Assembly: GCA_964401295.1 (NCBI GenBank)
Contig: CAYNXX010000003.1
Span: forward strand, 66,595-126,470
DNA: 59,876 nucleotides
Direction of reading: 5' to 3'
Source: an uncultured Candidatus Saccharibacteria bacterium
Lineage (GTDB): Bacteria; Patescibacteriota; Minisyncoccia; Minisyncoccales; CAYJUL01
The notes beneath the pieces are model-generated. The model was given only the letters and a program-made list of their open reading frames with translations, made no database searches and had not been told where the DNA came from. The position numbers were made by a program, and so were the translations under genes. This document shows positions 1 to 59,876 of this stretch, one piece after another (the first letter of the stretch is position 1; each line of letters begins with the position of its first letter).

Positions 1-74
1 CTCGCGCGTGGCGGGTAGGCCAGAAGAGATGCGCAAGGTTTCTTGAAGCGAGATAAGTTCTTTTTCTTGAGCGA

Positions 75-204
75 GCCGAGCGTTCGCAAATGCATCTCGG
101 AGGCAGTTTGGCATGGTTTCCGCCGAAGGCGGGACAAACTGCCGAGAGCTGAGCGGGTTCGCCTCGCTGGAGGCGAGAACCGCGTCAATTTGTGAATGCT
201 TGGC
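75..204 (+). ncRNA. Candidate structured RNA or mobile-element end (multi-stem fold); may extend beyond the window start
   Basis: 17-bp closing stem 75-91/188-204 with G-U pairs on the + strand, enclosing hairpins 102-143 and 153-183; no ORF. Confidence 0.4.
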
Positions 205-220
205 GAGCGAAATAGCAAAC

Positions 221-250
221 AAAACTCCCGCCGGAATGGCAGGGAGTTTT
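221..250. terminator. Bidirectional intrinsic terminator downstream of pilin gene
   Basis: AAAACTCCC-GCC...GGC-AGGGAGTTTT hairpin with A/T tails on both sides. Confidence 0.7.
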
Positions 251-268
251 TAGATCAACAATGCAGAT

Positions 269-712
269 TTAATAGCAACTGGCAAGTGTTGGTACCGTAT
301 CACATTTGCTGAAATTACCCGCAGGGGAAGCAGTATAATACTGTGTGGTAGTGCAGCTGCCTTTATTCTCCAGGGTAGCATACGCGCAGAAATTAGTCGA
401 GCTAGCTGAATTATCTAACCATACATATAGGGTTGAACCGGGATCGCTCGGAACTTTTGCCATATAAGTCTGATTTGCGTCTTTAATAGTGGTGGGAAAC
501 GGGCTACCAGTGCTTGTGGCATACTGCGAGTTATTTCCATAATATAATTCCTGCGCGGAAATTATCTGACGCATATCGGCTTGCCGCCTTGCATCACGGG
601 CCTGAGATCTTGCATTGCCCATTGAAACCAAGACTATTGAAGATAAAATACCGATGATGGCGATAACCACCAATAATTCAATTAATGTAAAACCTTTTGA
701 TTCACTTTTCAT
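269..712 (-). CDS. Type IV pilin / type II secretion pseudopilin
   Basis: Class III signal peptide KG/FTLIELLVVIAIIGILSSIVL, ARDARR motif, C-terminal Cys residues. Confidence 0.92.
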   Translation of the reverse strand: MKSESKGFTLIELLVVIAIIGILSSIVLVSMGNARSQARDARRQADMRQIISAQELYYGNNSQYATSTGSPFPTTIKDANQTYMAKVPSDPGSTLYVWLDNSASSTNFCAYATLENKGSCTTTQYYTASPAGNFSKCDTVPTLASCY

Positions 713-845
713 TTTATTTATATTTTATTTTTATATTTAGGAGTCGACCTTTCTGTATTCCTTTTTTAAGGACGGCTTTTGTGCCGCCAATGTGCGTTTA
801 TTATACCATAACATCACGGGCGGGATGCAACGGCGCTGTGGATAA

Positions 846-2048
846 CTAAGCGCTGGTCAATCGGTAAAGCGGCAAAAGAACAGCGGCAACTACGACAGCG
901 ACAATTACGCCCAAAAATACTATCAAAATCGGCTCGATCAGGCTTAAAAGATTATCCATGGTCCTATTCACTTCTCCTTGATAAAAGGTAACCATGTTTT
1001 GCAGCGCTCGGTCTATGGAACCTGATTTTTCGCCGACATAAACCATCTGCGTAAACATTGGCGGAAAAAGATACGGATCCTGGCGCAAAATCGAACTGAT
1101 GGCCTCGCCTTTTCTCACGCCATCGCGCGCCTTGAAGATGAGTTCTTTGTAAATAACGTTCCCTATGACCTGGCCGGCAAAATCAAGAGCTTGGGCAATC
1201 GGAAGGCCACCGCTGATTAGAGTTGACAGATTCTCCGCAAAGCGCGCCAGATATATTTTTCTTAATACCTCACCCATAACCGGCATCCGCAAAAGTACCG
1301 CATCGTAAATTTTCCTGCCATTCTCGGTTCTGATATATGTCATTAAAGATGTGCCGACGGCAATTAAACCAACAAGCATCAATAGCCACCATGCTCTTAC
1401 GAAATTGGAAACGCTTATAACTATTTTTGTCGGCAAAGGAAGTTTAGTATTAGTTTCAGTCAAAATCTGGGTAAGATTGGGTAGGACGAAAAATATCATT
1501 AAAATAAAAACGCTGAAGGCAACAATTATGACCATTGCCGGATAGATAAGGGCTCCGCGCAGTCTCGATTTTAAATTGTATTCCGTTTCCATATGATTGG
1601 CCAGATAATTCAAAACATCAGATAATTTTCCCGCGGACTCCCCGGATTTGACCATATTAATGAAAAATGCGTCAAATGTTTCAGGAAAATGGCTTAGCGC
1701 ATCGGAGAACGAAGAGCCGCCTTCAATTTCTCTGGCCAAGGTCAAAATTTTTTCTCTGAAATCGCCATTGCCGGTTTGCTCGGCCAAAGAGCGCAGGGCC
1801 TCAACCAAACTGACCTCCGCTTTAAACATTATGGCCAGCTGGCGCGAGAATAAAACGACATCGCGCATGGTCGTGCGCTGAAGCAATTTGACTTGCGTGG
1901 CGTAAAAAGGCAGTGACTGTCGAGAAAGATAGGTTACATAAAGGCCATATTTTTGCAGTATAAGCAAGGCGGCATCTTTGTTGGACGCCTCAACTATGCC
2001 CGTTTGAGTCCGGCCGTCTTGGGTTTTGGCCTGGTAGTTAAATTTCAT
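846..2048 (-). CDS. pilC: Type IV pilus platform protein (GspF/PilC family)
   Basis: FSRQLA, GESAGKL, GEKSGS repeated T2SSF domains; ATG at 2048 preferred. Confidence 0.93.
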   Translation of the reverse strand: MKFNYQAKTQDGRTQTGIVEASNKDAALLILQKYGLYVTYLSRQSLPFYATQVKLLQRTTMRDVVLFSRQLAIMFKAEVSLVEALRSLAEQTGNGDFREKILTLAREIEGGSSFSDALSHFPETFDAFFINMVKSGESAGKLSDVLNYLANHMETEYNLKSRLRGALIYPAMVIIVAFSVFILMIFFVLPNLTQILTETNTKLPLPTKIVISVSNFVRAWWLLMLVGLIAVGTSLMTYIRTENGRKIYDAVLLRMPVMGEVLRKIYLARFAENLSTLISGGLPIAQALDFAGQVIGNVIYKELIFKARDGVRKGEAISSILRQDPYLFPPMFTQMVYVGEKSGSIDRALQNMVTFYQGEVNRTMDNLLSLIEPILIVFLGVIVAVVVAAVLLPLYRLTSA

Positions 2049-2079
2049 TTGATGGCACACCGCCGACTTTTTGGCGGAC

Positions 2080-3150
2080 CTATCTTCTTATTAACGCGCG
2101 TAGTTCCTGCAGATTCGAAGAATAATTAAGCGCATTTTCCATTGTAATTTCTTTATCGCGTATCAACGCGGCCAATGCCCTATTCAATGAAATCATGCCC
2201 AATTCAGCGGAAGTTTCAATCACGAGTGGAATTTCATGAATCTTATTTTCTCTTACAAGATTAGCCGTGGCGGGTGTGTTAAACAGTATTTCACAAGCTG
2301 GTATCAATCCGCCGCTGATTCTTGGTATCAATCGCTGAGATATAACTCCGAAAAGAGAGCCTGAAAGCTGCGCTCGGATTTGATCTTGCTGGTCCGGCGG
2401 GAAAGAATCAACGATGCGATGGATGGTCTGCGCCGCGGAATTTGTGTGCAGCGTAGCAAAAACCAAATGACCAGTTTCGGCGGCGGTGATGGCAATTGAC
2501 ATCGTTTCTGGATCGCGCATTTCGCCAAGCATTATAACATCCGGGTCCTGCCTGAACGCCGCGCGCAAAGCCCCGGCAAATGAAAGAGTATCCTGGTATA
2601 ATTCGCGCTGTTCAATAATGGATTTATTATCGGTAAAAATATATTCTATCGGATCTTCAATAGTTATGATATGCATGGATTTTTCCTGATTTATTTCATC
2701 AATCATCGCGGCGAGCGTCGTAGATTTTCCGTGGCTTGATGGGCCGGTGATAATAACAAATCCCTGCGCCGGCCGTGTAAACTCATGAGTTACTGGCGGC
2801 AGATTCAATTCTTCTATCGTCCTTATTTTCATCTGAATTTGACGCATAGATATACTGATTTCGCTTTTCTGAAAAAAAATATTAACCCGAAACCTCGCCT
2901 TATTGTCAAAAGTATAAGAAAAATCTATTTCTTTGCGGGTTAAAAGCCTTTCTTGCTGAGTTGGCTCCATAAGCGCAAGGCCCAGTTCTTTAGTGTCTTC
3001 GCCTGTCAGAATTTTATAGCGCACCAACGGAACCAAACGCCTTGAAATACGCAATATCGGAGGATGACCAACCGTTAAATGCAAATCCGAAGCCTCCTCC
3101 TGAACAACCAAGGCAAGCAATTCTTTAAACTGTAATTCATAGTTTGGCAT
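2080..3150 (-). CDS. pilT: Pilus retraction ATPase
   Basis: ASDLHL, Walker A GPSSHGKS, TIEDPIE, RQDPDVI, AAETGHLVFATLHT, ANLVRE. Confidence 0.93.
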   Translation of the reverse strand: MPNYELQFKELLALVVQEEASDLHLTVGHPPILRISRRLVPLVRYKILTGEDTKELGLALMEPTQQERLLTRKEIDFSYTFDNKARFRVNIFFQKSEISISMRQIQMKIRTIEELNLPPVTHEFTRPAQGFVIITGPSSHGKSTTLAAMIDEINQEKSMHIITIEDPIEYIFTDNKSIIEQRELYQDTLSFAGALRAAFRQDPDVIMLGEMRDPETMSIAITAAETGHLVFATLHTNSAAQTIHRIVDSFPPDQQDQIRAQLSGSLFGVISQRLIPRISGGLIPACEILFNTPATANLVRENKIHEIPLVIETSAELGMISLNRALAALIRDKEITMENALNYSSNLQELRALIRR

Positions 3151-3169
3151 ATTTCAAATAAATAAATTA

Positions 3170-4897
3170 TTATTCTTCTTCGGTCACTCTAATAACTTCT
3201 TCCAGCGATGTTATGCCGGTTAAAACTTTCATCATTCCATCTTGATGCATCGTAACCATTCCCTGACGCTTGGCGATTTTTGCGATTTCTGATTCGGATG
3301 GATTTTTCAAAATAAGATTCGCGATTTCATCCGACACTTCCAATAATTCAAAAAGCGCCACCCTGCCTATGTAGCCAGATTGATGACACTTGCGACATCC
3401 AACCGCCTGCCACATAAACCAAGGCTCTGCGGGCAATTCTTTTATCGCTCCATCCGGCAAGTCTTTAAATTCTGTTTCAAATATCTTAAACTGGGTCTCG
3501 CTTACTTTCACTTTCTTTTTGCAAGCGTCGCAAAGGTATCTTACCAATCTTTGAGCCATGGCAAGTTTTAGGGTCGGCGGTATCAAATATGATGCGACGC
3601 CCAGGTCTATTAATCTAGGGATGACGCCGACGGCATTATTGGTGTGCAACGTTGAAAGAACAAGATGGCCCGTCAAAGCCGCATGCGTGGCAAGCGAGGC
3701 AGTCTCCGAATCACGGATCTCGCCGACCATTATGACGTTCGGATCTTGGCGCAATATTGCCCTTAGACCGGAGGCGAAATCGTAACCTATTTCGGGTCTT
3801 ACCTGCGACTGATTAACGCCCTCAACAAAATATTCTATGGGGTCTTCAAGGGTTATGACATTAACGCTTTCCTTGTTTAAAATCTGCAAAAGCGCGTAAA
3901 GGGTCGTTGTTTTTCCGGAACCAGTTGGGCCGGTTGAAAGTATGGAGCCGAATGGCTGTTTAATTACCTCCTGAACCAGTTTAAGGTTCCTGCCTGTAAG
4001 GCCCAGGTCTGGAAGACCTTTAAGGCCGGCGTTCGGATCCAAAATTCTTATGGCAACTTTCTCGCCCATTGATGTGGGAAAAGTTGAAACACGAAAATCA
4101 ATATTTCTTTCCTCAAGTTTGGTGCTGAATCTGCCATCTTGCGGCACGCGCGATTCGTCAATGCGCAAATTTGAAAGAATCTTTACCCTTGCGACTATAG
4201 CGGATAAAATTTTAAGCGGCAGGATCAATCTCGTGTGCAAAACCCCATCCTGACGAAATCTGACGCGGACTTCTTTTCTTGTCGGTTCTATATGTATATC
4301 AGATGCTTTGCCCTCCACGCCGTATTGCAAAAGGACCGCCACGACACGCGTTATCGGAGCTTCTTCAACCAAACGCTCAAGCGCTTCGGCTCCTGCTCCT
4401 TTGGGTTTTGCTTTACCCTGTTTTATTTCTTGTTCAAGCTCTCCCAATGCTTGCGTAACTTCGGCTTTAAAAGTTCTATAACGCTTTAGCGTCGCATCAA
4501 AAGTGCTGGGCGTAATAAGAAAAACTTGATACTTGAACGCGCTGCGCCTTCCTAAAAAACTTAGGGCTTCCTGTGCAGATATGTCTTCCGGATTGACCAT
4601 ACCAACATCCACAACATCCCCAGTTTTGCCCACGGCCGCCATTTTATAGTGCTTTGCCGCATCTTCCGGAATAAGCCCCAAAACGTCAAGAGGAATATCT
4701 TCGGCCACAACCTCCTTTATCGACAGCTTAAGTTTTTCACTTTTAATCTTGAATATCTCTTCTTCGGCGACAACTCCACTTTCCAGCAAAAAATTCTCCT
4801 CTTTTTGATCGCTCTTTTTAAAATCTTTTTCCAGATTTTCTCCCTGCTGCAGGCTTAAAACTCCCTTTTTGATTAATTGTTGTATTATTTCCGGCAT
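3170..4897 (-). CDS. pilB: Pilus assembly ATPase (GspE/PilB)
   Basis: ASDIHIEP, PQDGR, GPTGSGKT, LRQDPNVIMVGEIRD, tetracysteine motif. Confidence 0.93.
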   Translation of the reverse strand: MPEIIQQLIKKGVLSLQQGENLEKDFKKSDQKEENFLLESGVVAEEEIFKIKSEKLKLSIKEVVAEDIPLDVLGLIPEDAAKHYKMAAVGKTGDVVDVGMVNPEDISAQEALSFLGRRSAFKYQVFLITPSTFDATLKRYRTFKAEVTQALGELEQEIKQGKAKPKGAGAEALERLVEEAPITRVVAVLLQYGVEGKASDIHIEPTRKEVRVRFRQDGVLHTRLILPLKILSAIVARVKILSNLRIDESRVPQDGRFSTKLEERNIDFRVSTFPTSMGEKVAIRILDPNAGLKGLPDLGLTGRNLKLVQEVIKQPFGSILSTGPTGSGKTTTLYALLQILNKESVNVITLEDPIEYFVEGVNQSQVRPEIGYDFASGLRAILRQDPNVIMVGEIRDSETASLATHAALTGHLVLSTLHTNNAVGVIPRLIDLGVASYLIPPTLKLAMAQRLVRYLCDACKKKVKVSETQFKIFETEFKDLPDGAIKELPAEPWFMWQAVGCRKCHQSGYIGRVALFELLEVSDEIANLILKNPSESEIAKIAKRQGMVTMHQDGMMKVLTGITSLEEVIRVTEEE

Positions 4898-4907
4898 AAT
4901 GATTAAT

Positions 4908-5219
4908 CTATTTTGTCAAAATTTGCCCTGATGTGGCCGAGGACGGCACAAAAGGATTATCCCTTCCTGTCGTAAACGCGGATGTTGCCAGCGGCTGAAT
5001 TTTTGGAAACGGCTCAAGATCTAAGAAGAATTTGCTTTGCAATATACTAAAATCAATCGTTATCTTGGGGGGCTTGGCGACTTGGATTTCCGGGCTCGGC
5101 GCCGGAGCAGGACGCAAAAAAAACCACCAAATAATAGCCAGAGTTAACAAAACAATTCCGGACAAAACTAAAATCATATATTGCTGTTTTCTTTTTTGTT
5201 GGGCAAATGTTATGGCCAT
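4908..5219 (-). CDS. Small membrane-anchored pilus protein (PilP position)
   Basis: N-terminal TM, C-terminal GRDNPF motif, follows pilMNO. Confidence 0.6.
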   Translation of the reverse strand: MAITFAQQKRKQQYMILVLSGIVLLTLAIIWWFFLRPAPAPSPEIQVAKPPKITIDFSILQSKFFLDLEPFPKIQPLATSAFTTGRDNPFVPSSATSGQILTK

Positions 5220-5222
5220 AAA

Positions 5223-5780
5223 TTATTTAGCCGAAGAAGATGCGGTGCTAACTGAAGCAAGATTATACGCGCGAAGAATGATATTAAAATTAAATAGTTC
5301 TAGGCCCGGCTTTGGTGCGGAAAAAGAAATGGAATCAACATCAATCATTCTTGAATTTTTATAGACGGAGGATAGAAAAGTTTTCAAAGATTCATACGAT
5401 CCGGAAGCCGTAATTTTAACTGCCGTATAGGTAATGCCTGGTTGCACGGTTTCTTTCGGGTCCGAAACTGAAACCGAGCTTAAAATCAAACCATTTTGCG
5501 ATGCGGCTTGCTGAAGATACGCCAGAAGTTCGGGTACCAAAGGATTTGTCGGCAAAGCCGCGTCCAGTTTAGCCAAAGCATCAGCATTTTGGCTCAATTT
5601 CGTATCAAGTTCTTCAAAATTTTTGTAATCATCTTCTAGATATTGATATTCTTTTTGCGCTCTTACCAAATCCGCAGAGTGGACGCGGAATTTATTATAA
5701 ACTGGTAAAACAAGAAAAAATATAATTGCCAGGGTGGCGAGAAGCACAAACGCAGTAATGAATGGTTTTTGCAGTTGCAT
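5223..5780 (-). CDS. pilO: Pilus alignment protein PilO
   Basis: N-terminal TM, coiled coil, LP..., GSY..LKTFL motif, operon context. Confidence 0.8.
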   Translation of the reverse strand: MQLQKPFITAFVLLATLAIIFFLVLPVYNKFRVHSADLVRAQKEYQYLEDDYKNFEELDTKLSQNADALAKLDAALPTNPLVPELLAYLQQAASQNGLILSSVSVSDPKETVQPGITYTAVKITASGSYESLKTFLSSVYKNSRMIDVDSISFSAPKPGLELFNFNIILRAYNLASVSTASSSAK

Positions 5781-5786
5781 AATGAA

Positions 5787-6323
5787 TTATTGTTCCACGA
5801 AAATGGCTGAGGTAAAAGAAAAACTTATGGAAAAGTCTATTCCGCCACCGCGCGCCAGCCTTGGGTTCGAAAGAACGATATCTTTGATCCGTGGGTCCGC
5901 GGCAAGAATTAAAATCTGCTGGCCTAATGTCTCAAAACTGCTGGCCGTACCGGATAGTTTTACGCTAAGTTTTTGCATATCAAGAGCTATATCGTTATAC
6001 CATATTGCAGGATGCGTTATGCTACCGAGAGCGTCAAAAAATTTTGTGCCCTCGCGATGAACTCCAAGCAACATTGTAAAATTATCTATTTTCTTTTTAT
6101 AAGTTAAAACTCTGGTCTTTAACTCCTTTCTGTCTTGCCGCGAATTTTCTTTAGCTATACTGTCCGTTATAATTTTCAATTGTTGCTGGCGTGATGTATC
6201 TAGCGTGCCGAGAATAAAAAATGATGCGATGATGAATATCAAAAACGCCAAACTCGCATAAAACAAAACGTTGGTCCAGCGCGGCAATTTTGTTTCTTCT
6301 TTTTTGGGGATTAATTCAACCAT
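5787..6323 (-). CDS. pilN: Pilus alignment protein PilN-like
   Basis: N-terminal ELIP motif, TM, coiled coil; directly follows pilM. Confidence 0.7.
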   Translation of the reverse strand: MVELIPKKEETKLPRWTNVLFYASLAFLIFIIASFFILGTLDTSRQQQLKIITDSIAKENSRQDRKELKTRVLTYKKKIDNFTMLLGVHREGTKFFDALGSITHPAIWYNDIALDMQKLSVKLSGTASSFETLGQQILILAADPRIKDIVLSNPRLARGGGIDFSISFSFTSAIFVEQ

Positions 6324-6325
6324 TT

Positions 6326-7483
6326 TTAAATAAATCCTCTCTGAGCTACTCCGGCCGCGACGGTCCAGGAGGGCCCCATTTCTTTTAAGGTATTTTCTAA
6401 AATCGGCGGGTAAAACATTTCTTCAAAAGGATTGGCAATCAAAACCTGTTCTTTTATTTGCGAACCTATATATTCTGCAAGCCCCGGCAGACGCGCTGAA
6501 CCTCCGGCGATAAAAATCTTATATATATCTTTTTTCTCGGAATTTTTGAAACTTTTTGAGATTTTTTCTATTTCGGAAACGATAAGATCTATCAATGGAG
6601 CCAATACCGACCGAGGAGTAACTCCCTGCGCCAAGACGCTTTCCTCCGAAGCGACGCCGATAGAATGCTCCAAGCCCTGTTGAATTTTCAACTCTTCGGC
6701 CTTATTATAATCAATTTGTAAAGCTTGGGCCAAACGCTGGCTAAACTCGTTGCCGCCCATATCAAAACTATGGCTCAATTTTATTGTTCCGTTTTCCACC
6801 ACACTGATTGTCGTTGTTTGAGCTCCGACGTCTATCAAGACAATGGGTTTTTGCTCATAAATGGCAATAGCCCGGGTCAAGCTGAAAACTTCCGCTTCTA
6901 TGGCTTTTAATTCGAGCGAGGCCAATGAGGCGATTTGCTGATACTGATTAATTACTTCGTTGGGAACCGCGACCAAAAGAATTTTTATTGGCCTCCCCTT
7001 TTGGCCGTCATTGCTCAATTTTCCACTGATGACCTGCCAGTCAAGGGTAATATCAGAAAGCGGCAAGGGAACGTGCTGATGAGCTTCGTATTCTACGGCT
7101 TGAGCAAGCTCTTCTTGCGACATCGGCGGAAGTTCAAAGGTCGTAAAAAAGGTGGAGAAATCCGGAATTGAAAAAATAGTCTGAGCTCCCTTCATTTTGG
7201 CTTCGTCTATGATAGCGCGTATGGCTTTGGCAACATCCTGAGACGAAAGTAAAAGAGTGCTTTTTTGAAACGTTCTGAATGGTTTTTCGTAAAAAGCCGA
7301 GGCGAGCATTTCGCCGTAATTTTCAAGGTTTATTCTCTCCCCAATTTTACTTATTTCGACAATCTTAACCGAAGCAGTGCCTATATCAATGCCTAAACAA
7401 GTTCTTACGATCGGAAGCTCAATCTTTTGCTTGGTTAATTTATATTTTAATGTTTCTATGTCGAATGGTAGCTTGATATGCAT
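6326..7483 (-). CDS. pilM: Pilus assembly protein PilM (actin-like)
   Basis: LGIDIGTASVK, DVGAQTT, AGGSARLPGL motifs. Confidence 0.92.
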   Translation of the reverse strand: MHIKLPFDIETLKYKLTKQKIELPIVRTCLGIDIGTASVKIVEISKIGERINLENYGEMLASAFYEKPFRTFQKSTLLLSSQDVAKAIRAIIDEAKMKGAQTIFSIPDFSTFFTTFELPPMSQEELAQAVEYEAHQHVPLPLSDITLDWQVISGKLSNDGQKGRPIKILLVAVPNEVINQYQQIASLASLELKAIEAEVFSLTRAIAIYEQKPIVLIDVGAQTTTISVVENGTIKLSHSFDMGGNEFSQRLAQALQIDYNKAEELKIQQGLEHSIGVASEESVLAQGVTPRSVLAPLIDLIVSEIEKISKSFKNSEKKDIYKIFIAGGSARLPGLAEYIGSQIKEQVLIANPFEEMFYPPILENTLKEMGPSWTVAAGVAQRGFI

Positions 7484-7573
7484 GGAAATGCCTTGCGAGG
7501 GGGCTTAATTTATAATACCATAAATCCGTTCCTCTGTTGTGCTAAAAAAACAGGTTATTCACACTTTTAATTT

Positions 7574-8290
7574 ATGAATAATTTAGAGGGGGCCAAAGAA
7601 TTTTTACTTGATATACTTTTCCCTAAAAAATGCGCAAATTGCGGCGGTGAGGGCAGCTGGCTTTGCGAGGATTGCGCATCGCTTATAGAAATATTGGAAA
7701 GCCAGTATTGTCCATTTTGTAGCCATCCTGGAATTGTATTAGATGGCAAAACCTGCGCATCCTGCCGGAAAAATAATAAACTTGCTGGTCTTTTTTGCGT
7801 GGCATCTTTTGAAAATAAGGTGGCGCGCAATTTAATTTACCAATTTAAATATGAACCGCATCTGGCGAAATACCTTGCCCAGCCTCTTTCGTCTTTAATT
7901 ATAACCCATTTGAATCTGCTTAACAAAAATGCTCTGCCTGAATTCCTGTTGGTGCCAATTCCGCTCCACAAAAAGAAACTGAAACGGCGCGGATTCAATC
8001 AGGCGCTTGAATTAGCCAAACACCTTGCCATAGCGCTTGGCTGCGAATCGGAGGAAAATGTTTTAGTCAAAAATAAAGAAACCTTGCCGCAGATGGAAAT
8101 GCCAAAGGAAAAAAGATTTCTTAATATTTCCGGCGCATTTGAATGCCGTGATACTGAGAAAATCAAGGGTAAAAAAATTATGCTAGTTGACGATGTTTTT
8201 ACTACCGGCGCGACAATGGAAGAATGCGCCACACAACTACTTAAAGCGGGGGCAAAAGAGGTATGGGGAGTAGTTATAGCAAGAGGATAA
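7574..8290 (+). CDS. comF: Competence protein ComF (double zinc ribbon + PRTase)
   Basis: Four CxxC motifs, RGFNQA, LVDDVFTTGAT. Confidence 0.93.
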   Translation: MNNLEGAKEFLLDILFPKKCANCGGEGSWLCEDCASLIEILESQYCPFCSHPGIVLDGKTCASCRKNNKLAGLFCVASFENKVARNLIYQFKYEPHLAKYLAQPLSSLIITHLNLLNKNALPEFLLVPIPLHKKKLKRRGFNQALELAKHLAIALGCESEENVLVKNKETLPQMEMPKEKRFLNISGAFECRDTEKIKGKKIMLVDDVFTTGATMEECATQLLKAGAKEVWGVVIARG

Positions 8291-8597
8291 AAACTGCATA
8301 AGTTCAAAGGCTGCTATCTAAGTCGTAACATACATCCTGAACGCTTTGGTGATATGATAAATCTAGAAATGAGGATCGTTCTCCGGTCTTAAAGGCAGAC
8401 TACTCTATAAAAGAGGGAGGATTGCTCTCTTGGAAAAATAAAAAAAGTGGCGGACGAAAATTATCGTCCGGCTATGGTTTTTGGTTTATTTGGTGACTAT
8501 GCTCATCGCAGTAACACCGTATACCCGCCTGCGCTCCGAAAAAGTCCCTATAGCATCTTTTTTGTTGTCTGTATTTCTCAATAATTCGTTGAAGGGG

Positions 8598-8917
8598 CTA
8601 AGTGTACTCTAGTTCATCACCAAGCCTAGACCACTCTTCCAGGGTTGTACAAACGCTTTTCCTGTATTCATAAAATTCTTTTTCTTGTTCTTTTAAATCA
8701 TGGGTGCATTTACAACCAATTGCTAATGCATAAATATCTACCTTTGCCATATTTGATTCATACCAGCCGTCAAGGGTTGTATATTTGGAAAGTTTCCGAT
8801 CGGCAAAAAGCCTAGATGGTCGGAGTAAAAAGCGAAAGGCAACAGTCGGCAAGTTTTCCAACTGTTGAGAAAATTCGAATGAAAAATTATTTTGCCCTTA
8901 TTGATAATGTATTTCAT
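8598..8917 (-). pseudogene. Possible decayed or frameshifted hypothetical gene downstream of tRNA-Ser
   Basis: ATG at 8917 (MKYIINKG) is in a different frame from the 87-aa ORF 8598-8861; no recognisable motif. Confidence 0.25.
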
Positions 8918-9008
8918 GTATTTCGTTTTCGCTAAAAAAGCCTTTTCAAATGCTAGCCGAGCGGCGCGTCTCGCGCCGCGAGCGGCTTCCGATTCCGATT
9001 CCCAATTC

Positions 9009-9097
9009 TGGCGGTGAGGGTGGGATTCGAACCCACGAGGGCTGTTAACCCTAACAGTTTTCAAGACTGTCGCCTTCAACCACTCGGCCACCTCACC
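9009..9097 (-). tRNA. tRNA-Ser(TGA)
   Basis: Cloverleaf GGTGAGG...ACAGT-CTTGAAA-ACTGT, long variable arm, GGTTCGAATCC, encoded CCA. Confidence 0.96.
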
Positions 9098-10098
9098 AGA
9101 TTAATCGGTTTGTTTTTTGAGAACGCAATTATGTTTTCAGCCGTAGCATTCAAAATCCTCTGAAGCGCTTCGACGCTGTTAAAAGCGTTATGCGGCGTAA
9201 CGATAACATTCGGATGGCTAATAAGCATATGATTTTGCAGAGTTATTTTAAGATCGCGGGTTTTTTTGAAAGCGGCGTTTAAAAGCTCCCATTCTTCTTT
9301 TATAAAACCCTCCCCTTCTAGAACATCCAATCCCAATCCCGCAAAAATACCATCTTTAAGTCCGGCGAGCAAAGCCGATGTATCGCAAACCTCGCCGCGC
9401 GAGGTATTTATCAAATAACATCTTTTTTTAAACAGCTTTAACGATTTTAAATTGACAAGATGATGCGTTGCTGGATTATGCGGCACGTGCAAAGTCACGA
9501 TATCGGAATTGCCAAATAAATAATCGAGTGTTACGTATTTAAACCTTACGCGCTTGGCAAACGCCAAATCCTTTTTGACATCAAAGGCCAAAACTTCCAT
9601 TCCAAAGCACCGCGCCAGATTGATAACATCGCGGCCTATAGTACCGATGCCTACGACGCCCAATGTTTTTCCAGCAAGATCAAATCCCCTTAATCCGTCA
9701 AGCGAAAAATCATCCTTTTTAGTTCTTTCGTAAGAAGCGCAGATTTTACGCGAAAGCGCAAGAATAAGAGCAAAAGTATGCTCGGCAACGGTATTTTCGC
9801 CGTATGTCGGCACATTTGAAACTAAAATGTTTCTTTTGCCGCATTCTTTCAAGTTTATATGATCAAAACCGGTTGAACGAGTTGCGATAAATTTTAAATT
9901 TTTTGCAAGGCCCAAAATATTTTTATCCACCGAAGAATAAATAAAGATTGAAAAAACATCTGCGCCTGAGGTTTTTTTTAACGTTTGCGGGTTCAATTTT
10001 TCTCCTGAAAATAACAAGTCAAAACGCTTAAGTTTTGATTTCAAATAATCCGCTTCGCCGGGCTCTATTTCAAAAAATGCTATTTTTAATTTTTCCAT
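9076..10098 (-). CDS. ldhA: D-lactate / D-2-hydroxyacid dehydrogenase
   Basis: RSTGFDHI, VAEH, GVVGIGTIG Rossmann motif, INTSRG, LDVLEGE, TPHNAF. Confidence 0.88.
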   Translation of the reverse strand: MEKLKIAFFEIEPGEADYLKSKLKRFDLLFSGEKLNPQTLKKTSGADVFSIFIYSSVDKNILGLAKNLKFIATRSTGFDHINLKECGKRNILVSNVPTYGENTVAEHTFALILALSRKICASYERTKKDDFSLDGLRGFDLAGKTLGVVGIGTIGRDVINLARCFGMEVLAFDVKKDLAFAKRVRFKYVTLDYLFGNSDIVTLHVPHNPATHHLVNLKSLKLFKKRCYLINTSRGEVCDTSALLAGLKDGIFAGLGLDVLEGEGFIKEEWELLNAAFKKTRDLKITLQNHMLISHPNVIVTPHNAFNSVEALQRILNATAENIIAFSKNKPINLVRWPSG

Positions 10099-10103
10099 TT
10101 TGT

Positions 10104-10496
10104 TTATTCGGTTGTTTTACCGTCAAAATGCTCCTCAGAAGATTCCGCCTCTGGTTTCGTTTTGTGCACAGTACCGTCTTTATGGTTTGGCGGCGAATAA
10201 ATCGTATAAAGCTTCATCTCCGTTTCGCCGGTGTTTATAATATTGTGCTTTGTTCCGGCCGGGACAGTTACAGAAAATCCGTCTCCAATTTCGTGCTCAA
10301 CACCGTCTAAAATCGCTTTTCCCCTGCCCGATTCAAACCGTAAAAACTGGTCAAGATAATGCACTTCTTCGCCGATTTCTTCGCCAGACCCCAAACTCAT
10401 CAAGACAAGCTGGCTATTTTTTGTTGTATAGAGAACCTTGCGAAAATAATTGTTTTCTTTTGTTTCTTTTTCTATATTAATTACGTATCCTTTCAT
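10104..10496 (-). CDS. Cupin domain protein
   Basis: FRKVLYT..SQLVLM, EIGEEVH..DQF, VPAGTKHNI, LYTIYSPPNH. Confidence 0.9.
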   Translation of the reverse strand: MKGYVINIEKETKENNYFRKVLYTTKNSQLVLMSLGSGEEIGEEVHYLDQFLRFESGRGKAILDGVEHEIGDGFSVTVPAGTKHNIINTGETEMKLYTIYSPPNHKDGTVHKTKPEAESSEEHFDGKTTE

Positions 10497-10596
10497 AATA
10501 GGTTTATTTAAATTATTAATAATTTATGGCGCTTGTGAGGGATTCAAAATGAGCTTTTATTAATTATACCTTACTGTGCTTATGTGCGGCAAATAA

Positions 10597-10623
10597 AGGG
10601 CGCGAAATTTTATTTCGCGCCCT
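10597..10623. terminator. Hairpin at the distal end of the MoxR/FtsH-like block
   Basis: Perfect 12-bp stem AGGGCGCGAAAT/ATTTCGCGCCCT. Confidence 0.55.
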
Positions 10624-10648
10624 AACCGTCTTAATTTTAATTTGCTCT

Positions 10649-11347
10649 TTACTTTGCTTGCCCTTGCTGCTGCGTCTGGGCCGGGGCAAACACAAGAGAG
10701 GTCGCAGAAAGCATAGACAACCAGCTGGCTTTAGCCGCATCTTGTGGCAAAGTCGACAATGCATCGGTAGAAACTATAAAATCTATACCGCTGGTATCCG
10801 GATAAAGAACGATTATCTCCAGTGCTTTAACCGCGGCAACATTCGGCACAACATTAACCATGGTTTCTTTAAGAAGACTCACCAGTGCTTCGCCGGCACG
10901 CGGTTGGAAAGTTTCTGCTTGTTGTTCTTGACTAAGAGTTTGCGGGTCAAACAGATATTCTGGCACCGCAAACATTACCACGTACCCCACAACTAAACTG
11001 CCGCTATTCTCAACTACCCGGGCCGCGGTAACGACAACGTGAATATCACTATAGCTATTCGTAACTCCTGCGGCTATTTTGTTAGCAGTATCTTGAGCCA
11101 GATTTATATCCTGAGCGGACACTGTTGCAGAAGGCACAATTGCTGTAGGGGTTGGAGCAACGCCCAAAAGAGTATTAAGCCCTGATGGCAAAGATGCTGT
11201 CTCAGAGGTACCAGACCGGGTAGATAATCCCTGATCGTCAGAAGAAGAACCAACGGAACAAGCTGCTGTGACCAACAAAACCAAGACAAGAATAAGACTC
11301 AAGCCAACAAAACGCAAACTTCGATTTAGCAACGCCTTACCTCCCAT
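10649..11347 (-). CDS. Putative lipoprotein, unknown function
   Basis: Hydrophobic signal ending LVTAAC, Ser/Thr-rich linker; upstream TTGACT-17-TAGTCT. Confidence 0.7.
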   Translation of the reverse strand: MGGKALLNRSLRFVGLSLILVLVLLVTAACSVGSSSDDQGLSTRSGTSETASLPSGLNTLLGVAPTPTAIVPSATVSAQDINLAQDTANKIAAGVTNSYSDIHVVVTAARVVENSGSLVVGYVVMFAVPEYLFDPQTLSQEQQAETFQPRAGEALVSLLKETMVNVVPNVAAVKALEIIVLYPDTSGIDFIVSTDALSTLPQDAAKASWLSMLSATSLVFAPAQTQQQGQAK

Positions 11348-11460
11348 TTAATCGCTAAAAATGTTAATGTTCGTCCACCTAGACTAGCTCATTGGTCTCG
11401 GAAAGTCAAGAGATAAAAAGAGCCCTCAATGAAATGGGGCTCTTACTGTTTACTGTGTCT

Positions 11461-12033
11461 TTATTGGCTGGAGCTGTTTTGTGCTGCATTCTGTGTTTTC
11501 GGAATCAAATCCAGATCTACAAACTGTAATTTCTCCAGCCACACCTTTGGCGAAGCGTTCGGTATGGCTCTTAAATCTTCCACCACGCCAATGGCTCTTT
11601 GCATAGAACCATCTGGCAGCCTGATATCAATAATGATTGCCCTGACTGCCGGGTCAAAGGGCACGACATATTTCATGGTCAACTGCAGCAAATCGTATAC
11701 CCCTCCGTTATAAGCATCGATAGCCTTCTTCAGCTCGCTCGCAGAGGTTAAGCCGCCAAGACTTTGGCCTTGCTGAGCTTGCACAAAAATTTTCAATGGC
11801 GCATTAAAATTAAATTGATATCGCACTACAATTGTGCCTGATAAATCCTCGCGCGTAGCTGCGGGCACGGAAATGTAAGCACGTTTATCAACCCGGCCAC
11901 GAATCTCTTCTAGTCGCTCCGTGATAGTGCCGCCCCCTATCGTTGTTTCCTTAGGGGCATAAAACTTGAAAGCCAGAAATCCAATGGCTAAAATTACCAT
12001 AAGTGCAATACAGTTTTTAATCAAGCGCTTCAT
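11461..12033 (-). CDS. Membrane-anchored or secreted hypothetical protein
   Basis: N-terminal basic + hydrophobic segment; start abuts the stop of the upstream FtsH-like gene. Confidence 0.75.
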   Translation of the reverse strand: MKRLIKNCIALMVILAIGFLAFKFYAPKETTIGGGTITERLEEIRGRVDKRAYISVPAATREDLSGTIVVRYQFNFNAPLKIFVQAQQGQSLGGLTSASELKKAIDAYNGGVYDLLQLTMKYVVPFDPAVRAIIIDIRLPDGSMQRAIGVVEDLRAIPNASPKVWLEKLQFVDLDLIPKTQNAAQNSSSQ

Positions 12034-14730
12034 CTAGTTCACCACCTTTTGTGCCTCAGGGAGTTGAAGGGTTTTGGCATAAAACGGATTATCTTGGCCA
12101 AAGAACATTCGTTCCGGCAACAGATTACGGTCTTCCTTTGACAAGAAACTTAGCTTGATAAGCCTTGCATCTAAACTATCCCACAAATTTTCCAAGTTTT
12201 TTCCTGAAAGTTCATCAAGTTCCTGGAGTCTGGTCACAATGTCTGTGGCCAAATCTTTATTGGCCCTGATCAAACGATAGACATCAACCGCTGCCTGACC
12301 GAGAAATACAGCTACACGTTCTCGCGTTTTTGGATTGGCGAGAACCTGATCAACAAAAGTTTTACTTCCAGCAGAAACAGAAAGATGTTCGTCCGGCGCC
12401 GAAATCAACGTCTCGCCGATGGCGGCGTATTTTTGTCGGAGCTTGACTGAACAACGATATGGCACCATTGCTGCCTTTCCGACAATAAAGGATGCGATTC
12501 TGGTTGCATTCTCAAGGTCAGAAGAAACGCCGGGCTCATTCTCGTTAAAGAAGAAACGCTCGGCAATTACAGACCCTACGCTAACTCTTAGCAATCCCTC
12601 ATAGAAGGACTGGGGCGTAGCATCTCTTTCCTCAACCGGAACGTGGGCGACCATCCCCAAAGCCTGTCCGCGCGGCATCACCGACAAGACGGTCGGTCTC
12701 ATCTGCTCTCCGAGAAAAGCTTTCAGGGGCAGGAAATGACCCATCGCTTCGTGATAGGCCGTGCGTCTCCGGTTTTCACTGGAGACTCGGCCGGGATCTG
12801 CCCGTCCATAAAGCACTTGACTACGAGCCTCCATTAGAGACTTCCAGTCGGCCCGCGGGTCGTCCCAAGCAGAATCTTCCAGCTCAGCCTCATGACGCAG
12901 CCAGAACTTTCTGTCTTCTTCGGTCAAATTCTCAAGCAAAGAACCAGAATCAAGCATCTCTTTGATGCGTTTTAGATTCTCTACGTGACTGCTCCGAACA
13001 TCAGGAGCAAGATTTATCATTTGCTCAAGTTCGGCCGGACTCATACCTGGCGTAGCCCTAGCCAGTTCTTCTATTTTTTCTGGAGCCAACAGGTGAGGTT
13101 GCGCCCATCTCTTCTTTATTGCCTTATCTAGATAGAGCGCCGCAACATCTGCCCTGGCGCGCACGTCGGGAGTCTTAAACCTTGCCGTAACTCCAAAGCG
13201 TCCCGGCCTACGAATGGCCGGATCAAGCATCCAGGCTCGGTTAGTCGCAGCTAAGAAAAGAATATTATAATTCTGCGCCTTGCCTGGTGGCACGCGCAAT
13301 AGTCTACCTCTAAAGGTAACCGGCATAAACAGAGCATCGAGAAGCTCATTTGTCTTGCCACGCAGCAATTTTTCCAAGAAGGGAGGAGTACTTACTCCAT
13401 CCAGCCAAGTGAGAAAGGAGAAAATTGCAGTATTCGCACCCCCACCACCTCCGCCAAAGAACATCTGCTGATGTTCGTAACGGTTTTTCATTGCTTGTTT
13501 GAGTTCCCAAAATCTCTCCCGGGCCTGAGCGGTATCGTAAATAATACCGCACTGGCTCGTGCAACCAGCACTGTCATAAGAAAACATGTCCCAAATTTGG
13601 TTTGTTGATCTGCCAAAAGGCGTCATACCCGGCATGCCGGATCGCACCTGGAATAGTTGCTCGGCCTCGTCAATAAAGACGATTGCGCCGCCGTATTCTT
13701 TGGCCAATGCTTCGGTACGCGCCCTCAAATAAAGCACCACGAATTGGGCGAATCCAAAAAAGGCAGGCGCAAGCGCTTGAGCATCGGCATAAACGTACGG
13801 CAGCTCAAGCCTCGTACCAATCTCCTTTGCGAATAAAGTCTTTCCTGTACCTGGTGGACCTTCAAAAATAATCCCGCGCGAAGCTGGTCTTTCGCTTTTG
13901 CCCTCGGCAAAAGCTACGAATTTTCTCAGCTCGACCTCGGTCGTAGCACGAGCATCTGCTTGTCCGCGCATAGTTCCTTCCGGAACTTCCCACGTGGCGT
14001 CTCCTGGTTTATGAAACTTGATTTGCATAATGTTTGGCAACATAATACTGCCATACAAAAAAATCGTCATTACTAAGTAGAAAATAGGCAGCATCAAAAA
14101 GTTAGGCAGCAAAAGCAAAATAGTTGGACCAAAAACCTCAAAAGAGAAACGCAGGCCGGCTGCGGAAAAGAATGACGCATACACCAGCCATGAAGGCAGC
14201 CAGATGATCTGCAAAAGCCAGATAATGGCCAGCAGATACAATGGCACGAGGAAAGTATCCTGTGGCGAACTGCCGAAAACAAGCTTAAAGACCACCCAGT
14301 ATAAAACTAGACCGATGCTGATTTTCGCGCCCATGCCAAACATTTTATCGTGCATGCGCGCCGCCTCGCGCTTTAAGGCTGCAAGGCGCGCTTTTTTACG
14401 CAGAATTTCCTGATCAGATCCTTGCGACTGTTTTGCAATTTGAGCGTTGGGTTCGATTGAACCTTCCTCGACGTCATCCATATGCACTATTTGCTCTGCT
14501 GCATGTAAAGCAAGACCACCTCTAAGCGCTATGGTAAAAACGAGATAGCTTACAGCAACGAGCGGAAAAGCCGCAGGGATAGAAACACCCTGCCAAACAA
14601 ACCAGCCAAGCGAAAAAATAAAATATCCGGCGGATGCCAACAAGAAATGAGGCAAATGCTGTGAAGAAACGGGCAAAAACGAACCAATAACTCTTTGCAG
14701 CTTTTTAACCATCTCTTCCATAACAGACAC
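12034..14730 (-). CDS. Divergent FtsH-like membrane AAA+ ATPase / M41 metalloprotease
   Basis: Multiple N-terminal TMs, GPPGTGKT, IVFIDE, AATNR..LDPAIRRPGRF, AYHEAMGH, PRGQALG, SDLENAT. Confidence 0.85.
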   Translation of the reverse strand: MSVMEEMVKKLQRVIGSFLPVSSQHLPHFLLASAGYFIFSLGWFVWQGVSIPAAFPLVAVSYLVFTIALRGGLALHAAEQIVHMDDVEEGSIEPNAQIAKQSQGSDQEILRKKARLAALKREAARMHDKMFGMGAKISIGLVLYWVVFKLVFGSSPQDTFLVPLYLLAIIWLLQIIWLPSWLVYASFFSAAGLRFSFEVFGPTILLLLPNFLMLPIFYLVMTIFLYGSIMLPNIMQIKFHKPGDATWEVPEGTMRGQADARATTEVELRKFVAFAEGKSERPASRGIIFEGPPGTGKTLFAKEIGTRLELPYVYADAQALAPAFFGFAQFVVLYLRARTEALAKEYGGAIVFIDEAEQLFQVRSGMPGMTPFGRSTNQIWDMFSYDSAGCTSQCGIIYDTAQARERFWELKQAMKNRYEHQQMFFGGGGGGANTAIFSFLTWLDGVSTPPFLEKLLRGKTNELLDALFMPVTFRGRLLRVPPGKAQNYNILFLAATNRAWMLDPAIRRPGRFGVTARFKTPDVRARADVAALYLDKAIKKRWAQPHLLAPEKIEELARATPGMSPAELEQMINLAPDVRSSHVENLKRIKEMLDSGSLLENLTEEDRKFWLRHEAELEDSAWDDPRADWKSLMEARSQVLYGRADPGRVSSENRRRTAYHEAMGHFLPLKAFLGEQMRPTVLSVMPRGQALGMVAHVPVEERDATPQSFYEGLLRVSVGSVIAERFFFNENEPGVSSDLENATRIASFIVGKAAMVPYRCSVKLRQKYAAIGETLISAPDEHLSVSAGSKTFVDQVLANPKTRERVAVFLGQAAVDVYRLIRANKDLATDIVTRLQELDELSGKNLENLWDSLDARLIKLSFLSKEDRNLLPERMFFGQDNPFYAKTLQLPEAQKVVN

Positions 14731-14860
14731 CTTTCCTTTTTAAGTTGTCATGGTACTCCAGCCTGAATACCAAACCTACCGTTAGTTGTCAATCCCCATC
14801 ATATGTGTTAAGCTTTTACTGATCAGGTTTGATCAATTTTTGCCGGGCGAGAAAGGACCG

Positions 14861-15247
14861 ATGAAATATATGATGCAGTTAGTACAGTTCCTTATAAATC
14901 TTCCTTGGACTATATTTGGTCTGCTAAATGCGCTTATCAGCCAACCAGTTGAAGTAGAAATCAATCTCAGCCGGTTAACACTAATCATTTGGGTAAAAAA
15001 TATCAAATTTATACCAAGCGAATTTTTTGCTCTGACCTGCGGCCATGTCATCTTAATCAAAATGAAAGCGCGCAATCAACAACGGCGATGGGGATACGAT
15101 GCTGAAAAATTAAAACAGCACGAATTCGTCCATGTTAAGCAATTTGATAGATTTTGGGGGTTTTTCCCTTTAATCTATTCCATAGAATCACTGTTACACG
15201 GCTATAATGAAAATCATTTTGAGCTTGAAGCGAAGAAAAAATCTTGA
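14861..15247 (+). CDS. Small putative zinc metallopeptidase (HExxH)
   Basis: ALTCGH, HEFVH, downstream NHFELEA; AAAGGA SD before ATG 14861. Confidence 0.65.
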   Translation: MKYMMQLVQFLINLPWTIFGLLNALISQPVEVEINLSRLTLIIWVKNIKFIPSEFFALTCGHVILIKMKARNQQRRWGYDAEKLKQHEFVHVKQFDRFWGFFPLIYSIESLLHGYNENHFELEAKKKS

Positions 15248-15303
15248 GCCAAGAATTATGATCAATAAAAAAAGTCCTCTAGCGACTTTACGCTGAGGAC
15301 TTT

Positions 15304-16272
15304 TTAATTTGGTCTACGCAAATAAAGAAAGAACATTAAACTGGCAAAGGATGCTATTGCAATCAAAGGAGCAAGTTCTACCGCTGTGCGGCGTTCGCTG
15401 GTTTGATAGCTGGGGCTTACTGGGCCTGCGGCTTTTTTAACTGCATCGAACAGGCTTGCATAATCTTTTTCGCTAAAATATTCTCCGCCGGCAATATTGG
15501 CAGATTCTACTAGAACGTTTTTGTTAAAATTACTTACGTATGGATCTATACCCCGAAGTTTGCCCTCGTTGTCATATAAGTAAATCAGTTCTCCTGGCGC
15601 GCCTATGCCGACAAAAAATATGCTAACATTCGCTTCGCGCAGTGAGACAATATCCGCATCGTTTGTTAAGACCGGCATATCTCCGTCCGTGAAAACAACC
15701 ATAATTTTTTTCTTACTCTCTTTGGGGAAAAAGGCAGAATAATCTTTTGTTAACGCGTCTAAACTGCCCCTTGCATTAAAACCTCCAAACGGTATTGATC
15801 CTACTTGTACATCTTTATCAAGCGCATAGTCTATGGCTGACGCATTGCTGGTAGGAAAAAGATGGGCCAGCATAATGTCTGTGAAGCCGGCTATCCCGAT
15901 TTTAGCATCAAGCTGTCCAACAAGTTCCTGACCAATAATCTTTGCCCTTGCCAGACGCGTCGACGCATAAACTTCTTTTTGAGCTAGCATGCTGCGCGAA
16001 ACATCAAAAACTAATAATACCGAAACATCGTTGCTAAGCTTTATTCTACTCTTCTCATTGGTCAGGATTATAGGTCTAGCAATGACAAGCACCAGCAAAA
16101 CAAGGAACAGCGTTATGCTAATAGCTTCGGCAATAAAAATTCTGCCATTAACTTTCAGCAAAAACGCTCTTAGCACTTCTTGTTCGTGACGCCACGATAA
16201 AAAGAGAACTAAGAAAAGCGGAGCTATAATTGTCAGGCCAAGCAAGCCCTCCGGGAAAAGTAGCCTAATCAA
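15304..16272 (-). CDS. VWA domain membrane protein (BatB-like)
   Basis: IARP, MIDAS DVSRSM, RLARAK, FTDGD, GGEY; TTG start after AGGAGG. Confidence 0.85.
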   Translation of the reverse strand: MIRLLFPEGLLGLTIIAPLFLVLFLSWRHEQEVLRAFLLKVNGRIFIAEAISITLFLVLLVLVIARPIILTNEKSRIKLSNDVSVLLVFDVSRSMLAQKEVYASTRLARAKIIGQELVGQLDAKIGIAGFTDIMLAHLFPTSNASAIDYALDKDVQVGSIPFGGFNARGSLDALTKDYSAFFPKESKKKIMVVFTDGDMPVLTNDADIVSLREANVSIFFVGIGAPGELIYLYDNEGKLRGIDPYVSNFNKNVLVESANIAGGEYFSEKDYASLFDAVKKAAGPVSPSYQTSERRTAVELAPLIAIASFASLMFFLYLRRPN

Positions 16273-16282
16273 TTTATGCCTC

Positions 16283-16888
16283 CTAATAATCTGAGTATTT
16301 GCCGGGGTTCCCGCCTGGAATTCCCGGCAAGGTATCAAGGGGTAAATCTCCGTTATCTTGTTTATTTTGGCCACTATCTTGAGACTTACCTTCAGAGTTG
16401 CGCAGGGAACTTAAAAACTCCAGATTGTGTTTAGCGTTCTCATTCTCCGGGTCGAGCACAGAAGCCTTGGCAAATAACTGTAGCGCCCGTTCCAGCAACT
16501 GAGAATCCTGATTGCTTAAAGCCTGGGAGGCTGTAATGATTCCAAGTTCATTAAGGGCAATAGAGGCTATCTGATGATTTTTGGAATTGGCGAGTTCTTG
16601 CAGCTGATTGACTGCCGCCTCTGTCTGGTTCTCTGCTAAAAGTACGTATACATTTCGCAATTTGAGCCCATCGCCCTGACCCATCTGTTCAACTAGCCAA
16701 CGGTTAATATCATAGCCGAGAAAAGATCGCCAGTCACCTACTAAACCCTGAGCCTCAAGGCTTGCGTCTGATTTTGCGATCAATGAGTTCATTCTGGAAA
16801 TGACGATTGCGCCGCTGATCAATACGCCTGCAAACACCAACAAAAGTATGGCAATTGCAAACCCAATGATCCTTCTTCGCCACAACAT
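16283..16888 (-). CDS. TPR-like membrane-anchored protein (BatC-like)
   Basis: N-terminal TM, LDPENENAKHNLEFL motif, low-complexity tail. Confidence 0.7.
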   Translation of the reverse strand: MLWRRRIIGFAIAILLLVFAGVLISGAIVISRMNSLIAKSDASLEAQGLVGDWRSFLGYDINRWLVEQMGQGDGLKLRNVYVLLAENQTEAAVNQLQELANSKNHQIASIALNELGIITASQALSNQDSQLLERALQLFAKASVLDPENENAKHNLEFLSSLRNSEGKSQDSGQNKQDNGDLPLDTLPGIPGGNPGKYSDY

Positions 16889-16892
16889 GACA

Positions 16893-17912
16893 TCACTCCC
16901 CTTTCGGCCAGCGAACAGGACGCATAAATATTACGCCCGTCGTTAATGCCGCAATCAACATGGCCGCTCCAAGCACAATTCGCAATGACAAACCCACTTC
17001 TGGGCTTGCGACGCCGCTCGCAGAAATTTCTGTATTCGGCTTCTGAAGGTCGAGATTCAAGGAGGTTGTATCTAGCGCTTCGACATCACTAATTATGAAA
17101 ACCGAGGCTTCACCAAGGATATTTTTGAGCTGATCTACGGAAGAATTATAACCTTCATTCTCCATAACAAAGGCAACGAGATTGAACTTCTTATTGACAA
17201 GCGCTGCAAGCAGCTGCATAAGAGCCGGGGGTTCATCGTCCTCAAAATCGCTTGCAATAATCACAGGAATACGGTTTTGCGAGAACCCTTTTTCCTGGCT
17301 GCTAAACATAATAGCTTTTCCAAGCGCTTGTTTGATATCTGTTGCGCCTGTAAAGCTTAGCGATTGCGATAACTTCCAGTTCAGCCATACTGCATTTAAG
17401 AGGCTTTCCCGCTCTGCACTAGGCCCAATAATTACATCTGTTCCTCCAAAAATGATTACCAAAATATTAGCGCCTGGATTGCGAAGCAATAGCTTATCCA
17501 ATAGCGTAATTGCGGTGCAATCTTTGCGCGCCGAACCATTTTCTATGCTGGTAACTCTGTAATCGTCCGCGCAATTAGTGTTGCCGGGAAACGCCGATGC
17601 AGACATTGAACCTGAAAAATCCAAAAGATAAATTGCGTCTATCGGCCGTTGCTCTTTGGGTAGAATCTGCTGGGGTGTTGTTGAGGGATGCACAAGCATA
17701 ACTAATCCGCCGATGATAAGCAGAAAAATGACAATTATAACGGCTAAACTGGCGCACCGTTTTGGCCAGGCGATCGGCTCAGCTTTATCACCAAGAGGAA
17801 TGGTATGATGCTTTTTAATCGTCCAGGCCGCTACCAGAATCAAAGCTGTAACCGCAACCGCGCTCCATAAAAATATTGAGGATCGTGCCAAAGATATTAA
17901 AATCTCAATCAT
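16893..17912 (-). CDS. VWA domain membrane protein (BatA-like)
   Basis: MIDAS DFSGSM, GATDI..AL, IIASDFED, N- and C-terminal TMs. Confidence 0.82.
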   Translation of the reverse strand: MIEILISLARSSIFLWSAVAVTALILVAAWTIKKHHTIPLGDKAEPIAWPKRCASLAVIIVIFLLIIGGLVMLVHPSTTPQQILPKEQRPIDAIYLLDFSGSMSASAFPGNTNCADDYRVTSIENGSARKDCTAITLLDKLLLRNPGANILVIIFGGTDVIIGPSAERESLLNAVWLNWKLSQSLSFTGATDIKQALGKAIMFSSQEKGFSQNRIPVIIASDFEDDEPPALMQLLAALVNKKFNLVAFVMENEGYNSSVDQLKNILGEASVFIISDVEALDTTSLNLDLQKPNTEISASGVASPEVGLSLRIVLGAAMLIAALTTGVIFMRPVRWPKGE

Positions 17913-18834
17913 GGCCTCGCTCCTGGCTATTCGTTGCATTGATGATTAGTCTCCGCAGCTGGGAAAGCAGCTCTTGAGCGGTTTGGACTTTAACTTGTTC
18001 TGGCGGGCCAAAAACTATGGGCAGAAATTTCTGCTCAAGAGCGACAGCGCCGGCAACCGGACCAATATTTAAGACGGTCCGGAAAAGACGGTAGGCTTCA
18101 AGAACAATCTTATCTGGAGAAATCTTATTTTGAGCCAAGGCTTCAGCTAAACGCGAAATGTCTACCAGTTCTTGTCGGAAAGCAGTATTCGCGATCGGCT
18201 GCTGCGCCTTGATTTTTTTGCCTTGTGGCAAAAAACATGCAGCTGCGATAAAAATAAAAGCCAAAAGACTCAGCACCACGGCAAAGAAGATAAAATAAGG
18301 GGTCAGGTTCATTCCCGGTCGCATCGGATTAACAATCGGCGTCTGGGGGAAAAACAGAGGATCTGCCGACGAAAGCCTGCTCACCACACGAAGTTGTGGA
18401 TCTCCGGCAAAAAAAGTTTCCAGTTTGCCATTCTTATGTTCCATGACCACCGCGTATCCGCCTAGATCATAAGGGCTATCTTGAGGCAAACAAGACAAAC
18501 ATTGGACCGTAATGATTTTTTCTAACGTAACCACTGAACCCTCTGTGCTCTTACTACTCTCTTGCCTTTTAACAACCAAACCTTCTTTTGGAGCAATAAA
18601 TCTCACTGAATTTTCTTTGAACTCTCTAGCGTCAAAAGTTGCTGCGAGTTTGATTTGAAATTGGTCAGCAAACAAAACTGTCTCTGGCTCAACCGCAGCC
18701 CTTGTATAAACATCTGTAAATTTGGGCGTGCTATTTAAGCCGAACAAAAATTTCGGCTGTCTTATCATAGTAGCCAGAATGGTAAAGAAACCTAAAGCCG
18801 CCAATACGGCCACGAAAACTTTCATTCTATTCAT
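17905..18834 (-). CDS. Membrane hypothetical protein of the MoxR/VWA operon
   Basis: Signal anchor, beta-rich domain with CxxC, second TM; overlaps both neighbours. Confidence 0.75.
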   Translation of the reverse strand: MNRMKVFVAVLAALGFFTILATMIRQPKFLFGLNSTPKFTDVYTRAAVEPETVLFADQFQIKLAATFDAREFKENSVRFIAPKEGLVVKRQESSKSTEGSVVTLEKIITVQCLSCLPQDSPYDLGGYAVVMEHKNGKLETFFAGDPQLRVVSRLSSADPLFFPQTPIVNPMRPGMNLTPYFIFFAVVLSLLAFIFIAAACFLPQGKKIKAQQPIANTAFRQELVDISRLAEALAQNKISPDKIVLEAYRLFRTVLNIGPVAGAVALEQKFLPIVFGPPEQVKVQTAQELLSQLRRLIINATNSQERGHD

Positions 18835-19748
18835 CGCAAGCCTCCTCTTAATGCGCTCCAGCCTAAAAATGATTCATAGATCTGCTCTGGATCTGCGGTA
18901 AATAGCGTAATAGGGTGAACCTGAAGGCGCTCAAACAATTCAATTATTTTTTTTAGGCGAAATTGATGCTCGTGCATTTTTCTCTTAGCTTCTCCGGCCG
19001 CAATGAAACCCGTCTGTCTTTGGCCATCGCCGAAGACTTGGGGCAGATATACAGGAATTCTACCGCGCCATACGGGAAAACTTGCCTCAAGTGTAGGATC
19101 TTGAATTATCACAGGAACAATATCCCAGCTTGCGGTCGCGGCGATTAGCAATGCATATTCCGGCATGGCTAAAAAATCTGACAACAAGAAAACAAAACTT
19201 TCTGGCGGAACCTGATCTTTAGCGTCAAGAAGCCATTCAAGAGCAATAGAAATATTATTTTCAGGAGCAGTAAATTTTCCATAGGTCAAATTGCGATTGC
19301 GTACCCGGTTGGCTTCTATCTCCTTTTTGGGAGGACGCCAGAAAGGATCAGAATTTTGCGCCCCGTTGGCATAATCTAAATAGCCAACTAGACCGTGATG
19401 CTTTTTTAGGCTATCCACAATTAGCTGACCGGCACTCACGATAACCTGGTGTTTTGAAAGCCATGGTTTGGAATACCAGCTCATACGGGGCGAACGGTCA
19501 ACAACAATCACTGCCCGCATAATCTCATCCTGCCTAAATTGTCTTACAAACGGGGCAAAAGAACCTTGCTGGGCGGAACGTTTAGCCGTTTCTTTCCAAT
19601 CTATAAGCCGCATAGAATCTGAAGACTGATATTGACGTTTGTCAATAAAATCGTGGCCCTGACCGCGATGCTGACCAGGATATTCGCCTATACCGCGCCC
19701 GCTAATGCGTTTTCTTGGAATAAGAGGAAAAGTCAAGATTGTGTCCAT
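18831..19748 (-). CDS. DUF58 family protein (MoxR-associated, VWA-like)
   Basis: G.G.DF...RQY..SD.MRLIDWK.TA, VVDRSPRM, FLLSDF. Confidence 0.88.
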   Translation of the reverse strand: MDTILTFPLIPRKRISGRGIGEYPGQHRGQGHDFIDKRQYQSSDSMRLIDWKETAKRSAQQGSFAPFVRQFRQDEIMRAVIVVDRSPRMSWYSKPWLSKHQVIVSAGQLIVDSLKKHHGLVGYLDYANGAQNSDPFWRPPKKEIEANRVRNRNLTYGKFTAPENNISIALEWLLDAKDQVPPESFVFLLSDFLAMPEYALLIAATASWDIVPVIIQDPTLEASFPVWRGRIPVYLPQVFGDGQRQTGFIAAGEAKRKMHEHQFRLKKIIELFERLQVHPITLFTADPEQIYESFLGWSALRGGLR

Positions 19749-19978
19749 AACATAACTCCTTTATTTTGATCGGTTTTGCTATCCAATAAAAATTGTCGAC
19801 GAGCTATCTTAAAAAATTATACTTTTAGGGGACGAATGTCAACCCCATAGCGTCTTAAGGTAGTCATTTGCATTATCGATGCCGTAAAGCGATACGAGCG
19901 CCGTCCGGTTTATAACATACCAATGACGATGTCAGACGAACTCTAACGTGGAGCATTCTAAAAACAAAAAGGGGTCTT

Positions 19979-20944
19979 TTAGGACCCCTCTAACTCATAT
20001 TCAGGCGGCTCGGCTATCGCATTTACAATCTCCATAATAATATTCTCTGCTCGCAGACCTTTCATGCGCGCGCCTGGTTTAAGCATGAGTCTGTGCGTCA
20101 GCACTGAAACCGCAAGGCACCGCACGTCGCAGGGTAAAACGTATGTGCGATTTTCAACCAATGCCATGGCTTTTGAAGCGCGCTGTAAAATGTTTAGAGC
20201 GCGGTCTGAAACGCCCAAATCCACTTCGGCATAGTTACGCGTAGCATTAACCAGTGCGTAGATGTAAGAACGTATTTGAGGATGGAGAAATATATCCTCC
20301 AACACGCGCTTTTTCTCGGTAATAATATCAGAAACTTGGGCCACTGGCTCAAGCAGATCAATTGGATGGCCCTTATCGAGACGGGACATAAGCTCAAGCG
20401 CATCCTCTCTAGATGCATAACCAAGCTGTATGCGCATCATAAAACGATCAAGTTGGGCTTCAGGCAAAGGATATGTACCTTCGTATTCAATAGGATTCTG
20501 CGTTGCCAAGACGATGAATAATTCCTGCGGCAAAAGATAGCTTACGCCGTCTACCGTAACCTGATGTTCCTCCATGCCCTCCAGCATGGCGGACTGGGTC
20601 TTTGGCGTACCACGGTTAATCTCATCTGCCAAAACGATATTGGCCATAATGGGTCCTGGCCGAAATTCGAAACCAGATTTTTCCTGGTTCCAAATATTCA
20701 GCCCGACAATATCATTCGGTGTAATGTCGGGTGTAAACTGAATGCGCTTAAAGTCGGCGTCGATCGAGCGAGCTATGCTGCGCGCAAGCATTGTTTTTCC
20801 AAGGCCAGGCACATCTTCAAGCAGTACGTGCCCTCCGGCGAGCATAGCCACCACCACCAACTTTATTTGTTGTCGTTTGCCGACAATAACCTTTTCCACG
20901 TTGTCTATTATATTTGCTATGCAGGTTGTTACAACCCCCATCAT
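19979..20944 (-). CDS. moxR: MoxR family AAA+ ATPase
   Basis: GHVLLEDVPGLGKT, RIQFTPD, ADEINR..PKTQSA, ATQNPIEYEGTYPLPEAQLDRF. Confidence 0.96.
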   Translation of the reverse strand: MMGVVTTCIANIIDNVEKVIVGKRQQIKLVVVAMLAGGHVLLEDVPGLGKTMLARSIARSIDADFKRIQFTPDITPNDIVGLNIWNQEKSGFEFRPGPIMANIVLADEINRGTPKTQSAMLEGMEEHQVTVDGVSYLLPQELFIVLATQNPIEYEGTYPLPEAQLDRFMMRIQLGYASREDALELMSRLDKGHPIDLLEPVAQVSDIITEKKRVLEDIFLHPQIRSYIYALVNATRNYAEVDLGVSDRALNILQRASKAMALVENRTYVLPCDVRCLAVSVLTHRLMLKPGARMKGLRAENIIMEIVNAIAEPPEYELEGS

Positions 20945-21114
20945 TCATCCCTCCACAAGATTTGATTTTAAGGTGCCGGTGGATAAAAACCCTATCTGTT
21001 TATGGTCCAGATAAATTATCATATCACCCAAGATCTGTCAAATGGATCTAGGCTCTTACCTCACTTTGTCGTGCAAAAACCTGTAGCGATTATGTCGCTT
21101 ATAAAAAGTATTTG

Positions 21115-21201
21115 CGGAGGAGGTGGGACTCGAACCCACAAGACCTTTTTTAAGGGTCGCAGTTTAGCAAACTGCTGCAATAACCATTATGCGACTCCTC
21201 C
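21115..21201 (-). tRNA. tRNA-Ser(GCT)
   Basis: GGAGGAG acceptor, GCAGT-TTGCTAA-ACTGC anticodon arm, long variable arm, GGTTCGAGTCC. Confidence 0.93.
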
Positions 21202-21324
21202 AGCGCGCTTATTTGGCACATCCTCTCGGATGCGTTTATTTTAAGCTAAGTTACATGTTGCGTCAATTATAAATTTATTATATAATTCAGGTGCACCAAA
21301 CTCGATTCGCATATTTCCACCATC

Positions 21325-21399
21325 GCCTCCATAGCTCAACGGATAGAGTGTGGGTTTGCGGAACCCAAGATAGAGGTTCGATTCCTCTTGGGGGCACCA
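21325..21399 (+). tRNA. tRNA-Arg(GCG)
   Basis: GCCTCCA/TGGGGGC acceptor, TGGGT-TTGCGGA-ACCCA anticodon arm, GGTTCGATTCC, ACCA end. Confidence 0.93.
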
Positions 21400-21524
21400 G
21401 AAAGGAAATTGCAAGAATGGAATTCGCGATTTCGTTTAGGGGGGAGAAATTTTTTAATCAAATCTAATGCTTAAAAAGTGGCCTGAAACAGGATTATTTT
21501 TATTTGATCCAGCGCTACGATGAA

Positions 21525-21553
21525 TTGACAAATTTTTGTGAGTATGCTATACT
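21525..21553 (+). promoter_or_regulatory. Near-consensus sigma70 promoter with extended -10
   Basis: TTGACA-17 nt-TATACT preceded by TGn. Confidence 0.75.
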
Positions 21554-21638
21554 ATTTATGTCTTTGGGATTCCGAAAACCCGCTGACCTTGGCGGTATTG
21601 TGCCGCCGAGAGTAGCATCTTGAAGGAGGTAACGAAAC

Positions 21639-21797
21639 ATGAAGTGTGATTTCACGATGTTCGGTGTGGGATTTCTCATCGGGAACCTGGGCGCCAGCCT
21701 CGTGTTGCAGACCACCACCATTGACAACGCCGTGACCATCGGTATCGGGCTGTTGCTCATCGTGGGGAGCCGGTATGGTCTCTTCGGCAGAACCTGA
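21639..21797 (+). CDS. 52-aa two-helix membrane peptide (below the ORF-track cutoff)
   Basis: AAGGAGGT SD; MKCDFTMFGVGFLIGNLGASLVLQTTTIDNAVTIGIGLLLIVGSRYGLFGRT; own promoter and terminator-like hairpin 21838-21882. Confidence 0.7.
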   Translation: MKCDFTMFGVGFLIGNLGASLVLQTTTIDNAVTIGIGLLLIVGSRYGLFGRT

Positions 21798-22225
21798 CAC
21801 GCGTAGTGCCATCGCTGCCACGCCGACACCCCGTCCACGAGTCCCTTACGGACCAAATATCTGTTTGGGGCTCTCGCTTTTTCTAAAATTGAAATCACTT
21901 CCATAATTTACTATTATTAATTCACTCAAGGTATTCGTTTTCGCGAATTCTTGGATTTATTCGCCGCTAAAGAAATTTGGAAATTGTTAAATCTTGTTTT
22001 GGTCCGCTACGAATTTTTTTGCAGCGAAAACGAATTGGGATTTTGCAAAACGTCTACTGCGTTTCATAAAAAGAAGGTTCAAGCATTTTCAAGGATTGGG
22101 CACATAAACCAAATCTTAGCCAAAAATTAATCTAAATTTTTCTATTCAGAATAATAGGCGTATAGGTAAAAATCAAAGTTCTGTTGAAAATAGCTTTGTG
22201 CTATATAACACGGGATCCTGACGAG

Positions 22226-24355
22226 GTGAATCTTTTAACTCCGTTGGTTCAGCTTCGCGGCATAGGACCGGTTTTGCAAAAAAAACTGAAACGCATAGGA
22301 ATTGTAACCTGCCACGATTTGCTTTTCCATTTTCCTCATCGCTATGAGGATTTTTCGGACTTGACGCCGATTTCGGAAATAAAACTCAATCAAAAATGCT
22401 GCGTAAGGGGCCAAATCATCATGATAGAAACAAATCGTACTTTCCGAAAAAGAATGATTATAACGAGCGCCATTTTGAAAGATGACAACGGTTCAATAAA
22501 AGCCGTGTGGTTCAACCGTCCATATATAACAAAAATATTAAAACCGGGTGATCTTGTCTCTCTTGCCGGAAAAGCGCTTGCGGATAAAAATGGAATTTAT
22601 CTTTCGAATCCAGCGTATGAAAAACTAGGCAATGCGCAAGATATCGCAGAATTAACCCATACCGGAAGAATAATTCCGGTATATCCGGAGACCGAAGGGC
22701 TATCCTCGCGCTGGCTAAGATCAGTAATAAAATTATTATTATTGCAACTCCAAAATAAAATCCCGGATGTTTTGCCGCCAACGGTGCAAAAAGAATATGG
22801 AATTATGCCGCTTCAAAAAGCCCTATGGCAAATTCATTTTCCGGAGTCATATAAGCTTGCGGAAAAAGCCCGGGAACGCTTAGCCTTCCAGGAATTATTT
22901 ACGATTTCGCTCGCGGTACTTCGTGAACGCGCTCGGCTTAACAAGTGCAAGGCCACGCCAATAACCCTTGAGCTTGAAATTATCCAAAAATTCGTAAAAT
23001 CTTTTCCATTTCGGCTGACCGATGCGCAGAAAAAAGTTGCGTGGCAAATTTTAAAGGATATGGAAAGACAACGGCCAATGAATAGATTGTTGCAGGGTGA
23101 CGTTGGTTCTGGCAAAACCGTAGTTGCGCTTACCGCGGCGTTAAATGCCATAAAAGCCGGCTATCAAACCGCTTTTATGGCGCCAACCGAGATACTTGCA
23201 AAACAGCATTTTCAAACCGCAAGCCAGCTGATGTCAAAATTTAAAATAAACATCGGTCTGCTTACCGGGAAAACAGATTATTTCATTTCAAAAAAATTAC
23301 CAAACCAAATTATTGAAATCTCGCGCCAGAAACTTTTGGAAAAAACCAAAAATGGCGAAATGCAGCTGCTGCTGGGCACTCACGCCCTGATACAGGACAA
23401 AGTGAAATTCGGCAATCTTGCCCTGGTTATCTTAGACGAACAGCATAGGTTCGGTGTTAAACAAAGGGCTAAACTTTTAACGCAGAATGCAGGCGATGTA
23501 AAATTGCCGCACCTTTTATCCATGACCGCCACTCCAATCCCCCGCACATTGGCCCTGACTGTTTACGGCGACCTTGATCTTTCTTTGATTGACCAGCTGC
23601 CTATCGGTCGGAAAAAAATAATCACCGAAATAATTCCGCCGCAGCGCAGAAAAGAAGCTTATGATTTTATAAAAAATGAGGCGCGCAATGGCAGGCAGGT
23701 TTTTGTTATCTGCCCACGGATCGAAAAACCAAACGCAAAATCCAAAAAAGATGCGCTTGATTGGAACGAGGCCAAGGCAGTAAAGGAAGAATATGAAAAA
23801 TTATCAAAAAAAATATTTCCCGATTTGAAAGTTATGATGCTGCACGGAAAAATAGCCACCAAGGAAAAAGAAAAAATAATGCGCGAATTTAAAAATGGTA
23901 GGGGTGATATACTCGTTTCTACCTCCGTGGTGGAAGTTGGAGTTGACGTACCAAATGCCACAGTAATGATGATTGAAGGCGCAGATCGCTTCGGCCTTGC
24001 GCAATTGCATCAATTTCGCGGAAGGGTGGGCCGGTCAGAACAGCAATCTTATTGCCTGCTTTTTACCGAATCAACCGCCATAAAAACTAAACTAAGGTTA
24101 AAAGCCCTGCTCGAACATGACAGTGGTTTTAAACTGGCCGAAAGAGATCTTGCCATCCGCGGACCCGGAGATTTTTCCGGCTCACGCCAATGGGGTCTAC
24201 CGGATCTAGTCATGAATTCTCTCAACGATTTGCGGCTGGTCGAGAAAACTCGCCAAGCCGCGAAAGATGTCTTGTTTGACGATCCGCACCTAAAAAAATA
24301 TCCGTCGCTACGGATAGAAATTGAAAAATTTAGGGAAAGGATTCACTTAGAATAG
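22226..24355 (+). CDS. recG: ATP-dependent DNA helicase RecG
   Basis: HFPHRYED, LQGDVGSGKT, DEQHRFG, MTATPIPRT, QLHQFRGRVGR, RGPGDFSG; GTG start inferred. Confidence 0.96.
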   Translation: MNLLTPLVQLRGIGPVLQKKLKRIGIVTCHDLLFHFPHRYEDFSDLTPISEIKLNQKCCVRGQIIMIETNRTFRKRMIITSAILKDDNGSIKAVWFNRPYITKILKPGDLVSLAGKALADKNGIYLSNPAYEKLGNAQDIAELTHTGRIIPVYPETEGLSSRWLRSVIKLLLLQLQNKIPDVLPPTVQKEYGIMPLQKALWQIHFPESYKLAEKARERLAFQELFTISLAVLRERARLNKCKATPITLELEIIQKFVKSFPFRLTDAQKKVAWQILKDMERQRPMNRLLQGDVGSGKTVVALTAALNAIKAGYQTAFMAPTEILAKQHFQTASQLMSKFKINIGLLTGKTDYFISKKLPNQIIEISRQKLLEKTKNGEMQLLLGTHALIQDKVKFGNLALVILDEQHRFGVKQRAKLLTQNAGDVKLPHLLSMTATPIPRTLALTVYGDLDLSLIDQLPIGRKKIITEIIPPQRRKEAYDFIKNEARNGRQVFVICPRIEKPNAKSKKDALDWNEAKAVKEEYEKLSKKIFPDLKVMMLHGKIATKEKEKIMREFKNGRGDILVSTSVVEVGVDVPNATVMMIEGADRFGLAQLHQFRGRVGRSEQQSYCLLFTESTAIKTKLRLKALLEHDSGFKLAERDLAIRGPGDFSGSRQWGLPDLVMNSLNDLRLVEKTRQAAKDVLFDDPHLKKYPSLRIEIEKFRERIHLE

Positions 24356-24398
24356 AATCTAGAAATGGAAACGCTGCCCGAATTTTATATTCTATTTT

Positions 24399-25964
24399 CT
24401 AGCTTCTATTCTCTCTAGTTTTTGGCGTCGGCCAAAAGCCTATATACCTTCCGAGCATCAATCTTGTTTGCGCGTCCAGCGCGGGAATTGCCGTAAAAAA
24501 TATCATTACGATGGGAAATAAAAACCATTCGGCCGCGAGAAAAACATAGTGCCAATTTTTGTATTGCGGTGGGCGCGGCGGCAGCATTCTTATGCTAAAA
24601 TATGCTGAGCTTATAAGGCCGACCATTGATATGGTAAGTATTCTGCTGACAAGCCGCGGCAAATTGTAGCCGAGCAATGTCTGAGAAAAACTTTCTCCGC
24701 CCAAAAACAAAGGCAACCAGCCAAGCAAAAAAATCAAAAATGGCGCGGTTGCCCAAGACCAATGGCCCTCTATCAGCTCAAAGCTCAAGCCCCATTTTTT
24801 AGCTGCGGGGATTTTTTTATTTTTCAAAAATCCGAAAAGAAAATATGGAATGTCAGCTGCACCATATGCCCAGCGCCGCTGTTGAAGATATAAATTCTTT
24901 AGGGTCTGCCAAAAAGATTTTGCCGTATTGGCATCCATCGCGATTGGATAATAAAGCGGTTTGGCGATGTAATTGCCATTGTAAAAAAGAAAGCACTGCC
25001 AGAAGATGCGCGAATCGTCAGAAACAACATTGGTCTGCTTGAAGCCAACGTCAACCAAGGCCTTAAAGCTCATTGAATGTGAGGAAAAAGTGATAAGCTT
25101 TTCTGGCCTTTCCTGATTCATAATCTGCCAGAAAGTTGAAGAAAAAGAAAACATCCGCGAAAAAGATGATGCCGACCAAATGTTGTTGATAAAAAGCGGG
25201 ATTGGCTGAAAGCTACAACGCGTAGGATTTTCGGCAATAAGATATTGGTAGGTAAGTAAGCTAAAATATTGCGGGAAAATTGCTGTATCTATGTCAAAAG
25301 AGGAAAAAATAATATTTTCCAGTGGAATCCCCAACGGTTTGATGATTTTTTGGAAAACCTCACGCGAAGACCAGGCTTCATTGGAACCCTTGCCGGGTAT
25401 TTCCCTTGGTAAATTTACCGGGTGCCAGGTGATAAAAAATTTGAAAAATTTATCGCCGAATTCCTGCTCCATCAAGTTTGCGCTCGCACCAACAAGCTGT
25501 AGCGCTTTTTCTTCGCATGCCAAAACCACGATTATCCTTTCCTTCGGATAATCCGACGCGTATAAAGCAGAAAGTGTTTCCCTAATAATCTCCACCGGTT
25601 CCATATACATCGGCAAAATTACAAGATGATAAACATCGCTCCATTGTCTTACCGGCAGGTGAAAATCGCCTGGATTTAACTTATCCAACCGATTCCGCCA
25701 ATTTACCTTTTCATGTTTCTTCATAAGATCATAACCTATGCGTAGGTGCACTGATAAATAGATCGTACGCAGCAGCCAGAAAATTACGAAAACGATAATA
25801 AAAATCGCCACCCATACGGGCCGAAGCCAGGAGAAAAGAATCACCAAAATCAAAACGCTCCAGCTCAAAAAGCCGGGCAACGTTTCAAAAAGGCGATATA
25901 TGATTCTGTCGCGCGGATTTGATAAGTCCCTGAAACTATTAATCCTAAGGTAATCCTTTTCCAT
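24399..25964 (-). CDS. Membrane glycosyltransferase, family 2-like
   Basis: LPMYME, GKGSN, FDID, SDD, QQRRWAYG (QxxRW), multiple TMs. Confidence 0.85.
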   Translation of the reverse strand: MEKDYLRINSFRDLSNPRDRIIYRLFETLPGFLSWSVLILVILFSWLRPVWVAIFIIVFVIFWLLRTIYLSVHLRIGYDLMKKHEKVNWRNRLDKLNPGDFHLPVRQWSDVYHLVILPMYMEPVEIIRETLSALYASDYPKERIIVVLACEEKALQLVGASANLMEQEFGDKFFKFFITWHPVNLPREIPGKGSNEAWSSREVFQKIIKPLGIPLENIIFSSFDIDTAIFPQYFSLLTYQYLIAENPTRCSFQPIPLFINNIWSASSFSRMFSFSSTFWQIMNQERPEKLITFSSHSMSFKALVDVGFKQTNVVSDDSRIFWQCFLFYNGNYIAKPLYYPIAMDANTAKSFWQTLKNLYLQQRRWAYGAADIPYFLFGFLKNKKIPAAKKWGLSFELIEGHWSWATAPFLIFLLGWLPLFLGGESFSQTLLGYNLPRLVSRILTISMVGLISSAYFSIRMLPPRPPQYKNWHYVFLAAEWFLFPIVMIFFTAIPALDAQTRLMLGRYIGFWPTPKTRENRS

Positions 25965-26052
25965 CTAGTTTAGTTCTATATTATTTCTCGCATAATGACA
26001 AATGAAAAAGCGTGGATTGGCTCCACGCTTTATGCTTTAAAAGTGCTAATTA

Positions 26053-28302
26053 TTAAGAGAACTTTTCAACTAACTTTTGGTCTATAACGTAGAGGCAAAT
26101 TTCCTTCGCCCCCTGCTCGGTATATCCGAATTTATCCATCAAACTCTTAATCATATGTTCTATGTGCTCGCGCATTCTACGGTCAAACGTCCTGAAGACT
26201 CTGGTCCCGTAAGCATTAACTGCGTCACGGAAAGTATTATTCTTAATGAATGGCTGAAGAACCTGTTCTTTAAGGTTCCTGGTATAAGCTTCAAAGAAAA
26301 TTCTATACAAGTCCGTTTCGGTGATAGGCTTACCAGACTGTGCAATGGTTTCAACATATTTTTTCTGGGAGCGCTGGGCAGATGCCAATGCTTCTACATC
26401 AGACAACTGTTTTCCAGCAATCAAACTGCTGATTTGCTTTAAAAACTCAAGTGTGACTTTTATCTCCTCGCCCGTAGCGGGACAAATTACCTTCGTGCCA
26501 ACATCGTAGTTTATGGCACACAGATAATGAAGAATGTCTTTGCAGATCTGCTGCTCGTTATAGAAATAGAGCGCTTCTTTTACCTGGCCCAAAACCTGAT
26601 AATCGTAAAGGTTTACAAGTGACTCAATGAAGCCTTTAGGTATGCCATTGACAAGGTCATCACGCTTTTCCTTGGGTATGCCATACTTGAAATAGTCCGT
26701 AAGATTATCCATATTAATCAGCTTTGGAGGCGGATCGTTGGGCTTAGACTCATGTGGCTTAAGCTCATAGCGGGTGAAAAAGTCCCCGAAGAATTGAATA
26801 GCATCTCTGCCAGAAAATCCTTTGTTGCCTTCTTTTTCCGCAAATGCAATTACTCTTTTTCTAGCATCTGCGGTAAACTTCTTTCTGTCGTCATCTGTAA
26901 GCCACGAGGGAATGACTCCGTTGTATATCTCCATACGGAGCAGTAAACCCATAGCGTCGCAGTATTTCGCATACTTTGCGAGGTCGCCAACCCACTCTTT
27001 AATGGGTGGGCACTCGGCGCTCATCCTGGAGGCAATGATAATTCTTGCAAAGTTGTCCAAAACTCCGGGAAGAAAGCGCGCATCAATATGGTTTCCAAAA
27101 GTGCTGCGGTAAATCTTAACTTCCGTCGGGACTTCCAAAACATAAAGAATGCTGTTTCGCTGGATCCGCGCCTGAAGCGATTCAAGTTTTTTGTCTTTAA
27201 GGGCGTCGCTATCCTCAGGGTTCATCAGGGCGAAGAAAAGCGAATTGATACGCTCTTCTATGTCCCCTCTTACCCTATGAACGCCTTCGGAAATCACGTT
27301 ATGCAACTCTATCAAGCGGTCCATGTTATGGGATTTAATGTCCATCAGGACGTAAATACCATTGTTCGTCCTTGCCTGTGGCGAGAAAATATATTTTACC
27401 GCATTTGGTCCAAAGATTTGGTCAAGCCTGTCTTGAACTTGCTTGTCAGTTAAAGAAGTATCCGGCATGGGCTTATCGCCGGGGTTAAAAATACTTACAC
27501 CTTCGCCTAAGCGCCTGTCAAACTTATATGGCCGAACACGAACCATACTAAGAACTTTATCCAAAGAGCCAAGCTTATCAAATAGAGCCCAGAAAAGAGA
27601 TCTGCACACAGTACAAACCTCATCTCTGAATACCCACTCATACTCTTTTTCTGTAGAAAGTTTGTGCTTGAGCTCGGTCATACTTTTCCCGAGCAACCGG
27701 TCCAAAAAAGCAGTGCGGTAATTCTTGGGAATAAGGAGTATCGGATAATCGTGACTCGGACACGCAACTTCGATTTTCTGCGGATGATCGGCATTAGCCC
27801 TGTCATCCGTTTTGCTCGGAAGATATTCGCCGTCTATCTCCCAGAAAACTTCAAAACTCTGACCTTCTGACGTGTCGGTGTAAGCTTCAAACCTTCCGAG
27901 AAGGTTATCCAGGAATGTAGATTTACCACATCCGGGAGGACCCTCATATACGTAAATCCTGTTTTGCTGGGAACCCTGCTTGAGAGTCCCGATCTGTCTG
28001 ACGAATCTATTGGCAAAAAGCCTGTCTGCAAAAAAGGGACTATCCGCGCCCTCAACAAGAAGCCGTGAACAGTCGTAATCAACGTAGCCTATGGATTCGG
28101 GATCGTCGGGGTATTCGTCCACGCCTTCGCCGATATAGGACCCCACCATGTCATGAAACAGCTGGAAAATATTGCGTAGAGCTTTTTCCGGCTGAGTTAT
28201 CAAGAACCCAAGGTATTCTTCAAAGGTCAGAATCGTTTTTTTCTCTCTGCTTTCAATCTCCGATTTTAGAAACTCAAGAGCGCCCTTCGTGCTATCCATC
28301 AT
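26053..28302 (-). CDS. prkA: PrkA/YeaG family AAA+ protein, copy 2
   Basis: Walker A GPPGCGKS, CPSHDYP, ARTNNGI, GFSGR, C-terminal FGYTEQGAKEI; AGGAGG before ATG 28302. Confidence 0.82.
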   Translation of the reverse strand: MMDSTKGALEFLKSEIESREKKTILTFEEYLGFLITQPEKALRNIFQLFHDMVGSYIGEGVDEYPDDPESIGYVDYDCSRLLVEGADSPFFADRLFANRFVRQIGTLKQGSQQNRIYVYEGPPGCGKSTFLDNLLGRFEAYTDTSEGQSFEVFWEIDGEYLPSKTDDRANADHPQKIEVACPSHDYPILLIPKNYRTAFLDRLLGKSMTELKHKLSTEKEYEWVFRDEVCTVCRSLFWALFDKLGSLDKVLSMVRVRPYKFDRRLGEGVSIFNPGDKPMPDTSLTDKQVQDRLDQIFGPNAVKYIFSPQARTNNGIYVLMDIKSHNMDRLIELHNVISEGVHRVRGDIEERINSLFFALMNPEDSDALKDKKLESLQARIQRNSILYVLEVPTEVKIYRSTFGNHIDARFLPGVLDNFARIIIASRMSAECPPIKEWVGDLAKYAKYCDAMGLLLRMEIYNGVIPSWLTDDDRKKFTADARKRVIAFAEKEGNKGFSGRDAIQFFGDFFTRYELKPHESKPNDPPPKLINMDNLTDYFKYGIPKEKRDDLVNGIPKGFIESLVNLYDYQVLGQVKEALYFYNEQQICKDILHYLCAINYDVGTKVICPATGEEIKVTLEFLKQISSLIAGKQLSDVEALASAQRSQKKYVETIAQSGKPITETDLYRIFFEAYTRNLKEQVLQPFIKNNTFRDAVNAYGTRVFRTFDRRMREHIEHMIKSLMDKFGYTEQGAKEICLYVIDQKLVEKFS

Positions 28303-28319
28303 AATACTCCTCCTTCTGG

Positions 28320-30029
28320 TCAAGACAGAATTGTCTTTTGGATGTTTTTCTTGTCGCAAGTATAAAGCACGCGGACCCTTTTAACTTCGGGCACGCCCTC
28401 GGGATCCGGCATCTGATAATATTGGCCGTACCATTTTACATCAATCATCGGGGTGGCAATTTCAAATTCTGTTGTTTCAAGCTTTACTCGCGTGCCAACA
28501 AGATATGCCAAACCCCGTAAAACTGCCGGAATGTACTCGGTAACAAGCATTCTGCCTTCAAAAACGTGGTCAAGATACAGTTCGCCGTCCTCAGCTTTCC
28601 CCTGAGAAATCAGTATGTACGGAGGATGATAAAGCGCCTTGTTTAGCATCTCACGGTAATCCTTGCCGGATCGCGATTTAATATAAACTTCAATCACTCC
28701 TTTTTGAGGATTGAACCGCATTCCGGCGACGAAAAGGTTGTACTTCGTCACAAAGTCCTGGAAATCTTCGTCGGAAAGGAAATTTACCAACATCGCATCA
28801 TTCAGGTTGCGCCTTGCTTCAAATAATATCGCCTTTCCGTATTCCTCGCCAAGACCCCGGTTATAGCGCTTTCTCTGCTCGCTGTCTTGAAGTAGCTGAT
28901 AAGCATGAGAAAGTTTTCCCTTAGCAGCTAAATCCTCAATGAACTCAAAAAGATATTTGCCGATGGTGTAAGGATTAAGTCCTAGTCTTGGATTTGCCAA
29001 TACGGCGGAGTTAACTCGGGCAAAATCAACTTCGTGGCCTTCAATTCGCGGATCAGTCACGAACAACATCTCATGCCAGTAACTTGCCCAACCCTCATGA
29101 CAAATCTTAGTTCTAATCTGCGGCTGGAAGTAAAGCGAAGTCCGCCTTACCACGCCCAAAATATCCCGCATCCACACATTCTGATTTTTGGCGATAAATT
29201 CAGAGCTATCCATAAGATGCTGTAGAATATCTTTGGGCTTAGGATTCCGAACTTCTTCCATGCGCTTTTTGAATGCGCTGTTAAACTCCGGGAACCTGCT
29301 CCTAAAACCAAGGTCATCAAAGAAAACGGCTTCTGCGCGTACGCTGCCATGCTCACGCTGGCAACGATTGTAACGCTCCAGTTCATCGTAGTAGAATTTC
29401 GGCTCTACAATCTTATCGCGCGTATGCTGCGTGAGGAAATCTCCGAAATAGAAATTTGCCTTAGCGGAAAAAATTCCGAAAATATCTTGGCTCGCGCGCC
29501 TATCCCATTCGTCCAGCTCAGCGTAGTAACCAACAAGATTGTCTATGCCGCGAGCGAATTCAATGACGTAATCAACCCATCTTTTTTCAGAGCCGAGTTC
29601 CTCGCGGATGCGATTCACAAGGCGCTTATCCGCCAATGCCTGTCCGCAAAAGTCGTCATCCCATGTCGTCCTGAAAAAGACGTTATTGTAATCCATATCT
29701 ATGTGTCCGAGGACATGGTAGAAAATCATGGCGTTAAGCCAATCCGGGTTGTTATCATTGTAGAAAGATATTGCCGGCCGGGTGTTAAGAGTTACCTCAT
29801 ACGGGTTATGCGGATAAACATCGTACATCCACTTGCCACGAAGAACTTCTATGTCGTCAACCCAATAGTCGTAAAGAGTCGGGATCATGACTTTCGGAGA
29901 AAGCTCAAGCATCTCTTGGTTGGTGATGATGTATTCTAGAGTTTCGCCCTGGATTCTAAGTCCGGCGGCTTCGGCTCGCACTCGGCACTCTTCCATTATC
30001 TTCTTAGCTTTCTGATCGATCAGTTCCAT
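28320..30029 (-). CDS. spoVR: SpoVR/YcgB family protein
   Basis: YEV..NT.P, HVLGHID, YFQPQIRTKI.HEGWASYWH, NPY.IG. Confidence 0.92.
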   Translation of the reverse strand: MELIDQKAKKIMEECRVRAEAAGLRIQGETLEYIITNQEMLELSPKVMIPTLYDYWVDDIEVLRGKWMYDVYPHNPYEVTLNTRPAISFYNDNNPDWLNAMIFYHVLGHIDMDYNNVFFRTTWDDDFCGQALADKRLVNRIREELGSEKRWVDYVIEFARGIDNLVGYYAELDEWDRRASQDIFGIFSAKANFYFGDFLTQHTRDKIVEPKFYYDELERYNRCQREHGSVRAEAVFFDDLGFRSRFPEFNSAFKKRMEEVRNPKPKDILQHLMDSSEFIAKNQNVWMRDILGVVRRTSLYFQPQIRTKICHEGWASYWHEMLFVTDPRIEGHEVDFARVNSAVLANPRLGLNPYTIGKYLFEFIEDLAAKGKLSHAYQLLQDSEQRKRYNRGLGEEYGKAILFEARRNLNDAMLVNFLSDEDFQDFVTKYNLFVAGMRFNPQKGVIEVYIKSRSGKDYREMLNKALYHPPYILISQGKAEDGELYLDHVFEGRMLVTEYIPAVLRGLAYLVGTRVKLETTEFEIATPMIDVKWYGQYYQMPDPEGVPEVKRVRVLYTCDKKNIQKTILS

Positions 30030-30052
30030 GTCTGTTTGCCTCCTTCTAGGAA

Positions 30053-31336
30053 TTAACTTTGGGCAATCAGAGTTTTAACGGCTTCAATATTGTCATCGTC
30101 CGTTACGCCCTGGTTGGGCATCACGTGTATCCTGAAAAGATCTTCCAAATCTAAAATGTTTGAATTTTCAATGTAGTTTTCAAAGACGCTCGGCCTGTCA
30201 CCGTAATAAGGGTGCTTGAGAACGCAAACGCCCATACGGTTCGCGTAGCCAAGAATCTTTTCAAGTTCCGGGATAGCCTGCTGACCCTTGTTGTCAAAGT
30301 CCTCGCCATCGGTAGCTTGGAAAACGTAAATGTTGTAGTCGCTGGCGAGCCCTTCGCCTTCAACTATTTCATTGATTTTCTTATAGCCCGAAGCGATAAG
30401 CGTGCCGCCACCAGCGTTTTCCCTGAAGTATCTGGTGAAGTATCTGGTTGCGGAAACCTCTTTTGCATAAGTGTCGTGAACTATGAATCGAGGAATTACA
30501 AGGTACTCATATTGCACAAGCAACCAAGCATAAATCATCAGATGTTGAGTAACTGCCGCTCTTGTTGGCTCGCCCCACATTGAACCAGAATAGTCCCTCA
30601 GGAAAAAGACAATTGCCTGGGGCTTCCAGAGTTTTTCTCTGGAAAGCACTCGGTAGACTTTGTCCTGTGGCCCGACAACTAGTTTTGTTGTATCGGTATT
30701 CTGCGCGTCATGACGGCCGAGGGCCGCATTTGTCTTGATGATGCTGCGCAGCGTCGCTTTCTTATCCAAGAGCTGGCCGGATCCACGATGACGGTCGGTC
30801 AGGTCATAAACATATTCATCCGTCGGAACTTTCTTACCTTTATCGCGTAAGTTAGGCAACTGGAATTCTTCCGAAAGCTCTTTGCCGATTTTGTAGGCCT
30901 CGACTTCTGTGCCATGTTCGCCTTCGCCCTCACCGCCTTGCGGGTCCTCGCCTTCACCCTCACCGGAAACTGGCATATGGCCGATTACGTCTCCAACCTC
31001 GCCTTCGCCTGAACCTACAACGTTTCCCTGATCTTCGCCTTCATCGCCTTCATCGTCGTCAAGGTTCGGTTCAAACTCACCATGGATAAGTTTTTCCTCT
31101 TCCACATACGGCACCATGATCACCTTGCCGGCGCCGACAAGAATTTTACGGATTCTTATCTTTTTTGGAAATCCGTCTTTCTCGCGCTGTTCGTCGCGCT
31201 TCAGAAGGTCATCAAGAGATTCAAGAGACATAATCAAGGGCGAACGCCTGCGCCGGTCTCTATTTTCTAGTAGTCGTTCTCTCGCGGCGCGCTTAAATCC
31301 GAGAATGTCAAGTTCGGTCATGCATAAATCTTTCAC
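30053..31336 (-). CDS. yeaH: YeaH/YhbH (DUF444) VWA-like protein
   Basis: Acidic Gly-rich linker, LPNL..KG, RDYSGSM, GGT..SGY, YNIYVFQATDGED; GTG after AGGAGG. Confidence 0.88.
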   Translation of the reverse strand: MKDLCMTELDILGFKRAARERLLENRDRRRRSPLIMSLESLDDLLKRDEQREKDGFPKKIRIRKILVGAGKVIMVPYVEEEKLIHGEFEPNLDDDEGDEGEDQGNVVGSGEGEVGDVIGHMPVSGEGEGEDPQGGEGEGEHGTEVEAYKIGKELSEEFQLPNLRDKGKKVPTDEYVYDLTDRHRGSGQLLDKKATLRSIIKTNAALGRHDAQNTDTTKLVVGPQDKVYRVLSREKLWKPQAIVFFLRDYSGSMWGEPTRAAVTQHLMIYAWLLVQYEYLVIPRFIVHDTYAKEVSATRYFTRYFRENAGGGTLIASGYKKINEIVEGEGLASDYNIYVFQATDGEDFDNKGQQAIPELEKILGYANRMGVCVLKHPYYGDRPSVFENYIENSNILDLEDLFRIHVMPNQGVTDDDNIEAVKTLIAQS

Positions 31337-31399
31337 GTGAGGCACCTCCTTTCTTTTATCGGCCCCATCACAGTGGTGAGCTTGTCAAACTATAGTAAT

Positions 31400-31427
31400 T
31401 GAGCCGGGAAGGTAAGCTCCCGGCTCA
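31400..31427 (-). terminator. Hairpin between prkA copy 1 and yeaH
   Basis: TGAGCCGGGA/TCCCGGCTCA 10-bp stem. Confidence 0.5.
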
Positions 31428-31459
31428 TTCTTATTTCTTAAAAAAGCTTACGCTTTAGG

Positions 31460-33538
31460 TTAACTTTCATCTTCTTTTTCGCAGAAATACTCAATCGTCT
31501 TTTGGGCACATGTAGGACAATAGCCAAGTCCGCCCTTTGTAGTCGGCCTTATCATCACCTCCACCATGCGGTTATAAACCTTAACATTTTCCTCGTTGCT
31601 CCGGTTTCCAAGCGCACCGACCAAAGAGCCAGCTCCAGCGACATCGGACTCAAGACGGACATCCGTAACAGCCTTAACCAATTCCTGGTTGTCCATGAAG
31701 TCATATGAAGAATCGGTAGCGATCTTCTGGGCATAGATCTTGCGAATCATAGTCCGGTAAGATTGCTTCCTATCGTTGGTGTTGAGACCGAGACGGCTCT
31801 CTACGCTGTCAACGAATTTCTGATCAATCTTAATCGATTTGATCTCACCTGTCTGCGGATCGCGGTACCGCCACATCTTGTCCGAACTCAGGTTCTCCGA
31901 ATCCAGACCGATGAGCATGTTCACGTACATAAGCACATCCTTGCGGACGGCATCGGGATCTTCGCGGAATGCGTTGAAAATAGCGGTCTTAACCCGCTCG
32001 CGATAAAGTTTGCGCGCGGTTTTAAGATCCTGCATGTATTTATCGCGGTCGGTTGCCTCGGGGACATAGTCAAGAATTATGCGTTCAAGCGCCTTGAAAA
32101 CGTCCCGCGCATACAGACACTTGCCTTCACCTGTTTCGGGCATGGCCTCAAGAAGCTGCAAAGCTCTACCAAGGTCTCGGTGACCAAAACCCTTCTGGCC
32201 CCAACGCTTGGTGACGTCCGGATTAGCATTGGCCGCTTCCCTAACCTCCACAAGGCTCTTTACGCCTTTATCGCCGGCAATTTCACCGGCTTCAAGTTTC
32301 ATCGTTTCAATTGGAGAAAGCTTCTGGGTGTGAAGAAGCCGCGTCAGAACCACTGCGACCGAAATCGCATAGTTCAGGTTCGGATCCTCGTGCAGAGGCT
32401 CCCCAAAGACTGTTGTCTTGTTTTCTCCCATTGCATACCTAGACAACGTCTGCTGAAGAATGTAGTCGGTATTATGCGTAATGTAGCAAATACGGCATCG
32501 GTCTTTAATAGGCGCCTCTTTCGCATCTTTAACAAAATCATTATAGGCATCGTTGTTGCTCGTTGCAACGATAAGGACGTCAATCGGCCACTTAAATGCA
32601 TCTAGTTCAATGTTGCGGTTCTCAATAACCTGCAGATACATCTGAACAAGGTCTGGTTTGTTACGAAAGAATTCGTCGGCGAAATGGATTCCGCCGCCAG
32701 CAACTCTCGCAAGCGCCCCTCGTCTTAGATTAATTCTGTTGGGATCATCCGGAGGGAAAAGCAGCATCCTTTGCACGTCTTCTTCCCCGGCCAAATCCAC
32801 GGATGAAGAAGTAATCTTGTCCTTGGCGGAATATTTACCCGTAGTGATACCTAAACTGTGTCTCATTGGCACAGGAATTAATCTAACGTACCGGAGAACT
32901 TGTTCCAGGTCGCCGTTATATCGCTGCATCAATTCGTTCCACAGATACTCCGTAGAAGCGCCGAGCGGACGCCAGGCGCGAAATAAGGCCTCAACTGCGT
33001 TGTCTTTAAGGCCTGTCCTCACGAGAAATTCCTTGTTCTCTTCGGAATTTTCAAAAAGGTTCATCGCTAGCACCATCGGATCTTCAAAGGTCAAAGACTG
33101 CAGTCTAGCAACCTTCTGGTCATATCCCAAGGCCTCATCAAGGCCGATAAAGTCAAATGTATATCTGCGGTTGTTCGGCTCTGAAAGAAATACTCTATAC
33201 TTATCGCAAAGATAAGTAAGAAAGAAGGTTTTCCCGCTACCTGGCTCGGATACAAGAACAAAAGCCAGTTTTCGGGCATCACCGCCCTGCGCCGCATCCA
33301 TTATAAAGTGAACGAATTCGTTGATCTCCTGATACCAGCCAATGATGTGTCTTGATCCCTCACGGAAAAAAGTGAAATCATCTATACCTTTTCCCGCACG
33401 AGTAACTTTCTGTACGCCACGCTCCAGAATCATCCTGGAAATTGCCTGCGCGGCATTTTCAAAACGCCGCTTGCCGGCAACAACTTGTTGGATATGGTAA
33501 GTTAACGTCTCGTCCTCGGGAATAATGAACATCGTCAC
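31460..33538 (-). CDS. prkA: PrkA/YeaG family AAA+ protein, copy 1
   Basis: DDFTFF, SEPGSGKT, GGGIHFADE, IVATSN, IKDRC, C-terminal GYCPTCA...IEY. Confidence 0.85.
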   Translation of the reverse strand: MTMFIIPEDETLTYHIQQVVAGKRRFENAAQAISRMILERGVQKVTRAGKGIDDFTFFREGSRHIIGWYQEINEFVHFIMDAAQGGDARKLAFVLVSEPGSGKTFFLTYLCDKYRVFLSEPNNRRYTFDFIGLDEALGYDQKVARLQSLTFEDPMVLAMNLFENSEENKEFLVRTGLKDNAVEALFRAWRPLGASTEYLWNELMQRYNGDLEQVLRYVRLIPVPMRHSLGITTGKYSAKDKITSSSVDLAGEEDVQRMLLFPPDDPNRINLRRGALARVAGGGIHFADEFFRNKPDLVQMYLQVIENRNIELDAFKWPIDVLIVATSNNDAYNDFVKDAKEAPIKDRCRICYITHNTDYILQQTLSRYAMGENKTTVFGEPLHEDPNLNYAISVAVVLTRLLHTQKLSPIETMKLEAGEIAGDKGVKSLVEVREAANANPDVTKRWGQKGFGHRDLGRALQLLEAMPETGEGKCLYARDVFKALERIILDYVPEATDRDKYMQDLKTARKLYRERVKTAIFNAFREDPDAVRKDVLMYVNMLIGLDSENLSSDKMWRYRDPQTGEIKSIKIDQKFVDSVESRLGLNTNDRKQSYRTMIRKIYAQKIATDSSYDFMDNQELVKAVTDVRLESDVAGAGSLVGALGNRSNEENVKVYNRMVEVMIRPTTKGGLGYCPTCAQKTIEYFCEKEDES

Positions 33539-33568
33539 CTTCCTCCTTTTTTTGTTCGTTGTCTTGCC

Positions 33569-33631
33569 TTATCCCCTTTTCATCCTAATCAATAACCGGA
33601 TTGCTCCGGCTCCAGATTTGCCTGGCACCAT
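33569..33631 (-). CDS. Candidate 20-aa leader peptide MVPGKSGAGAIRLLIRMKRG
   Basis: AAGGAGGA SD just upstream of ATG; stops 30 nt before prkA. Confidence 0.4.
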   Translation of the reverse strand: MVPGKSGAGAIRLLIRMKRG

Positions 33632-33726
33632 TCTCTCCTCCTTGTGAAATTATTATTTAATATCAAGGTGCTTTCCTCTCTGTTTACTAAGCTAAACATC
33701 TTATGTCGTCAAGCCCCCCTTCCGAA

Positions 33727-33826
33727 AACAACAAAACCCCATCCTTTAGGGATAGAGTCGACGCCCTTCTTCGCCTTTAAAGCGTAGACGGGTTTGCCCT
33801 TTCCTTTCCGAGGAAACTCTGTTGTT
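33727..33826 (-). ncRNA. Candidate ~100-nt structured RNA
   Basis: Closing stem AACAACAGAG/TTTTGTTGTT enclosing four hairpins; TTGACA-17-AAAGAT upstream. Confidence 0.4.
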
Positions 33827-33880
33827 CATTACATCTTTGCACCGACAAAAAACCTTGTCAACCCCGCATGCAAAAGTCTG

Positions 33881-33952
33881 CGGCCCCAAGGGGAATCGAA
33901 CCCCTGTTTGCGCCTTGAAAGGGCGCTGTCCTAACCGTTAGACGATGGGGCC
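33881..33952 (-). tRNA. tRNA-Glu(TTC)
   Basis: GGCCCCA acceptor, GCGCC-CTTTCAA-GGCGC anticodon arm, GGTTCGATTCC. Confidence 0.95.
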
Positions 33953-34025
33953 AAATGAAATAATTTTTAATTAATAAGTATCATTTTATTTGAAAAAAAG
34001 CAAATTTTTGATTAAGATAAAATCT

Positions 34026-36107
34026 ATGGAGCTCACGAAGGCCTATAATCCAGGGGGTGTTGAAGATAAAATCTACCGGCTCTGGCAAGAACATGGTTTT
34101 TTTAATCCCGACAAATTGCCCGCGCCCGATGTAAAACAGAAAAAAAATAGGAAGAAGTCTTTTAGTATCGTTCTGCCACCGCCGAACATTACCGGCTCAT
34201 TACACATAGGCCACGCACTTAATGCTACAGTCCAGGACATTATCATCCGTAGAAAAAGAATGCAGGGTTATTCAACGCTTTGGCTTCCTGGCACGGATCA
34301 TGCCGGCATAGCGGCGCAAAATGTCGTTGAAAAAGAACTTAAAAAAGATGGGTTGACGCGATTTGACCTTGGCAGGGAAGAATTTTTAAAGCGCATGCGG
34401 GCATGGCGAGAGAAATATGGCAATATAATTTTAGACCAGTTAAAAAAACTTGGCGCTTCGTGCGACTGGTCGCGGACCAGCTTTACAATGGACGAAAATT
34501 ATTCGCTCGCGGTGAAAACGGCTTTTGAGCACTATCGCAGATACGGATGGATTTATCGCGCCAAAAAAGTCGTGAATTGGTGCAGAAGATGCCAAACCTC
34601 TCTCTCTGATCTTGAGCTTGAATACAAGCCAGAAAATGGAAAGCTTTGGTATATAAAATATCCGCTGGTCGGGAGCAAAAACCATATTACCATTGCAACG
34701 ACGAGGCCCGAAACAATGCTCGGCGATACTGCCGTGGCTGTAAATCCGAAGGACGTAAGATATAAAAAACTGGTCGGCAGAAAAGTGGTTTTACCGCTAG
34801 TTCAAAAGGAAATTCCAATAATTGCCGACGATCTCGTTGATTCCGGATTCGGAACCGGGGCGGTAAAAGTAACACCGGCGCATGATTTGATTGATTACGA
34901 AATCGGCGCAAAACACAAATTAGAAACTCTGCAAGTTATAGATGAAAATGGCCGCATAACTGATGAAACGCCTCTGCCATACCGCAGACTTCCAGTTTTA
35001 GAAGCGCGGGAAAAGGTTGTTGAAGACTTAAAAAATGCGGGGCTTGTTGAAAAAATTGAAGACTATCAGCATCAAATCCCAAAGTGCTACCGCTGCGATA
35101 CCGCGATAGAACTTATACCATCACTGCAGTGGTTTTTGAAAATGGATGAACTTGCAAAACTTGGCATTGCAGCGGCAAAATCTGGTAAAATAAAATTCAT
35201 TCCCAGCAGATGGGAAAAATTATACCTTGATTGGCTTAAAAATGTCAGGGATTGGTGTATCTCGCGTCAACTTTGGTGGGGACACAAAATACCCATTGAT
35301 GGCGAAGAAGATGTGCTGGATACGTGGTTTTCTTCGGCTTTGTGGTCATTTGCAACGCTTGGATGGCCGGCAAAAACTAAAGACCTAGAACGGTTTTATC
35401 CGAGCGATGTTTTGTCTACCGACAGAGGTATCATCAATTTATGGGTTGCAAGAATGATTTTTTCCGGCATGGAATTTATTAAAAAAGAGCCATTCCATAC
35501 AGTTTACATCCACGCCACGGTGCTTACCAAAGATGGCAAAAGAATGTCAAAGTCGCTAGGCACAGGAATAGATCCGCTACTGCTTATTGATAAATATGGC
35601 GCCGACGCCACTAGATTCGGCATCGCTTGGCAAATTTCTGAACTTCAAGACATAAAATTCGGTGAAGAAAATATTCTCATGGGTAAAAAATTCTGCAACA
35701 AACTCTGGAATGCAAGCCGCTTCGTTATGTCTCAAATAAATGATCCCGTTACGACTAGAGATCCTGGAAAAATAAAAAACCCAAACGAAGCCTCAAAAAA
35801 AATCACAAAAATACTTGAAGCTACAGTTAAAGTTGTTAACGAAGATCTGGACGCATACCGCTTCGACCGCGCGGCGCAGAAAATATATCACTTTTTTTGG
35901 CATGAGTTTTGTGATAAATACATTGAGCTCTCAAAGTCGGAAATCAAAAACCCCGAATCCGAAACCAAAAAAACGCTGCTCTACGTACTGACAACCTCGT
36001 TGAAACTAATACATCCTTTTATGCCGTTTATCACCGAAGAAATTTATCAGCAACTGCCCATAAGCGGTAAAAAAACGTGCCTAGCAATTGAGGCTTGGCC
36101 CGAATAA
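34026..36107 (+). CDS. valS: Valyl-tRNA synthetase (short form)
   Basis: PPPNITGSLHIGH, GTDHAGIA, GTGAVKVTPAHD, DWCISRQLWWGH, DVLDTWFSS, KRMSKS. Confidence 0.96.
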   Translation: MELTKAYNPGGVEDKIYRLWQEHGFFNPDKLPAPDVKQKKNRKKSFSIVLPPPNITGSLHIGHALNATVQDIIIRRKRMQGYSTLWLPGTDHAGIAAQNVVEKELKKDGLTRFDLGREEFLKRMRAWREKYGNIILDQLKKLGASCDWSRTSFTMDENYSLAVKTAFEHYRRYGWIYRAKKVVNWCRRCQTSLSDLELEYKPENGKLWYIKYPLVGSKNHITIATTRPETMLGDTAVAVNPKDVRYKKLVGRKVVLPLVQKEIPIIADDLVDSGFGTGAVKVTPAHDLIDYEIGAKHKLETLQVIDENGRITDETPLPYRRLPVLEAREKVVEDLKNAGLVEKIEDYQHQIPKCYRCDTAIELIPSLQWFLKMDELAKLGIAAAKSGKIKFIPSRWEKLYLDWLKNVRDWCISRQLWWGHKIPIDGEEDVLDTWFSSALWSFATLGWPAKTKDLERFYPSDVLSTDRGIINLWVARMIFSGMEFIKKEPFHTVYIHATVLTKDGKRMSKSLGTGIDPLLLIDKYGADATRFGIAWQISELQDIKFGEENILMGKKFCNKLWNASRFVMSQINDPVTTRDPGKIKNPNEASKKITKILEATVKVVNEDLDAYRFDRAAQKIYHFFWHEFCDKYIELSKSEIKNPESETKKTLLYVLTTSLKLIHPFMPFITEEIYQQLPISGKKTCLAIEAWPE

Positions 36108-36108
36108 T

Positions 36109-36822
36109 ATGTCTTATGTGCTTTATATTTTTTTAGCTTTTGCTCCCAGCGTAGTTTGGCTTTTATTTTATCTTGACAAAGATCGGCATCCCGAAGCCAA
36201 AGGAATGTTGTTTAAAATATTTCTCTACGGGGCCATGATAGCGCTTCCAGCGGCGTTAGCTGAAAGCGTTTTTGAAAAACAGCTTTATAGCCTTGTGCTT
36301 CCATCACGACTTTATTCATTAATCTATTTTTTTGTCATAGTCGGATTTATTGAAGAATTCGTAAAGTATTTGGCGGCTGATCTCGGTGCCTTTACAAGCT
36401 CGGAGCTAGATGAACCGATGGACATAATCATATATATGATAGTCGCGGCCCTTGGCTTTGCGGCCCTTGAAAATTCTTTATACCTGTGGCCGACCTTATA
36501 CGGCTTTGCCGCAAAAAACAATTTAGCCATACTCTTGGCCACTGAAAGATTCGTCGGTGCGACATTTTTGCATACGCTTACTTCCGGCTCGTTGGGCTAC
36601 TTTTTGGCGTTGTCTTATCACGATCAAAAGCGCAGAGCGATTTTTTTCGTTTTGGGATTTCTTGTTGCTATCGGCTTGCATGGACTTTTCAATTTCTCTA
36701 TAATAGAAGTTGAAGGCTTCTGGCAGCTTGGTATTCCGGGAGCGATATTAATAGGATTGGCGTTATTCCTTTCCTGGGCTATCCGCCAAGCCAAAAAAAT
36801 GCCAAGCGTTTGCAAGATTTAA
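36109..36822 (+). CDS. prsW: PrsW family intramembrane metalloprotease
   Basis: EE..KY, LGFAALEN, ATFLH, LHGLFN; multiple TMs. Confidence 0.9.
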   Translation: MSYVLYIFLAFAPSVVWLLFYLDKDRHPEAKGMLFKIFLYGAMIALPAALAESVFEKQLYSLVLPSRLYSLIYFFVIVGFIEEFVKYLAADLGAFTSSELDEPMDIIIYMIVAALGFAALENSLYLWPTLYGFAAKNNLAILLATERFVGATFLHTLTSGSLGYFLALSYHDQKRRAIFFVLGFLVAIGLHGLFNFSIIEVEGFWQLGIPGAILIGLALFLSWAIRQAKKMPSVCKI

Positions 36823-36895
36823 AATTAAAGGCTGGATTTATCCGCTAGGGCGGATTCATCTCGGATGGAAAAACTAAAAATTTAAATTATATATT

Positions 36896-37453
36896 ATGTC
36901 CTTTTTAGAAAAATTAAAACTCGATGTAGCGCAGGATGAAAAAGAGGAAGAAATTCAGCAAGAAACTGCTCCTAAAAGAAAACGGGGTAGGCCAAGAAAA
37001 AACCCTCAAACACAGCCCCAATCCGAAACCGAATCTGAAATGGAACAAAAATCTGCAGCTTCCGAAAAAATCCAGCGCCCAAAAGTAGAAAAAGTCGCGC
37101 CAAGATTTGAAGAGCGCGAAGAAGGGGAACTAACGATCGATGTTTATGAAACAGCGAATGATTTAGTAGTACAATCCCCCTTGGCCGGAGTAAAAGCCGA
37201 TGAATTAAACATATATCTTGAAGATGATATGCTAGTTATTAAGGGCGAAAGGCTGCGACCTGGAGAAGAAGACAAAAAAATGATAATACAAGAGTGCTAC
37301 TGGGGCCCATTTTCGCGGCGCGTAATTTTACCTATGGAGGTTGAGGGCAACAAAATTAACGCTTCTCTTGAACGCGGGATCTTAACCATCAGAATTCCCA
37401 AGGCTGAAAAAAGAGGCAAAAAGAAAATATCCGTTCAGGAATCTGAAGAATAA
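36896..37453 (+). CDS. Hsp20/alpha-crystallin protein with N-terminal AT-hook-like motif
   Basis: IDVYET, LAGV, ECYWGPFSR..ILP, GILTIRIPK; KRKRGRPRK in the N-terminal region. Confidence 0.9.
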   Translation: MSFLEKLKLDVAQDEKEEEIQQETAPKRKRGRPRKNPQTQPQSETESEMEQKSAASEKIQRPKVEKVAPRFEEREEGELTIDVYETANDLVVQSPLAGVKADELNIYLEDDMLVIKGERLRPGEEDKKMIIQECYWGPFSRRVILPMEVEGNKINASLERGILTIRIPKAEKRGKKKISVQESEE

Positions 37454-37464
37454 ACATTAAACTT

Positions 37465-37493
37465 ACCCCCTCGATCATGTACCGAGGGGTTTT
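37465..37493. terminator. Terminator after hsp20; would follow tRNA-Leu directly in the empty site
   Basis: CCCCTCG/CGAGGGG stem followed by TTTT. Confidence 0.7.
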
Positions 37494-37495
37494 GT

Positions 37496-37647
37496 GTGGA
37501 ATTATACAACTCTGCTCGAACATTTTTTGAACGGAACTGACCGCCTCCGCTTCGCTCCGGCGGAACGCTCGGGCGCGGCGGAATTCCCCCCTTGAACCCC
37601 CCTTCCGCCGCGCCCTCGCTTGGGCTTCGCAAATTTTTTGGCGGGCA
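37496..37647. repeat. Inverted repeat A, left copy (152 bp)
   Basis: Reverse complement of 39852-40003; the ORF track shows identical translations RSPSEGAAEGG...ELYNST. Confidence 0.95.
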
Positions 37648-37651
37648 TCAA

Positions 37652-38647
37652 TTATTGCGGAAGTTTCAATTTCTGTTGGGGCTGGGGTCCAATGAAAATC
37701 TGCTGAATCTGCTTACCCCAGGATACACCATGCGTACTCTCGTATAGTTTTACAAAGAAACTTCCGCCAAAGCTAACATTGAAAAAGCCGTTGAGCAAAA
37801 TATATGCTTCCCACAGCAAGTCTTGGAGTTCGTCGTCCGCCAGCTCAATTTTTAACCCAAACTCGGAAAGTTTTTCTAGCGGTAGAGGTCGAGAGTGTAG
37901 AAGATGTTTGTCGTAGTCAGAAAAATAGTTTACTGCTTTTCTAACTTTGCCAACGGCTTTTTTATCGCCCCCGAACATGTATTTCTTGAGCCAAGTTGAA
38001 ACAAGTTCTCGCGAAAGTTTTTCGGAATCCTCGCAAAGTTCCAGAAGATCAAGCGAGTATTTCTCAATGAGCGGAATGTAGGCCGGTAGCGTTTCCGGAC
38101 CTTCTTTTGCTATGCGTTCTTTTATTTTTTCAAAACCCCGCTTGATTGAACGCACGGGAATACCGTTGATTTGAGGGTCAATTGGCCCAAGAGTTGCGCT
38201 GGAATGCAGGACAATATTGTTTCCTGAAAGTGCAAGCATTGTGGCGGCAGAATACGCCGAATGGGGAATAAGAAAATTTACCTCACTAAATTTTCCGCGC
38301 AACAATCCGACAAGCCGCTCCGTAGCGTCTGGCCGTCCGCCCGGACTATGCAACAAAACATCAACGGAGCCATTCCCTTTAACTGAATTGATTAAATCAG
38401 TAAAACCGTCTACATCAGTTAAATCAATAAAATTCGGTGCGCCCTGCGGGACGCCTTCTAAAAACTTTGTTGCATAAACTAGGAGCGGGCGACCACGATG
38501 TTTTTCTATTTCTTCGTAGCATGCTTTACGGAGCTCAAATAAATCTTTCCCGGTCATTTTTTGACCGGATTGTTGCGCTTGTCCGATAAAATCGTTCCAA
38601 TCCTGCGCGGTCTTAAATTTTTTGCGCGGTTGTTGAGGCGACTCCAT
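37652..38647 (-). CDS. ClpP/crotonase-like serine protease (SDH/DUF114-like)
   Basis: LLHSPGG, AYSAATMLALS, LGPIDPQ, HSRP. Confidence 0.82.
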   Translation of the reverse strand: MESPQQPRKKFKTAQDWNDFIGQAQQSGQKMTGKDLFELRKACYEEIEKHRGRPLLVYATKFLEGVPQGAPNFIDLTDVDGFTDLINSVKGNGSVDVLLHSPGGRPDATERLVGLLRGKFSEVNFLIPHSAYSAATMLALSGNNIVLHSSATLGPIDPQINGIPVRSIKRGFEKIKERIAKEGPETLPAYIPLIEKYSLDLLELCEDSEKLSRELVSTWLKKYMFGGDKKAVGKVRKAVNYFSDYDKHLLHSRPLPLEKLSEFGLKIELADDELQDLLWEAYILLNGFFNVSFGGSFFVKLYESTHGVSWGKQIQQIFIGPQPQQKLKLPQ

Positions 38648-38846
38648 ACTGGTCTATTTCAAAATTAAGCGTTGAACCAGTCGCCGCCTTAAAAGCCGGT
38701 TTTCTGCCCAGCGCAACATCCGTCCTTTCGATAAGGTCGGTTGTTTCCTTGTAGTAGTCGTATGACTTTATGGCTTCTTCGTTCTGTTTCAGAACCTTTT
38801 TTGAAGCCACTTTCTCTATCAATTTTTGAGGGGTTTTATTAGTCAT
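38613..38846 (-). CDS. Small hypothetical protein overlapping the protease start
   Basis: 77-aa ATG ORF, TATAAG-like -10 upstream, 35-nt overlap. Confidence 0.6.
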   Translation of the reverse strand: MTNKTPQKLIEKVASKKVLKQNEEAIKSYDYYKETTDLIERTDVALGRKPAFKAATGSTLNFEIDQYGVASTTAQKI

Positions 38847-38899
38847 AGTGCTTATATAATACTAAATAGGACGGTGAAGGACAAGTTAAAATTACTCTT

Positions 38900-39136
38900 T
38901 TAAGATTTCTTTTTGAAATAATCAGAAAGCATCCCCAACAACTCCGCGCCAAATCCCAAGAGCGTTGCTACTGTCGCTACTTTAACAACTATATACCAAT
39001 CTGTTCCGCCGATAAATTTCCACAACACACCAGTAATGACTCCTGCTGTTAGACCACCCCAAACGGCATTTCTGCTGTTCCAATAAATAGCTAGCAGGAT
39101 TAATGATATTACAGCTAAAATTGTCCAAATATACAT
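38900..39136 (-). CDS. Small three-TM membrane protein
   Basis: Three hydrophobic segments, RNAVWGG motif. Confidence 0.75.
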   Translation of the reverse strand: MYIWTILAVISLILLAIYWNSRNAVWGGLTAGVITGVLWKFIGGTDWYIVVKVATVATLLGFGAELLGMLSDYFKKKS

Positions 39137-39141
39137 AATGT

Positions 39142-39564
39142 CTAATTATTTTTTGAATTTTCCGGCAATAAAATCTTTCCTTTATCGGAAACATTTTTTG
39201 CTCTTGCCGAAATTATAATCATTCCGATAACTGTTAGGGGGATAACAACTAACTCCCAATCATTTACTCGTCCTAAAATGGCAAGAGCAACAAAAATTAT
39301 AAAACTCAAATTTTTATTAAAATCTGAAACCATCGTGCGGCGATAGCCCATAATAAAAATGGAAAAATACAGAGCAAACTGAACGATAATTAAAAGCCAT
39401 ACAAACCACAATTCTGCGTCGGCGCGAACGACGTTAAGCCAGTAGGTTATACCCGCATAACCTAAAGCGGCTGCAATAATGCGAACAAAAAATGAATTCC
39501 GTTCCATTTTCAGGACCTCACCTTTGATAAATTCGTGTGCCTTGTTTTCGGTTTCCATAGTCAT
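39142..39564 (-). CDS. Four-TM membrane hypothetical protein
   Basis: Hydrophobic segments; ATGA coupling to the HTH gene. Confidence 0.75.
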   Translation of the reverse strand: MTMETENKAHEFIKGEVLKMERNSFFVRIIAAALGYAGITYWLNVVRADAELWFVWLLIIVQFALYFSIFIMGYRRTMVSDFNKNLSFIIFVALAILGRVNDWELVVIPLTVIGMIIISARAKNVSDKGKILLPENSKNN

Positions 39565-39782
39565 TTCACAAAATACCCAACGTTCTTTTTATAAAGCGTA
39601 GCAAACTTTTTGATCTCTACAATGTCCAATCTCTGTTCGCCTGCCTCTGATTTTGAAATATAAGATTGTGGCCGTTTCAGTTTCTTTGCGGCCTCAACCT
39701 GCGTCAAACCTGCTTCTAGGCGGGCTTTCTTCAGCTTTTCCGCAAAATCTTGATATTCCTTTGTTCGTATTGACCTACCCAT
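39561..39782 (-). CDS. XRE-family HTH transcriptional regulator
   Basis: LKKARLEAGLTQVEAAKKLKRPQSYISKSEAGEQRLDIVE. Confidence 0.93.
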   Translation of the reverse strand: MGRSIRTKEYQDFAEKLKKARLEAGLTQVEAAKKLKRPQSYISKSEAGEQRLDIVEIKKFATLYKKNVGYFVK

Positions 39783-39851
39783 ATATTAACAGGATATATT
39801 CACGAAAGCAATATTCAAAGTTAGAATAATATGCTATCCTTATTTTATGAT

Positions 39852-40114
39852 TGCCCGCCAAAAAATTTGCGAAGCCCAAGCGAGGGCGCGGCGGAAGGGG
39901 GGTTCAAGGGGGGAATTCCGCCGCGCCCGAGCGTTCCGCCGGAGCGAAGCGGAGGCGGTCAGTTCCGTTCAAAAAATGTTCGAGCAGAGTTGTATAATTC
40001 CACCAATATCAAACTTTCCGATTTTTGCCCGACCGATTCGGCCGCGCGAAGCGCGGAAAGGTATGGAAACACTGGTTCGCCGCGCACGGCGCGGCTCGCC
40101 AAGCGCAGGTTCGA
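39852..40114. repeat. Internal composite repeat A'+B (263 bp), an inverted copy of the predicted circle junction
   Basis: 39852-40003 = revcomp of 37496-37647; 40001-40114 = revcomp of 41522-41635; also 40116-40130 = revcomp of 41462-41476. Confidence 0.95.
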
Positions 40115-40156
40115 AATCCCTTGCGATTTTAAGTATTTGCTTTGCCCACTAAAACT

Positions 40157-41722
40157 ATGAATGACTCAAACCAAAAATTCATTTTGTATGCCCGCAAGTC
40201 CACTGATGTGGAAGATAAGCAAGTCCGGTCTATTGAAGATCAAATTGCAGAATTGCGTGCCTTCGCCAAGCAAGAAAATATCTCTATTGCGGAAATTTTG
40301 ATTGAAAAACAATCCGCCAAAATTCCAGGCCGTCCCATTTTTAACAATATGCTCGACAGAATTGAGAAAGGTGAAACCAACGGAATTTTGGCGTGGCACC
40401 CAGACAGATTGGCGCGCAATTCTGTTGATGGCGGACGGCTTATCTTCCTCTTGGACACGGGAAAACTTGCGGGCTTAAAATTTCCGACATTTTGGTTTGA
40501 GCCAACTCCTCAAGGCAAGTTCATGTTGAACATTGCCTTTGGGCAAAGCAAATACTACGTGGACTCTCTTTCCGAAAACACGAAGCGTGGTTTGCGTCAA
40601 AAAGTTAAGAGGGGCGAATATCCGAGCGTTGCGCCTATTGGCTATATAAACGATTCGCGTACTAAATCTATCGTCGTGGACAAGAAGAAAGCTCAGATTA
40701 TTCGCGAGGCATTTGAGCTGTACGCTAAAGGAAATTCGCGGTTAGAGGATATATCCGACTTTTTGGCGCAACGCGGGATTCTATCTCGCGGCGGAAAGAG
40801 AATCCACAAGACGAGGGCGACTTTTATCCTTTCCAATCCTTTTTACACTGGACTATTTCGCTACTCTGGCGAAATATACGAGGGTAAGCACGAGCCAATC
40901 ATCACAAAGAAACTTTTTGATACGGCGCAAGAGATTTTGAAGCAACGAGGCAAGCCGCGCCACAAACAGAAAAATGAGCCGCAAGCGTTTTGTAGCCTTA
41001 TCTCTTGCGCCGAATGCGGCATGATGATAACTGCCGAAAAACAAAAAGGGCATATTTACTATCGTTGCACCAAAAAGAAAATCAAATGTTCTCAACCTTA
41101 CACCAGAGAGGAAGAATTGGATCGGCAGTTATCATCTCTTATTCAAAAAGTTTCTTTGCGTCAGGATTGGGCGGAAAAACTTTTGAAAATGGCGGGAGCG
41201 GACAAAGAGAAATCCGCCCAATCCGTTTCTGCTTTTGTTCTTGAATCACAAAATACAATCCGCGCCATAAATAACAAACTCCAGCGACTTTTAGAGGGCT
41301 ACTTGGAGCAAGATATTGAGCGCGAAACCTACCGAGAAGAAAAAGCAAAATTATTGGGTGAGAAAAAGTCGCTGGAGGAGAAAATGGCGCGGATTGAACA
41401 AAAGCAGAATGATTGGCTCGAACCCTTTCAAAACTGGATAAAAGTCGCTTCAAACCTCGTCAAAATCGCAAGGGATAGCAACCTTTTGGAGAAGAAGGTT
41501 GCTGCCAAAGAAATCTTTGGCTCGAACCTGCGCTTGGCGAGCCGCGCCGTGCGCGGCGAACCAGTGTTTCCATACCTTTCCGCGCTTCGCGCGGCCGAAT
41601 CGGTCGGGCAAAAATCGGAAAGTTTGATATTGGTGCCCTCGACAGGATTTGAACCTGTAACCCTTTCGGGACAGCGTCCTAAGCGCTGCGCGTATGCCAA
41701 TTCCGCCACGAGGGCATCCTAA
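40157..41722 (+). CDS. Large serine recombinase (resolvase + recombinase + zinc ribbon + coiled coil)
   Basis: YARKST catalytic motif, DRLARN, SENTKRG, CAECG...YYRC..C; last 28 aa are antisense tRNA and flank. Confidence 0.95.
   Translation: MNDSNQKFILYARKSTDVEDKQVRSIEDQIAELRAFAKQENISIAEILIEKQSAKIPGRPIFNNMLDRIEKGETNGILAWHPDRLARNSVDGGRLIFLLDTGKLAGLKFPTFWFEPTPQGKFMLNIAFGQSKYYVDSLSENTKRGLRQKVKRGEYPSVAPIGYINDSRTKSIVVDKKKAQIIREAFELYAKGNSRLEDISDFLAQRGILSRGGKRIHKTRATFILSNPFYTGLFRYSGEIYEGKHEPIITKKLFDTAQEILKQRGKPRHKQKNEPQAFCSLISCAECGMMITAEKQKGHIYYRCTKKKIKCSQPYTREEELDRQLSSLIQKVSLRQDWAEKLLKMAGADKEKSAQSVSAFVLESQNTIRAINNKLQRLLEGYLEQDIERETYREEKAKLLGEKKSLEEKMARIEQKQNDWLEPFQNWIKVASNLVKIARDSNLLEKKVAAKEIFGSNLRLASRAVRGEPVFPYLSALRAAESVGQKSESLILVPSTGFEPVTLSGQRPKRCAYANSATRAS
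41522..41635. repeat. Inverted repeat B, right copy (114 bp) within the recombinase 3' end
   Basis: Reverse complement of 40001-40114. Confidence 0.95.
41631..41715 (-). tRNA. tRNA-Leu(TAG)
   Basis: GCCCTCG acceptor, CAGCG-CTTAGGA-CGCTG anticodon arm, variable arm, GGTTCAAATCC, ACCA. Confidence 0.95.
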
Positions 41723-41823
41723 TTTTTCCGGCTCTCTTTCCGTTCCAGTTATTATAATCTTAAAAACCAAGCCGCCCGTCTAATAGAGGGCGGCATCTAA
41801 TTCAACACTTGAAACCCAAAATT

Positions 41824-42156
41824 CTAAAGTAAGTTGCTCGCTACGTAGACTATTCCTTTGGCCGCCACGGCTACAACTATACCCACTATCGCATATAGCA
41901 GTTTTTGGCGAGCTGTAGTTACTTTTCCAGGATCGCCGCCGCCGGTAACAAAGTCAAGCGCGGCCCAAAGAATAAAGATTACCGCCACTGCCAAAAGAAC
42001 GGAAAATATCCAATTGGCTATGGTGTTTAACAGCGCGATAAGATCATTTATGCTCCGCGGCCCAGGCGGTAAATCCCTTAGCTCTCCCTGCGCGCCGACA
42101 ACTATTGGTATTGTCGACAAACCAATAGTTAATAATGATTTGAATAATTTTTTCAT
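41824..42156 (-). CDS. VirB2/TrbC-like pilin (CPR-type)
   Basis: Signal peptide, two TMs flanking GGDPGKVTTARQKLLYAIVG. Confidence 0.8.
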   Translation of the reverse strand: MKKLFKSLLTIGLSTIPIVVGAQGELRDLPPGPRSINDLIALLNTIANWIFSVLLAVAVIFILWAALDFVTGGGDPGKVTTARQKLLYAIVGIVVAVAAKGIVYVASNLL

Positions 42157-42211
42157 ATTTGAAGCTATATTAATAAGTAGTCGACCTTTATATTTTTATG
42201 TAATTTTGCAA

Positions 42212-42544
42212 TCAACCAAGCGGTTGTATGAGTTGGGTTTTTATGATCTCCATAAGACCGCCGGATATGGCAATTACCAAAAAACCTATTACAGCCCATA
42301 AAAGAAGCTGTTTTGCGCGACTAACCTTTGTTGGATCTCCTTCGCTGAACATAAAATTAAATCCGGCAATGATGATCACTATAACCGTTAGCGGTATGGC
42401 CAAATTGAAAATAAACGTCGCTATGGCTCTCATCAAATCGTAAAAAGTATTGTATTGAAGAGGGTTTGGTATGCTTACCTCCGCGGCGAAAGCAAAACCG
42501 ACCCATAAGCTTGCTGCTAATATTGTGAATAAGATCTTTCTCAT
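42212..42544 (-). CDS. VirB2/TrbC-like pilin (CPR-type), paralog
   Basis: Signal peptide, IPNPL, two TMs flanking EGDPTKVSRAKQLLLWAVIG. Confidence 0.8.
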   Translation of the reverse strand: MRKILFTILAASLWVGFAFAAEVSIPNPLQYNTFYDLMRAIATFIFNLAIPLTVIVIIIAGFNFMFSEGDPTKVSRAKQLLLWAVIGFLVIAISGGLMEIIKTQLIQPLG

Positions 42545-42582
42545 GAACTTCCTTTTATATAATTATAGCACGAAAGCCAACC

Positions 42583-45120
42583 TCAAATGCAAGTGGCTGA
42601 AGCTACTTTATCCCCGCCATCAAGACGCATTATCCTGACACCCTGCGTAGCGCGTCCAACTTTAGCAATGGAATTAATCTGCGTTTTAATCACTTGACCT
42701 CTTTGTGAAACAACTATAAGCTCTTCTTCATCTCCAGTTAATATGGCCGATGCCACAATCTGTCCGGTCTTCGGCGTCACCTGGGCGGTCTTTATGCCAG
42801 ATCCACCGCGTCCCTGCATCCTATATTCTTTGATATCGGTCCGCTTGCCATAGCCATTTTCCATAACCACCAGCAAATAATTTTGATTCTTTTCGCCCGA
42901 GGCGCGATCTCGAGACGCATCAACTCTGGACGAAGACCCGCCTTTGACTGGAGTTTCCTGCTTTTTGATGATTTCCATTCCTATGACTTCGTCTCCTTTT
43001 TTGAGCCTAATTCCGGTTATGCCGGCGGCGTTCCTGCCCATCGGACGTATCTGTTTTTCCAAAAAATGAATACTCTGACCTTTTTTTGTGACGAGTATAA
43101 TCTCGTCTTCGCCGGTTGTTCTGCTGACCTTACGCAGAAAATCATATTTTTTAAGCGTGATGGCTATTAAACCGGATCTTCTGATGTTTTCAAACTCTTC
43201 CAGTGCGGTCTTTTTAATCACGCCATTTTTTGTAACCATGATCAAGTATTTTGCTCCGCTTTCCTTATCTTCTTTGCCAAGCGGCATAAGCGAAAGTATT
43301 TTTTCCTGCGGCGAAATTTCAAGGAAGTTCAAAAGTCCCCTGCCCTTCGCAACTCTTGTCCCCTCGGGAATCTCATAGGCCTTGCAGGAAAAAACTTTTC
43401 CGGAATCGGAGAAAAATAGCAAAGCATCATGGGTCATTGCCGGAATGAAATGCTCGATCACGTCTTCGCCTACGGTTTTCATTCCAACCATGCCTTTACC
43501 GCCTCGCTTTTGCATTTTATAAGATGCCGGGTCAATTCTTTTTATATAGCCGCCATGGGTCAGTGTAATTAAAGTTTCTTCCTGCGGAATCAAATCCTCT
43601 TCGGCTATTTCGCCGAGTTTTTGACTAAATACTTTAGTTCTTCTTTCGTCTCCATACTTTTCCTTAAGCTCAAGCAGCTCTTTTTTCATAACCTGTTTAA
43701 TTCTCTCCGGACTTTTTAAAATCGCAGAAAGTTCTTTAATTCTAGTTAAAATTTCTTTTAACTCCTCTTCTATTTTTTGGCGTTCCAGCTTGGCCAGAGC
43801 CGAAAGCTTAGTTTCCAAAATGGCATTTGCCTGTATTTGCGTTAGCTTAAAACGTTTCATTAGGTTTTTCTGAGCGTCATCGCGGCTGGCCGAAGTTTTA
43901 ATCGTTTTTATCACCGCATCTATATTGGCGAGGCACTTATGTAATCCCTCGAGAATATGTGCCCGTTCTTTGGCGCGCTCCAAATCGTAACGCGTGCGGC
44001 GTATAACCACCTTCTCCCTGTGCTCAAGATAATATCGGAACATTTCCGGCAATGAAAGAAGCTGCGGCTGTATGCCCTCAACAAGAGCAATCATATTCAG
44101 GTGAAAAGTTTTCTGCAAATCGGTAAACTTATAAAGTCTGTTCAAAACTTTCTGCGGGTAGGCGTCGCGCTGAAGATCAATAACAATACGCATACCATCT
44201 TTATCTGATTCGTCACGGATATCTTTAACGCCTTCTATTTTATCTTCATGTACCAAGTTAGCGAACTGCTCTATTAATGTGGATTTTATGACCTGATACG
44301 GTATCTCAGTTATAATTATCTGCGTCCTGCCGCTTTTTTCGCTTTCAATGACTTCGGCCCTACCCCGCATGACAATCGGACCTTTACCCTGTGAATATGT
44401 TTCTATTATTTCGCGCTGGTTGTAAATCGCACCGCCGGTAGGAAAATCGGGCCCTTTTATAAATTTAAAAAGGTCTTCCGTCGTGACTCGCGGGTGCTCC
44501 AAAAAATAAACTAGCGCATCTATGGTTTCGGAAAGATTGTGCGGAGGAATATTCGTGGCCATACCCACGGCAATGCCAAGAGATCCATTAAGAAAAAGTT
44601 GCGGAAGGGGCGAGGGTAAAACTACCGGCTCTTTGCGCGTACTGTCGTAGTTGTCAACGAAATCAACGGTATCCTTGCTTATATCGCGCAGGGTTTCTTC
44701 GCCGATGCGCGAAAGACGACACTCGGTATAACGCATTGCCGCCGGAGGGTCGCCGTCAATTGAACCGAAATTTCCCTGCGCATCTATCAACGGGTATCTC
44801 AATGAAAAACTCTGCCCCATTCTGGTCAAAGAATCGTAAACCGCGATGTCGCCGTGGGGATGATAACGGCCGAGGGTTGATCCTACCACAGTTGCGGATT
44901 TCCTGAATTTTGCCCCGTGGGTAAGGCCGTCTTCATACATCGAATATAAAATGCGCCGGTGCACCGGTTTTAAGCCATCGCGGACATCCGGCAGGGCGCG
45001 AGCGACTATAACCGACATTGCGTAATCCAAATAAGAGTCACGCATCTCTTCAACGATTTCGCGAGGTTTTACATAGCCGATTTTGGCATCGTTCTGTTTT
45101 TGCTCTGGAACTTTGGGCAT
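42583..45120 (-). CDS. gyrA: DNA gyrase subunit A
   Basis: [33 protein letters not shown], GyrA-box QKRGGKG, beta-pinwheel repeats. Confidence 0.97.
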
Positions 45121-45195
45121 AAAATTATTGCTACGGTTTACGAACTTAAAACGGCTTGCTTTACAATTCTGTAAATACGCTCGTGCGGCTTAAGT

Positions 45196-45849
45196 TTAAG
45201 GTTTCAAAATTACTACTTTCGTTTCTTCCTGCGGCAAATCCTTTTTCTTTATCAAAAGCTTTGGCTGTTGTTCCATGGATTTTACGCCCATTGCGGCCAA
45301 AAACTTATCAACCCCATCAAGTTTCACTCTCAATTTTCCAATGCCGTAATGCATAGGTATAACCATTCTCGGTTCTATCTGCGCGATTATCTTTGTGGCT
45401 TCAGCGCCATTTATCGTATATATACCGCCGACTGGAATCAAAAGAACGTCAATATCGCCCATCTCGCCGATTTGTTCGCTGGATAATTCTTTCTGACCCA
45501 AATCCCCTAAATGGCAAACCCGTAACTCTTCCGTCTCTATAACATAAATGGTATTTTCACCGCGCTCCAACCCTTGGGAATTATCATGCCAAGCCGGAAT
45601 CCCCTTGACAAAAACCCCCCTGGCCTCATATTCGCCGGGACCTTCAATCGTAAACGGATCGCCTTTTATCGCTTTTTTGTTGTTGTGATCAAAATGAGGA
45701 TGGGTAACCAAAAGTAAATCGGCCGAAAATGACGGCATCTTAATGCCTATGTCATCAGAAAATGGATCTATGCAAATTGAAACTTGTTCTCCTTTTTGCT
45801 TGAAAGCTACAATTTCAAAACAAGCTTGACCACGCCAAATTATATGCAT
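45196..45849 (-). CDS. MBL-fold metallo-hydrolase
   Basis: IDPF, THPHFDHN, CHLGDLG, IPVGG, IPMHY. Confidence 0.9.
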   Translation of the reverse strand: MHIIWRGQACFEIVAFKQKGEQVSICIDPFSDDIGIKMPSFSADLLLVTHPHFDHNNKKAIKGDPFTIEGPGEYEARGVFVKGIPAWHDNSQGLERGENTIYVIETEELRVCHLGDLGQKELSSEQIGEMGDIDVLLIPVGGIYTINGAEATKIIAQIEPRMVIPMHYGIGKLRVKLDGVDKFLAAMGVKSMEQQPKLLIKKKDLPQEETKVVILKP

Positions 45850-45960
45850 ATTAATATATTATCATAACCTCAGAGTGCGCTCAATGTTTTACCACGCACC
45901 TTTTGGCCGCAAGAGGTGCGGGGCTTGCAAAAATGACTTTTGTGCTGTATATTTCTCTAT

Positions 45961-47040
45961 ATGAAAGATATCATAGAAAAACATGGACTTGAAAACCTTT
46001 TAAGACCGCCGCGCGTCGGCGGTATCGTTGAAGGAACTGTTGTGGGAGGGCAGCGCTCAACTCTTTATGTTGATTTGGGTACGTTTGGCACCGGAGTTGT
46101 TTTGGGAAAAGAATTCCACAATGCGCGCAGTATTATAAAAAACTTAAAGCCGGGTGAAAAATTGCTTGCCAAGGTTGTTGAGGTTGAAAATGAAGACGGA
46201 TATATTGAGCTTTCTTTGCAGGCGGCCGACAAAGAAATAACCTGGAAAAAGTTGAAAGAGTTAAAAGATAAAAAAGAACCCTTGATGGTAAAAATCGTTG
46301 GTGCTAATAAAGGGGGATTACTTGCAGAAGTTTCAAGAATTCCTGCCTTCCTCCCCGCTTCGCAGCTTAATGCCGAACATTATCCGCGGGTGGAAGATGC
46401 TGACCAGCAAAAAATCTTGCGTGAGCTACAAAAATTCATAGGGCAGGAATTGGAAGTGAATATTTTGGATCTTAACCGTGGCGAGGAAAAACTTATTCTT
46501 TCGGAAAAAATAAAGGAGGGCGAGAAAATCAGAAAACTTTTGGAAAATTATAAAGTTGGCGACGTGATTGATGGCGAAGTCACCGGCGTAGTTGATTTCG
46601 GCGCGTTCATAAAATTCCCTGCCTCGCCGACGGATGGAGACGAAGAGCTGGAAGGGCTGATACACATTTCCGAGCTTGACTGGCAGTTGATAGAAAATCC
46701 CGAAGATATAGTGAAAGTCGGCGAAAAAATAAAAGCCAAAATAATCAAAATTGACGGCGAACGGGTTTTCCTCTCGCTAAAAGCTCTAAAAAAAGATCCT
46801 TGGGAGGGAATTGAAGAAAATCGTAGGGTCGGCGACAAAGTAACCGGGAAAATCGTAAAATTGACTTCGTTCGGCGTTTTCGTGGAAATCCAGCCGTCAA
46901 TCCAGGGGTTATGCCATATTTCCGAATTCGGAACGAAAGACAAAATGGAAGAAACTCTGAAAATAGGAGAAAGCTATGAATTTGTAATCCTGCAGCTGGA
47001 ACCCAAAGATCATAAAATGGCTCTTAAATTATCAGTTTAA
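45961..47040 (+). CDS. rpsA: Ribosomal protein S1-like, four S1 domains
   Basis: ANKGGL..AFLPASQL, DFGAFI, EGLIHISEL, FGVFV..GLCHISE. Confidence 0.85.
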   Translation: MKDIIEKHGLENLLRPPRVGGIVEGTVVGGQRSTLYVDLGTFGTGVVLGKEFHNARSIIKNLKPGEKLLAKVVEVENEDGYIELSLQAADKEITWKKLKELKDKKEPLMVKIVGANKGGLLAEVSRIPAFLPASQLNAEHYPRVEDADQQKILRELQKFIGQELEVNILDLNRGEEKLILSEKIKEGEKIRKLLENYKVGDVIDGEVTGVVDFGAFIKFPASPTDGDEELEGLIHISELDWQLIENPEDIVKVGEKIKAKIIKIDGERVFLSLKALKKDPWEGIEENRRVGDKVTGKIVKLTSFGVFVEIQPSIQGLCHISEFGTKDKMEETLKIGESYEFVILQLEPKDHKMALKLSV

Positions 47041-47051
47041 TTTAATTCCCA

Positions 47052-47083
47052 AACAAAAAAGGCGCCGCGAGCGTCTTTTTGTT
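47052..47083 (+). terminator. Intrinsic terminator after the S1 gene
   Basis: AACAAAAAAGGCGC-CGCGA-GCGTCTTTTTGTT. Confidence 0.7.
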
Positions 47084-47098
47084 GACTATCACAACCTA

Positions 47099-47127
47099 TT
47101 GACAGAATTAAATTACTTTGATATAAT
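47099..47127 (+). promoter_or_regulatory. Perfect consensus sigma70 promoter
   Basis: TTGACA-17 nt-TATAAT. Confidence 0.8.
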
Positions 47128-47206
47128 GTCAAGTTAACCTGCGTAAACGTTGCGCAGGGAGTACCTTAAGAGCTTGGGGGGACAAACCAAAGAAAGGAGC
47201 CAGACA

Positions 47207-48328
47207 ATGGCAAGCAAAAACCCAAAGGGTTCACAGGGCACTAATCCAGAGATGACGGCCATGGCTGCGGCTTTTGCTAGAGCCGGCATCCATAAGACTG
47301 CCGACATCAGCAATGTCTTCGGCGAGGCAGCTGAGGCTGCCCGAGGCCTAGACCAGATCGCCCAGCAGGCGGAGAGCTTGGACCCCGAGACCATGCGCGC
47401 GATGCGCAAGGCCCTGGAGGACCGGGCGAAGACGGATGCGGACGTGCTGGGGCGCCTCTACCAGGTGCGGGCCGAAATCGAACGCATCCCCAACTGGGAG
47501 AACTCGGTTTTCGCTAGCAAACACGAAGAGGCGCAGAAGCTCATCAACGACATCCGCAACAGGAACCCGTACGCGGCCGAAATGGCCGTGAAGCGGGCCC
47601 AGGAACTCCGCAGGGAGCGCACCGAGGACCGGCGCGAGGCCTATCGCGACGAGGTGAAGGAGATGCGGTCCGGTACCGTTTCCCTCCACGACGCCTGCAC
47701 AGGCGAGGGTTCGGTCGCCGTGCGCGTCCGCTTTCCCGAGCGGCGTGACGGACAGGAGACCGGCCGCACGCGCGAGGGTTGGGTGAAGTTAGAGGTCACG
47801 CCGCGCGGCGCCAGGATCTGCGGAGCCACCCTCTCCGTGCAGTTCTTGGTGAAGTACGGGAACGACCAAAAGGGCCAGCCCAAGCTGGTTCCTCTGCATC
47901 CCCCGACCTTCCAAACCAGCTACGGCGAGCCCTTCTTCCCGAACCTGATCCGAGAAGCCCTTGAGGCCCTCTACAGGTTCGAGGAGAGCGTCATGAACGA
48001 CCGGACGCTCACAACTGGGACGGTCAGCCAGCTGCTCGCTGGTGAGGCCGTTAGAGTGATCGTTTACAATCCCTCTTGGCGCGAGCCACGGGATTGGAAC
48101 AAACCGCGAGCGGTGAAGATAGACATCGAGGGCGACGGTCAGGGGAGTGTTCGGGTTCACCGAGTTGAGACCAGCTTTGACTGGTCGGATCTTACGGGCA
48201 AGGACTTCTCGCTAACTTCGCTCGACAAGAGGCTTGCGAACTTCCTGAAGTTCGCAAGCAACCGCGCCGACGCTCACGAGGCCTCCAGCTCTCAGGTCTC
48301 CGAGCAGCCGACTGACGAAGAGAGCTAA
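47207..48328 (+). CDS. GC-rich hypothetical protein (helical N-terminus, beta-rich C-terminus)
   Basis: AAAGGAG SD, long ORF with strong GC3 bias, own promoter, hairpin 48393-48425. Confidence 0.8.
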   Translation: MASKNPKGSQGTNPEMTAMAAAFARAGIHKTADISNVFGEAAEAARGLDQIAQQAESLDPETMRAMRKALEDRAKTDADVLGRLYQVRAEIERIPNWENSVFASKHEEAQKLINDIRNRNPYAAEMAVKRAQELRRERTEDRREAYRDEVKEMRSGTVSLHDACTGEGSVAVRVRFPERRDGQETGRTREGWVKLEVTPRGARICGATLSVQFLVKYGNDQKGQPKLVPLHPPTFQTSYGEPFFPNLIREALEALYRFEESVMNDRTLTTGTVSQLLAGEAVRVIVYNPSWREPRDWNKPRAVKIDIEGDGQGSVRVHRVETSFDWSDLTGKDFSLTSLDKRLANFLKFASNRADAHEASSSQVSEQPTDEES

Positions 48329-48524
48329 CCCTTAAGCGAGCTTTCCCCAGGCTCAAGCCAGGTAGTAAAGCTATGCTTCACTATCCGGCAAAGGGGCCCG
48401 AAGACGAAAGTCAACGGGCCTCTTTCATTTAGGGGTTGACTTTTTACTCAAATAAGCTATAATACTATGTCGCGCGGTTAGGAGGCCGGGCGAAAAAAGC
48501 AAAAACGAAGAGGAGGTCTTTAAA

Positions 48525-49238
48525 ATGGCTGGGGGCATCAGAAACCCCGATGGTTCAATCAGTCACTGGGATGATCCAGAGGCGCAAAAGCGAGCGACGG
48601 AAATCTATGAAGAGTCGCAGCGAAAGGCGCGCGATAAAACAGAACAACCATCGTATCAATCAACACGACGTTTTTCCTTTTCCTCTGAAAATGAAGCTAA
48701 CGCTTCGGCCGCCGAAATGGCATGGCAGGAACGCCTAAAGATACTTGCACAGCTCCCGGAACGGCATCATGGCGAAACTGCCAGGCAACCGCGGGATCCA
48801 GAAGTTGATGCAGCTATATGGGAACAGGATTCAATCATTTTTGATCTTTTCCAAAACGATACTGATGCGTTTGTCCTCTGGATACTACGCCACAAGCGTG
48901 AAGAGTATGACTTAGATGAAGCAAAGAGGATCTACGCCTATGCCGTAGACTTAGCCCAAAAACTACGCCTTGCAAGGCTAGCAAAACGCTCGGAAGTGGA
49001 AGAAATTGAGTTCTACGTTTATAAAAGGGGGCAACGCCCGCCCATGCCTACGGTTTCATTCCGGGATTACTGGTACGTTCCGGCGACAAAGAATGGGAAC
49101 GAAAATCCAGACGATCCCCACGGTGTCTTCTACGCTCTCGAAGGTCTACGGCACAAGGCGCGACCGCGACACAAGGCACGGGAAGACTACGACGAAAAGA
49201 TAACCGCTGAACATCCTGATGGCGAATTCGATAATTGA
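48525..49238 (+). CDS. Hypothetical protein
   Basis: AGGAGG SD, TTGACT-16-TATAAT at 48436-48463, terminator downstream. Confidence 0.75.
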   Translation: MAGGIRNPDGSISHWDDPEAQKRATEIYEESQRKARDKTEQPSYQSTRRFSFSSENEANASAAEMAWQERLKILAQLPERHHGETARQPRDPEVDAAIWEQDSIIFDLFQNDTDAFVLWILRHKREEYDLDEAKRIYAYAVDLAQKLRLARLAKRSEVEEIEFYVYKRGQRPPMPTVSFRDYWYVPATKNGNENPDDPHGVFYALEGLRHKARPRHKAREDYDEKITAEHPDGEFDN

Positions 49239-49245
49239 GGCCCAT

Positions 49246-49271
49246 GGCTTCGGGAAATCCCGAAGCCTTTT
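49246..49271 (+). terminator. Intrinsic terminator
   Basis: GGCTTCGGGA-AA-TCCCGAAGCC-TTTT. Confidence 0.75.
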
Positions 49272-49294
49272 GTGTTACAATATAAATTGAGGGT

Positions 49295-50014
49295 ATGAAA
49301 ATGAAAAAAACTGTGATTTTGGATTTGGGCGGTTCAACGTTGATGACCGATTCAGGTGACATAGATACTGATTTTTTAAAAAAATTCAGGAAATTTATTT
49401 TGCGCTTAATCCGGAATGGCTATAAATTCATTATCATCGTCGGCGGGGGCAAAACCGCGAGACGCTACCAAAAAGCCGCGCGTAAAATCACAAAAATGCC
49501 GCAAAAAGAGATTGATCTAATAGGCATACGTGCAACTAAACTCAATGCCCAGTTCGTCAAGGCTATTTTTGGAAACAAAGCAAATTCCGTTGTGCTAGAA
49601 ACGCCCTATCAACCGCTAGAATCAAATGAATCAATAGTCATTGCTTCCGGATGGCAACCCGGCTGGTCAACTGATTATGTTTCCGTTTTATTTGCCAAAA
49701 GATTCGGGGTAAATACTGTTATCAGCGCTACTGACATTTATTTTGTCTTTACCAAAGACTTCAGAAAATATGGTGGCGTGAAGCCAATAAAAAAAATTCC
49801 GTGGCGTAGCTATCAAAAACTTATCAGCAATACTTGGGAACCAGGAATGTCTGTTCCCGTTGATCCGATCGCGGCGCGCGAAGCCAAAAAATCAAATATA
49901 AAAATGTTCATGCTCAAAGGAAGAGATTTAAAAAATCTTGAATGCGCGATTAAAGGCCTGGCCTTTAAGGGGACTATCATCGCAAACGACATTGAGAATT
50001 CTAAAAATATATGA
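49295..50014 (+). CDS. pyrH: UMP kinase, archaeal-type
   Basis: LGGS, IVGGGKTARRYQ, D.IGIRATKLNA, PGWSTD, DPIAA. Confidence 0.88.
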   Translation: MKMKKTVILDLGGSTLMTDSGDIDTDFLKKFRKFILRLIRNGYKFIIIVGGGKTARRYQKAARKITKMPQKEIDLIGIRATKLNAQFVKAIFGNKANSVVLETPYQPLESNESIVIASGWQPGWSTDYVSVLFAKRFGVNTVISATDIYFVFTKDFRKYGGVKPIKKIPWRSYQKLISNTWEPGMSVPVDPIAAREAKKSNIKMFMLKGRDLKNLECAIKGLAFKGTIIANDIENSKNI

Positions 50015-50027
50015 TATATTAAGCAGT

Positions 50028-51887
50028 ATGAAAGAAAATAAATGGCAAAATTTAATAAGAAACTTTCTAGGGGTTTTGCTGATTTTGATTATAATATCAA
50101 TTCTTTTCGCGGAATTGGCAGGACCGCTTAACCAGACTAAAGAAGTTTCTTTAAGCCAAATGGTAGAATCAATTAACCGCGGAGACGTAAAGAAGCTTGA
50201 AATACAAGGAAATGAAGTCAAAATAACTTATTCCGACAGCTCGCAGGCAAAATCAACAAAAGAAATTGATACCTCTCTATCCCAATCGCTAATTAACCTC
50301 GGCGCCGATAAAGAGAAAATAATCAAAGTTGAAATAACTACTAAAGAAGATCGAGGATTGCTATTTTGGCTCAGCCCAATTTCCCTTTTCTTATTCCCGT
50401 TAATATTTTTGGGGTTATTCTTATGGCTAATTTTCCGGCAGGCAAAAAGCGGCGCGATGCAGGCATTCAATTTCGGACGCGCAGGAGCGCGACTTTTCGG
50501 CGCGGAGGACCATCGCAAAGAAAAAATAACTTTCAAAAATGTTGCAGGCCAAGAAGAGGCCAAGGAAGAATTGAAGGAAGTTATTGATTTTCTGAAAAAT
50601 CCGCAGAAATTTCTTAAAATAGGAGCGCGCATCCCGCGCGGAGTCCTTCTGATGGGACCGGCCGGAGTCGGCAAAACATTACTCGCGCGCGCGGTGGCGG
50701 GCGAAGCCAATGTGCCATTCCTTAGCATCTCCGGATCAGAATTCGTTGAAATGTTTGTTGGCGTAGGAGCGGCTAGAGTACGCGATCTTTTTGCTACGGC
50801 CAAAAAAGCGGCACCGGCTATAATATTTATTGATGAATTAGATGCTGTTGGTAGACATAGAGGTGCTGGCCTCGGAGGCGGGCATGACGAACGCGAACAG
50901 ACGCTAAACCAAATTCTGGTAGAAATGGATGGATTTGAACGCAACACTAATGTAATCGTAATGTCTGCGACCAACAGGCCCGACATTTTAGATCCAGCGC
51001 TTTTACGCCCAGGCCGTTTTGACAGAAAAGTTATTCTGGATCTGCCGGATGTAAACGGACGGGAAGAAGTGCTTAAAATACACTCCGAAAATAAACCGCT
51101 GGCTTCTGACGCAAATATACGGGAAATAGCTGAAAGAACGCCAGGATTCTCAGGCGCAGACTTAGCTAATCTCATGAATGAAGCCGCAATTTTGGCAGCG
51201 CGGCGTAATAAAGAAAAAGTGCACCAGCAAGAATTACTAGAGGCAATTGAGAAGGTTCTTTTGGGTCCGGAGCGCAGGAGCCACATTTTATCCAAAAAAG
51301 AAAAAGAGATAGCTGCGTATCACGAAGCAGGACACGCTCTCGTTGCGACCTCACTCCCCTATACAGAACCTGTCAGAAAAATTTCCATTGTCTCACGCGG
51401 GCCGGCTGCTGGATATACTTTGCAGTTACCCTCGGGGGATAAATACATGAGGTCCAGGAAAGAATTTATTTCGGAGCTTGCGATATTGCTCGGCGGTTGG
51501 TCCGCAGAGAAAGTAATCTTTCGCGACATTACAACCGGCGCGGCAAACGATCTTGAAAAAGCCTCTGAGCTTGCAAGGCGTCTGATTAAAGAATATGGCA
51601 TGTCAGAAAAGATGGGACCAGTAGTCTTTGGCGAGAGAGACGAACTTATATTTTTGGGTAAGGAGCTTGGTGAACAAAGAAATTATTCTGAAGCAACTGC
51701 AAGAGAAATAGATGCAGAAGTTACCGACCTTATCGAAAATGCCCAGAAAACAGCCGAAAAAGTTATAAGGGGGCGGAGGACAATATTAACAAAAATCGCG
51801 AGAGTATTAATTGAAAAAGAAACGATTGAAAGAGACGACTTTGAAAAACTCATCAGGCTGGCAAAACTGGCAAAAAAGCACGCATAG
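50028..51887 (+). CDS. ftsH: ATP-dependent zinc metalloprotease FtsH (canonical)
   Basis: Two TMs, [45 protein letters not shown]. Confidence 0.97.
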
Positions 51888-51936
51888 TTTTTGCTCCTGC
51901 ATCATATGATACGCATAAGATATATTTCTCGCACAT

Positions 51937-52009
51937 GGGCGTATAGCTCAGTGGTTAGAGCACTACTCTTATAAAGTAGGGGTCGATGGTTCGAATCCAT
52001 CTACGCCCA
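51937..52009 (+). tRNA. tRNA-Ile(TAT)
   Basis: GGGCGTA/TACGCCC acceptor, CTACT-CTTATAA-AGTAG anticodon arm, GGTTCGAATCC. Confidence 0.92.
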
Positions 52010-52024
52010 CAAAAAATAATATAT

Positions 52025-52098
52025 GGGCGCATAGCTCAGCTGGTTAGAGCGCATACTTGACGTGTATGAGGTCTCTGGTTCGAATCCAGATGCGCCCA
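52025..52098 (+). tRNA. tRNA-Val(GAC)
   Basis: CATAC-TTGACGT-GTATG anticodon arm, complete cloverleaf. Confidence 0.94.
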
Positions 52099-52103
52099 CT
52101 AAT

Positions 52104-52811
52104 ATGGAAATTAAAATAATCTATGAGGATAAAAATGTGTTCGTTGTTGATAAACCCGCTGGCATAACAGTTTTCCCGGAAAATGGCCGAGAAAGAACCT
52201 TCATTGATTATCTTATTGAAACACGGCCCGAATTAAAAAATGCAGGCGAGAGACCAAGATATGGCGTGGCCCATAGATTGGATAAAGATACTTCCGGCGT
52301 GCTGCTTATCGCGAAGAACAATGATACGCTCAAATTCCTACAGCAGGAATTTGAAACTAGAAAAGTGGTAAAAAAATATATAGCCCTGGTCACGGGGCGC
52401 CTGGAAGAAAAACACGGCATAATTAAAACGCTGCTCGGTCGCTCGCCCAAAGACCCGCGAAAACAAAAAATATACTCCGTGCTTGACCCAAAAGGAGAAA
52501 AAAACTTGCGGGAAGCCGTAACGGAATACAGCTTCATTAAAAGTTTTAAAGATTACACTTTAATAGAAGCAAGGCCTCTGACCGGCAGAAAACACCAGAT
52601 AAGGGTCCACCTCGCGCACATCAACCACCCGATCGCCGGCGACAAACTATATGGCTTTAGAGGTCAAAAGGCGCCAAAGGGTCTTAAAAGACAATTCCTG
52701 CATGGGGCATACGTTAAACTAATGATGTCGCGCAGCAAAATAAAAGAATTCATATCCCCATTGCCAAAAGATTTAAAAGATGTAATATCGCACTTAGAGA
52801 CTTATGACTAA
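52104..52811 (+). CDS. RluA family pseudouridine synthase
   Basis: [39 protein letters not shown]. Confidence 0.95.
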
Positions 52812-53157
52812 ATTGCAAAAATTTCTAAAACTATATGCAAAACCTGACCTGCCCAAGATGCGCGTTGGCGATACGGTTAGAGTCTACCAAAAAATAAAAG
52901 AAGGCGACAAAGAAAGGATTCAAGTCTTTGAGGGTTGGGTTATAGCAAAAAAACATGGCTATACGCCTGGAGGAACCATAACTGTACGCAAAACAGTTGC
53001 CGGCATTGGTGTGGAAAAAATTTATCCCCTTCACTCCCCTATTATTGATAAAATAGAGATTGTTCAAAGCTCCAAAGTGAGACGGGCCAAACTTTATTAT
53101 CTTCGTACTGCAAAAGGCAAACAGGCAAGGCTTAAAGCCTTAAAATCCGGATCCTAA
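52804..53157 (+). CDS. rplS: 50S ribosomal protein L19
   Basis: [41 protein letters not shown]. Confidence 0.97.
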
Positions 53158-53243
53158 GCCCAGGTGGTGGAATTGGTATACACAACGGTTTGAGGGGCCG
53201 TGCTCGCAAGAGCGTGCGGGTTCAAATCCCGCCCTGGGCACCA
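53158..53243 (+). tRNA. tRNA-Leu(GAG)
   Basis: GCCCAGG acceptor, ACGGT-TTGAGGG-GCCGT anticodon arm, variable arm, ACCA. Confidence 0.94.
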
Positions 53244-53288
53244 AGATATATACCTCCTTATTTCACGTTAGATATATGGATTAGAAAC

Positions 53289-53360
53289 GGACGATTAGCT
53301 CAGCGGTAGAGCGCTTCGTTTACACCGAAGAGGCCGCAGGTTCAAATCCTGCATCGTCCA
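53289..53360 (+). tRNA. tRNA-Val(TAC)
   Basis: CTTCG-TTTACAC-CGAAG anticodon arm, complete cloverleaf. Confidence 0.95.
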
Positions 53361-53387
53361 CAGGATTCAATCCTGATGCACACACCA

Positions 53388-53459
53388 GCTGGGGTAGCTC
53401 AGTGGTAGAGCTCTGGTCTGAAGAACCAGGAGTCGCGAGTTCGATTCTCGCCCCCAGCA
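53388..53459 (+). tRNA. tRNA-Phe(GAA)
   Basis: CTGGT-CTGAAGA-ACCAG anticodon arm, complete cloverleaf. Confidence 0.95.
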
Positions 53460-53495
53460 CTCTTTGGTAAACAACCAATGTAAATAAAAAAATAG

Positions 53496-53567
53496 GCGGG
53501 TGTAGCACAACGGCCAGTGCGCGACCTTGCCAAGGTTGAGACGAGGGTTCGACTCCCTTCACCCGCT
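53496..53567 (+). tRNA. tRNA-Gly(GCC)
   Basis: CGACC-TTGCCAA-GGTTG anticodon arm, GCGGGTG/CACCCGC acceptor, U discriminator. Confidence 0.94.
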
Positions 53568-53658
53568 CAAAAACCGCTTTTGCGAAGCCAAAAACAGGGG
53601 TTGACAAGCCCACTTGCCATGCTAATATGCTATAAGCTCCCGAAAGGGGGTTTTTAAT

Positions 53659-54165
53659 ATGGTTAAAATACAAAAACACCCTGGCACGCTAGGACTATCA
53701 ATCTTATCGGCCGCTATTATTATAAGCTCTATCGGAGCATCGTTTTGGACAACGCTTATAGCTCAAGGAAAAGAAAACAGCTCGATATTGCCGAGCTTTA
53801 AGCTTGGTCCAATAATAATCCAGAAAAACAGCTTACTTGCCGTTCCCACGTTAACTGCCCCACCAGTATCAATAAAAACCATACCGATGGTTGTTACGGC
53901 TTATTCAAGTTCCCTCTGGGAAACTGATGACGATCCAAATATTACGGCTTCCGGAACGCTTGTCAGATCCGGCGTCGTAGCTAATAATCTTCTGCCATTC
54001 GACACCAAAGTTAGAATTCCAAAATTATACGGAGACAGAATTTTCATCGTAGAAGACCGTATGAATTCAAGAAAAGATTCATATCAGCTAGATATATGGT
54101 TTCCTTCTTACTGGGAGGCAAAAAAGTTTGGAGTAAAAACGCTTAATGTTGAAATTTTAGACTAA
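53659..54165 (+). CDS. 3D domain secreted protein (putative cell-wall lytic)
   Basis: VTAYSS..ETDDDP.ITASG, VVANN.LPF.TK, VEDRM, LDIWF. Confidence 0.88.
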   Translation: MVKIQKHPGTLGLSILSAAIIISSIGASFWTTLIAQGKENSSILPSFKLGPIIIQKNSLLAVPTLTAPPVSIKTIPMVVTAYSSSLWETDDDPNITASGTLVRSGVVANNLLPFDTKVRIPKLYGDRIFIVEDRMNSRKDSYQLDIWFPSYWEAKKFGVKTLNVEILD

Positions 54166-54179
54166 ATACGGCTAGCGCA

Positions 54180-54620
54180 CTACCTCAACTGAATAGATTG
54201 CGCATTTATGCTGCCGTCGGAATTAGCAATTCCACTTGCCGAAACCCTCCTGCCAACCTCAAAATCGCTGGTACTTCCTGTAACTGATTTGCTTACCTCG
54301 GTAGCGCCTGAATAAAATATGATCTTTGAACCGCCGTTAACAAGGTTAACAGTTATACTTTTGTCATCTTTGGAGATTATTTCCCCAGAAATTAACCCTG
54401 CTTCATTTCTCTGTCCGAACCTTTCTGTCGCACTGGCACTAATCCCTAACTGCTGCAATCTTTGCTGCCTTTCTTGCGGCGAAAGATTGCGAAGGTTCTG
54501 AAAGCCTGCTGATGACAAATCGTGTGAATGGTTGCTCTGCGCATATTTCATTCCTCCATAAAAAGATGCACCTCCGAGCGCAAACGCCAAGACGATAGCT
54601 ATTGGTATTGATTTATTCAT
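54180..54620 (-). CDS. Secreted OB-fold-like hypothetical protein of the ABC operon
   Basis: Signal with FYGGMKY, GEIISKDDKSITV, DGSINAQSIQ. Confidence 0.75.
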   Translation of the reverse strand: MNKSIPIAIVLAFALGGASFYGGMKYAQSNHSHDLSSAGFQNLRNLSPQERQQRLQQLGISASATERFGQRNEAGLISGEIISKDDKSITVNLVNGGSKIIFYSGATEVSKSVTGSTSDFEVGRRVSASGIANSDGSINAQSIQLR

Positions 54621-54698
54621 AATAATTTCTTATTTTAATTTTTGACCTTTTCTAGCCGAGGTAAACCCGCCTCGGGCGGAGGGACTTTTGAATTTTTG

Positions 54699-55925
54699 TT
54701 ACTCATACCTTAACGCCTCTATCGGGTTTAAAGATGCCGCCCTTCGTGCTGGATAGTAACCAAAGACTATCCCTATGGCCGTGGCGACGCCAAATGCCAA
54801 TGCGATTGCCGACAAAGAAACATTTGTCGCAATGCCAGCAAACTGGGTTACGGCAAGTGAAGCCACCCATCCAAGAACTATCCCCATAAAACCGCCGGCA
54901 AAAGTAAGCATTATCGCTTCGCCTAGAAACTGTAAACTAATATCTTTCTTTTTCGCGCCAATGGCTTTACGCAACCCGATTTCTCTAGTTCTTTCGGTAA
55001 CAGTTGTCAGCATCATGTTCATGATGCCGATTCCTCCCACAATCAGCGATATTCCAGCGATAGAAGCGAGAAGAATGGTCATGGTGTTTGTGACGGCCGA
55101 CGCAGTCTGCACGATATCCTGCTGGTTCAATACCTGGAAATCGGCAAGCTGCGGATTGGAAATATTGTGCCGGCGCAGTAATAAATCCATAATTTGCTGC
55201 TGAATTGCTGCCATTACCGAGGAATCCTGCGCTTCAACGCTAATAGTGGTTACATAAGTATCTCCGGCAAGAAATCGCTGCGCCGAGGAAAGAGGAACAA
55301 AAACCATCTCATCTGAATTGGCAAAACCGGATCCGCCTTTTGGTTTCGTTATGCCGATTATTCTAAAATCAACACGGTTGATGCGGATTGTCTGGCCGAT
55401 AGGATTGGAACCTACGCCGAAAAGATCATCTCTTGTCGTCGGGCCTAACACTGCGACTTTGGATAAGCTCAACGCGTTCTGTTCCGAAATAAAAGAACCT
55501 ATATCCATCTGGAGATTTCGCACTTCGGGATAAGAAGCAACCGTACCGACAACCTGCGTATTAGTATTCGTTCCTTTAGCCATGATTTGGTATCTTCGCG
55601 AGATTTCTGGCGCTATAGCCTTGGCAAGCGTAATTTCTTTTTGGATGGCTTCGGCGTCTTCCTGTGTTAGGGTCGTCGCCGAACCGCGGCCAGCGCTCAC
55701 CGGTCCGGCCACAGCTCCTCTTTGAAATCCCGGCCTAACCAGCACCAGGTTTGATCCGATAGACTGAATGCTTGCTTGAATTGAACCAGATGCTCCTTGA
55801 CCTATTGAAATCATCGCCACTACAGATCCGATACCGATAACTATTCCCAAAATGGTCAAACCGGATCTTACCTTATTAGAACTTAGAGCTGTAATCGTCT
55901 CTTGGATAATATCTTCAAATTTCAT
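54699..55925 (-). CDS. MacB/FtsX-like ABC permease
   Basis: RSGLTILGIVIGI, VGGIGIMNMM..VTERTREIGLRKAIGA, PARRAA.LNPIEALRYE. Confidence 0.94.
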   Translation of the reverse strand: MKFEDIIQETITALSSNKVRSGLTILGIVIGIGSVVAMISIGQGASGSIQASIQSIGSNLVLVRPGFQRGAVAGPVSAGRGSATTLTQEDAEAIQKEITLAKAIAPEISRRYQIMAKGTNTNTQVVGTVASYPEVRNLQMDIGSFISEQNALSLSKVAVLGPTTRDDLFGVGSNPIGQTIRINRVDFRIIGITKPKGGSGFANSDEMVFVPLSSAQRFLAGDTYVTTISVEAQDSSVMAAIQQQIMDLLLRRHNISNPQLADFQVLNQQDIVQTASAVTNTMTILLASIAGISLIVGGIGIMNMMLTTVTERTREIGLRKAIGAKKKDISLQFLGEAIMLTFAGGFMGIVLGWVASLAVTQFAGIATNVSLSAIALAFGVATAIGIVFGYYPARRAASLNPIEALRYE

Positions 55926-56644
55926 GCGGCAGCTATGTAATTATGATTAATAATACGCCTGCTTTTAACCTTCTCGTCGCTGACAACGGTACCATCGCGT
56001 ATATGAATTATGCGTTCGGCATGCTCAGCAACATACTGCTCATGAGTAATCAATACAATCGTTCTACCATGCTCGGTATGAAGCCGCTGAAACGTATCAA
56101 GCACCGCCTCCCCAGTTTTGGTATCAAGATTGCCGGTCGGTTCGTCCGCAAGAACAAGAATCGGATCATTAATGAGCGCGCGGGCGATTGCTACCCTTTG
56201 CATCATTCCTCCGGAAAGCTCGTTGGAGTGATGATTCCAAAATCCCTCTGGAAAAACAGCTTTTCGTAGTGCGTCTTTGGCTAGTTCAATACGCTTCTCT
56301 TTCGGCACTCCGGCGTAGACCAGCGGAAGCACAACATTGCGCAAAACCGTTGCGCGTGGCAAAAGATTAAAGGCCTGAAATACAAATCCGATTTTTTCCA
56401 TGCGAACATCCGCAAGCTCCTCATCCGAAAATTTAGACACGTCATAACCGTCAAGAAGATACTTACCACTAGTCGGGGTATCAAGGCATCCTAAAATATG
56501 CATCAGAGTGCTTTTTCCGGAACCCGAAGGACCCATAATTGCCGCAAACTCTCCATTATTGATTGCAAAACTTACTTCTTTAAGCGCGGCAGTTTCCATC
56601 TCACCACTTCTATAGATTTTACTGATGTTTTTGCACTCAATCAT
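55922..56644 (-). CDS. ABC ATP-binding protein (MacB/LolD-like)
   Basis: [35 protein letters not shown]. Confidence 0.95.
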
Positions 56645-56647
56645 ATA

Positions 56648-58282
56648 TTAATGAGGTATTTCGCCTCCGCCGCTCCGAAATCCTCCCCCGCCTTCTCCGC
56701 CACCGATGCCGGGAATTCTAAAGACATTATTCTGCTGCGACTGGCCCTGCGAGCTTTGTGCGCTAATGGTTTGCGTTACGACTTTGTCACCTTCATTAAG
56801 ACCGCTTACAATTTCGGTCATCGTATCGTTAGCTAAACCTATCTGGACAGTTTGTTGTTTGGGCGTCTTGCTGCCATTGGCCAAAACTTCCACATAGATG
56901 GTATCACGTTGCTGTTTTATTGCGGAATTGGACACTAGAAGTGCATCTTGCTTGCTATCTGTTATTATCGCCGCTGAAATGCTCATACCTGGTTTAACTC
57001 TTTCATCTTGAGTATCAAACGCAATTTTAACGTTATAGGTCACGACGCCCTGAGAAATTGTACCAACGGTATCTATTTCCGAAACTTGCCCAGTAATAGT
57101 TAAATCTGGAACTGCATCGAAAGTTAAAGTTGCTTTTTGTCCGATTTTTACTTTAGCGACATCCACCTCATTAAGCGATATTTCTGCGCTTCGTTGTTTG
57201 GTGATAAAAGTCGCGATTACTATGCTTCCTGATACCGGATCTCCGTCTACAACGTTTATTTTGGCAACGATGCCGTTAAATGGCGCGCGGATAAAATAGT
57301 CCGCGAGTTTTTCTTGTGCATCGGTTAAAGCATTTTCGCGTTGCTTAACCGCAAGCTCCTGAGAACTAATATCGAGGGGTGCGTTTTTGACGCTATTCTG
57401 TGAATCAATCAACGCGCTAACATAGCCGTTCATTTTAGTGATATATGTCTGGAGATTGGTTTTATATGTATTTACCGTTGCGGGCAAAATTTTTCCGGGA
57501 TTGTTTGAGGCATAATCACTCATATAGTCCAGTAAATTCTGTTCGCTTTTTACGGCCTGCGCCGCTGCTTTGGATGTTGCTAAGGTTTTATCAAGAAGAT
57601 CAAGAACTGCATTAATATCGGAATAGCGGCTGGTGCTTTTATAGATCGCCGTGGTTTGGTCATATAAAACTCTCGCGGTGTATGTATCATTCCTGGCTCC
57701 ATCGTCTAAAACTTTGGCTTTATCATTGCCGCTACCTCCCAAAAAACTAAGATAAAAATTATAATTATCCTGATAATTCACCAGTGCGTTACTGTTAAGA
57801 ATTACTTCCGCGCCGTTAACAACCGAAGGCAAATCTAGAAAGGCGTTAACAATTGAATTAAATGCGTCTTCTTTTAATTTATCCGCGTCAGCCGAAGATT
57901 GTTGGAGCCTTTGCAGGCTTAATTTTGCGCTTTCCAAACCTATCTGGGCATCTCTTACAGCTTTTTGGGCGTCGGTCGCGTCAATTTGCGCAAGGAGTGT
58001 TCCCTCCGACACCTCTTGACCGTTTTTAACTCCGGTATAAACAATATCGCCCGAGACTTTAGGTTTAATATCTATCTGATCCGAAACCGACACCTGACCG
58101 CTGCCAGAAACAGAAATTATGAGCATACCTTTCTGCGCCGGCGCAGTCACATATTGATTCTGATTTACATTTTTGCTTATGAAAAACTGATGATAGCCGT
58201 AATAGCCTACGCTGATAAGTGCGATGGCTACAACGGCGGATAAAATTTTTTTCCTTAAAATATTTTTAACGATGCTTATCAT
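56648..58282 (-). CDS. Periplasmic adaptor subunit (HlyD/MacA-like)
   Basis: VSGSGQV, VKNGQEV, long coiled coil, IRAPFNGIV, GLNEGDKVV. Confidence 0.9.
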   Translation of the reverse strand: MISIVKNILRKKILSAVVAIALISVGYYGYHQFFISKNVNQNQYVTAPAQKGMLIISVSGSGQVSVSDQIDIKPKVSGDIVYTGVKNGQEVSEGTLLAQIDATDAQKAVRDAQIGLESAKLSLQRLQQSSADADKLKEDAFNSIVNAFLDLPSVVNGAEVILNSNALVNYQDNYNFYLSFLGGSGNDKAKVLDDGARNDTYTARVLYDQTTAIYKSTSRYSDINAVLDLLDKTLATSKAAAQAVKSEQNLLDYMSDYASNNPGKILPATVNTYKTNLQTYITKMNGYVSALIDSQNSVKNAPLDISSQELAVKQRENALTDAQEKLADYFIRAPFNGIVAKINVVDGDPVSGSIVIATFITKQRSAEISLNEVDVAKVKIGQKATLTFDAVPDLTITGQVSEIDTVGTISQGVVTYNVKIAFDTQDERVKPGMSISAAIITDSKQDALLVSNSAIKQQRDTIYVEVLANGSKTPKQQTVQIGLANDTMTEIVSGLNEGDKVVTQTISAQSSQGQSQQNNVFRIPGIGGGEGGGGFRSGGGEIPH

Positions 58283-58286
58283 AAAA

Positions 58287-58748
58287 TTAATTAAATACTC
58301 TAATAAATTTTGCCTCTATTTGACCTTGTTCATTCGGCACGCCGATAATTACAACTCGTTCGTCGGTCTTAAGGTCGGAGGATCTTATGCTTTCGCGGCG
58401 ATCAATAATTGTAGTCTTATCAGAAACCAAAACCGTTTTCTCTACATTGTCGCTTCCTTTAACTATAAGTGTTTGCCCAGGCAAATCAATCTTAATTATT
58501 AAGCCGAAAATGCCATTGGAATTGATAAAATCGGTGCCTTCTAAATCGCGGTCGAAATCTCTGAAAAATCCCGTGCGAGGGCCGGCGAAATTTCTGTAAT
58601 AATTCTTCCCCCAACGATATGAAAAACTAGCCTTTTTGTATCCGACGAATATTCCAAAGCCGAAAACAAAAAGCAATACAATCAGGCCAGCGAGACCCCA
58701 GGTTATAATATGGAATTTTTTTGATCGGAAAAATTCATCGAAATTCAT
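58287..58748 (-). CDS. Membrane-anchored hypothetical protein
   Basis: N-terminal TM, OB-like C-terminus GQIEAKFIRV; operon context. Confidence 0.75.
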   Translation of the reverse strand: MNFDEFFRSKKFHIITWGLAGLIVLLFVFGFGIFVGYKKASFSYRWGKNYYRNFAGPRTGFFRDFDRDLEGTDFINSNGIFGLIIKIDLPGQTLIVKGSDNVEKTVLVSDKTTIIDRRESIRSSDLKTDERVVIIGVPNEQGQIEAKFIRVFN

Positions 58749-58752
58749 AAAT

Positions 58753-59169
58753 TTATGGTTTTATCGCCGTAGACGATAATATCGTCTTAAAGTCGCGCGC
58801 TGCATATTTAAGCGAATTTAAAAATATAAATATAGTCGTTAAAAATAAAGCTATGCTTATAACCGGAATGGACTCAAGCAGTGCAATCGCAAAATTGTCC
58901 AAATATGCAATGATTATTTGCGAATCCGAAAACAAAAGTGAAAATATCTGCATAAATCCCAATTCGGTAAAAGATGCCTGCACCGCTTGCAAGGCTGGAA
59001 CAGCCGCGCCGGCCGAGGCGATAAGTACAAAAATGAAAAATGCAAAACGCCGCCTGGCAACCCTTAGCCGCTTTTCTTGATCGATGCGTAGCATTATTTT
59101 ACACAAAAAATCCTTCGGCGGTTCGGACGCCGCAAGCTGTGAAAATAACCATTCGTAATCTTTTATCAT
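58753..59169 (-). CDS. Putative membrane anti-sigma factor
   Basis: EPP..F...IM.RI motif then TMs; directly downstream of an ECF sigma gene. Confidence 0.6.
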   Translation of the reverse strand: MIKDYEWLFSQLAASEPPKDFLCKIMLRIDQEKRLRVARRRFAFFIFVLIASAGAAVPALQAVQASFTELGFMQIFSLLFSDSQIIIAYLDNFAIALLESIPVISIALFLTTIFIFLNSLKYAARDFKTILSSTAIKP

Positions 59170-59233
59170 GCTATATATTAATACGACGAAATGATGCATT
59201 TTGGTGCATCCCAAACACAATTCCTGACAAAGT

Positions 59234-59830
59234 TTATTTATCGGTAATAAAACTTCTTAGTGCTGTGAGTGCGCGTCTGTGCCGCGATTTTATGGTATGC
59301 AATGGCTCTCCTAGCGATTCAGCTATTTCGCGGAAGGTAAAATGATCGTTATATCGTAAAAATAAAACCATACGATATTGCGGCGATAATTTTTCAAGCG
59401 CGGTATTTAATATCTGCGCAATTTCAGCTTTTTCGAAAAGTTCCGGCGGGAGAGGAGACGTATCGACAAAATTCTCATTCTCGCCACCAAGGACGGATCT
59501 TCGCCCTAGATGGATACGCCTTGGGAATACGCCTCGAGTGGAAAATGCGGAAAATGGAATTGCTTTTTTCTTTTTAAGAAAATCTATCGCGGAATTTTTT
59601 GCAATAGAAAAAATCCAAGTTTTAAAACTTTTACCTTGGTCAAATTTTTTAAGATTGCACCACGCTTTCACGAAAACTTCTTGAGAAACATCTTCGGCAT
59701 CCTTCGATGCACCGATATATCTGTATATAAAACTGTAAATCGACCTAGTGTATCTGCTAAAAAGAATCTCAAGCGATTTTTCATCGCCCGCAAGATAGTC
59801 TGCAATGAGTTGTTGGTCTAAATCACTCAT
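59234..59830 (-). CDS. ECF sigma-70 factor
   Basis: DAEDVSQEVFVKAW, FKTWIFSIAKN..IDF, FREIAESLG...TIKSR..RA. Confidence 0.93.
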   Translation of the reverse strand: MSDLDQQLIADYLAGDEKSLEILFSRYTRSIYSFIYRYIGASKDAEDVSQEVFVKAWCNLKKFDQGKSFKTWIFSIAKNSAIDFLKKKKAIPFSAFSTRGVFPRRIHLGRRSVLGGENENFVDTSPLPPELFEKAEIAQILNTALEKLSPQYRMVLFLRYNDHFTFREIAESLGEPLHTIKSRHRRALTALRSFITDK

Positions 59831-59876
59831 GATGAACCCATATTTGTGCAATTATTTGACGAAATAATTGTTGGTG

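What the first reader, a model, noticed from the sequence alone, without database searches (positions are those of the whole stretch)
37496..41635. Serine-recombinase element carrying a perfect inverted internal copy of its own circle junction (attP)
Seen: 39852-40003 is the exact reverse complement of the element's left end (37496-37647). 40001-40114 is the exact reverse complement of its right end (41522-41635). The two are fused through a shared CAC, which is the sequence excision and circularisation would create. The copy sits between the divergent XRE gene and the recombinase start. A further 15-nt match (40116-40130 to 41462-41476) follows a skip of about 45 nt, which suggests an evolved rather than freshly copied repeat. 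Inference: the excised circle would have two 263-bp inverted repeats separating a recombinase arm from a cargo arm, like the yeast 2-micron FLP/FRT layout. Possible roles are flip-flop inversion of either arm, cassette-like cargo exchange, a decoy att site that autoregulates the recombinase, or a 5' leader that base-pairs with the mRNA's own 3' end or acts as an ncRNA containing both ends. I know of no description of this layout for tRNA-targeting serine integrases.
Basis: partly seen in the sequence, partly recalled or inferred. Interest (0 to 1): 0.9.

Follow-up and report, generated by a model that had tools for sequence, protein, structure and literature searches.

The report
Integrase element with a spare attP
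A 4.1-kb mobile element inserted at the end of a tRNA gene keeps a second, upside-down copy of its own attachment site and of the tail of its integrase gene, a layout shared by a large family of such elements in ultra-small bacteria and probably used to switch the integrase off and on.

Summary
37496-37647 and 39852-40003 are perfect reverse complements, as are 40001-40114 and 41522-41635, joined through CAC. It is not an artefact. A same-genus genome has the empty hsp20/tRNA-Leu site. Of 81 loci (window plus 80 homologous ones), 65 have the repeat pair around the integrase gene, at 78-100% identity. Of 19 loci with at least 5 kb upstream, 12 also have the cargo-flanking pair. Single-contig genomes show the same layout.

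New points: the element targets the 3' end of almost any tRNA. The crossover lies inside the integrase gene, 13-17 codons before its true stop, so integration replaces a conserved tail (motif R-T-F/Y-F, 42 of 47 evaluable loci) with antisense-tRNA read-through. The internal copy is an inverted, deletion-riddled duplicate of the integrase 3' end. A flipped state with the native tail restored (L108) and an integrase module between two tRNAs (L032) exist.

Best reading (about 0.4): an invertible integrase switch. No paper found describes this layout.

The parts
37496..37647 (+). L, the left end of the element (the element-side arm of attL). It carries GTG at the crossover, then 13 codons of the native integrase tail (ELYNSARTFFERN) and a stop, then G+C-rich hairpins.
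   Evidence: Exact inverted repeat with 39852-40003. Sequence. Tail reading. A 13-bp G+C stem appears in the fold.
37652..38647 (-). Cargo: a ClpP-like SDH-type serine proteinase.
   Evidence: Pfam PF01972, E 5e-17. NCBIfam Clp_like_SDH scores 70 bits, below its cut-off of 250.
38613..39564 (-). Cargo: three small ORFs (38613-38846, 38900-39136, 39142-39564). From their sequence, two look like membrane proteins.
   Evidence: ORF list. No Pfam family above cut-off. No PADLOC match.
39561..39782 (-). Cargo: an XRE-type helix-turn-helix regulator, divergent from the integrase gene.
   Evidence: Pfam HTH_3, E 3e-9. In 6 of 6 XRE-bearing elements compared, it sits next to the internal attP on the minus strand.
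39852..40114 (-). The internal inverted attP, made of L' (39852-40003) and R' (40001-40114) with the crossover CAC at 40001-40003. Read on the minus strand it is a spare copy of the integrase 3' end. The ORF 39959-40102 ends in the native tail.
   Evidence: The same feature is present in 65 of 81 loci.
40116..40148 (+). Leader patches 40116-40130 and 40132-40148. They are reverse complements of integrase codons at about 436-440 and 128-133, and look like relics of a longer inverted integrase copy.
   Evidence: I12 and I7. The same patches recur in the loci most like the window's, and variant letters are matched on both sides in L023, L034, L038 and L047.
40157..41722 (+). Large serine recombinase gene in its integrated form. 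Residues encoded after 41635 are antisense tRNA-Leu read-through.
   Evidence: Pfam Resolvase, Recombinase and Zn_ribbon_recom. The tail ...LILV|PSTGFEPVT... is shown. The best NCBIfam match is CcrB at 109 bits, against a cut-off of 900 (on relative P0003).
41522..41635 (+). R, the right end of the element (the element-side arm of attR). It encodes the last 38 native codons of the integrase before the crossover.
   Evidence: Exact inverted repeat with 40001-40114. The region is conserved as protein in homologues.
41631..41715 (-). tRNA-Leu(tag), the target. The crossover lies at the discriminator/CCA, and the gene stays whole.
   Evidence: ARAGORN, Rfam tRNA at 57 bits, sequence.

Best explanation
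SHOWN. The feature is a real design shared by a whole family. A 4.1-kb integrative element driven by a large serine recombinase, most like CcrB, has inserted at the very 3' end of tRNA-Leu. Its attachment site attP lies inside the recombinase gene, 13 codons before the true stop. A second, inverted copy of that gene end sits just upstream of the gene. This copy holds attP, the tail codons, the stop and the downstream hairpins. The integrated element therefore reads attL - cargo - attP (inverted) - int - attR. An excised circle would carry two inverted attP sites.

INFERRED. I think it works as a two-state integrase switch.
- Integration through the attP at the gene's 3' end cuts off the conserved C-terminal tail and fuses the gene to antisense tRNA. 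This is the locked form, and it is the form seen in nearly all assemblies.
- The spare copy keeps an intact tail and an intact attP inside the element.
- Recombination between the two R copies flips the gene body. Either host homologous recombination or the recombinase itself could do this.
- After the flip, the gene reads into the spare copy and regains its native tail. It also lies downstream of, and co-directional with, the tRNA gene. This would be the active form that excises or moves the element.
For: Real insertion: the empty site is present in a same-genus genome.

Family-wide layout:
- 65 of 81 loci have the R/R' pair; 39 of those 65 are 100% identical and the lowest is 78%.
- 12 of 19 loci with at least 5 kb upstream have the L/L' pair with L' abutting R'.
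- 8 of 9 further loci from large contigs have R/R' and 7 of 9 have both pairs, at 44-53% integrase identity. Five of the nine come from single-contig genomes; four of those five have both pairs and the fifth, L119, has none.

The gene spans attP:
- Reading the integrase frame across the junction gives a tail with [RQ]-T-[FYHI]-F in 42 of 47 evaluable loci, with a stop 13-17 codons on in those listed.
- The changes are of the synonymous kind: CGA/AGA for Arg, all four third bases in the Thr codon, TTT/TTC.
- Full-length proteins with this tail exist, for example P0003, 502 aa, 22 member sequences.

The flipped state exists. In L108 the order is tRNA-Val, then R, then the leader and the integrase on the same strand as the tRNA. 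The gene reads through the other R copy into L and so carries the native tail. That copy has an in-frame stop. This fits the idea that active flipped copies do not persist, but it is one case only.

The internal attP recombines with tRNA targets. In L032 the integrase module lies between tRNA-Val and tRNA-Leu, both 3' ends facing it. In L053 a tRNA-Gly abuts the leader-side copy.

Ongoing exchange between the copies: 380 shared substitutions against 15 private ones in 14 elements.
Against: - No reads could phase the isomers in this sample. Only contigs were available, and perfect repeats give both isomers the same words.
- Nothing shows that the tRNA-tailed protein is inactive. The AlphaFold2 model leaves residues 491-502, most of the tail, below pLDDT 50, and only 4 of the 63 aligned sequences carry the tail, so it says nothing either way.
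- The flipped state rests on one metagenome contig with a broken gene. It was found by a pattern that selected for such forms.
- L053 could be either the flipped state or the two-tRNA arrangement.
- Among 47 evaluable genome loci none shows the flipped state, so flipping is rare or strongly selected against.
- The XRE gene has the same orientation in 6 of 6 elements. This speaks against free flip-flop of the cargo arm.
- The model does not explain why the L repeat runs 136-285 nt, far beyond the tail codons.
Confidence: 0.4

Rival explanations
1. The internal attP is a regulatory site or leader. The recombinase binds the attP copy upstream of its own gene and represses or titrates itself. Alternatively, the long leader, which is antisense to the gene's own 3' end and to two or three coding patches, pairs with the mRNA and limits translation.
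For: The copy lies between the likely promoter region next to the XRE gene (two weak promoter-like sites at 39786-39827) and the start codon. The leader patches are complementary to coding segments, and variant letters are matched on both sides in L023, L034, L038 and L047. One patch lies directly before the ATG in 7 loci.
Against: The patches occur mainly in the loci most like the window's and are not found in the more distant loci, whereas the repeat layout is family-wide. The leader does not fold better than shuffled sequence: z is -0.15 for the leader and -2.0 for L. The promoter matches are no more frequent than chance, 6 found against 6.8 expected. A binding site needs about 50 bp, not 263 bp.
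Confidence: 0.2
2. The second attP is a second working donor site. It lets the circle integrate by either site. It also allows double recombination with two tRNA genes, giving cassette exchange or chromosomal inversion. This would shuffle cargo and host genome, and the switching of the integrase tail would be a side effect.
For: L032 is the predicted product: the integrase module lies between two tRNA 3' ends. Cargo between the L copies is very varied, including XRE, methyltransferase, GuaA-like, ArsR with a permease, and others. The contigs L109 and L111 read partial R' - int - R|L - cargo - partial L', with both ends inside the repeats. That is what a two-attP circle would give.
Against: Only 1 clear two-tRNA case was found, among 47 evaluable loci, and its repeats have decayed to 89%, which suggests a dead end. 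Recombination of an internal attP with other tRNA genes would invert or delete host DNA and should be harmful. L109 and L111 are equally compatible with integrated copies whose assembly broke at the repeats.
Confidence: 0.15
3. The copy is a relic without a function. An ancestral inverted duplication of the integrase gene decayed by deletions. The remaining piece is kept identical by gene conversion and is carried along.
For: The leader is a colinear mosaic of integrase pieces with shared deletion junctions. Some internal copies keep more of the gene: R is 175 nt in L106 and L110. Concerted evolution is strong.
Against: The copy is retained with its outer limits in elements whose integrases are only 44-53% identical, while everything else around it has been replaced. 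A useless 263-bp inverted repeat that can rearrange the host should be lost quickly from 0.6-1.3-Mb genomes. Decayed elements do lose it: C3:1264-2712 and L119 have no repeat.
Confidence: 0.15
4. The repeat is an assembly or amplification chimera.
For: The repeats are perfect. They are longer than common assembly word sizes. Many homologous loci end 100-600 nt upstream of the gene.
Against: Imperfect copies (78-99%) occur in 26 of 65 loci, from many studies and assemblers. The layout is present in single-contig genomes. Independent contigs of the likely source sample cover the flank-to-L junction and the junction of L with the start of the cargo (records 1, 2, 9 and 10).
Confidence: 0.01

Closest known systems
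Dehalococcoides ssrA genomic islands with the CcrB-like serine integrase DsiB (PMC3146451; passages read)
   Same: A CcrB-like large serine recombinase inserts a small island at the 3' end of a stable-RNA gene. The authors note that dsiB overlaps attP/attL, so that its stop codon is unclear and the gene may be complete only on the circle.
   Different: The target there is the single tmRNA gene, not any tRNA. The islands have a second recombinase, DsiA, and a larger module. The word 'inverted' does not occur in the text, so no internal inverted attP copy is described.
SCCmec and its Ccr recombinases
   Same: This is the best family match of the integrase: NCBIfam CcrB, 109 bits. From recall, not tested here: Ccr enzymes both integrate and excise without a separate directionality factor.
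   Different: The score is far below the family cut-off of 900, so this integrase is not a CcrB. There is no CcrA partner here. SCC targets one gene end (rlmH, recalled) and has no internal att copy.
Phage serine integrases (phiC31, Bxb1, A118, SPbeta)
   Same: The domain set is the same. The sites are short, with a crossover of a few bases and no long direct repeats (3-8 nt overlaps). The site is a pseudo-palindrome. A TCGAAC-like motif lies 4 nt further from the centre in the element arm than in the tRNA arm. This resembles the attP/attB half-site offset described for these enzymes (recalled).
   Different: Those elements carry one attP outside the gene, target one site, and need a directionality factor to excise. 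No relative was found among viral contigs, apart from two N-terminal fragments.
SSV-type archaeal integrases, whose attP lies inside the integrase gene (PMC8371274 and PMC5495485; search listings only)
   Same: Integration splits or truncates the integrase gene. tRNA genes are the targets. An integrase of this kind has been linked to chromosome inversions.
   Different: They are tyrosine recombinases. They have no spare inverted copy of the gene end.
Yeast 2-micron FLP/FRT and Hin/Gin-type invertible segments (recalled)
   Same: Two inverted recombination sites divide a circle into two arms. In Hin, the recombinase gene lies inside its own invertible segment.
   Different: FLP is a tyrosine recombinase on a replicating plasmid. 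Hin and Gin are small serine invertases with 26-bp sites and an enhancer. Neither integrates.

Membership tests
Large serine recombinase integrative element | N-terminal resolvase catalytic domain, recombinase domain and zinc ribbon | tested here: met
   Pfam PF00239 (E 2e-22), PF07508 (E 2e-17) and PF13408 (E 8e-8). The catalytic-region residues Y7, R9, S11 and others are invariant in 63 sequences.
Large serine recombinase integrative element | Long coiled coil inserted after the zinc ribbon | tested here: met
   The AlphaFold2 model has helices 332-380, 385-415 and 417-435 at pLDDT 85-95. This is a prediction only.
Large serine recombinase integrative element | Discrete insertion with an empty site in relatives, short crossover and no long direct repeats | tested here: met
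   Empty hsp20/tRNA-Leu site in G001. The two ends share 3 nt, GTG.
Large serine recombinase integrative element | Catalysis of attP x attB recombination | not testable with these tools
   This needs an in vitro or plasmid assay.
CcrB (SCCmec cassette chromosome recombinase) | Score above the curated NCBIfam equivalog cut-off | tested here: not met
   NF047343 scores 108.8 bits against a cut-off of 900.
Hin/Gin DNA invertase systems | Small serine recombinase (about 190 aa) with a C-terminal HTH, acting on 26-bp sites | tested here: not met
   The protein has about 500 aa with recombinase and zinc-ribbon domains. The repeats are 114-285 nt.
Known RNA family in the repeat | Match to an Rfam covariance model | tested here: not met
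   In 36800-42300, at E up to 1, only the tRNA reaches its threshold.
Temperate phage or prophage | Virion or replication genes, or relatives in viral collections | tested here: not met
   The cargo is a protease, small ORFs and XRE. IMG/VR holds no full relative.

The most novel reading that the evidence does not exclude
This is a phase-variable integrase. The recombinase's own gene body is the invertible segment, and its attachment site lies inside its coding sequence. Integration switches the enzyme off by swapping its C-terminal tail for antisense-tRNA read-through. A flip across the spare attP-bearing copy switches it on again, under read-through from the tRNA gene. The enzyme also recognises the shared 3' end of nearly all tRNA genes. 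That would make it a natural multi-site serine integrase with a built-in safety catch.
Probability: 0.35. Interest if true: 0.85.

Novelty: new variant of a known kind. Interest (0 to 1): 0.75.

Why it matters
Serine integrases are thought to need one attP, one attB and a separate directionality factor. Here a widespread family uses another design. It is found in 69 of 401 sampled genomes of the phylum, and 525 relatives were found among species-representative genomes. The design has three parts: attP inside the gene, a spare inverted attP, and a target shared by nearly all tRNA genes.

If the switch model holds, control of direction is built into the DNA layout rather than into a protein partner. 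That is a new solution to an old question in site-specific recombination, and it can be tested directly with plasmids.

The elements carry varied cargo in genomes of 0.6-1.3 Mb that have few other known routes of gene gain. They also explain why assemblies of these genomes so often break next to tRNA genes.

An integrase that accepts any tRNA 3' end is also of practical interest as a tool with many natural landing sites.

Tried and rejected
- Assembly or amplification artefact: rejected (see rivals).
- Structured RNA: Rfam gives only the tRNA. Folding energies are not better than shuffles: z is -2.0 for L and -0.15 for the leader.
- Terminator and promoter scans: no terminator-like site is called in L or L'. 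Promoter-like sites are at chance level.
- Reads: only Logan contigs were on offer. Laid on 36900-42200, they break at the repeats, as expected. Cargo depth (8.5 and 13.6) is close to flank depth (6-8.5 and 11.6-12.2). No joint across 37495/41636 is listed. Inversion isomers and the circle junction cannot be told apart from the integrated form, because perfect repeats give the same words. No RNA holder was listed.
- AlphaFold2 of the native-tailed relative P0003, with a 63-sequence alignment: mean pLDDT is 78, but residues 491-502 are below 50. The model gives no verdict on the tail.
- Viral contigs: no full relative.
- PADLOC on the five cargo proteins: only generic HTH matches for XRE.
- A single-stranded folded attP, by analogy with CTX phage and integron attC sites (recalled): rejected by reasoning. 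Double-strand exchange by a serine recombinase on a stem made of one strand would leave hairpin-capped chromosome ends.
- The minus-strand ORF 39959-40102 as a separately expressed peptide: no conserved start codon or ribosome-binding site was seen. Not pursued.
- Literature: six full-text searches listed no paper describing an internal inverted attP in a serine-recombinase element. I read listings only, except passages of PMC3146451. Supplements were not opened. Subscription journals are largely outside the library, so 'not in print' is not shown.

Full report
OBSERVATION. 37496-37647 and 39852-40003 are perfect reverse complements (152 nt). So are 40001-40114 and 41522-41635 (114 nt). The two internal arms overlap by CAC at 40001-40003. 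A further 15-mer (40116-40130 against 41462-41476) follows 1 nt after the internal copy but lies 45 nt before the right-hand arm.

The recombinase ORF (40142-41722, likely ATG at 40157) has Resolvase, Recombinase and zinc-ribbon domains. The XRE gene (39561-39782) is divergent from it. tRNA-Leu(tag) lies at 41631-41715 on the minus strand, and its last five bases are inside the right arm. In the whole 683-kb genome the 263-nt copy has only these three exact partners. There is also an 87% relative on contig C7 and a short 85% piece on C8.

IT IS AN INSERTION. A genome of the same genus (G001) has the same neighbourhood: valS, a membrane protease, hsp20, tRNA-Leu(tag), two pilin-like genes and gyrA. 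There, only 69 nt separate hsp20 from the tRNA. So 37496-41635 is a 4.1-kb insertion between the hsp20 terminator and the tRNA 3' end. The two ends share GTG.

In G001 the tRNA is followed by CAC, not CCA. In the window the element's end supplies the last two bases of an encoded CCA. This last point is my reading of the sequences.

IT IS NOT AN ARTEFACT, AND IT IS A FAMILY TRAIT. A scan of one genome per species found 525 stretches encoding relatives of the recombinase, and the best 80 were kept. They come almost entirely from Patescibacteria MAGs, from many studies and assemblers.

- Repeat pair around the gene. Of 81 loci (window plus 80), 65 have an inverted repeat whose arms lie just upstream of the gene and at its 3' end. 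Of these 65, 39 are 100% identical, 48 are at least 98%, and the lowest is 77.7%.
- The 16 loci without it. Several have the gene cut by a contig end (for example L049, L053, L068, L088). Two carry masked bases in the gene (L030, L037). Three gave no ORF of 300 aa with the motif used (L058, L077, L096). The rest simply show no repeat.
- Second pair around the cargo. Of the 19 loci with at least 5 kb upstream, 12 also have a second pair (136-283 nt, 90-100% identical) bracketing the cargo, with its inner arm abutting the upstream arm of the first pair. The seven without are L032, L044, L053, L055, L070, L094 and the first element of L095. L039, L060 and a second element in L095 also show both pairs.
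- More distant relatives. Nine further loci were taken from large contigs, five of them from single-contig genomes. Their integrases are 44-53% identical to the window's. Eight have the first pair and seven have both. Of the five single-contig loci, four have both pairs and one, L119, has no repeat.
- Prevalence. In an even sample of the phylum, 69 of 401 genomes have a close relative at E below 1e-80.
- Assembly breaks. Many hits lie 100-600 nt from a contig end. I take this to be the repeat breaking assemblies.
- Source sample. Contigs from the likely source sample cover the flank-to-L junction and the junction of L with the start of the cargo. Cargo depth is close to flank depth.

WHAT THE ELEMENT TARGETS. 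In 60 of 71 loci with a complete gene end, my script finds that the ORF runs into an antisense tRNA gene. L046 is a miss of my filter and also has one. The tRNAs carry 14 different amino-acid identities and about 28 anticodons. A few of these may be the second tRNA of an array. The repeat arm always ends 3-8 nt inside the tRNA 3' end.

The target is therefore the end shared by tRNAs in general. The sequence on the far side of the crossover is unrelated from locus to locus.

The window's genome itself holds three more relatives:
- one beside tRNA-Arg(ccg), with the repeat;
- one beside tRNA-Ser(gga), with two stop codons and no repeat;
- one on C7, cut by the contig end.

THE CROSSOVER LIES INSIDE THE GENE. 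The right arm R encodes residues 461-498 of the window's ORF. This stretch is conserved as protein in the family. It is modelled as ordered, with helices 439-450 and 469-477 and a hairpin at 455-462 in relative P0003.

After the crossover, the integrated genes continue into antisense tRNA. This gives tails such as PSTGFEPVT or GALGFEPRT, of very varied length.

If the same frame is instead read across the circle junction, which is the minus strand of the internal copy, a short conserved tail appears. Examples:
- window: ELYNSARTFFERN;
- L022: RLFDEIRTFFEQN;
- L062: YIYNYARTYFIKN;
- L092: PLYAEIRTYFEQN.

The motif [RQ]-T-[FYHI]-F is present in 42 of 47 evaluable loci, with a stop 13-17 codons after the crossover in those listed. 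The five misses are:
- L032, which has a tRNA there;
- L039, L052 and L074, where the repeat hit is partial and my reading window is misplaced;
- L070, which has masked bases.

The variation is of the coding kind: CGA and AGA for Arg, all four bases at the third Thr position, TTT and TTC.

One caveat applies. A TCGAAC-like motif in this stretch may also be a binding site for the enzyme. It lies 4 nt further from the centre than the T-loop TTCGAA of the tRNA arm. That recalls the half-site offset between attP and attB reported for serine integrases, which I cite from memory and did not test here.

Proteins with the native tail exist in metagenomes. P0003 has 502 aa, is full length and has 22 member sequences. 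P0010 is another.

A similar overlap of a CcrB-like integrase gene with attP was noted for the Dehalococcoides ssrA islands (PMC3146451, passages). CcrB is also the best NCBIfam match here, though far below its cut-off.

WHAT THE INTERNAL COPY IS. It is an inverted duplicate of the gene's 3' end. It holds the last 38 codons before the crossover, the 13 tail codons, the stop and the G+C-rich hairpins beyond.

In the loci most like the window's, the leader between this copy and the start codon is a colinear mosaic of further reverse-complemented gene pieces. These come from codons at about 118, 126 and 436-447, and the same deletion junctions recur in many loci. In some elements the copy keeps the 45-nt stretch that the window's copy lacks, so that R is 175 nt in L106 and L110.

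So the copy looks like a deletion-riddled inverted gene copy. It is kept in step with the working gene. Among 14 elements, 380 substitutions relative to the consensus are shared by both copies and 15 are private. Even the short patches show matched variants, in L023, L034, L038 and L047.

OTHER STATES. I searched metagenome contigs for the gene's 3' body followed by the native tail, and found 11 loci.

- L108 is an integrated element next to tRNA-Val in which the gene body is flipped. The leader-side R copy abuts the tRNA. The gene runs in the tRNA's direction and reads through the other R copy into L, so it has the native tail. This gene carries one in-frame stop.
- L109 and L111 (L111 holds a 3' gene end matching P0003) read partial R', gene with native tail, L, cargo, partial L'. 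Both contig ends lie inside the repeats. That is what a circle with two inverted attP sites would give, but integrated copies broken at repeats would give the same.
- L105, L107, L112 and L113 are fragments with the native tail followed by cargo.
- L106 and L110 are ordinary integrated copies.
- L103 and L104 are ambiguous.

In the genome set, L032 has the gene module between tRNA-Val and tRNA-Leu, with both 3' ends facing it, and repeats at 89%. This is the product expected if the internal attP recombined with a second tRNA gene. L053 has a tRNA-Gly abutting the leader-side copy, and its contig ends in R.

Cargo is very varied. The XRE gene, where present (6 of 16 elements), is always next to the internal copy on the minus strand. 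So the cargo arm does not flip freely.

HOW IT PROBABLY WORKS. What is shown:
- the layout attL, cargo, inverted attP, gene, attR;
- the gene spans attP;
- the tail is swapped on integration;
- the two copies exchange sequence;
- both orientations of the gene arm occur in nature;
- the internal attP has, at least once, met a second tRNA gene.

What is inferred is that this forms a switch. Integration through the attP in the gene's end leaves a tail-less, tRNA-fused enzyme. That enzyme keeps the element, and the host's many tRNA targets, quiet. A flip across the R copies restores the full gene downstream of the tRNA, and the element can then leave. The flip could be made by host recombination, which the concerted evolution implies, or by the enzyme itself.

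The near-absence of flipped copies in genomes, and the broken gene in the one flipped copy, fit this. But that is a single case. I put the switch model at about 0.4.

The rivals are these. All are set out with their tests in the rival explanations.
- A regulatory operator or antisense leader, 0.2.
- A second donor site for alternative integration, cassette exchange or inversion, 0.15.
- A relic kept by gene conversion, 0.15.
- An artefact, 0.01.

NOVELTY. Serine-integrase elements are known. So are attP inside an integrase gene (SSV-type tyrosine integrases, the Dehalococcoides note) and recombinase genes inside invertible segments. The combination is different: a conserved spare inverted attP made from the gene's own end, in a family that targets tRNA 3' ends in general. 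It was not found in six full-text searches (listings only). I file it as a new variant of a known kind.

Noticed in passing
own genome: C1:182265-183604, C3:1264-2712, C7:2-506 (loci L007, L008, L004): Three more copies of the recombinase family lie in this 683-kb genome. One is beside tRNA-Arg(ccg), with the inverted repeat in two pieces. One is beside tRNA-Ser(gga), with two TAG stops and no repeat. One is cut by a contig end, and its internal copy has lost most of L.
   Followed up: partly
window 40116-40148 versus 40540-40556 and 41462-41476: The leader just before the start codon is perfectly complementary to two distant coding segments of the same gene. In related loci, variant letters are matched on both sides. 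This could reflect gene conversion or long-range mRNA pairing.
   Followed up: partly
protein P0004: A 188-aa metagenome ORF joins integrase codons 1 to about 121 to the minus-strand reading of the leader and the native tail. This is what an inversion between the short leader and coding patches would produce. It comes from one 1084-nt contig only.
   Followed up: no
window 37540-37620; own genome C8:18818-18864 (L005): The G+C-rich hairpin in L (a 13-bp stem and a C-rich loop) recurs with a compensated stem change on contig C8 and in L108. In the likely source sample, the contig depth summed over 37431-37607 is 10-30 times that of the flanks. Its role is unknown.
   Followed up: partly
window 41631-41635 and L099:1890-1905: In the empty site of the same-genus genome the tRNA-Leu gene has no encoded CCA (it reads ...A-CAC). 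In the window, the element's end completes an encoded CCA.
   Followed up: partly
L103 and L104 (metagenome contigs): In L103 the integrase gene is flanked by two different complete attP-type junctions (80% alike). L104 has 602-nt perfect terminal inverted repeats that include 97 codons of the gene end. These may be nested elements or ambiguous assembly paths.
   Followed up: no
window 41824-42156 and 42212-42544: Two pilin-like genes of the type IV secretion kind (PF18895) lie just beyond the tRNA. They are chromosomal, because they are also present at the empty site in G001. A similar gene is cargo next to the C7 copy.
   Followed up: no
loci L018-L097 and the matches: Very many homologous genes start 100-600 nt from a contig end. 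The repeat layout seems to be a common cause of breaks next to tRNA genes in assemblies of these genomes.
   Followed up: no
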